Part shown: positions 1 through 34,920 of the stretch, piece after piece
How the letters are laid out: the number at the start of each line of letters is the position of its first letter
Numbering within the stretch: position 1 is the stretch's first letter
Source: a virus
Lineage: Duplodnaviria > Caudoviricetes
Reading direction: 5' to 3' (one strand)
IMG/VR virus record: IMGVR_UViG_3300044676_003044
Span: 1 to 34,920 of that record
DNA length: 34,920 nucleotides
Notes under the pieces: model-generated
Seen by the model: only the letters and a program-made list of their open reading frames with translations
What the model was told of the DNA's origin: nothing
Databases searched by the model: none
Program-made: the position numbers and the translations under genes

Positions 1-56
1 CTGATGATCTTGATTGACCAAAGCGTTGTTAAAGTGTCATTTATGACACACTAGAA

Positions 57-75
57 GTCAAGAACTTTCTTGACA
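57..75. promoter_or_regulatory. Inverted repeat GTCAAGAA-ct-TTCTTGAC overlapping a TTGACA (-35-like) box upstream of the replication operon
   Basis: Dyad at 57-74, TTGACA at 70-75, AT-rich tract 76-95, GGAG at 97-100 before the ATG at 105. No well-spaced canonical -10. Confidence 0.45.
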
Positions 76-104
76 TAAATTATAATTTTTTATATCGGAG
101 TGTA

Positions 105-1421
105 ATGAAGATCAAAGGTAAACTTATAGGAGGTAGGCACAAACCATACCCCTACCAAAGAAGGATCATAAGAAAAATGGCAAAAATGCCAGTGGCAATT
201 CTTGGTGCAGAAATGGGAACAGGCAAGACTTTGATGGCATTGATGTCAATGGAAGCGAGTGGGATCAAAAAGCTTTTAGTGCTTTGTCCTGCGATTGCTG
301 TCAGGAATTGGCATAGAGAGTCAGTACTTTGTGGGTTTACAGGTGAGATTCAAGTTATGTCTTATGACATGGCCCGTAATCCTAAACGATCTAAAGAGTT
401 AAAAGCTTGGGGATTCGATGGGATCATTTTAGATGAAGCTCATTATCTCAAAAATTCTCAGGCCAAGAGAACTCGTGCTGTCTATGGTCTAGCTTGTGAT
501 GGCAAGGGTGGCCTAGTTGAAGGTTGTGATCGGATCTACGCTTTAAGTGGAACGATTGCTCCTAACAATGTAACGGAGTTGTACCCCCATTTACGTTGTC
601 TCACACCGACACGAGTCAAATCCACATTCTACGGTTTTCGTACTCGTTACTGTTCTTTACGAGAGACAAGGTATGGGGTGGAAATTACAGGTGCGAGGAA
701 CATATCTGAACTCAAAGAGATCATGCGTGATGTATACATCCCTTTGCGGCAGAAAGATGTCCTACCCGATTTGCCACCACTGGTGATCAATGATCGTGAG
801 GTTGATCCTGTCGATGCAAAGGAAGCCTTGCTGGAACTCAAAGAGTTGGAACAGCATCCAGAGATTCAGGAGATGCTGGTACATTTGGAGAATGCCTCAA
901 AACCTTCCCCCTTGAACATGTCCGAACATGTTGCTACTCTTAGGCGCTTGATTGGAACAGCAAAGGTTGGTGCAGCAGTCGATTATATTCTCGACATAGT
1001 CGAGCACTCACAAGAAAAGCTGATTGTTTTCTGTTACCATAAACATGTCATGGACAGTTTAGAAGAGGCTCTAGTAAAGAAGACATCTTGCGTCCGAGTG
1101 GATGGTAGTTGTACGCAAAAACAAAGAGCAACCGCTATTGACAAGTTCCGTAACGATAAACACTGTAGGGTGTTTCTTGGTCAGTTGAATGCTTGTGGGA
1201 CTGCAATTACGTTGACAGAAGCAAATCAGGTTGTTTTCATTGAGCAGGATTGGACACCTGCTAACAATCTACAGGCAGCAAAACGTGCTCATCGAATCGG
1301 TCAGGATCGTCCGGTTTATGTCAACAACCTGATGTTACATAACAGCATCGATGAGCGGATCAGTGCGGCCCTGACTGCTAAAACCCTTCATTTAATGGAG
1401 ATCGGATTATGTGCAGCATAA
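105..1421 (+). CDS. SNF2-family (SF2) DEAH helicase
   Basis: Walker A EMGTGKT, ILDEAH, LSGT, and C-terminal HELICc motifs (ITLTEA, DWTP..NLQAAKRAHRIGQ). Confidence 0.93.
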   Translation: MKIKGKLIGGRHKPYPYQRRIIRKMAKMPVAILGAEMGTGKTLMALMSMEASGIKKLLVLCPAIAVRNWHRESVLCGFTGEIQVMSYDMARNPKRSKELKAWGFDGIILDEAHYLKNSQAKRTRAVYGLACDGKGGLVEGCDRIYALSGTIAPNNVTELYPHLRCLTPTRVKSTFYGFRTRYCSLRETRYGVEITGARNISELKEIMRDVYIPLRQKDVLPDLPPLVINDREVDPVDAKEALLELKELEQHPEIQEMLVHLENASKPSPLNMSEHVATLRRLIGTAKVGAAVDYILDIVEHSQEKLIVFCYHKHVMDSLEEALVKKTSCVRVDGSCTQKQRATAIDKFRNDKHCRVFLGQLNACGTAITLTEANQVVFIEQDWTPANNLQAAKRAHRIGQDRPVYVNNLMLHNSIDERISAALTAKTLHLMEIGLCAA

Positions 1422-1867
1422 ACTCAGTGACAGTGGACACTTCAACCCTGTCTTTTAAACAAGTACAGGACTTGATGTCCTACTTAGAGGATTTAAAGTT
1501 TTCAACAGATCCCAAGACCCCCGACACATCAACGGATACCAGTAGCATCAATCATGATGACTTGATCCGAGCAGTGTTGGATGCTCCTGAAGAAATGGAA
1601 CCTACCGATGATGCCTTTGATGAAGTCGAACATCGTAGGGAGTTATTCAAGCAGCATCGAGAATTGGTAGATTCCTTTCGCAATGATTTTGGTAAGGAGT
1701 TCCGCAAAGTATCTCAGTTGCTGAAGGAGAAACAAACAGCAGAAGAATTTCAAACTTTGTTGGATGAGTTGTCCTACATCCGTGGCCCGATTATTAGGTT
1801 TCAGGATCTGGACAAGCATCCGCTTACTCTTTATGACATGGTCTATTGCATCCTAAAGGCGTTATGA
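1409..1867 (+). CDS. Hypothetical phage protein, acidic/helical
   Basis: 152-aa ORF overlapping both neighbours and filling the gap in the operon; no recognisable motif. Confidence 0.7.
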   Translation: MCSINSVTVDTSTLSFKQVQDLMSYLEDLKFSTDPKTPDTSTDTSSINHDDLIRAVLDAPEEMEPTDDAFDEVEHRRELFKQHRELVDSFRNDFGKEFRKVSQLLKEKQTAEEFQTLLDELSYIRGPIIRFQDLDKHPLTLYDMVYCILKAL

Positions 1868-3027
1868 GAGCACACTCAAAGTTCAGTGCGTCTGCAGCAC
1901 ACCGATGGTTACATTGTCCGGGGTCTGTCTTTCTTTGTGAGAAGATGCCCAGACGAGACAGTGTCTTTTCCAAAGAAGGGACAGTGGCGCATACACTGGC
2001 AGAACAGTGTTTTGTAGGAGATCTGTTGTTTCCTGAAGAAGCACTTGGTCAGACGATTGATGAGGTCGAGGTTACTCAGGAAATGGTTGATGCGGTTCAG
2101 TTGTTGATTGAAACAGTTGACAACTTTCTAGCAGGAAAGACCGAGTACGAGGTGCAGTTGTCTCTGGATCTCAAGATTGGCAAGAAGGCAGGAGATCTGT
2201 TTGGAACTAGTGATGTGCTGCATGTTCTCAAAGAAATAAAACGACTGTTGATTACTGTCTGTGATTTCAAATATGGAAAGCATGTCGCAGTTGAGGTCTC
2301 AGAAAACCCACAGTTGATGTACTACGGTTTGGGTGCAATCTTTCGGGAGATGAAGGCTCAAAAGAAGAAAGACATCGTCAAGTTCATCCAAGACAACAAT
2401 GTGCATGTACGCCTGATGATTGTCCAACCTAGAGCCTTGCATGAAGATGGGCCTGTCAGAGAGTGGGTAGCTTTACCAGAAGAGATGATCAAGTTTGCTC
2501 AAACGTTGGAAGCTGCAATTGAACATGCGCTGAAGAATCCTGAAAAATACGTTGTCGGGGAGCAGTGTCGCTTCTGTGACGCTAAAGGAATTTGTCCTGA
2601 GTACAATAAAGAGGATTTGGAAGATATTGCAGCGATTGATCCTACGTTGTTGTCAAGCGCACCTGATCAATTGACACCGGAAGAGTTAGCTGATGCGCTA
2701 CATCAATGCGATCTCTTAGACGGTGCAATTAAGCGGTTCCGTAACTACGCCTCTGCTTTGCTGGAGGATGGAACCGTCCTTCCGGGTTGGTCTCTGGAAC
2801 CAACTCGCCCGACTCGTAGATGGATAGACGAGTCTGCTGTCCGCAATAAACTGTTGGAGATGGGGGTCACCCCAGATCTCTTCAGCAGTGAGGTACTCCG
2901 GTCTCCAGCGCAGATCCGTTCTGTATTGGAGACTGAGCAGTATGAGATGTTGTCTGAATTTATTGAGTCCAAATCCTCTGGGCTAAAACTAAGTAAGTCC
3001 GACTCGGACGGTCTTCATCTATTATGA
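1864..3027 (+). CDS. Cas4-like PD-(D/E)xK exonuclease (DUF2800-type)
   Basis: HSKFSASAAHRWLHCPGS, EGTVAH, GTSD...DFKYG, NPQLMYY, CRFC-x5-CP (1+3 Cys Fe-S pattern). The ATG at 1864 overlaps the upstream TGA (ATGA), so it is preferred to 1846. Confidence 0.9.
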   Translation: MRAHSKFSASAAHRWLHCPGSVFLCEKMPRRDSVFSKEGTVAHTLAEQCFVGDLLFPEEALGQTIDEVEVTQEMVDAVQLLIETVDNFLAGKTEYEVQLSLDLKIGKKAGDLFGTSDVLHVLKEIKRLLITVCDFKYGKHVAVEVSENPQLMYYGLGAIFREMKAQKKKDIVKFIQDNNVHVRLMIVQPRALHEDGPVREWVALPEEMIKFAQTLEAAIEHALKNPEKYVVGEQCRFCDAKGICPEYNKEDLEDIAAIDPTLLSSAPDQLTPEELADALHQCDLLDGAIKRFRNYASALLEDGTVLPGWSLEPTRPTRRWIDESAVRNKLLEMGVTPDLFSSEVLRSPAQIRSVLETEQYEMLSEFIESKSSGLKLSKSDSDGLHLL

Positions 3028-3036
3028 AAGGTAGAA

Positions 3037-3624
3037 ATGGCAAAAGATACTTTTAAGCCAGTGTTGGTGGCAACTCCAAAAACAGAAATGCTCTTTGTGA
3101 AACTGTTGGAGGAAGCAACGTATGAAGGAACCAAACAGGGACACTACGAAGCTACCATGTTAATGAATCCCGAAGACAATTGGGATGATGTCAGAAATGC
3201 TGTAGCTGAAGCAGGATCGACTTTTAAAGGAAAGTGGCACAACCCTATCCGGTCTGAAACAAATGGAGATTGGTTGCCTGAAGGATGGGAGTACATCAAA
3301 ATCAAAAAAGGCATTCAGAAGAAAGATGATAAAGGTAACCCTCTGACAAAGGTCAACATTGTTGATGCAAGAAAGCGTAAGCTGACAGAGGAAGAGAAAG
3401 CCGAGGTGGTCTTTAACGGAATGCAGGGTCGTGCTGCCTTGTACATCATGCCGTACACCAAAGGTGGTAACGGAGTCACCGCACGAATTGACACGATTCA
3501 AGCACTAGGTGGTGAACGTAGAGCCTCTGGTTTAGGCTTGCTTGATGTCGAGGATACTGACATCCCAGAAGATCAAATGGGAGAGGATGAACTCGATATT
3601 TTGTTCAAGGGTCAAGCAGCATAA
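3037..3624 (+). CDS. Single-stranded DNA-binding protein (DUF2815 / T7 gp2.5-like)
   Basis: Lies between the nuclease and PolA; Y...GGNGVTARIDTIQALGGER resembles the family motif; acidic C-terminal tail. Confidence 0.78.
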   Translation: MAKDTFKPVLVATPKTEMLFVKLLEEATYEGTKQGHYEATMLMNPEDNWDDVRNAVAEAGSTFKGKWHNPIRSETNGDWLPEGWEYIKIKKGIQKKDDKGNPLTKVNIVDARKRKLTEEEKAEVVFNGMQGRAALYIMPYTKGGNGVTARIDTIQALGGERRASGLGLLDVEDTDIPEDQMGEDELDILFKGQAA

Positions 3625-3636
3625 CTCCTAACTAGT

Positions 3637-3657
3637 CTCGGGCTGAAAAGGCCCGAG
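3637..3657 (+). terminator. GC-rich stem-loop between SSB and DNA polymerase (weak terminator, attenuator or mRNA stabiliser)
   Basis: CTCGGGC-tgaaaag-GCCCGAG just after the SSB stop; no clear U-tract. Confidence 0.5.
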
Positions 3658-3666
3658 TACCATCTT

Positions 3667-5640
3667 ATGATTCATTTAGACTTTGAAACTAGATCCTTAG
3701 AAGATTTAAGGAAAACAGGAAGTTATCGCTACTCAGAGGGGCATACCGATGTCTGGTGCATGGCTTATCAGGATGATCAAACCAATGAGAAAGGAGTCTG
3801 GAAACCCGGAGATCCAATCCCCGAACTATTCAAAGATCCATTCCAAACGTACTGTGCATGGAATGCTCGGTTCGAACGTGACATCTACAACAACATTCTC
3901 ATCCCAACCTATGGGTTTCCTGAACTTATCGTGGAACAGTGGCGAGATCCTTCTGCAGTGGCGAGGTATCAAGGTCTTCCGGGTTCGTTGGCAAACGCTG
4001 GGAAGGAAGTCGGTTTGCCTGTCGATGAGCAGAAAGATGTGGAAGGTCGTAAGCTCATGCTACAGATGGCTAGGCCACGCAAACGTTCAAGTGAAGATGA
4101 AGTGGTTTGGTGGGACTCACCCGAGAAAGTAGACCGTCTAGTTCAGTATTGTCAGCAAGACGTTGAATCGCAGATTGCTCTACATAAAAAACTCGGAGGT
4201 CTACCTCTTAATGAGTTGAAGGTTTTCTGGCTGGATCAACACATCAATGATCGTGGTGTTCGGATAGATCTCGATGCAGTTTATGGCCTGATTGAAGTTC
4301 TCGACTTGTTAGATCGTCAAAGCGATATCGAGTGCCGCAAGTTGACTGCAGGAGAAGTTGATTCGGTTTCCAAGCTGCAGCAGATCAAGCAGTGGATTCT
4401 TCAGCGAACAGGTCGAGAGATCAAGGATTTTTCACAAGGCAATCTGACCTTATTGATTGATGAGTTTACAGAAGATCCAACTGTTCAGGCGTTGCTCAAA
4501 CTTAGAAAGGACTCTGCAAAAACTTCGACTGCAAAGATTCGGGCAATGGCTGAGACTGTGTCTAAGGATGGTCGGATACACGGCATGATGATGTATTACG
4601 GTGCTCATACCGGACGATGGACATCTCGACTAGTGCAGCTTCAAAATTTACCACAAGGCATAGGTTTATCTGAAGAGGAGGCAGATTCGTATCTGACTAA
4701 AATCAAAGATCCTAATTTATCGAGAATTGAATGGGTTGAAGAGGTCTCTCAAAAAGCACCTCCGATGGAAGTGATCTCCTCATTGATTAGACCCTTAATC
4801 ATTCCAGCAGATGGTCACACCTTTTATGTTTACGATTACAAAGCAATTGAGCCGAGAGTGTTGGCATGGATCTCAGGAGAAGACAAGTTACTTTCAGCCT
4901 ATAAAGAGAATCGTGATGTCTATTCTGAGATGGCATCCGTTCTTTACGATATTCCAATTCAGGAGGTTACCAAGCAGCAGAGACAGTTTGGAAAAGTTGT
5001 GATCATTGCTTGTGGCTACCAAATGGGTGTCAACAAGTTTTCTCAGACTTGTGCTAGTTGGGGGATCAAAGTCACTGAGGAGGAGGCATCAATAGCAGTC
5101 AAGACCTACCGAGAGTACTACTCTAAGATTCCTACATTCTGGTATGCCTTACAGAACAAGATGACAAATGCTTTCAACAACCCCGGTTGTTTTAAGTTCT
5201 CTTGTGGTTTTAAAAATAAGTTGAAGTTCTTTCAGCGTCAGGAGAATGCTCCTCTGCAAGTGATGCTACCATCTAATAGGGTGCTACATTATCAACAACC
5301 TATCTATGATTCTTCGGTGAATTCATTTTCGGATTCACCTTCACTGAGTTACCACACCGATCAGTTTGGGAAGTGGGTAACCAAATCTTTGTACGGTGGA
5401 CTCTTAGCTGAGAATATCGTGCAAGCCATCTCAAGAGACCTAATGGCGGATGCAATGCTCCGTTTGGATGCAGCAGGTTATCCTGTAGTTTTCAGCGTAC
5501 ACGATGAGATCGTGTGTGAAGTGCCAGTAGGTTTCGGTTCTACGGAAGAGTTCGAATCTATTATGACCCAAGCACCTGAGTGGGCAGCAGGATTGCCTGT
5601 TGAGGTTGAGGGTTACACATCAAGTAGGTATCGCAAATGA
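3667..5640 (+). CDS. polA: Phage family A DNA polymerase with 3'-5' exonuclease domain
   Basis: ExoI LDFETRS, ExoII AWNARFER, ExoIII YCQQDV, HTGRW, QLQNLP, motif A DYKAIEPR, motif B RQFGKVVIIACGY, ENIVQAISRD, motif C VHDEI. Confidence 0.96.
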   Translation: MIHLDFETRSLEDLRKTGSYRYSEGHTDVWCMAYQDDQTNEKGVWKPGDPIPELFKDPFQTYCAWNARFERDIYNNILIPTYGFPELIVEQWRDPSAVARYQGLPGSLANAGKEVGLPVDEQKDVEGRKLMLQMARPRKRSSEDEVVWWDSPEKVDRLVQYCQQDVESQIALHKKLGGLPLNELKVFWLDQHINDRGVRIDLDAVYGLIEVLDLLDRQSDIECRKLTAGEVDSVSKLQQIKQWILQRTGREIKDFSQGNLTLLIDEFTEDPTVQALLKLRKDSAKTSTAKIRAMAETVSKDGRIHGMMMYYGAHTGRWTSRLVQLQNLPQGIGLSEEEADSYLTKIKDPNLSRIEWVEEVSQKAPPMEVISSLIRPLIIPADGHTFYVYDYKAIEPRVLAWISGEDKLLSAYKENRDVYSEMASVLYDIPIQEVTKQQRQFGKVVIIACGYQMGVNKFSQTCASWGIKVTEEEASIAVKTYREYYSKIPTFWYALQNKMTNAFNNPGCFKFSCGFKNKLKFFQRQENAPLQVMLPSNRVLHYQQPIYDSSVNSFSDSPSLSYHTDQFGKWVTKSLYGGLLAENIVQAISRDLMADAMLRLDAAGYPVVFSVHDEIVCEVPVGFGSTEEFESIMTQAPEWAAGLPVEVEGYTSSRYRK

Positions 5641-8042
5641 CAATGCAAGCATGGTTTGAAGCTGAATATAAAGACATCATCCCAATCGTCCCACCGGATG
5701 CAAAGTTGGTGGATGGTGTAAATTTGCCGAAAGGTAAGTGTCCGGGCAAGCCGAATCCAAACGGTGAGTGGTTGGGTTTCAAGAACTGGCAGGATCACAA
5801 AACTACGTTGCGAGAGTGCATTCACTGGGACGAGTCTGGATGCTCAGTAGGTTTACGGTCTAAGAATTATCCGGGTATTGATATCGATGTCCGAGATGAA
5901 AATCTGGCAGAGGAGATCGAAGAGTTAGCGACTCGTTTGTTTGGACAAACTTTAGTCCGCATTGGTAGCTATCCAAAGCGGTTGATGATGTACCAGACCG
6001 ATGAGCCTTTCAGCAAGATGAAGCTTAGTTTTGAAGTAGATGATGAAACTCATGCTGTGGAAATTCTTGCCGATGGGCAGCAGTATGTCGTAGAGGGTAT
6101 TCATCCTGTGACTAAGAAAGCTTACTTTTTTACAGATGAATCTAAGCCGATGTTTTTAAAGAATCTGCCGAAGATCACTGCAGATCAATGTCGTATGTTC
6201 TTAGATCGTTTACAGGAAAGGCTGGAGTTCTATGGTTTTCAGATCAAGGACAATTTTAGGGGGATGATTGGTCAGGAAGGTCGAGCGATGATTGATCAGG
6301 ACTCACTGATTGCAACCAACCTTGTACATGTTGCTGAAGCTTTGGACTGTCTGCCAAATGAAGATCCAAATGCGTTCAGCTTTGATGAGTTTGTCAAGAT
6401 TGCAGCAGCAGTCAAAGCAGCAACTCAAAAAGAACCGGACTCCGGTTTTGATCTGTTTACCAAGTTTGCAGAACGATTTCCCGGCAGAAAAGAACCCGGA
6501 ACTACTCGACACACCTATAAGGGTGTCTGGGATCGAATGAAACCTCCGTATGCTGTTGGTGCTCAGTATCTCTATGAGCTTGCTTCAGAGTATGGGTTTA
6601 ATGTAGCCGATACTTATGATGAGAGTTTTTTTCCTGCAATCCCTGACGTTGAAATAGATTCTTCTGTTTGGACACCGTTCAGTCATGCGTGGATGGCAGA
6701 AGAGTTTATTAAAGACTACAAGAATGTTATCAGAGCAGTTGGTGAGTTTGATCGCTTTATCATCCGCAATGGCCCTATCTGGAAAATGGATGATGTCGGG
6801 AATCCTTTTGTAGGAGATCTAATCAGACGGTATGCGGAAGCAAAGTTCCCTGATATCCGCAACATTGTCGGAGATGAAGAAGCCGATACTATCGAAAAGA
6901 CGGTAGGTTCCTATGGGTGGCAAAACTCGGTCATGCGGTTTTTGCTTTACAAGCATCTTGATCTGCGAGTGACTACAAATGATCTTGATAGCAATCCTGA
7001 TATCCTTAATACGGATCGAGGGATTTACTGTCTAAAGACAGGAGAACTAATACCCAGTACTTCTGGGATGCCACAAGATATTTGTCTGAAAGTAGCTGGA
7101 ACGGTTCCAGATTTTGAGATGAAAACTCCGCATTGGGATAAGTTTCTCAAGGAAATTACATCTGGTGATAAAGAGATCTTGGACTACCTGAATACATACT
7201 TTGGTTATGCGATGACCGGACATACGATGGAACATTGTTTTTTCGTTATTGCAGGGAAAGGTGGCAACGGAAAATCGACAATGCTCAAGGTCTTGACGGA
7301 TGTATTAGGAGACTATGCGGTGACTGTTCCGGGCAACGTATTCTTGCAGACACCCGGACGAGAACATCCAACTGAATTGATGACGTTTCAAGGTCGTAGA
7401 TTAGTTGTTGCTTCTGAGTTTAGTCAACGAGCAGTTTGGGATTTAGGTAGGATTAAAACTTTGACAGGTGGTGATCGAATTTCAGCAAGAAGAATGCACA
7501 AAGATTTTGTTGAATTTGATCCAACTCATACCATTGTGATTGCAGCGAATCATAAACCAAAAGTTGAATATGTCGATGATGCTATTCGTAGACGGACACG
7601 ATTAATTCCTTTTGATTTAGAATTAGCACCTGAGAAAAAAGATCCTGATTTACCTGATAAATTGCGTAAAGAATATCCCGGTATTCTTGCTTGGTTAATC
7701 AGAGGGTCTATTCGTTGGTATGCTAAAAGATTACCGGAAATACCAGCAAGAGTTCGGGCAGCCACTGACGATTATTTTGGGGAGTCGGATATTGTTAAGA
7801 TGTGGTTGGATGATTGCTGTATCCTTGATCCCAATGAGAAAACAGCCTGTCACACTGTTTTTGAAAGCTGGAAACTTTATGCTGCATTGATGAAGGAATC
7901 TTCTGGTTCACAAACCAGCTTCACTGAATCGATAAAGTCTCACGGCATTGTGAAGATACGGTATAGAGGTAAGCGTTACTACAAAGGTTTGCGAATGCGT
8001 GAAGAGCAGACAGAAGAGGCAAGAGATGTACTATTCACTTGA
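5637..8042 (+). CDS. Primase-polymerase (Prim-Pol) / PriCT-2 / D5-P4-type SF3 helicase fusion
   Basis: N-terminal GKCPG, GIDIDV, EILADGQQYV..GIHP; C-terminal Walker A GKGGNGKST, LVVASE, KTLTGGDRISARRMH, AANHKP, DDAIRRR. ATGA overlap with PolA. Confidence 0.93.
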   Translation: MTMQAWFEAEYKDIIPIVPPDAKLVDGVNLPKGKCPGKPNPNGEWLGFKNWQDHKTTLRECIHWDESGCSVGLRSKNYPGIDIDVRDENLAEEIEELATRLFGQTLVRIGSYPKRLMMYQTDEPFSKMKLSFEVDDETHAVEILADGQQYVVEGIHPVTKKAYFFTDESKPMFLKNLPKITADQCRMFLDRLQERLEFYGFQIKDNFRGMIGQEGRAMIDQDSLIATNLVHVAEALDCLPNEDPNAFSFDEFVKIAAAVKAATQKEPDSGFDLFTKFAERFPGRKEPGTTRHTYKGVWDRMKPPYAVGAQYLYELASEYGFNVADTYDESFFPAIPDVEIDSSVWTPFSHAWMAEEFIKDYKNVIRAVGEFDRFIIRNGPIWKMDDVGNPFVGDLIRRYAEAKFPDIRNIVGDEEADTIEKTVGSYGWQNSVMRFLLYKHLDLRVTTNDLDSNPDILNTDRGIYCLKTGELIPSTSGMPQDICLKVAGTVPDFEMKTPHWDKFLKEITSGDKEILDYLNTYFGYAMTGHTMEHCFFVIAGKGGNGKSTMLKVLTDVLGDYAVTVPGNVFLQTPGREHPTELMTFQGRRLVVASEFSQRAVWDLGRIKTLTGGDRISARRMHKDFVEFDPTHTIVIAANHKPKVEYVDDAIRRRTRLIPFDLELAPEKKDPDLPDKLRKEYPGILAWLIRGSIRWYAKRLPEIPARVRAATDDYFGESDIVKMWLDDCCILDPNEKTACHTVFESWKLYAALMKESSGSQTSFTESIKSHGIVKIRYRGKRYYKGLRMREEQTEEARDVLFT

Positions 8043-8063
8043 TTTTGTTGACTAAAAATTCTC

Positions 8064-8093
8064 TTGACATCTTACGAGAACTCAAGCTAAATT
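8064..8093 (+). promoter_or_regulatory. Sigma70-type promoter candidate
   Basis: TTGACA (8064-8069), 18-nt spacer, TAAATT (8088-8093) in the intergenic region. Confidence 0.55.
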
Positions 8094-8101
8094 AGGAAAT
8101 A

Positions 8102-8129
8102 TCAGGAGTAGGTAGAACCTTACTCCTGA
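8102..8129 (+). promoter_or_regulatory. Stem-loop in the leader after the promoter candidate (or end-of-operon hairpin)
   Basis: TCAGGAGTA (8102-8110) pairs perfectly with TACTCCTGA (8121-8129), with further GGT/ACC pairing inside. Confidence 0.55.
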
Positions 8130-8174
8130 CCCTTCCGTTGAATGAGTACCCCCACCGTATGGAAAGGAACCCAT

Positions 8175-8363
8175 ATGCTTGATGATGTACGGGAGAGAAT
8201 CAAATCGCTTGAGAGTCGTGTAGCTGAACTTGAGCAAGATTTAGCTTCTGCAAATGCCGAAATTCATGTGCTTCGTGATTCTCACAATGCTCATGAACCT
8301 ATCCCTTTTGGTTCTATTAATTTAGACCATCTATTCACTTCTAAACAGAAGCAGACTAGTTAA
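8175..8363 (+). CDS. Small coiled-coil hypothetical protein (62 aa)
   Basis: GAAAGGA ribosome-binding site before the ATG at 8175; heptad pattern VRERIKSLESRVAELEQDL. Confidence 0.65.
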   Translation: MLDDVRERIKSLESRVAELEQDLASANAEIHVLRDSHNAHEPIPFGSINLDHLFTSKQKQTS

Positions 8364-8408
8364 CTGATCCATTAACTCCAGTACTGACGGTGCGTTTTGG
8401 ATGATTTA

Positions 8409-8456
8409 ATTTGACTTCGGATCAAAGGGTCGGGGGTTCGAATCCTCCCGGGCGCA
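8409..8456 (+). tRNA. 3' half of tRNA-Arg(UCG); probable attP identity block, not a complete tRNA
   Basis: Anticodon arm TTTGA-CTTCGGA-TCAAA (anticodon TCG at 8417-8419), variable loop GGGTC, T arm GGGGG-TTCGAAT-CCTCC, acceptor 3' strand CGGGCGC-A. No GCGCCCG 5' strand or D arm upstream. Confidence 0.88.
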
Positions 8457-8494
8457 CATAAACACTGGCATTCGATAGATCAGTTGACCGTTTG

Positions 8495-8572
8495 GAAGCA
8501 CAAATAGTGGCACAAAATGAAGCACAAAAACTTCAAAGGGTTTTTTTAAAGTCCTGAGAAATTTTGTGCTTC
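8495..8572. repeat. G(AA/TG)GCACAAA repeats: three direct copies at 12-bp period plus one inverted copy; candidate integrase arm-type sites
   Basis: 8495-8504 GAAGCACAAA, 8507-8516 GTGGCACAAA, 8519-8528 GAAGCACAAA, 8563-8572 TTTGTGCTTC; partial inverted copy TGTGCTTC at 8267-8274. Confidence 0.75.
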
Positions 8573-8742
8573 GTTTTTAATGCTGTGGGACGGTGAATCT
8601 TGATCCACTGTATCCGTTGAGCATGGTCAGTTAGATCCAATCTCTTGTCAAGAGAGACTGCTTTTTTTACCTCGTCTTTGGGTCTCCGACATTCTTTTGG
8701 AGTCGGGATCTTTACAAAATCTCTGCTTGTCTTTCGACTCAC
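8533..8742 (-). CDS. Possible small basic hypothetical protein (doubtful)
   Basis: The GTG start overlaps the giant gene's stop (GTGA), but there is no clear RBS and the ORF runs across probable regulatory/att sequences. Confidence 0.25.
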   Translation of the reverse strand: MSRKTSRDFVKIPTPKECRRPKDEVKKAVSLDKRLDLTDHAQRIQWIKIHRPTALKTKHKISQDFKKTL

Positions 8743-11700
8743 TGGGCTACTTTTTCTCGTCCAAGTGCTCGTCTTCTAGCCTCCTGCTGCTTGCGAGTAA
8801 ACTCAGGATTTTCCTTGAGTTTCGGTAAGTTTGCCAATGCCTTCTGCAGTTCTGCTATTTGCTTTAGTAGATCTCGATACTCCTTCTGAAATTCTTTCTC
8901 CGACTCTCGTAGATTCTCAGGGTCATTTGCAAAGGCTATTCGATTCTTTTCTTGGTTATAGGCTCTTTCTCGTATGTAGTTTTGAAGGTCTCTGATCTGG
9001 AATCGCAAACCTCCTTCCAAATCAATAGGTCTACCTACTTCTGAAAAGCCAAGTGCTGATGTGATTGGAGAAGCAATCGTTTCATTGAAGGGGTTTGCCA
9101 TTCGGTTGATTGTCTGCACAAACGTCTTCTTCTGTTCTCCTCTGTAGTCAAAAATATTTGCTCGTTCTCCAAATAGATTCGGATTCATCTCCATTGCTTG
9201 TAGTGCTGTTTCCAGTAGTTGACGTTCCCAACTTGTCGGAGAGAACAAAGAGGGCATCACAGTGTCTCTAAAGTGTTTAAACCGCTTATCTATTCCGGTT
9301 CCTAAATCATCAAACTTGCTGGAGATTTCTCGACCTGTGTAGAAATCTTTATTGGCAGTTTGCTGCATGGTCTCTTTTAATAGAGGATGATTAAAGAAAC
9401 CTAAATCACTGATTGCTTCCCACCCTCCATATTTTGGATCAACTGCTGTTGTCAAGAATTGGTACAAGTATGCATGGGGTACAGCATAGAACAGATCCTC
9501 TATTTGTATTCTTCCATTCTCGTCTTTCGTTGGGAGAGGGAAGGTTAACATTCCATGCTTATCATAATACTCCGGTAGAGCCTTTAAGTATGCTTCATAT
9601 TCATCATCATCTAATTCGGATTCTTGTGATACAATATACGCATAGACCATTGCGTAATAAGATGCTGCTCGGAGCATAGCCTGTGGGTCTTTCATCATCT
9701 TACGAAGCAGATCGGTTTGCTTATAAGTCCAAGTAATGAAAGGAGCACCGACTAAAGACTTTCTCACTTTTTTAATTGCAGGGTCTACGTCTGAGTAATC
9801 AAAGAGATATTTGTTTGCTTCTTTCATTGCATCGGATGCAGACATTTCCTCTTGATTCAGGAAAGGAACTCCTGCGATATTTGCTCCGTGATCTTCCAAA
9901 TACATGGCTACCGCAAGTTTATCAACAATTTCCAGACCCTGATAGATATCTCCAAACGTATTATAGATCCTTCCCAGAATATTCATTGCTGTCTGGAATG
10001 AAGCAGTAGAACGAAGCGCATTCATCGTCCGATTCTGATAAACCAGCTTTCGTTCTTTTGGGGTCAGTTGCGTTTTGAAATCTGAGTTCATCCTTCCAAG
10101 CTCATCAGCCGCAAAGGTGGTTTGGATTAAGCCCAAGTCTTTGTATTGCTGATATCGGTCTCCATTCCTTAGTATCTCATACCCTGCTCGTAGTCGGTAA
10201 TCCAGATTTCGATGTACAGGCAATCCAGCAAAAGCCATTGATCCGGTATTGCCTTTTAGGTTATTCATCCAAGCAGTGGGGGATGCTGCTGTCATCTTCC
10301 ACTTAAAAATACTGTTGAACGTACTTGCTGTTCGTTCAAGGTCAGAAGCCCATCCTACTCCCGGTGATGAGCTTGCAGCTTCTTTGTTGATGAAGAAGGG
10401 GTCACCCATTACAAGATTAGCGATCTCTTTACGAACATATGCACCCCGAAGATCTCCATATCGATTAGAGTTTGGTAGCTGACGGTAAGCCTTATGATCA
10501 TACCCTCTAATCTTATTTCGTGCGGCATTCCCTAGTTTTCTATATTCATTTGCAATCGCTTGAACTAACTCTTCTTGAGCAGATCCGGGTTTCTTTGTCG
10601 GGAGGATCTGTTCTTCAATTCGATCTGCTTCTGCCATTAAAAACTCAGGCGAAACTCTTCGATCTGCTTTTTGTCTGGTAGCTGCAGGGAATCCTTCTTG
10701 TGTCAACCGTTGTCCCAGATTCCTGCGTGTAATGATGTCATTGACCAAGTTGGATATATTCAATTTCACTTGAGAGTCAGGTAGTACCCATTCCTTGTTC
10801 TGAGCAACCGCATTAAGGAAATCCATCTTTGCGATATCCTGTCCTGCTTGCAGAAGGGTTCTGCCCACCAGATAACCCGGAGATTCAATCTCGCCTAAGA
10901 ATAAGATTCTCGTTTGTTCATCGATGTCCTGCAGTTGTTTCCGATACCCCTGATCAGATACTTGCAGGTTTGCTCCCCCGGCAAATAGCGATTGGGATTC
11001 ATCCAATAGATACTTTAAATAAACTCGGGGTAGATACTTACCTCTTCGATTCTTAAAGGTCTCAAGACTAATCTGACCCAGACGCACAAGGTCTAGACCG
11101 ATCTGCTCAATTTCTTTTTTTGCTTGAACTGCAGCTTCTCTGAGTGTGGGAAGTTGTCGGTTGGTAAGTTGTCGGAGTCTCAGCTTCCCACCCCAGAAGC
11201 CAGAGACCTGTCTGTCAGGGATTAGGTTTGGATCAGCATTACGATTCTCCATAAAGGCTTTAATCAGTTTTTGCTCATCCGGGGTTGCTGCCATAAAGAC
11301 AGTGGCGAACTTTCGACCTGATTCGATAATCCTAGTTTGCTTCCCTCTCGTTTCCTGCAGCAGGTTTTCCAGTTCTTCTCGATGAGGTAGTCGAGCTTTG
11401 GGATCGAGGAACATGTCCACACTTGCCAGCACCCCTCGGACACTTTCTACATCTCTTGTATTTTGCGGTTGTTGAGGAGGTGTCTGCTGACGGTTAGAAG
11501 AGAATGATATTCTTTGATCATTTGGGTCAAAAGTTCCTTTGTTGAATACGGATTTAATCTGTTCAGGATCGAAAGCAACGTAATTTCCCCTACCTGTTTT
11601 TATTCCGTCATACCCTTTAGATTTCAAAAAATCACGGAGGATGTCTCCGAATCGATTGTTTGCTGACCCTTTTCGCATACCACTTGATTTCATATTCAAG

Positions 11701-14700
11701 TTAGTAAACGCATAACTGTTGCTTGGATTTTCTGCAGTATTCAAAGCAGGACGGATATCTATGCCTAGTTGATCTCCCAGTTCTGTCCAAAGAGCAGTAT
11801 CTACAGGTGCAGCAAGGTCTATTGGGTTTTGAACCGATAAATAAACCGGATAAACAGACTCACCTTTTGAGCTACCAGTACCCTCTGCATATCGGCTTGC
11901 TGCTTCAGGATTAGGCGCAAAGTAAAAACCCCTTCCGTATTGACCCATTACAGATTTTGAATAGTCAAAGGTATCAATATTCGCTTTAGAACCGTGATAC
12001 ATTACTTTGGGGTTACCCTCTGTGTCACGAACCACAGATTGTTTAAACCAGTTATTGAATTCGGGCGTTTCTGTTTGAGCACGATTGGCACTGAAAGAAA
12101 CCTGTTGATCTGCTTTATTTTCTTTGACCCTACGAATAATTTCTTTAGCCCGTTTACTTGGTTTTTGTTTTCCTTGCTCATCATTTTGAGACATAAAGCC
12201 ACCACCCCGACCAGTACTGTAGGGTGGTGTTTTTCCGATGCTGTAATACTGATCTGCTGTCGGATCTAGGATGTTCCCTTCATCGTCCTGCAACCACCAA
12301 TGCACGATACCGTCAGCATCTTGTGCACGGGTTGGGGTATAACCAGAGTCTTTTGCACCCATCATATGGTAAAGTGCTTCTGATGCCGCATAACAGTGTC
12401 CACAGAACTTATTTTTCTTTGCTGCTTCTCGGAAACGTGGTTGAAGTAAATCGATAGTTAGTACTTCTTGAATGTCTTCGATCATTTCATCAGGCGTTTG
12501 CTGACGGTTAGATGAAAACGATGCTTCAGGATTCACCTGTCGGGCAACAATCCCTCTTCCTACTGGTGCAGGGTTGTCGTAGCGTACTGGGTTTTCCATC
12601 GGATATAGATACTTCTGACCATTCTCTTGAATGTCAAAAGTAGATCCTTCAGAAACCAAGTGCTGATCCTGCAAGGCTCTGAACTGTTGCTGGTTGACTA
12701 CTTGAGGTTCACCAACAGTCACCTCACCAATGGCTTGAGCCTGTCCTTCTCCTGTACGGACAATTGCCATTCTCTGACCTACATAAGGTCTCAAAGAATC
12801 CGTATTTCTAGACTCTAACGATTTTTCTCCATCGACAATCAGGTCAGCATAGGATCGTTGAGCTTGCTGGTCTGTCCGAACATTGATCCCCATCTTAGGT
12901 GCATTTGGTGGTAGATTCCGATTGCTACTCAGGCTGATCATTGGCCCGTCAGGATCTATCTGCACGAAACCTACGCTTTCAGGAATGCGAGGTCTTCCGT
13001 CAATGACCGGAAACTTCATTCCATACTCATTGACCTTGATGTCTTCTACTTTTTTTGTTTGACCTTCTAAAGTAACAGTGTCTCCAACCTTTAGATTGTC
13101 TACAGAGTTTTTCGGTGTTGTTGCTTGAGTTGGCTTGTTTTGGGGCAGCACAGTTGCAGGTTCTACTTGCTGTCCATTGACTTCTACCGTAGTTTCAGAA
13201 GTACGCCCCATGTCCTCTCGCATACTACGAGGTACAGGTCGGATATCTCCAGTTTCTGGATCTTCCACTACAGGCACTACTTCTTCGTTCTGCCCGTCTT
13301 CAAACCCGACAACTGTTGCTTCCTTCCCTTCAAAACGGATAGTATCTCCAACTTTTAAATCTGGGTCTGGAATAACAACTTGACCACTTAATTCTAGTTC
13401 TTGAAGTGCTAAGAATTCAGCTAGCTTTTCCCTAACTTTGTTAGCTTTAGCATTTGTGGGGAGTTGAAGTTGTTCTGAAGAAAGTTCGTCAACAAGAGGT
13501 TTAACCTCTTCTATTATTTGCTTCCTTGTTTCTAGATATTCGTCTACATCTCTAATATTTTTTACTTTTTCTTTAGCTTGGCTAAGTTGTTTATCGGTTG
13601 GTGTGGGAACTACTTTTCCATAGAAACTGTGTCTGCCCGATTTAAAAGAGTATATGGTCGAGGGGTTCTCTGCTAGACCCTCTTCAGTAACAGCAGGGTT
13701 AGCACCATACTGTTCTAGTTTCTCTTTCAAAACTGTCATCTCAGCAATCATCCGTCTTGCTAGCAGTTTTTCAGAATCAAGAATTTTTCTTTGAGCTTTG
13801 GAACCGAATGCGGCTTTACCTGTCATCTGGTTGAGTTGCCGCTCAAGCAAATCGTACTGCATTCGTAAAATATCTACCGCTTCTGGACTCAGATCATCAG
13901 GAATAGCTAGACGTTTTCTTGCAGCGTCAATCATCTGATTTGTCGGAGGAAGCAGATCGGGAACTTCTGGAATAGGCTGGAGATCAACAGTAGATGTAGT
14001 GGTTTCTGAGGCTGGTGCTTCAGCAGTAGCTTGATCTACAGTCGTGGTGGTAGGTGCTGCTTCTTTCTCGCTTTCATCTTCTTGACCTTGAACATCTCGT
14101 CTGTTGTAGGAAATCAAATCGGGTTTTCTACCTTTTGCTAAGTTGTCATAGATTTTCTGATACCTACGCTTGATCCCTCGATCTGATGTTTCTCCTGATA
14201 GACCTAACCCGACAGATAACCTATCTAAGAAACCAAGTCGTTCCACTCCGTTTTCTGTAAAGTTCTGAGCCAACCACTCTCTGACACGTTCGGTCGGAGT
14301 GTCATTCGGCATTCCATTCGGGTAGCGTTGTTCAATGAAGGCATCAATTTCTGCTTGTCTTCTATTGTAGAGTTTATTTGCAAAGCGTTGGAACTTCTGT
14401 GGCCCAAGCATTGTTTGAATGCCAGCATGTCCAATTGATTCATGATGGTAAATCTTGACACCTTTTTCTACAGCAGAACGTAGATCTGTGCCTTTGAGGT
14501 TTTCTCCAATCAAATAGACAGTAAAAGTCTTACCCCCATCTGTTGAAACGGTTGCACCTTCCACTCCGGTTGCTGTGTCAGGAATGGTGACCAGTTTTTT
14601 CAGATCTTCCATTGTCTCTAGCACCACTACATCTGATGCATTCGGGAAGTACTGTTTCATGATGTCTTTGAGTACCTCAAGTTCTCGTTGCTTGAGAACT

Positions 14701-17700
14701 TCCTGACCTCGTTTGGTGTCAGGATTTACTGTTATCCCATTGAGAACCTCTGACTTCTTAGTATTCTCGGGAGTTAATTCTACATCAAAAACAGTACTGG
14801 CATCTCGACCTAGATCATCAATAGGTGAAGCTTGATCCATCATCTGTTCAGTCTCAGCCTTGTCTACGATCTCCTGAACAAGTGCTTGATTTTCTTGATC
14901 TTGTGCGATTTCTGAATCAAAGGTTTGTCTGCGGAAAGTTCCTGAAACAGGTTCACTGAGATCTAATGGTGCATCAGTAGCTGGAACCTCACCCAGTTCT
15001 CCAGAAATACTTTCATAGTCTAACGGTTGTTGATACTGCTCATCTGTAAAATCGGTTTGAGCAAAATCGGTTTGTCCTTCTGCTATTGCAGCTTCTTGAC
15101 GGGCTTGAGCTTGAGCCGTAGTCTCACCCTGCACTGGAGTCTGATTTGTCGCAGGAACATCTCCGAGTTCTCCTGCAAGATCATCATAGTTCAGTGACTC
15201 TGAATACTGCTCATCTGTAAAATCGGTTTGAGCAAACGCATTCCGTTGTCGAGTAGTTTCTGCTTCTTGCTCTAAAAACTCAGGTTGAAGGTTTAAAGAA
15301 GCTTCTTGACGGGCTTGAGCATCTGCTGTTTTTTGTCCTCTGGTTCTTGGGTCAAATTGGGCAGGAGGTGCAGGAAGGTTCTCTAGAGGCAGGTTGTCTA
15401 CGTCTGAGATTGGTTGAGTGATATCTTCATAAAATTGGTCATTGATCTGTTCATCAACCTGCTGAATTGGTGAAGGAGGTGCTGCTTCAAACTCCATCCG
15501 AGATCGAAGATCCTGCAGATTCTCACGAAGCATTTGAATCTGAGCATCTCGTTCTGCATCTCGTTCTGCTTGCTCTTGCTGATTGTCTACTGGATTAAAG
15601 GCATCTCCTTCTTCATATGCAGCAGGAGTTTCAGCAGGAGTTTCAGCAGGAGGTTTAGGTTGTGGTTCAATTCCTAATCGTCTGAGGATCTCGTCATTAT
15701 ATACCTGACGTAGAGAATCTTCCTGCTCTTTGAGTTGTGCTTCTTTGTCTTGAAGCTTTTTCATCTCACGGGCCATTCGTTTTTGAGCAGTCACACTCAA
15801 TGGCTTGTCAGCAGGATTCGGTTGTTGGTTACTACTCAGACTGACAGTGGTGCTTGTTGGTTCGGTCTGGGTTGGTTGTTCAGCAGGATTTCTCTCTGCT
15901 TGTTGTTGTAGATTTTTATAGTAGTCGAATTCACTACCAACCCCATCGGCTAATTCTTGCTCTGGTGCAGCTAGGATATCAGTTTGAGTCCGAGGTGATG
16001 TATCCCCAAGATCGTCACGCAGAATAATCGATTCATCTAGAGAGTTATACCATTTAAGTATTTTTCTCTCTTTGGCATCAAGTTCTTGATTGTTCTCAAT
16101 CTTGTCTTGGATCGAGATGATGGTGTTTTTGAATTCAGGCTGATTGACTAGGCTTTGGGCAGGAGCATTGTTGTTGGTAGGTAGAGTTTGAATGCTCTCA
16201 AAAATCTTGTTGGTCATCTGTTTGATGTCCTCAAGACCACCCAATCGGGGTTTGTTCTCAATCATCATCTCTACTGTAGTAATTGGTGCAGCAGTCACTA
16301 CACCCCCATACAGTCCTAACTCAGTAGCCTTATCTTGGGCTACTGGATTCTCTTTTGCCCACTCCCATCGGTTGGTGGTTAGTGTCTCTGAAGTCAACAA
16401 CTCTGGTGCTTTCATCGCAAGACGTTCTGCCATTGCCATGTTCAGCATCGTTGCCACAATCGGAGTATCGGCATAACCTTCTTCTGCACCTTCCACTAGA
16501 GTGTCAAAAGAAACTCTGCCGAGAAATCCACCAATTGGAAGTGATCCGGTTGCTTGCAATACTTGAAAAGCATCAAGAAATTTCTTATCACCAATTAGTT
16601 CTGCTGCTCGTGTAAGAATAATTTCTTTCTCATGATTCTTTTCAGCATCATTTGCAAACCGGGTAGAGTACTTTTTCCATGTCGGGTGGTAGTCGATCCC
16701 ACTTCGTGCTTCCGACTGTAACAAGGCAATATTGCCCGGAATACTGGTCAAAGCGAGAGCAGCACGAGAAGCCACCTCTGCTGTTCTTTTAGGATCTTGC
16801 GCCCATTGATACTTTGGTACTTTCTTTGTGATCAAAGCAGTAGCCATTGCTGTTGCCAGTGGGGCAGAAGACGTTAGCAAAGATCGAATGCCCTCACCAA
16901 CTCCTGTTTTAGGAGTAGGTTGGCGTTTCATATCTGCGGCATTGGCTTCCAGTAAGGATTGTCCAGCCTCCTTTATATAAGGCATTATAAACTTCTTAAT
17001 CTCGGGAATGAGAGTCTGACCGACTAATTCATCCCGAAATGGAGTGGTCATTGCCTCACCATACATTCTTATCTGATTGTCAAAAGCATCCATCAACTCT
17101 TGACCACCTTTATCAACTGCTTCTTTGGCCTGATTAGGTCGGTAGGCTAGTCCGTTTTCTGTCTGAACTTCTCGTAGAGGTCGCTCATTATAGTACTGTA
17201 CTCCGGTACGAGTGTCTGACGCACTATAGGGTTCCTCCCCACGAATCATTTCCCCAACAGAAGTGATCGGGCTTAGAATCTTCTCAAAGATGCCCTTATC
17301 CTGTCCGGTCTCACTCGGAGTTGCTCCCCCTGTCTGGGGCAAACGTGGGATTGGCGCATTTTGAGAAGGCAAGCGAACACGATCTTCTACCGGGTTGGGG
17401 ATGAGTTTACCTTCACGATCAAGCTGATCAGGATCAAGTTCGAACCGATCAACCTCCTGTCCATATAGACTCTTTAACTCAGATTGGTAGGGACGTTGGA
17501 AATACTGAGGTTGGATTTGCTCATACGGTACAAGATTTTGAGTTTTCTGGGCTTGATCGAGATCTTGTGTACCAAGACCCGATAACATGTTTCCAAAAGA
17601 TTCCTGCAGGTAGGTAGGTGCTGCCCCCAGTTGTTGGACAGTATCTGACCCCACATCCTTTAGTGTTCCAGTGATCCCTTCCTGACCAAGTAAGTCAGAC

Positions 17701-17885
17701 ACCATCTGATCTACAACAGATGCCTGACCTTTGAATTGAGGATGCTCTTGATATAGGTTGGTGAGTTCTCTTTTGTAACGGTTTCGCCTTTCTGGCTCAT
17801 CTTTGAACCGATCCTGCAAAAACTCGTTATAGACTCTATTTACTCTTGTGGCCCATTGCTGATCAAACTGATTGAGTTTAGCCAT
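8739..17885 (-). CDS. Giant polyvalent-type virion/ejected protein (3048 aa) with zincin-like metallopeptidase, ASCH, Cys-His-Asp papain/transglutaminase-like and ADP-ribosyltransferase domains
   Basis: HHESIGH...EWLA (14427-14447); GEKSLESR ASCH motif; CGHCY...HWW...ILDPT; F..WF...YHG...GFYF...GYDG...FDPEQIKS; long helical C-terminus typical of phage internal virion proteins; last gene of the structural operon. Confidence 0.85.
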   Translation of the reverse strand: MAKLNQFDQQWATRVNRVYNEFLQDRFKDEPERRNRYKRELTNLYQEHPQFKGQASVVDQMVSDLLGQEGITGTLKDVGSDTVQQLGAAPTYLQESFGNMLSGLGTQDLDQAQKTQNLVPYEQIQPQYFQRPYQSELKSLYGQEVDRFELDPDQLDREGKLIPNPVEDRVRLPSQNAPIPRLPQTGGATPSETGQDKGIFEKILSPITSVGEMIRGEEPYSASDTRTGVQYYNERPLREVQTENGLAYRPNQAKEAVDKGGQELMDAFDNQIRMYGEAMTTPFRDELVGQTLIPEIKKFIMPYIKEAGQSLLEANAADMKRQPTPKTGVGEGIRSLLTSSAPLATAMATALITKKVPKYQWAQDPKRTAEVASRAALALTSIPGNIALLQSEARSGIDYHPTWKKYSTRFANDAEKNHEKEIILTRAAELIGDKKFLDAFQVLQATGSLPIGGFLGRVSFDTLVEGAEEGYADTPIVATMLNMAMAERLAMKAPELLTSETLTTNRWEWAKENPVAQDKATELGLYGGVVTAAPITTVEMMIENKPRLGGLEDIKQMTNKIFESIQTLPTNNNAPAQSLVNQPEFKNTIISIQDKIENNQELDAKERKILKWYNSLDESIILRDDLGDTSPRTQTDILAAPEQELADGVGSEFDYYKNLQQQAERNPAEQPTQTEPTSTTVSLSSNQQPNPADKPLSVTAQKRMAREMKKLQDKEAQLKEQEDSLRQVYNDEILRRLGIEPQPKPPAETPAETPAAYEEGDAFNPVDNQQEQAERDAERDAQIQMLRENLQDLRSRMEFEAAPPSPIQQVDEQINDQFYEDITQPISDVDNLPLENLPAPPAQFDPRTRGQKTADAQARQEASLNLQPEFLEQEAETTRQRNAFAQTDFTDEQYSESLNYDDLAGELGDVPATNQTPVQGETTAQAQARQEAAIAEGQTDFAQTDFTDEQYQQPLDYESISGELGEVPATDAPLDLSEPVSGTFRRQTFDSEIAQDQENQALVQEIVDKAETEQMMDQASPIDDLGRDASTVFDVELTPENTKKSEVLNGITVNPDTKRGQEVLKQRELEVLKDIMKQYFPNASDVVVLETMEDLKKLVTIPDTATGVEGATVSTDGGKTFTVYLIGENLKGTDLRSAVEKGVKIYHHESIGHAGIQTMLGPQKFQRFANKLYNRRQAEIDAFIEQRYPNGMPNDTPTERVREWLAQNFTENGVERLGFLDRLSVGLGLSGETSDRGIKRRYQKIYDNLAKGRKPDLISYNRRDVQGQEDESEKEAAPTTTTVDQATAEAPASETTTSTVDLQPIPEVPDLLPPTNQMIDAARKRLAIPDDLSPEAVDILRMQYDLLERQLNQMTGKAAFGSKAQRKILDSEKLLARRMIAEMTVLKEKLEQYGANPAVTEEGLAENPSTIYSFKSGRHSFYGKVVPTPTDKQLSQAKEKVKNIRDVDEYLETRKQIIEEVKPLVDELSSEQLQLPTNAKANKVREKLAEFLALQELELSGQVVIPDPDLKVGDTIRFEGKEATVVGFEDGQNEEVVPVVEDPETGDIRPVPRSMREDMGRTSETTVEVNGQQVEPATVLPQNKPTQATTPKNSVDNLKVGDTVTLEGQTKKVEDIKVNEYGMKFPVIDGRPRIPESVGFVQIDPDGPMISLSSNRNLPPNAPKMGINVRTDQQAQRSYADLIVDGEKSLESRNTDSLRPYVGQRMAIVRTGEGQAQAIGEVTVGEPQVVNQQQFRALQDQHLVSEGSTFDIQENGQKYLYPMENPVRYDNPAPVGRGIVARQVNPEASFSSNRQQTPDEMIEDIQEVLTIDLLQPRFREAAKKNKFCGHCYAASEALYHMMGAKDSGYTPTRAQDADGIVHWWLQDDEGNILDPTADQYYSIGKTPPYSTGRGGGFMSQNDEQGKQKPSKRAKEIIRRVKENKADQQVSFSANRAQTETPEFNNWFKQSVVRDTEGNPKVMYHGSKANIDTFDYSKSVMGQYGRGFYFAPNPEAASRYAEGTGSSKGESVYPVYLSVQNPIDLAAPVDTALWTELGDQLGIDIRPALNTAENPSNSYAFTNLNMKSSGMRKGSANNRFGDILRDFLKSKGYDGIKTGRGNYVAFDPEQIKSVFNKGTFDPNDQRISFSSNRQQTPPQQPQNTRDVESVRGVLASVDMFLDPKARLPHREELENLLQETRGKQTRIIESGRKFATVFMAATPDEQKLIKAFMENRNADPNLIPDRQVSGFWGGKLRLRQLTNRQLPTLREAAVQAKKEIEQIGLDLVRLGQISLETFKNRRGKYLPRVYLKYLLDESQSLFAGGANLQVSDQGYRKQLQDIDEQTRILFLGEIESPGYLVGRTLLQAGQDIAKMDFLNAVAQNKEWVLPDSQVKLNISNLVNDIITRRNLGQRLTQEGFPAATRQKADRRVSPEFLMAEADRIEEQILPTKKPGSAQEELVQAIANEYRKLGNAARNKIRGYDHKAYRQLPNSNRYGDLRGAYVRKEIANLVMGDPFFINKEAASSSPGVGWASDLERTASTFNSIFKWKMTAASPTAWMNNLKGNTGSMAFAGLPVHRNLDYRLRAGYEILRNGDRYQQYKDLGLIQTTFAADELGRMNSDFKTQLTPKERKLVYQNRTMNALRSTASFQTAMNILGRIYNTFGDIYQGLEIVDKLAVAMYLEDHGANIAGVPFLNQEEMSASDAMKEANKYLFDYSDVDPAIKKVRKSLVGAPFITWTYKQTDLLRKMMKDPQAMLRAASYYAMVYAYIVSQESELDDDEYEAYLKALPEYYDKHGMLTFPLPTKDENGRIQIEDLFYAVPHAYLYQFLTTAVDPKYGGWEAISDLGFFNHPLLKETMQQTANKDFYTGREISSKFDDLGTGIDKRFKHFRDTVMPSLFSPTSWERQLLETALQAMEMNPNLFGERANIFDYRGEQKKTFVQTINRMANPFNETIASPITSALGFSEVGRPIDLEGGLRFQIRDLQNYIRERAYNQEKNRIAFANDPENLRESEKEFQKEYRDLLKQIAELQKALANLPKLKENPEFTRKQQEARRRALGREKVAQ
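14980..15320 (-). repeat. Internal tandem duplication in the giant gene (AQARQEA / FAQTDFTDEQY units)
   Basis: Exact 33-bp repeat at 15033-15065 and 15204-15236; exact 21-bp repeat at 15090-15110 and 15300-15320. Confidence 0.85.
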
Positions 17886-19634
17886 CTATTCACCCCCTCT
17901 TTTAACAGCATCTTGAAGTCTCAGTTGCTCTTCACTGACGTTAAAACTATTACCCCAACTTTTGAAGAACTCTACGAATATGTTTGTAGTTTCATCTGGT
18001 TCTAAAGCTTCAGGATCGTCTGCAACCATTTGATCTAAATAAGTGTTGAACTTTTCTAAAGACCCAAATTTCTTGATCTTCACTTTATTGATGGCTTTAT
18101 CCACATTTTCTTCGTCTAGGTTGTACAAGATAGACGCAATCTCACCTTTCTTCAGTTGCTTTGAGCCTTGTCCCAGTGAATCTATCACAATGTTATTGAG
18201 GTCTTTCTCTAGTGCTTCGGCAATTGCATCCGTAGTTGTCTCTGCATCATAATCTGCAGTGCTAGCTAGTAAAGCTTTTGTTGTCTCTACAGGTACTAAC
18301 GAATTTGCACCGTTTCCTGTTGACAAGCTAGACATCATTGAATCAATCAAGACCTTTCTAGAAGGATCATCGGCTGGTATGTCCTTTAGGGTATCCTGAT
18401 AGATTTTAAGAAGCTTACCTTGTTTCTCAATAGCGGTTGCATTCTTATTTGCTTGCCATTCGGCTTTGGCAGAATCTTCTGCCACCTTAAATGTCTGGAT
18501 CATTTCTTCAGACACTCCTGCTTTTTCTGCAGCAGTCCATATATTTGTGCCAACCTCATTTCCGGTCAAAGAGGTGTTCTTAATTGCTGCAGTCATTAAA
18601 TTGATCTGACCTTTGATCTTTGCTTCTTGTGCAGCTAGATCTCCTGCAGCAATTGTTTGCTCATTCTTTTCTATGTTTTGAGCGTTTATAGTTTGAGATT
18701 GACCTCCTGCAGCTACTTGTTGCTGCTTAATAGCCATATCCAGTTGACCCATTTGGGAATCGTATGTGTTCTTGTTCATCCCACTCTGAACACTCTGTTG
18801 CATTGACTCCAATCCATACTTCGGGATTAGGTCTGCTCTAGATTGTCCGTAGTTGTTCTGCCAGTTCTGCAAAGCTTGTTGCTTTGCCTGATTATTATCT
18901 AGACCCTGTATGAATTGCAGACCAGCCAGTGCTGATTGACTGATCTGGTCATAAGTGTTGTTGGCAATCGACAATGCAGCAGAATCATTGACTAATTGTT
19001 CGCCAAACAGACCTGTCGCATTCTGCCAACTTGGTAGGGACTTGATCCGATCTGAGATCTGTGAGGCTGTTGCGTTTTTATAGTCGAAGTAGTTTGGATC
19101 TGTAGATTGGGCCAATCTAGCGGACTCATCAATTATCATTCTAGGTCGGGACATATCTGCTTTGATCTCATCCATCAAATCTTGTTTGGCTTGTGCTGCT
19201 GCCGCTTTGCTATACATCCCATACGCCTGAAGACCTGTGTTCAGCGTACTGCTGAATTTCGCCATATCACTAGGTTTGTTGTAATATGGGTTGTCTCCTG
19301 ATGGTTCTGTTCCCCCAACATTTGGAAAAAGATTCATGATCGTTGAAGCACCAGCAGAACCTAGTCCTGAACCTGCAATTGCACCCGATGGGCCACCATA
19401 CATCCCACCTACAATGGCCCCTCCGACTTGTCCGATTGTTTGTAGTGTCTGTCCAAAAGCACCGTGATCACTAGCTTTCTTGCGTTGCTCTTCCTGCCTA
19501 CGCCTTTCGGCTTCTCTTCGTTGGCGTTCTTCTTCTAGTGCTTTCTCTTGTAGATATCGTTGTGTTTGGTTGGAGATCACTTGGCTATACAACTGTGCGC
19601 CTAACGTATCCCCTACACTGAATCGATTAGCCAT
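17886..19634 (-). CDS. Putative internal virion / DNA ejection protein
   Basis: Glycine-zipper-like hydrophobic segment IGQVGGAIVGGMYGGPSGAIAGSGLG, Q/A-rich helical body, position between the tail genes and the giant protein. Confidence 0.65.
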   Translation of the reverse strand: MANRFSVGDTLGAQLYSQVISNQTQRYLQEKALEEERQRREAERRRQEEQRKKASDHGAFGQTLQTIGQVGGAIVGGMYGGPSGAIAGSGLGSAGASTIMNLFPNVGGTEPSGDNPYYNKPSDMAKFSSTLNTGLQAYGMYSKAAAAQAKQDLMDEIKADMSRPRMIIDESARLAQSTDPNYFDYKNATASQISDRIKSLPSWQNATGLFGEQLVNDSAALSIANNTYDQISQSALAGLQFIQGLDNNQAKQQALQNWQNNYGQSRADLIPKYGLESMQQSVQSGMNKNTYDSQMGQLDMAIKQQQVAAGGQSQTINAQNIEKNEQTIAAGDLAAQEAKIKGQINLMTAAIKNTSLTGNEVGTNIWTAAEKAGVSEEMIQTFKVAEDSAKAEWQANKNATAIEKQGKLLKIYQDTLKDIPADDPSRKVLIDSMMSSLSTGNGANSLVPVETTKALLASTADYDAETTTDAIAEALEKDLNNIVIDSLGQGSKQLKKGEIASILYNLDEENVDKAINKVKIKKFGSLEKFNTYLDQMVADDPEALEPDETTNIFVEFFKSWGNSFNVSEEQLRLQDAVKRGGE

Positions 19635-21769
19635 TATTTATTCCCTCCGTAAATGTCAATAATCCATTGCGGCACTTCATAGTTTGGATTTTGAGAGGCT
19701 TGTTGTTGTAGTGATTCTAGAATAAAAGCATCACTCTTTGTGCCTTGATCAAACTCAGTCAACGTATTGAATCGATCCGCACTTTCTTTGTCATACACAC
19801 CACGCATTCCACCTATAGTATCATAGGCTGTTCCGTACATTCCTGCTTTGTTCTTGAATAAATCGTTAGTCAGACTGATTTTTGTATTGAACTGGTTCTG
19901 GTTTGCATCGATCCCTTTTAGGCTCGTGTTCAGTACCGTGTTTAGACCCTGCATTCCTACGTTGGCGTTATTGGCTCTGGTGTTGTAGATCTGTCCGATC
20001 ATGTCTTGTCGTTGGTTTAATCCCTGCAACTTTACACCATATAAAGAGTCTAGAGCACCCATCTCCGTTTGTACTCCAGCCATCTCGTTCCCCAACGCAT
20101 TCCCTGCACCGGAGAGAGCAGTGGTGCGGTTGGTGAGCATCTGGGAACCTAATCCGTAGGAGTCGAGAATTGACTGTCTTTGGGCTTGTCGTTCTGATCC
20201 TGCCCTAGACATTGCTAAATCTTTCATTGCTGCAGTGAACGCAGGACTACTCGGATCAAGGCCAGCATTGGCATATGCTTCGTTCAGAGTTTCCCTCGCA
20301 CCAGCAGCACTTGCGTCTAGTTGATCTTTTGCGTCCTGATAATAAAGATCGCTAAGTCTGCTATAATAGCTTTCATCTCCTGCATCCCGTGCTACATCCA
20401 TTTGCTGATCAGCTACGTCTCCAAGTCTTCCTCGGATTCGACCAATTTCTCCTCGTAGCGGATCTAGCTCATCGCCATAGTCTTTATAAGCTTGGTCGTA
20501 TAGACCCTGTAACTCTGTCAAACCTGTTTCTAGGGTGGTTCCTGCCGTTTCTAGATCAGTCTGATAGTCCAAGAAACCTTTGCCAACTACGTTTCCTTCT
20601 GCATCCTTTCCGGTAAGAAATTGATTTAGTTCAGCGTTGATCTGTCCTGCGAAATCATTTTCTGGAGCATCAATATCTGTCAGAGTCTTGTCAACAAAAT
20701 CACCGTATTCATTGACAAGTCCGGGGGTGACCTTTTCACCCGTCACTGGATCAACTTCATCGGTTCCAACAAGCCGGTCTACAATCGCTTGCTGTTGGGC
20801 AATGGCTTGCTGTTCCTGCTCTGTTAGAGTATCGTACTGATCTGCCATGCCAGAGCCTTCGGGTGTCCACCGGTCTTTGTCGTTTTCTCCACCGACAAAA
20901 ACTACTTGATTATTCTTTTCATCAAAGGCGTATTCCTGATCTCCGACAAAGTATCTGCCATTCTCTTCCCGAAAGCCTTCTTCTTTTCTTAAAGCATCTA
21001 AAGAACTGTCTCCAACAACTGCTTCTGTGAGTTGTTGATTGACGGTTTTGGTAGGGGTATCTGCATTTGCAACAGAAGTCACATTGGTCGGAATCGTATA
21101 CTCACCAAATGTACCGTCTGGTAGAATCCCTTCATCGGCAAAGTTTTCGTTGATGTAGTTATTCCACTCATCTCCTTCTAAACCCTTAATCTCATTTAAT
21201 AAATTGGCATAGGAACTTGGAGAACCGTCTGTTGAATCAATAACTCCCTGAACTTGGTCATAGGTTCCTCCTTTCTCAAGAAGGTTTGTTACTAACTGGT
21301 AGTGCTGATCAAAGCCATTTGACCAATCATCAATTTCAGATTTTTGCCAGTTTTCCCCTTCAATATCATCATCGCTCCAACCACCATTTCGATCTGTTTT
21401 AATTAACGAACCGATTGTCATCAGTAAAATTTCTTTAGGAGCACTTTGAAAATAAGTGTATACACCTCCCTCACGAAGTTCATCCTGAAGACCACTTGCT
21501 CGGATAAATGAACGAAGTTTATCGTAATCCCAATCTCCTGCTACTGATTCTCCTGCCGCTTTTAATCCGAAAGAGTCTTGACCTCGACTTCCTTCACTAA
21601 TGACGTATTTTTTAAAATCATTAAACCAAGTCGAACTGACCTTACTCGGTTTTGATCCTTGTCTATGATAGGAGAGAATGGTTTTAAGTTTATCACCCGA
21701 ATATCTATTCTCTCGACCAGATAAATAAAAGTTAGCAGTTTTAGCTGATAATTCTTCTGTAGTAGCCAT
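19634..21769 (-). CDS. Putative internal virion / DNA ejection protein
   Basis: Long G/A/Q-rich helical C-terminal half (GLDPSSPAFTAAM), acidic globular-looking N-terminus, podoviral gene position. Confidence 0.6.
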   Translation of the reverse strand: MATTEELSAKTANFYLSGRENRYSGDKLKTILSYHRQGSKPSKVSSTWFNDFKKYVISEGSRGQDSFGLKAAGESVAGDWDYDKLRSFIRASGLQDELREGGVYTYFQSAPKEILLMTIGSLIKTDRNGGWSDDDIEGENWQKSEIDDWSNGFDQHYQLVTNLLEKGGTYDQVQGVIDSTDGSPSSYANLLNEIKGLEGDEWNNYINENFADEGILPDGTFGEYTIPTNVTSVANADTPTKTVNQQLTEAVVGDSSLDALRKEEGFREENGRYFVGDQEYAFDEKNNQVVFVGGENDKDRWTPEGSGMADQYDTLTEQEQQAIAQQQAIVDRLVGTDEVDPVTGEKVTPGLVNEYGDFVDKTLTDIDAPENDFAGQINAELNQFLTGKDAEGNVVGKGFLDYQTDLETAGTTLETGLTELQGLYDQAYKDYGDELDPLRGEIGRIRGRLGDVADQQMDVARDAGDESYYSRLSDLYYQDAKDQLDASAAGARETLNEAYANAGLDPSSPAFTAAMKDLAMSRAGSERQAQRQSILDSYGLGSQMLTNRTTALSGAGNALGNEMAGVQTEMGALDSLYGVKLQGLNQRQDMIGQIYNTRANNANVGMQGLNTVLNTSLKGIDANQNQFNTKISLTNDLFKNKAGMYGTAYDTIGGMRGVYDKESADRFNTLTEFDQGTKSDAFILESLQQQASQNPNYEVPQWIIDIYGGNK

Positions 21770-21770
21770 T

Positions 21771-22532
21771 TTATCCCTCCTCCGGTTGAGGTCGCATTCC
21801 TTGTTGTTCCAGATCCGCCAATGTCACATCTGTTTCTACGATATAAATTTTACCACCACTTGCAGGATTTGTGTGTGTGTACTGCAGCACATGCCCGATT
21901 GTTCCTGACGGAAAGTACGCTTTTTCAGTGGTTGTGTTCGTGCTGCTAAAATTATAAGTTCCAATGCTTGTACCGTCCAAGTACCACTGAATGTCTACAT
22001 CCCCCTTAAATGTAATCTGAAACTCTGCATGTGTGCGGATTCCTCGATAAAAACGGGGTGGCAACGCTACTGGTCTAGCCCAGAGAATCTCTGCATCAGC
22101 AGTCGAAGTACCTGTGTTATGTATGTGTGGGATGTAGCCGTAGGCTAAAGCATCAAAATAAACCCGAATCGTTTCAGTAGCTTCGGATGTACTGGTATTA
22201 AAGTTTTGAGCTTGAATTGTACCGTCTAAATAGATTCGTGGTGTCAGTGTACCTGTTCCTCGGAAACCAACTTCAAAGTAATGAAACAGTTGCTGCTGAT
22301 TAAAAGATTCAATTGGAAGAGCATCGAATTGAAAATTCTGCAGTCGAGTCGTAGAGGATTCCAAGTGTGAAATGTAGCCAACCGTGTTTACTGGAAGCGT
22401 AATCCTTCGACTTCTAAAGGTAGACTGTGACGGTAACTGTCGAGAGTCCACCTGTGATCCATCTACATTTACTTGGATTGTCGGTTGTTGTGCGTACTCT
22501 ACCCGTACTGCTTGAAATACTTGAAGTTGCAT
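21771..22532 (-). CDS. Putative tail-associated structural protein of three tandem beta-rich repeats
   Basis: Three units of about 85 aa sharing F...V.(F/Y).G....(V/L)DG.....(R/K).(Y)(F/L)P....G(Y/H). Confidence 0.65.
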   Translation of the reverse strand: MQLQVFQAVRVEYAQQPTIQVNVDGSQVDSRQLPSQSTFRSRRITLPVNTVGYISHLESSTTRLQNFQFDALPIESFNQQQLFHYFEVGFRGTGTLTPRIYLDGTIQAQNFNTSTSEATETIRVYFDALAYGYIPHIHNTGTSTADAEILWARPVALPPRFYRGIRTHAEFQITFKGDVDIQWYLDGTSIGTYNFSSTNTTTEKAYFPSGTIGHVLQYTHTNPASGGKIYIVETDVTLADLEQQGMRPQPEEG

Positions 22533-22533
22533 A

Positions 22534-23304
22534 TTAAAGAGTTGAATGATATGAACCGTTTCTATAAACTAATAAATTAGTTCCTGAAGCATTTGGAACT
22601 ATAGCCCAGATAACCCCTGAACTATTTGTTAAACATACTTTACTAGGAGCAGCAGAGGTTTCATCAAAACAACCTACTAGTTTTGTATAATACGAATTTG
22701 ATGTTGTAATAACACTACTTCCTACGTTCAGTACTTCGTTTGAAATAGATAAAGTCGATCCAACTTTGATACCTCCTTTTGTGGCACTAGATGCTGTAGG
22801 CAGAGAGTAAGTAAAGTAATTAGCACCGGATGCAATTCCATTTAACTTGGACTTGTCACTTGAAGACATTAAACCGTTTGCGCTAGTAGTTACTAAACTA
22901 TAAGTGGTGTTCGTGTCTGTTGCATCGACTTGATCTGTACTTGAATTATATGTCAGATTTGCACCTAACTTTAACCCACCTAGCACGGTAGAAGAAGACT
23001 GTGGAAGTGTGTAGTTATTGTACTGAGAATCATGATTATGATTGATAGCCGCAAACTGAGCACTAAAAGCAGAGACATCTGTTTCCGTGCTAGTCGTAGT
23101 AGTTGAAGTCGTGAATGATTCACTGACTTGTGCTTGTAAGACTCCAAGATCCTTAGAGTTAGTAACCAACTCTACTAGTTTATCAATCTGAGCTTGTAAA
23201 TTTCTGGTATTATCAAAGAGTTGCCGAAACGAATCTCTTGATCGTTGATCGGGTATCTCCTCAAAGTCATCAAGATCTACTGATCGAAATTGCTGTTCTG
23301 CCAT
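22534..23304 (-). CDS. Short tail-fibre-like structural protein
   Basis: N-terminal coiled coil; fibre-type repeats YTLP.SSSTVLGGLKLG and YSLPTASSATKGGIKVG; TTSANGLMSSSDKSKLNGIASGAN. Confidence 0.7.
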   Translation of the reverse strand: MAEQQFRSVDLDDFEEIPDQRSRDSFRQLFDNTRNLQAQIDKLVELVTNSKDLGVLQAQVSESFTTSTTTTSTETDVSAFSAQFAAINHNHDSQYNNYTLPQSSSTVLGGLKLGANLTYNSSTDQVDATDTNTTYSLVTTSANGLMSSSDKSKLNGIASGANYFTYSLPTASSATKGGIKVGSTLSISNEVLNVGSSVITTSNSYYTKLVGCFDETSAAPSKVCLTNSSGVIWAIVPNASGTNLLVYRNGSYHSTL

Positions 23305-23305
23305 G

Positions 23306-25735
23306 CTATGCCGCTAAAATATCGTATTCGGTGTCAATCCAATCTATCGTACCTGTCCAGTTCAGTTGAAGATCCCAAGTATCCCCAGCAGGTAAACCAA
23401 AGTCATTTCCAGCTACGGTTTCCGGTAAGTAAACTCTAGTCGGCTCTGTGATTGGTGTGCCGGATGAGCCAACGCTAATCGCATTTAGCACGGTTGTGCC
23501 ATCAACGGTTGCAGTCAAAGTTCCGTACCCAGAACCATTGATTGTAAAATTCCGAATCAATTTGATACTGCCGAAATTATCTCCGTCAAAGGCTCTTGTT
23601 TTATACGTCCAGCTTGATCGTGTACTGGAACCTTCCACGATTCCACCTTTATTTGTGTTGTCATTTGTGTCAAGCACTCCGAAGAAAAGCTGATGTGTCT
23701 TTGCCACATAATGCAGTACTGGAGAAGCAGGGGTTGTTACGCTAGCATCATCCCAGATACTGTTGACTTTTGTAATCGGAAATCCTTCAAGCGTGAAGTC
23801 GATCAGAAAGCCAGAACCGTTCGTGCGAATCGCATAGTATTTCCCTTCAAAAACTCCTGCAACTATCGGTGAAGTTCCGTCAAATGGATCACCGTCAAAA
23901 CGACCTCTAGTTAGGTTTGTGACTTGAGCACCATCGAAAACACAGATACCGGATTGGGAGATCCAGACCAGAAAATTACCGACTCTTTGAATTGTTTTTT
24001 CGTATCCTTCAATCAAACCTTCTGTGTCACTGAACTGAGTCTTTCGCATTTGATTTGGACGAGATCCAAAAACTTTGTATGCGGCAAACTTGGAAAAAAC
24101 AATAAGCGAATCTCTAAATGGGAAGATACCTGTGATTGCTTGCGAAAACTCTAGATAACCATCCAAAGGCCAGTGACGAGGGTTGTTGTAATCAGAAACA
24201 AACAAGAAAGTATCAGCTTTGTTCTTGTTACCACCGTATCTATCGGAACTTGTGTATTGTGTTCCGACTCCGAAAAAGAAGTTATTCCACTCTTTTAGAA
24301 ACTTCATGCTATTTGGTGGTGCAGTCTTTTCTTGATTAGAGGTTATAAATCCAGAAGACAATCCAGATGCAAAACAGTCGATGAAATCGTACCCTTCCTG
24401 ATTTGGAGTCAAAGTAGTGGGCATTGGGCTATTTGACTGATTTATATACCGAGGGTAATAACTATGATAAAAATCCTGAGTCGTTCCGGCTCTTTGCGAG
24501 TAAACTGAAAAACATTTAACAGTAGCCCATACTCCTGTTAAAACTTCTTTTTCAATCCACAAATCCACGGCATTAATCCACGGAACCCAAGGCAGATCGA
24601 CCTGTTCTAGAGTAGTTGTATCAGTATTGCTGATAGGATCAGTTCGGAAACCTAGTGTTGCGTGTCCACTTCCATTTACATTAAAAGTTGTTCCGTCTAG
24701 ATTTACCGGGAGGGTACTACTAGAATTGTTATTCGCATCTACGAAACCAACGTCAAACTGTCCACCAGACCAACACCACCACTTTGCCCGATAAGTTCCG
24801 TTTGAATCTAATCCTGTTAAGAAAAATCGAAGTGCTTCGTAGTAATAAGCTTGTTGAGTAATTGTAAGACTGATGCTCTCAGGATAAATCAAGCCAAGTG
24901 ATACATTTCTAGAAATGTTGTCATTTCGATAAAGCCTGTACCCAATAATAGGCATTGCAGAAACAGTGGCATCTGAATTATCTGAAGGAGCAGTGATACT
25001 AAAGTTTAGAAAATTGGGGGCATTATTAACATCTTCAACAAAAGTTCCTCGGGTTAGATTAGCTTTGACTGCCGTGTTGCTTTCAATCGGTATACCGCTG
25101 AAATTACGAACAGTTTTAAGATAATAGCCTGAGTCACTAAGAGAATCGAATTTACGATTGACTGCCCAATTGACACCCCTAGCTGAAGATCGTGCTGCAA
25201 TATCAGATGAGGCTTGCCGTGTAAGTTCCCGAAAAGAGTCATAAGACCACTCTGCCCCCGGATCACTGTAAACAGTGTTACTATCTGGATCATAAATGTA
25301 ATCGTAGAAGTCACAGGTAAGATCTACTTTTGCCGGGGGTTCAAAGGCTAACGCATAGGGTGTTGTTCCTCCGTCTATATATCGGACTAAGGTATCACCC
25401 CCACTTGCATTCACACGGGATACATACAGATCTTGATTCCATGTCACGAAGTCCGAAGCGTTTGTGACCACTAAATTAGCAGGGGCAGAAGTGTCATCAC
25501 CATGTACTGTATCTGAAGACACCCACCGTCCACTAGCACCAGCATCATAATAGTGTTCACCCCACGCACGATCCAACGGACTTGTACCTGTCGTGTCGAG
25601 TTTCTTTCTACCCTGTAAACGCACAGTCGATAGATCGGTGTCGGTAGCATCTTGACCCTGTGAGTCACCAATCATGTGCGAGCTAATTTTTAAATTGATT
25701 CCACCTCGGAAATCTACTAAGCGTTTTTTAGCCAT
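23306..25735 (-). CDS. Tail nozzle / tail tubular protein B-like (P22 gp10-like stabilisation protein)
   Basis: 809 aa; N-terminal DFRGGIN; beta-propeller-like C-terminal half (LFVSD.NNP.HWP, ITGI...DSLIVF, LVWISQSGICVFDG). Confidence 0.72.
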   Translation of the reverse strand: MAKKRLVDFRGGINLKISSHMIGDSQGQDATDTDLSTVRLQGRKKLDTTGTSPLDRAWGEHYYDAGASGRWVSSDTVHGDDTSAPANLVVTNASDFVTWNQDLYVSRVNASGGDTLVRYIDGGTTPYALAFEPPAKVDLTCDFYDYIYDPDSNTVYSDPGAEWSYDSFRELTRQASSDIAARSSARGVNWAVNRKFDSLSDSGYYLKTVRNFSGIPIESNTAVKANLTRGTFVEDVNNAPNFLNFSITAPSDNSDATVSAMPIIGYRLYRNDNISRNVSLGLIYPESISLTITQQAYYYEALRFFLTGLDSNGTYRAKWWCWSGGQFDVGFVDANNNSSSTLPVNLDGTTFNVNGSGHATLGFRTDPISNTDTTTLEQVDLPWVPWINAVDLWIEKEVLTGVWATVKCFSVYSQRAGTTQDFYHSYYPRYINQSNSPMPTTLTPNQEGYDFIDCFASGLSSGFITSNQEKTAPPNSMKFLKEWNNFFFGVGTQYTSSDRYGGNKNKADTFLFVSDYNNPRHWPLDGYLEFSQAITGIFPFRDSLIVFSKFAAYKVFGSRPNQMRKTQFSDTEGLIEGYEKTIQRVGNFLVWISQSGICVFDGAQVTNLTRGRFDGDPFDGTSPIVAGVFEGKYYAIRTNGSGFLIDFTLEGFPITKVNSIWDDASVTTPASPVLHYVAKTHQLFFGVLDTNDNTNKGGIVEGSSTRSSWTYKTRAFDGDNFGSIKLIRNFTINGSGYGTLTATVDGTTVLNAISVGSSGTPITEPTRVYLPETVAGNDFGLPAGDTWDLQLNWTGTIDWIDTEYDILAA

Positions 25736-25955
25736 TTACGGTAAATGTCCCAGATACAGTAGTCGGTGTAAAACTAAGAATGGGGGGTATCTGTTCAAGA
25801 ATTCTCTGTTCTATATAACTCTTGTAATTATCAGGATCGACAGAGTTAAGTTCATCCCATTCAATTTTGAAAGAACCACCACGATCCTGATCAATTACAA
25901 AATTTACAGTAAACCCAGACTCTAGTTGGGTTTCTGCAAAATACTCAACAGTCAT
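25728..25955 (-). CDS. Hypothetical protein
   Basis: 75-aa ORF overlapping both neighbours (ATGA coupling). Confidence 0.65.
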   Translation of the reverse strand: MTVEYFAETQLESGFTVNFVIDQDRGGSFKIEWDELNSVDPDNYKSYIEQRILEQIPPILSFTPTTVSGTFTVNG

Positions 25956-26086
25956 TTCTTTTTCTTTGCAGTTTTAGCAGAACGGATAAAGTCCGCTTTT
26001 GCAGGAGCACCCTTCTGACCAGCTTTTCGCATAGGCTTTCCAGCTTTGCGTTTCGCATGGATATTAGCGTAGAGTCCCTTTTTCAT
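25952..26086 (-). CDS. Small Lys-rich phage protein (44 aa)
   Basis: MKKGLYANIHAKRKAGKPMRKAGQKGAP..ADF..SAKTAKK matches a recurrent small phage ORF type as recalled; ATGA overlaps at both ends support the 26086 start. Confidence 0.8.
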   Translation of the reverse strand: MKKGLYANIHAKRKAGKPMRKAGQKGAPAKADFIRSAKTAKKKK

Positions 26087-26241
26087 TTGCGCCCCATTTT
26101 CTTCATGCACATGCCTTTGGCCTTGCAAGCCTTGGGATTGGGACAGGTAGCACAAGGCTTGAAAGCTTTGTTCATTGCGCCTTTTTTACCGGAGGTCATT
26201 GGCTTTTTCTTCATCATTGGTTTCTTGTTTCCGTACATCAT
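26083..26241 (-). CDS. Small Lys/Met-rich protein with four Cys (possible zinc site)
   Basis: MMYGNKKPMMKKKP...FKPCATCPNPKACKAKGMC; the start lies 2 nt after the endolysin stop. Confidence 0.72.
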   Translation of the reverse strand: MMYGNKKPMMKKKPMTSGKKGAMNKAFKPCATCPNPKACKAKGMCMKKMGRK

Positions 26242-26242
26242 T

Positions 26243-26626
26243 TTAGTAACTCCAAAGTGCTGGTTCTGAGCGATGGTCAACGTGAATAAAACGATTATTG
26301 AAGTCTCCCTTCTGCGAGATTCCAATTCCTTTAAAGCCTAAATCTATGGCTAACTTGATCAACTTGTGTGCGTCTTCACCGTATACCTGAAAATCCAGTG
26401 CTTCCCCTTTTGCATGGTATCCGGTGGATTTTCCTCTTTCTGTTTTGACTCGTTCCACGGGGTGGTCGGGACTGCGAAAACCAGAGGTGACTCGCAAGGG
26501 TTTGCCGAAGGCAATTCGCAACTCTTCAATCCGTGCTAAAAATTCGGGGTTCATTTCGCACTTGCCCGAATACTTGCACTCCAATTCTTTACGACTGAAA
26601 TGTTCGGAGGAATCAACTGTTGTCAT
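26243..26626 (-). CDS. Endolysin, peptidase M15 family (zinc D-Ala-D-Ala peptidase fold)
   Basis: HFS..EL.C, LRIAFGKPLRVTSGFRS, H..GEALD, FIHVD (H-D-H zinc ligands). The start at MTTVDSSEHF avoids a long overlap with the upstream gene. Confidence 0.9.
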   Translation of the reverse strand: MTTVDSSEHFSRKELECKYSGKCEMNPEFLARIEELRIAFGKPLRVTSGFRSPDHPVERVKTERGKSTGYHAKGEALDFQVYGEDAHKLIKLAIDLGFKGIGISQKGDFNNRFIHVDHRSEPALWSY

Positions 26627-26888
26627 TTGCTCGACTCCGTTTCCGGTAAGATTTAAGGGCTTTAATTCCCAGTACAAGTAGGACGGGTGCACCAAACAGT
26701 GCTGCAAGTCCTTCTGCTGCTCCTGTGTCCAGTAAGAGGTCAAGAGTATCAAGAGCCAGATCGTCAGAATTAGCAGTGCTAACTGTGCTAACCAGTTCAT
26801 CGGTAACTGTTTCGATCACAACATTTTCTGTTTGCGTTGATACGGAGTCTACGACTTGCTCGACCACAGTCTTCATTAGATCGTCCAT
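26613..26888 (-). CDS. Small membrane protein, holin/antiholin candidate
   Basis: Acidic N-terminus, one hydrophobic segment GLAALFGAPVLLVLGI, basic C-terminus; directly upstream of the endolysin. Confidence 0.55.
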   Translation of the reverse strand: MDDLMKTVVEQVVDSVSTQTENVVIETVTDELVSTVSTANSDDLALDTLDLLLDTGAAEGLAALFGAPVLLVLGIKALKSYRKRSRANDNS

Positions 26889-26892
26889 ACAT

Positions 26893-27222
26893 TTAACTCT
26901 GCTTTATAATGTTTAAACAGATTTTAGCGTACTCTTCACCGAAGGCTGTTCGGTCTTCCTGCGTCATGTTGACTATTTCAGGCTGAGTAAAGTTATGACG
27001 ATAGTTATCGATCATGCAACTACAGTTTTGGATAGACATCTGTAGTGCAAATTGATGCGGAATACCGTCTCCCATGTATTGTAACTTCAGTTGTTCTGAG
27101 CATTGATAGACCCATTGAAGTAGAAAGATTGTCTGATATTCGTTAGACCCTTCATGTGCTGGTGCGATTGGGGGCATCACACAAGTAGAGAGTACAAAGA
27201 GAAAAGTAATTAAGTATTTCAT
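26893..27222 (-). CDS. Secreted or lipoprotein-like Cys-containing protein
   Basis: Signal-like MKYLITFLFVLSTC; C...CSC...C pattern suggesting disulfides. Confidence 0.65.
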   Translation of the reverse strand: MKYLITFLFVLSTCVMPPIAPAHEGSNEYQTIFLLQWVYQCSEQLKLQYMGDGIPHQFALQMSIQNCSCMIDNYRHNFTQPEIVNMTQEDRTAFGEEYAKICLNIIKQS

Positions 27223-27227
27223 ATTGT

Positions 27228-27503
27228 TCACCATTTGACCTTATTGGCCCAGTAAGCGGCAGACATTTTGCCCTTGGCAATGTTTTTAGCGTGTCTAGCT
27301 TTAAAGGATTTACGTTTAGCTTTCATTCTAGCAGACTCACCTGCTTTCGGTTTTCCTGCAGTCGAAGCGCCTTTTTCACCGAAGCGAATGACTTTTTCCT
27401 TGCCGTTAGCACAAGCCTTGACGATATGAGACTTCTTAGGATGACCGGAAGTAGCACGGGGACTATTACATTTCATTGCCTTCTTATTGACTCTTGCTGC
27501 CAT
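27228..27503 (-). CDS. Conserved basic phage protein (HPKKSH...IRFG...SFKARH...SAAYWANKVKW type)
   Basis: Highly Lys/Arg-rich with a motif pattern recalled from aquatic phages; function unknown. Confidence 0.8.
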   Translation of the reverse strand: MAARVNKKAMKCNSPRATSGHPKKSHIVKACANGKEKVIRFGEKGASTAGKPKAGESARMKAKRKSFKARHAKNIAKGKMSAAYWANKVKW

Positions 27504-27504
27504 C

Positions 27505-27789
27505 TTATTTCCTGCTGTTTTCCATCGTTGACTTGAGTTCGGATATGGCTACCGTCATGTTCTTTAACGTTTCATTAACAGACTGTAAAACTGAGAGTAA
27601 CTGGGCATTGCTCGTAGCTTGCAATTCTCGAAGCGCCTTGTCTGCTTCGGTATCCTTGTTGATCCAAAGTTCTTCACGTTGCCTATGTGTGTCCGTTAGA
27701 TATTTTATGTACCAGAAGGAACATAATAGTGCTGCCATTGTGCCTCCTAAAGAGGAGAGCATTTCAATAAAGGAGGCTTCTATCGGCAT
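27505..27789 (-). CDS. Holin-like protein (single TM + coiled coil, BhlA-like architecture)
   Basis: N-terminal hydrophobic LSSLGGTMAALLCSFWYI followed by a coiled coil; lies in the lysis region. Confidence 0.6.
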   Translation of the reverse strand: MPIEASFIEMLSSLGGTMAALLCSFWYIKYLTDTHRQREELWINKDTEADKALRELQATSNAQLLSVLQSVNETLKNMTVAISELKSTMENSRK

Positions 27790-27804
27790 AGTTTTACTCA
27801 GTAA

Positions 27805-28086
27805 TTAAATTGAATTAAATTCGTAGACTTGAATTCCAGTGCTGTTATCTATCGTAGATTCAGAACTACTATCGCTTTCGCTACTACTGTCGGAATCGCT
27901 ATTACTGTCGCTATTGCTGTCAACATCAACATCCATCGAATCGTTATCTGGCGGATCAGTCAGATTGTTTTGAGTGTCTATATTGATGTGAATCTCAATC
28001 GGATTCGCTTCGCTATCGTTGCCCTCAGAAGCTGGGTAGTCTGAACAGGCAAACAATGCGAGTGGGAGTAGGAATAAGTATTTCAT
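27805..28086 (-). CDS. Putative lipoprotein with Ser/Asp-repeat tract
   Basis: MKYLFLLPLALFAC signal with Cys14; DSNSDSNSDSDSSSESDSSSES tract. Confidence 0.72.
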   Translation of the reverse strand: MKYLFLLPLALFACSDYPASEGNDSEANPIEIHINIDTQNNLTDPPDNDSMDVDVDSNSDSNSDSDSSSESDSSSESTIDNSTGIQVYEFNSI

Positions 28087-29861
28087 TAGTTGGCCTCTAG
28101 TGCTTCGATTCGTGCGGTAAGTGCGTCAATTTGAGACTGTTGGGATTCGATTAGTGCTTGTTGTTCTTGGATGGCTTTGACGCACATTGCAATAATTGGT
28201 CGGTCAGTAAAACCCCACTCATAATCAGGGTTCCCGTCTTCATCAAAAACCTGCTCAAGAATTGGCTCATCATTCTCATCTCTTCCGACTTCGGTGTATT
28301 TTAATGCTCTAGGCGCAGCCTCTGGCAAAACAGGATAAATATCTTGAGCAAAAAACCCTAACTGCTGAGTGTTGCTTTCGTCATTCTTCCACGAAAAATA
28401 CTTCGGGATAATTTGCTGGACAACATTTATTGCTGAATCGGTGATGACTCCTAAATCGTTTTTTAATCTAGCATCAGAAGTTGTAATGAGGTTTTTGCTG
28501 GCATCTGTCTGAACATCAGAACTTGCGCTTAAATTGCTTATATTAACATTCCCACTGGAGTCAAGGTACATAGCTCCTGTGTTGTTTGGCGCAAGAATTA
28601 TCGATGAAGCCTCGAAAGTTCTTATAGTCAATCCATCTGAAATACCAGTAGCACTTCTGTAGTTATTTTGAATAATTGCCGACGCAGTGCCATCATGACT
28701 AAATTGGAGAACCGCTCTACTATCGTCATATATTTCACCGCTATCAATAGTTAAATAAACAAACTTATTGCTAGCTCCACCTAAATCGGTGTGAATTCTA
28801 GAGTTAGCTGTTTCATTTACTACAACATCCAGTCTTTCACTCGGACTCGTCCCAATCCCAACATTGCCGCTAGCATCAATCACAAATGGCGTACTATCTG
28901 GATTTGCTGAATCTTCAACAACTAGCGCATTACCAGAACCTGTTTGCGTGATACGCAGAGCATCTGAGGAGGAGTTGTTTTTAATCTGAACTGACTGGTT
29001 GCTATCAATGCGCATTGCTTCAGTCGGACTACTCGCACCATCTTTAGTGGTAGAGAATACCAAGCGTCCGGGCATGTCGTTTGTACCAGGAGTCCCGTCT
29101 ACTGCAGCAGTAATATGAGCAGCATTTAAAAATCTTGTTCCGTCATCTCCGGCAAAAGTGATCGCTCCCAGTGTTGCTTCGCTTGGTACTAGCGCATTTG
29201 TTCCTGGTGTTGAAGACCCAGAGCGAGCCAACCAATGGGTTGGACTATAAAAAGCTCCTGTTGCTGTGGCAAACCACACGACTTGTGAAAAGCCAGCGCT
29301 AGCAGCATTAGCACCAGAAAATTGTATTGGAGGAGTTCGATCTGTTGTTGTCTGTACATCTCTGAAATTATTAAACGGACTAGACGTACCTGTTAAAAGC
29401 CGACCAGAACTATCGACAACAAAAGGCGTACTATCTGGATTTGTAGAATCTTCAACAACTAACGCATTGCCTGAGCCTGTTTGTGTGATTCGTACTAAGT
29501 CACCACTAGACGATCCTTCAAGCACTGCAGCATCAGCAGTAAGCGTCACCACCCCACCAGACTCACTAAGCACGTTGTTGCCTTGACTATCTGTGATCGG
29601 TAGGGCGATCAATTCTGAGTGATCGTTTCGCAGGATAATGCTGACTGTATCTCCATTCGCAGGAGCAGGAGTAATCGTCAGAGTTGTACCATCAAAAGAA
29701 TATTCGTTATCAACCCGACTTAGCCGAACACCATTCAGAAAGACATCTTCATAAAGTGCTACTCCACCAATCGTAGCGAAGGTGGTAGTGCTGCCATCTC
29801 CGGTAAACTGCTGACGAGACTGTAGGCTTTGTGGTACGGGTTGGGTTCCGATGTAACTCAT
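28086..29861 (-). CDS. Tail fibre/spike with C-terminal intramolecular chaperone (peptidase S74-type)
   Basis: FTGDGSTTTF and VFLNGV N-terminal domain, GNVGIGT repeats, SDARLKNDL cleavage motif, GFFAQD, KAIQEQQ..I..L..RI.ALE coiled coil. Confidence 0.9.
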   Translation of the reverse strand: MSYIGTQPVPQSLQSRQQFTGDGSTTTFATIGGVALYEDVFLNGVRLSRVDNEYSFDGTTLTITPAPANGDTVSIILRNDHSELIALPITDSQGNNVLSESGGVVTLTADAAVLEGSSSGDLVRITQTGSGNALVVEDSTNPDSTPFVVDSSGRLLTGTSSPFNNFRDVQTTTDRTPPIQFSGANAASAGFSQVVWFATATGAFYSPTHWLARSGSSTPGTNALVPSEATLGAITFAGDDGTRFLNAAHITAAVDGTPGTNDMPGRLVFSTTKDGASSPTEAMRIDSNQSVQIKNNSSSDALRITQTGSGNALVVEDSANPDSTPFVIDASGNVGIGTSPSERLDVVVNETANSRIHTDLGGASNKFVYLTIDSGEIYDDSRAVLQFSHDGTASAIIQNNYRSATGISDGLTIRTFEASSIILAPNNTGAMYLDSSGNVNISNLSASSDVQTDASKNLITTSDARLKNDLGVITDSAINVVQQIIPKYFSWKNDESNTQQLGFFAQDIYPVLPEAAPRALKYTEVGRDENDEPILEQVFDEDGNPDYEWGFTDRPIIAMCVKAIQEQQALIESQQSQIDALTARIEALEAN

Positions 29862-30112
29862 GCAACTTCCTGTGCTGCTAAGTGGGCGGTGTAAGCATCT
29901 TTGACTTCCTGCGTATGTACTGCTGCTGCCACTGCTTGAACTTTCGGATCTTTGTCGGTTGTGTCATCTAGTGGAGAAACTATATAGCGATGATAAGACT
30001 GTGAGATGACATTGCCATCTTCTAGGACTTGGATTGCTTCACGGACTTGAATGTGGTTGTAGGGTGAAACAATTTCAATTTTATCTGTGATGGTTTGTTT
30101 GGTTAGTGCCAT
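29858..30112 (-). CDS. Conserved small tail-fibre-associated protein (probable chaperone)
   Basis: MALTKQTITDKIEIV..YNHIQVRE.....EDG..IS.SYHR pattern, recalled as typically following DDYEEGT-type fibre genes. Confidence 0.75.
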   Translation of the reverse strand: MALTKQTITDKIEIVSPYNHIQVREAIQVLEDGNVISQSYHRYIVSPLDDTTDKDPKVQAVAAAVHTQEVKDAYTAHLAAQEVA

Positions 30113-30125
30113 TGATTAAATCCTT

Positions 30126-30668
30126 TTATACTACCCTATAAGTTAGCGAAAATGCGATATCACTTGTGCCACTTATGCCAATATCTTGAACTTTCAGTAA
30201 AGAATCTATCGTATTATCACCCATTTTACGAATTGTTGCGTAATTCGTACTTGGGGCACTAATGGCAGATAAAAAACCACCACCAGTTATTATCTTGTCG
30301 CAAATAACTGCGCCTGTGCCTATACCTTGATTTGAAATCGATTTTGCCGTAAAAGGCAAATTTCGGAAATATAGAGTATATGTAGCAGTTGCACCACTGG
30401 TATCAATATTATAGAAATTAAAATGAATTGTAACAAGGTTGCCGATTTTTGTATAAGCACCATAATTTACGTTAGACGTAAGCTGATTCCCACCACTGTT
30501 CGCATCATAAACTTCTGGCGTAAACGTTCCCTCCTCGTAGTCATCCAAGATCCCACCAGTAACGGTTCCCGACCCATCTGTACTAGTCCCAAAATTAACT
30601 CCTCCACTCGGAACAACGATCTGACTACTGGAATTGATTGTGCTTGCTAATGTTCGTGCATTACTCAT
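30126..30668 (-). CDS. Short tail-fibre tip / receptor-binding protein
   Basis: LDDYEEGTFTP, YTKIGNLVTI and NLPF fibre-tip motifs. Confidence 0.8.
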   Translation of the reverse strand: MSNARTLASTINSSSQIVVPSGGVNFGTSTDGSGTVTGGILDDYEEGTFTPEVYDANSGGNQLTSNVNYGAYTKIGNLVTIHFNFYNIDTSGATATYTLYFRNLPFTAKSISNQGIGTGAVICDKIITGGGFLSAISAPSTNYATIRKMGDNTIDSLLKVQDIGISGTSDIAFSLTYRVV

Positions 30669-30954
30669 AAACAGGCCACGTTACGTTGGTTAGATTTCCT
30701 TGATCGTCTAGTTGTGGGTCTGCGGTTGCTGGTAGATCCCGTAGGGCTTGTCGGTAGTCGATTTGTGCTTGTGTCATTACTCTGTCGGATACAGCCATCC
30801 AATCGGATTGCTGGAGTAGTTGGTTGCGTTGTTCTCTGAGTAAATTTAATGCTCTTGCTGGCAAGTCTGCTATGTGTTGGCTAAGTCTGCTTTCGTAATC
30901 TACAAGTTCATCCTGAGTTAAATCAACATAGACTCCATTAACCATCTTCTTCAT
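30661..30954 (-). CDS. Tail fibre assembly chaperone
   Basis: LREQRNQLLQQSDW...YRQALRDLP...WP signature. Confidence 0.85.
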   Translation of the reverse strand: MKKMVNGVYVDLTQDELVDYESRLSQHIADLPARALNLLREQRNQLLQQSDWMAVSDRVMTQAQIDYRQALRDLPATADPQLDDQGNLTNVTWPVYE

Positions 30955-31544
30955 TCTTTTATCCCATAAATAGATATGTTGCCGCTAAATGTTCCTGCCG
31001 ATGGATAAATATTACAACCAGCAAATGAGGTTGCTGAATCCACATTCCCACCTTGAGCCATTAAAATGTATACAGATCCAGCAGTTCGCTCAGTTAAATT
31101 CGTTCCAGAATAAAATGTGTCTGAAGCCAAATACGGTTTATAAATAGTGTAATCAAAGCACACCTGATCTCCAGTTGTGTGGTCTAGTTCCCAATAAGAC
31201 ACATCATTACCTGTGTTGGTTCTAAAATTATTTTCATCATCGTACCCATATCCAGTAAACGAATAAACACTGGTAGTAAATTCTGTTGTTCCTGATGTAA
31301 AAAAGCTAAATCTTAATTGTCCCGATAACCCAGAAACCTCTCCAACTAATTTGTAGTTTCTAAAATCACTACTAAAAACATCTTCAAACGCAACACTGCT
31401 AACTGATGAAAAAGATTGTGTCAGCATTAACTGTAACGAAGCACCCTTATCTGCTGGTAAGGCAGGAAACACCACCCTACTGCCAATCGTGCCATCATCA
31501 AAACTAACTAAACTGCTGGATCGTTTGCTTCCGATGTAACTCAT
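30951..31544 (-). CDS. Short tail-fibre tip / receptor-binding protein
   Basis: MSYIG start; SSVSSVAF..VFSSDFRNYKL...GTFSGNISIYG pattern of phage fibre-tip modules; followed by a chaperone gene. Confidence 0.75.
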   Translation of the reverse strand: MSYIGSKRSSSLVSFDDGTIGSRVVFPALPADKGASLQLMLTQSFSSVSSVAFEDVFSSDFRNYKLVGEVSGLSGQLRFSFFTSGTTEFTTSVYSFTGYGYDDENNFRTNTGNDVSYWELDHTTGDQVCFDYTIYKPYLASDTFYSGTNLTERTAGSVYILMAQGGNVDSATSFAGCNIYPSAGTFSGNISIYGIKE

Positions 31545-31879
31545 CAGGTAATCTCCAGATAACTGAGATGTACATCTACGGCTGATGCCGAGTCTGCTGT
31601 GACCGTCAAGTTTTCATTCGGCACAAGTACCAGCTTTCCACCGTCTAAAAGATTTACAGAAGACCCCACTGGAATTGGAATATTTGTGATGTAGCTGGTG
31701 TAGCTAGGAGTCCCGGTATCGTACTTAATTTCAACGGTTAGTGTACGAGACGCAGAAGATTTGTTTGAGGCTATCAATCCGATGCAAACAACTTCTGTTG
31801 CTGAAGCAACATCTGACGCTAAGACATCTGTCCTTGATGTTCCTGCTGTTTCGGTTTTTCGGAGGAATGCGTTTGCCAT
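31544..31879 (-). CDS. Small beta-rich virion structural protein (MANAF type)
   Basis: MANAF...GL..SN...IPVGSS....GGKLVL...L.V......VD..LSYLEIT; follows a fibre gene ending in MAIALG. Confidence 0.75.
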   Translation of the reverse strand: MANAFLRKTETAGTSRTDVLASDVASATEVVCIGLIASNKSSASRTLTVEIKYDTGTPSYTSYITNIPIPVGSSVNLLDGGKLVLVPNENLTVTADSASAVDVHLSYLEIT

Positions 31880-31882
31880 TTA

Positions 31883-33967
31883 TTATCCTAAAGCTATTGC
31901 CATTACGACAGGATCTGCGCCTGTTGCGCCAGTATCGTCAGTTGCGTATTCTAGTCCTGTTCCTGCTGAGTTTACTTTTAGTACCTGCCCTGCCGACCCC
32001 AAGGCAGTTAGTCCAGTTCCACCGTTGGCTACTGGAAGAACCCCTGTTACATCTGAAGCAAGATCTGCTGAAGTTAGTGCGTCTGTGATTCCGTATCCGC
32101 TTATTGTTGTTGGCTTCCCAGATAAAGAACTGAATGCACCGTCAAATGCGTCTGTAATTCCGTATCCAGCTATTGTGGTAGGAGTAGAAGTCAGGTCAGC
32201 AAATGCCCCAGAGGTTGCTACAGTTGCAAATCCAGCTTCTGCAGGTGTCTGATTAATCCATTCACTTGCTGTGGTATCGTAAGCGAGTAGTTCATTATCT
32301 GCTACTGTGCTAATCGTGACATCGGCAAGAGTGCTGACAGTGGAAGGGATTGTTGGCTTTCCACTAAGATCTGCATACGCACCAGAAAATGCGTCAGTGA
32401 TTCCGTACCCTGCAATCGTGGTTGGTTTACTCGATAAATCTGCAAAGACTCCTGAGAAAGCGTCAGTGATTCCATACCCAGCAACAGTTGTAGGTTTTGA
32501 AGAGAGTGAGGCAAAAGCACCGTCAAACGCATCAGTGATTCCGTACCCTGCAATCGTGGTTGGAGTAGTTGATAGATCTGTGAACGCACCGGATGTGGCT
32601 ACAGTTGCAAATCCTGCTTCGGCTGGTGTCTGGTTTATCCACTCACTTGTTGCGTAATCGTAAGCAAGTAACTCATTGTCAGCTACCGTTGTTACCGTGA
32701 CATTTGTTAAACTGTCTACTGTTGTTGGGATAGTGGGTTTTCCACTTAAATCCGAATATGCGCCTGAGAAAGCGTCAGTGATTCCGTACCCTGCAATCGT
32801 GGTAGGCTTTGAATTTAAAGAAGAAAATACACCGTCAAACGCATCAGTGATTCCGTACCCTGCAATCGTGGTTGGTGTACTTCCAACATCTGCAAAAGTA
32901 ATCGCTAAATGACTTTTTAGCGTAGCGGCATCTACGGTTGTGCTAATTGTGCCACTGGTTGTGATCGGGCTTCCTGAGAATGTGATTCCATTCGCACCTG
33001 TCAAGCCTACACTGGTGACCGTTCCGGTTCCTGACCCAGTAATCCATTCGATGTCATTTGCAGTGCTGTTGACTGCGAGAATTTTTCCTGCGTTGTTCGT
33101 GTAGCTTGGGAGAATGTCAGCAGCAGTTGGAACAGGAAGGGTGATATTGGAAGTGGTTGTACTGTCGGATAAGCTGAAGTTGATGGTAGTGGAGTTGACT
33201 TGGTTGACATCGGTAACAGAAACTCCATCGTTTCCGTCTACTCCGTCTGTTCCGTCTGCACCAGCAGGGATGTTGAAGATCAGTTCTCGATTCTGAGAAT
33301 TGCTGGTTCCGGTTTCCGTCACACTGGCAGATGATCCTGCCGCTAACGTGTTTGTAGAGTCTACAGTGACAGTAGCAGCATCTCCTGCAGGGCCACGGAT
33401 TCCTGAGATCTGGGTCGGAGAAGAACCGTCATCGTAGTTGATTGTCAGCACATCTCCTGATTTGGAGATGCTTGAGATACTACGACCTGCAGGGCCAACA
33501 TCACCTTGCGGCAGACTTATTGTCTGATTAGCTAGTGTGTCGGTAAACTGAAAGGTAATCGTGTTGTTCTGAGAATCGTGTGTAAGTAACTGAATACCAG
33601 TACCGGTATCACCTTTTGGTCCGGTTGGTATTGTAAAGGAGGGTGTGGTTCCAATCGTATAGCTTTGACTGTTCAGGGTATACCCGAAGGTCATTGTGAC
33701 GGTGGAGAGATCGACTGACTGTGTTAAGGATACACTGTCGATGGCTGGGCCTTGTGGGCCTTGTGGGCCTTGAATGTCTGTGTTGTCGGGGAGATCGTTG
33801 TAGAACTGGCTAAAGGTAGTATAGCCTTTGGCAGTGTTGATGGCAGAAGGAATGGGAATGTCATCAAGGTCGAGAAGCGTTGCGTCTGTTTCTAGATCAG
33901 ACCCTTTAACTTTACGGGTCTGAAAGACTACCGTTTCGTTGTTTGACCCTACAACGGAAACCGTCAT
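31883..33967 (-). CDS. Long tail fibre protein with collagen-like and PTTIAGYGITDA repeats
   Basis: GGAGGT RBS and ATGA overlap at 33967; GPQGPQGP; seven PTT(I/V)(A/S)GYGITDA units; VTGVLPVANGGTG; C-terminal MAIALG. Confidence 0.88.
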   Translation of the reverse strand: MTVSVVGSNNETVVFQTRKVKGSDLETDATLLDLDDIPIPSAINTAKGYTTFSQFYNDLPDNTDIQGPQGPQGPAIDSVSLTQSVDLSTVTMTFGYTLNSQSYTIGTTPSFTIPTGPKGDTGTGIQLLTHDSQNNTITFQFTDTLANQTISLPQGDVGPAGRSISSISKSGDVLTINYDDGSSPTQISGIRGPAGDAATVTVDSTNTLAAGSSASVTETGTSNSQNRELIFNIPAGADGTDGVDGNDGVSVTDVNQVNSTTINFSLSDSTTTSNITLPVPTAADILPSYTNNAGKILAVNSTANDIEWITGSGTGTVTSVGLTGANGITFSGSPITTSGTISTTVDAATLKSHLAITFADVGSTPTTIAGYGITDAFDGVFSSLNSKPTTIAGYGITDAFSGAYSDLSGKPTIPTTVDSLTNVTVTTVADNELLAYDYATSEWINQTPAEAGFATVATSGAFTDLSTTPTTIAGYGITDAFDGAFASLSSKPTTVAGYGITDAFSGVFADLSSKPTTIAGYGITDAFSGAYADLSGKPTIPSTVSTLADVTISTVADNELLAYDTTASEWINQTPAEAGFATVATSGAFADLTSTPTTIAGYGITDAFDGAFSSLSGKPTTISGYGITDALTSADLASDVTGVLPVANGGTGLTALGSAGQVLKVNSAGTGLEYATDDTGATGADPVVMAIALG
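32078..32880 (-). repeat. Nested coding repeats in the tail fibre
   Basis: Recurrent GTGATTCCGTACCCTGCAATCGTGGT-type DNA units (69-bp basic period) and two copies of VADNELLAYD...SEWINQTPAEAGFATVATSGAF. Confidence 0.9.
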
Positions 33968-34920
33968 ACCCACCTCCTGCTAACCTTCATTCTCACCCGA
34001 TTTGCTCCTCCTACTCTGCGAATCCGGTTTTCACTCTCTTCTCGTCTTGCTTCGGCAACGAACTGGAGAAATCGTTCTCGGAAGACATTACTTTTTTGAA
34101 CGTTGCGGAGTTCGTTTTCCTTGAGATAGGCCCGTTCCACTGCACCGAAAACCAACGCTTCGTGAAAGCGTGATCCGATGATCGGGGTGTCTGTCCCTCC
34201 AGCCACGTTGGCGTAGTTTTGTAAAGCGTTGCGTGGAGGGTTCCGGGTTCCCTGTAATTCTATAGACGGTAAAACTACGGTAGTACCCTGAAAGAAACCG
34301 CTAGCGTCAAAAAGCAGATCGGTTCCGCTAATTGCATCCACATCAGTAGTCGGAGTTTGTAGGAGGTAGTTGGAAAAAACATTAGACGATACAAACGTGA
34401 CTGACGCATTGGAAACAGTCCCTGTATTGGTCGTAGTTTTCGTCAACGTGATCGTAGTGCCACTGATCGCTGAGATGGCAGTCTTCTCAGGAATATTGGC
34501 ATTCCCACCAACATACATCCCGACTGCTAAATCTGATGCGTCAGAAACAGTGATCGTTGTTGTCGTAGCGTTAAAAGAAGCGGTGACCGTACTGACGATG
34601 TTGCCAGCAGGAATCGGATAAAGTCGGAAGGTGGAAGCGGACTGATGATCCAAGACAACAGCCCGGATTGGGCCTGTCTGGGAACGCCAATCTGCATCTA
34701 CAGGCTCATGTAGGAAGGAAGAAGCCTCGTCCAGCACGGTGGGACTGATGATCGGGATTTCTACTGCACGATTGCGTACCCGAGCACGTTGAATATCCAT
34801 CAAGGCAGGATATTCCACACTGTTTGAGGTCAGGGTTGGCACATCGTAGGTTGCAACCAACCCCTGTAGATCAACGTTTGTAGTGTATAAAGGGAATCCA
34901 GTTAGGCGGATGAACTCGTG
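33964..34920 (-). CDS. Head-tail adaptor / tail tubular protein A-like, 5'-truncated by the window edge
   Basis: The frame stays open to 34920 (HEFIRLTG...); FRLYPIP and RFHEALVFGAVERAYLK are adaptor-type motifs; Thr-rich beta insert. Confidence 0.7.
   Translation of the reverse strand, partial: HEFIRLTGFPLYTTNVDLQGLVATYDVPTLTSNSVEYPALMDIQRARVRNRAVEIPIISPTVLDEASSFLHEPVDADWRSQTGPIRAVVLDHQSASTFRLYPIPAGNIVSTVTASFNATTTTITVSDASDLAVGMYVGGNANIPEKTAISAISGTTITLTKTTTNTGTVSNASVTFVSSNVFSNYLLQTPTTDVDAISGTDLLFDASGFFQGTTVVLPSIELQGTRNPPRNALQNYANVAGGTDTPIIGSRFHEALVFGAVERAYLKENELRNVQKSNVFRERFLQFVAEARREESENRIRRVGGANRVRMKVSRRWV

Follow-up and report, generated by a model that had tools for sequence, protein, structure and literature searches.

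A lineage-specific tag between exchangeable modules of a giant phage polyvalent protein is a likely protease recognition site

What marks the borders between unrelated enzymes that a phage carries in a single polypeptide? The question is raised by a 3048-aa open reading frame (ORF; positions 8739-17885, minus strand, as for all domains and motifs below) in a 34,920-nt stretch of caudoviricete DNA, hereafter the window, which is a partial genome. The chain joins ASCH, ART-PolyVal, YunG-like and HExxGH domains of unrelated predicted activity. It lies in a block of virion genes: Pfam and PHROGs matches to an internal virion protein, tail fibres and an SU10-type adaptor stand upstream on the same strand, and in a relative (G001) terminase, portal, scaffold and capsid genes are found further on. 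A 69-aa ORF (8533-8742) lies downstream. ART-PolyVal, the family typical of phage-type polyvalent proteins, scores 87.7 bits against a cut-off of 31.2; with the late virion gene location and an architecture that varies among homologues, a phage polyvalent protein is the best reading of the sequence. Gene context suggests that the protein is packaged and injected, as a predicted ejection protein.

An earlier note on this DNA had proposed that a recurring S[FL]S[SA]NR motif delimits the enzyme cassettes. We confirmed its four copies, which start at aa 1651 (nt 12935), 1789 (12521), 1930 (12098) and 2127 (11507), and the cassette spacings of 138, 141 and 197 aa. More than one copy arose in 0 of 20,000 composition shuffles; because the pattern was chosen post hoc, and because a crude control, the largest 6-mer family with four fixed positions, also yields four copies in 21 of 200 shuffles, the argument is built on where the motif lies and how it is conserved, and not on the count alone.

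The domain matches lie between the motif copies, as had been claimed. The ASCH cassette (12522-12917; Pfam PF04266, aa 1677-1755, 23.8 bits against a cut-off of 21.2) has a core modelled at pLDDT ~95, and its close homologues occur in unrelated host proteins. The YunG-like Cys-His-Asp cassette (12099-12503; C1831, H1862, D1874; phrog_12251) matches YunG-containing clusters (Atlas 0.94), in which 25-49% of the members bear YunG. The ART-PolyVal cassette (11508-12080; Pfam PF18760, E 1.6e-24, aa 1954-2116) has a predicted ADP-ribosyltransferase fold.

SLSSNR at aa 1651 (12918-12935) is kept in P0002-P0005, in the last of these after an unrelated linker. SFSSNRQQTP occurs at aa 1789 (12492-12521) and aa 2127 (11478-11507), the left and right copies of a 31-nt repeat of 84% identity, and SFSANR lies at aa 1930 (12081-12098). 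Of the looser variants that had been suggested, only SLSSNQ at aa 682-687 (15825-15842) stands as a fifth copy: S-x-SSNQ is invariant in P0001-P0004 although its flanks diverge in relatives. LISYNRR is not conserved in P0005-P0008, and most relatives lack the stretch around YSFKSGR, where FYGK alone is shared. The motif starts given earlier were right; two ranges were too short for the strings assigned to them, 12081-12098 spanning SFSANR only and 15828-15842 SLSSN only. In an AlphaFold model of aa 1614-2200 all four strict motifs are coil with pLDDT <50, not strands of the domains. Low pLDDT is partly expected here, as relatives differ at the junctions, and the model places the copies in predicted linkers around the three cassettes.

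Comparison with close relatives placed cassette gain and loss at the motif in this enzyme zone. The region aa 1789-2127 differs in 5 of 6 distinct close relatives, with the left and right breakpoints at the two SFSSNRQQTP copies, and 10/10 break ends fall within 4 aa of a motif; these are not 10 independent events, since only three alternative states are involved. As background, 8.1% of aa 600-2200 lies within 10 aa of a motif, and among nine other breaks in the same relatives 1 of 18 ends does so. L002, whose DNA is 97% identical, lacks both cassettes exactly between the repeats. Sequencing run X5 contains the same 1014-nt skip between two motif repeats, with 14 letters fitting both sides. 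The runs compared were 4 of 20 listed, all in the form of contigs, and one of them, X1, may be the source of the window; in these contigs a joint and loose ends fall at 12499-12528 on the left, and a joint at 11484 and a loose end at 11504 on the right.

Not every border carries the tag. No breakpoint was seen at SFSANR among close relatives. The second variable zone (aa 1410-1560; 13206-13658), which contains YSFKSGR and is absent or rearranged in relatives, ends without the motif, with a joint at 13205-13691 in run X5. In P0003 the tag is missing between ASCH and that relative's own cassette, in P0055 between peptidase and ART, and in the window after the peptidase, where the nearest copies are those at aa 682 and 1651. 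All of this variation is internal. The C-terminal domain of ~920 aa (8739-11489; 51 homologues) is 91-99% identical in P0002-P0004. It has no Pfam match, LPD families included, and as a query it gave zero matches in a scan of viral contigs. No close cultured phage was found: the C-terminal domain matched one record at 24.7%, and the peptidase matched none.

If the tag belonged to the cassettes, it should travel with them. Across the 11 host clusters that carry ASCH as well as ART, the similarity of the tails was 19.2 within hosts versus 10.8 across hosts (0 of 100,000 permutations), and a host's own tail was the best match in 7 of the 11. P0009 carries a YunG cassette 57% identical to that of the window, yet the match stops at aa 1925 and the flanking tags are YSSE/MSSE. 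The cassette of P0002, which has no match in Pfam or PHROGs, carries other flanking tags in P0008, P0009 and P0057. In these alignments the tag follows its host protein, not the cassette, and differs from lineage to lineage.

The chain also contains a candidate reader of such a tag. A zincin-like metallopeptidase domain is predicted at aa ~1056-1250 (14136-14720), with HESIGH (aa 1148-1153) and a distal Glu1203 both on predicted helices (model pLDDT 68.9). H-E-x-x-G-H is invariant in 16/16 aligned sequences, and the Glu1203 column is at least 90% conserved. The order of elements in the model (three strands, with one N-terminal helix and a pair of C-terminal ones) fits the zincin fold. Structure comparison with VIA returned zincin-fold chains in its top rows; the best Z, 6.9 (rmsd 3.3, 96 aligned), is middling and below the tool's decisive level, and the matches include non-protease folds such as YbeY. 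The domain had no Foldseek match at E 0.001, no Pfam peptidase match and no solved-structure relative by sequence.

A tag thus separates modules, cassettes are exchanged or dropped at these seams in relatives, and the peptidase motif is intact. A protease recognition site is the best reading of the motif, and we think it probable that the tag is a host-protein-specific seam mark of swappable modules, recognized by the protein's own HExxGH zinc peptidase. Cutting by this peptidase would yield an N-terminal part, the enzyme modules one by one, with calculated sizes near 15, 16 and 22 kDa, and the C-terminal domain that is conserved. Cassettes would be exchanged by ordinary homology-based recombination, aided by the 14-21 nt common to two tag copies, and selection would keep or rewrite the tag at most new seams. 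The inferred parts of this explanation are cleavage itself, which enzyme performs it, which bond is broken and when, be it in the head or once injected. RNA-virus polyproteins likewise combine a single chain, a built-in protease and a repeated short cut-site motif; here the setting is a dsDNA phage with a zincin-type peptidase and variable cargo, and the likeness is one of analogy only.

It is possible, though unlikely, that the tag is instead a signal that is bound and not cleaved: as a short strand it would dock on the protein's own backbone, on a core or chaperone protein or on the exit channel, for packaging or for ordered unfolding and passage. Host specificity and conservation at the protein level would be accounted for equally well. 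The most conserved tag position lies just before the C-terminal domain, which fits a docking role. A [FY]S[RKSQ] tag stands ahead of that domain in only 6 of 14 cluster representatives, which counts against the cleavage reading. Tags also occur in proteins without HExxH, and the accessible text of Iyer et al. 2017 (PMC5512222) describes related proteins with such domains (N4 virion RNAP, ArdC, TraC1) as packaged or transferred whole. The same text argues that modules with unrelated targets need separation, which speaks for cutting. So does the association of tag class with peptidase subtype: LxQ-type tags accompany HExGH peptidases in 6 of 9 clusters versus 1 of 33 others, a post hoc comparison confounded by ancestry. 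Wider correlations gave no signal. In Mantel tests on 16 hosts (17 of 46 were kept by a strict peptidase filter, and some dropped hosts had HExxH), tag similarity was unrelated to peptidase similarity (rho 0.02; crude, low power) or to the ART core (rho 0.00). In an equally crude, low-power count, the own tag was more recurrent in its host than elsewhere for just 8 of 16 hosts. The 'no peptidase, no tag' control comprised a single cluster representative.

Cutting in trans, by another phage protein or a host protease, seems to us improbable. It would suit the polyproteins with xAxGG tags, which are encoded after a portal gene and mostly lack HExxH. Among 14 ORFs scanned around the head genes of a relative, no maturation protease was recognized, which favours the built-in enzyme; 4 of the 14 are unassigned and the window is a partial genome, two points that suit a cutter in trans. 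Against it, the strict motif is absent from every other window ORF of at least 150 aa and was not found in the relative's head-region ORFs, and the residues of the built-in peptidase are invariant. The YunG-like Cys-His-Asp cassette is dispensable: 5 of the 6 relatives in which the motif is retained do not have it, and we therefore rejected it as an obligatory cutter.

A mere recombination scar, left when cassette exchange duplicated or homogenized the junction DNA and encoding a peptide devoid of any role of its own, is very improbable, and as the sole explanation is largely refuted by the codons. Two junctions do have DNA in common, as the earlier note observed: TGCTGACGGTTAGA is found at 11485 and 12499, the aa 1789 and 2127 copies have a 14-nt run in common, which is extended in L001, and within this run lies the joint of the empty allele. 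Across ten copy pairs, however, codon identity is at chance (13/46 versus 14.1 expected), 5-15 of 18 nt are identical, and 8 of 10 pairs switch between AGY and TCN serine codons, which needs two base changes. L003 and L004 show the same split, and the tag is kept where linker flanks diverge. We conclude from these comparisons that the tag is conserved as protein rather than as DNA. Of the recombination joint that had been proposed, what survives is that the DNA common to copies 1789 and 2127, and to no other pair, is long enough for homology-based exchange; since the copies use different codons, a site dedicated to DNA recombination is unsupported. An integron- or shufflon-like site-specific system was likewise rejected, there being no conserved DNA site at every junction. 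No recombinase was found among the window ORFs scanned (16 with Pfam and 14 with PHROGs, of 87 listed; partial genome).

It is hardly credible that the motif forms a terminal strand in the structure of each domain: ART cassettes do share a conserved tail ahead of the tag (QIKS...G.FD), but the same domains bear quite different tags in other hosts, the stand-alone YunG homologues L008, L009, L012 and L014 have the same Cys-His-Asp residues without the motif, and all four copies are low-confidence coil.

Known systems share parts of this arrangement. Phage-type polyvalent proteins also combine unrelated enzyme domains, including ART-PolyVal and a zincin-like peptidase, in one large virion-block protein, for which autoprocessing by the peptidase was proposed in 2017 (PMC5512222, in its accessible text); the C-terminal domain here differs in having no LPD match in Pfam. 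That much is already in print; junction motifs, cut sites and mapped breakpoints are absent from the accessible text. N4 virion RNA polymerase and crAss-like virion polyproteins are also giants that are ejected and that either contain a zincin-like HExxH domain or have one next to them, and cleavage of the fused crAss polyproteins is called likely (PMC13434306; 10.1101/2020.03.07.982082). Unlike them, the 3048-aa protein has no polymerase domain that we found; N4 vRNAP is reported to be packaged uncut, and the accessible parts of these papers give no repeated tag. The 2811-aa polyvalent protein gp47 of phi24B, with a metallopeptidase, was detected in podovirus virions and proposed as an ejection protein (10.64898/2026.04.10.717836). 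It differs in its LPD5/LPD1/LPD38 domains, and the preprint reads its peptidase as a peptidoglycan cutter, which counts against autoprocessing. Polymorphic toxins, including phage MuF toxins (PMC3482391; PMC5576092), also exchange effector cassettes by recombination and release them by built-in peptidases (as summarized in PMC5512222). Here the variation is internal, with several cassettes in a row and a constant C-terminus; a MuF-type toxin was rejected, as the conserved C-terminal 920 aa leave no variable C-terminal toxin domain. A literature search that mostly covered papers outside subscription journals found no published work on junction tags in polyvalent proteins.

The interpretation in the earlier note is thus partly supported, and to call the system 'programmable' goes beyond the data. 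If the tag is indeed cut by the protein's own zincin, many phage polyvalent proteins may, more tentatively, be self-processing cargo trains with a protease-tag code: the zincin of each lineage would read its own tag, cassettes from a pool common to several lineages would be re-tagged on arrival, and matching tag DNA would let strains within one population load, swap or drop modules in the middle of a chain whose N- and C-terminal ejection domains stay fixed. The 2017 proposal named no cut site in its accessible text; a lineage-specific seam tag supplies an exact substrate, a mutation target and predicted termini, and so makes autoprocessing testable. In large phage proteins that lack annotation, such tags also show where domains meet. 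Should cleavage prove true, matched zincin-tag pairs would form a natural set of orthogonal proteases and would account for the delivery by phages of several enzymes that act early against bacterial defences.

The four S[FL]S[SA]NR copies in the 3048-aa ORF (8739-17885, - strand), at aa 1651, 1789, 1930 and 2127, flank three modules: ASCH, a YunG-like Cys-His-Asp domain and ART-PolyVal. This anatomy of tags at module seams, claimed in the earlier note, is real and well supported. Two motif copies arose in none of 20,000 shuffles; a post-hoc control was weak, with a family of four reached in 21 of 200 shuffles. Among the looser variants proposed earlier, the copy at aa 682 (SLSSNQ) is kept in three relatives as a fifth tag, but conservation of LISYNRR and YSFKSGR was not found in the relatives compared. 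The acidic region of the same protein (aa 850-970) holds an internal repeat of ~57-70 aa (14977-15329; 89 nt, 78%), and a second variable zone holds two LKVGDT repeats (13063-13096 and 13327-13360; 34 nt, 76%), one or the other of which is present in relatives, in changing order.

The same cassettes are present in many unrelated large proteins with other tags, including RFSSGR/RMSSGR (proteins P0006-P0008), YSSE/MSSE (P0009), KYSRR/LFSRR (P0055, P0057) and EFSR/EFSQ (P0046-P0048), as well as RASLR, QFSRR, KAxGG and ILxQ. For a non-circular host test, ASCH (84 carriers) and ART (46 carriers) were each anchored by their own conserved ends; 20 proteins, forming 11 clusters, carried both. Tail similarity was 19.2 within hosts versus 10.8 across hosts, which was reached in 0 of 100,000 permutations, and in 7 of 11 clusters the best-scoring tail was the protein's own. 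The tag is a property of the host protein rather than of the cassette. A cruder recurrence test was weak (in 8 of 16 hosts the own tag recurs more often than it does in the others), with the window's protein beating all 15 others. No tag was found at the end of stand-alone YunG homologues, four examined of 8 loci. Of 14 cluster representatives, 6 have an [FY]S[RKSQ] tag directly ahead of the C-terminal domain (background 0.047 per 50 aa; the alignment took in 47 of 51 homologues), a placement that is common, not universal. Five proteins (P0061-P0064, P0076) carry 5-9 ART-PolyVal copies per chain, a similar tag ending each. A host-specific tag might instead be a docking signal that is never cleaved, which we think unlikely.

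The candidate cutter is a predicted peptidase at aa 1056-1250, with HESIGH and Glu1203. All 16 of the 16 sequences aligned keep the H, E, G and H, and HESIGH is carried by P0002-P0005, L001 and L002 (at least five of the six close relatives checked for it directly). In the predicted structure (pLDDT 68.9), a helix, three strands and two helices bear the HESIGH/Glu1203 residues; the best structural matches are zincin-fold chains of middling Z (3e11, 6.9; PprI, 6.3; YbeY, 5.6), and Foldseek with this model gave no match at E 0.001. YunG is missing from five of six close relatives while the peptidase motif is present, which rules out YunG as obligatory cutter. Across 42 ART-host clusters, LxQ tags occur with HExGH peptidases in 6 of 9 clusters versus 1 of 33 others (Fisher 1e-4), a post-hoc association uncontrolled for ancestry; a Mantel test comparing tag similarity with peptidase similarity was null. 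Several large proteins encoded in succession right behind a portal-like gene (L041-L058, P0068-P0075; e.g., 5452-14062 of contig L050) have modules linked by [KRE]AxGG/KxGG tags, mostly lack HExxH and may be substrates of another protease that acts in trans. Extending trans cleavage to the window's tag, for which these proteins speak, seems to us improbable.

Seven close sequences, six of them distinct (L060 is the contig of P0005), were compared for breakpoints. L001 has the same three cassettes as the window; P0002 has an unrelated 287-aa cassette flanked by two SFSSNR copies, with flanks 99% identical; P0003 has a 110-aa one at the same place; and P0004, P0005 and L002 have no cassette there. 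These five breaks stand for three alternative states, not ten events; each of their 10 ends falls no more than 4 aa from a motif, and 8.1% of aa 600-2200 lies within 10 aa of one. The left seam of P0003 has no tag, and none of the close relatives showed a breakpoint at aa 1930. Nine further breaks in these relatives, mainly at aa 1409-1561, give 18 ends, a single one of which comes within 10 aa of a motif. The expected coincidence of gain and loss with the motif thus holds in the enzyme zone but rarely elsewhere: the motif marks that zone, not all variation. The P0002 cassette (aa 1656-1943, ~290 aa, ending QVGALVLAxNP) also occurs in P0008, P0009, P0011, P0046, P0057 and further proteins; Pfam and PHROGs gave no match for it.

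Among contigs of 4 of 20 sequencing runs, those of run X5 showed the same 1014-nt skip as L002, and loose ends fell at 12523, 12505, 11504, 12528 and 12899; translated by hand, these run in frame and resemble the termini of the cassettes in P0003 and P0002 or, in X5, a P0009-type tag. In X5, at 12528 and 12899, contig DNA closely similar to the ASCH cassette of the window runs on in frame into P0009-type tags (IRFSSE after ASCH, SEAP before it, on two separate contigs, linkage not implied). This suggests that the ASCH cassette moved recently between lineages with different tags.

Conservation of the tag is at the protein level. Over the five window copies, codons are identical at 13 of 46 residue-identical paired positions (14.1 expected), serine switches between AGY and TCN in 8 of 10 copy pairs, and a long stretch of shared DNA (14 nt) is confined to copies 1789 and 2127. 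Codon sharing near expectation, with a long run in one pair, rejects a dedicated DNA site, so the proposed recombination joint survives only as local homology: the 1789/2127 run explains the empty allele, and the L002 joint falls within the shared repeat. That the tag is purely a recombination scar is, in our estimate, very improbable. Least credible is a structural strand of the domains, since the predicted structure (aa 1614-2200) places all four motifs in low-confidence coil outside the folded cores, in predicted linkers.

The window is a partial phage genome, found mostly in runs from estuarine, marine and freshwater metagenomes, with replication genes on the + strand and virion genes on the - strand. 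The 3048-aa ORF closes a gene block that also holds an SU10-type adaptor, tail fibres and a match to an internal virion protein. In the genome of a relative (G001), genes for terminase, portal, scaffold and capsid lie past the matching adaptor; no protease was recognised among the 14 ORFs scanned there (4 without assignment). In a relative's contig (L063, 3050-4151), the major capsid match is spread across two overlapping ORFs (261 and 168 aa), through a frameshift or an assembly error. A 180-aa tail-region ORF of the window (30126-30668) matches the C-terminal part of phrog_29288 (a 1558-position PHROG profile).

The window's protein belongs to the phage polyvalent proteins, defined by Iyer et al. 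2017 (PMC5512222); that paper proposes processing by their peptidase and notes that N4 vRNAP, ArdC and TraC1 travel whole. Zincin domains or virion-protein processing are mentioned in passages of PMC13434306, 10.1101/2020.03.07.982082, 10.64898/2026.04.10.717836 and PMC9024508, which describe no polyvalent protein with a repeated tag. Our literature searches listed no paper on these tags, and the junction tag is a feature that we did not find in print for phage polyvalent proteins; supplementary alignments of PMC5512222 may show motifs. We favour, as reasonably probable, a model in which the 3048-aa protein would be packaged and then ejected, and the candidate zincin would cleave at or beside the tag, freeing predicted pieces of about 76, 108, 15, 16, 22 and 106 kDa, whose enzyme modules would target the bacterial host early in infection.
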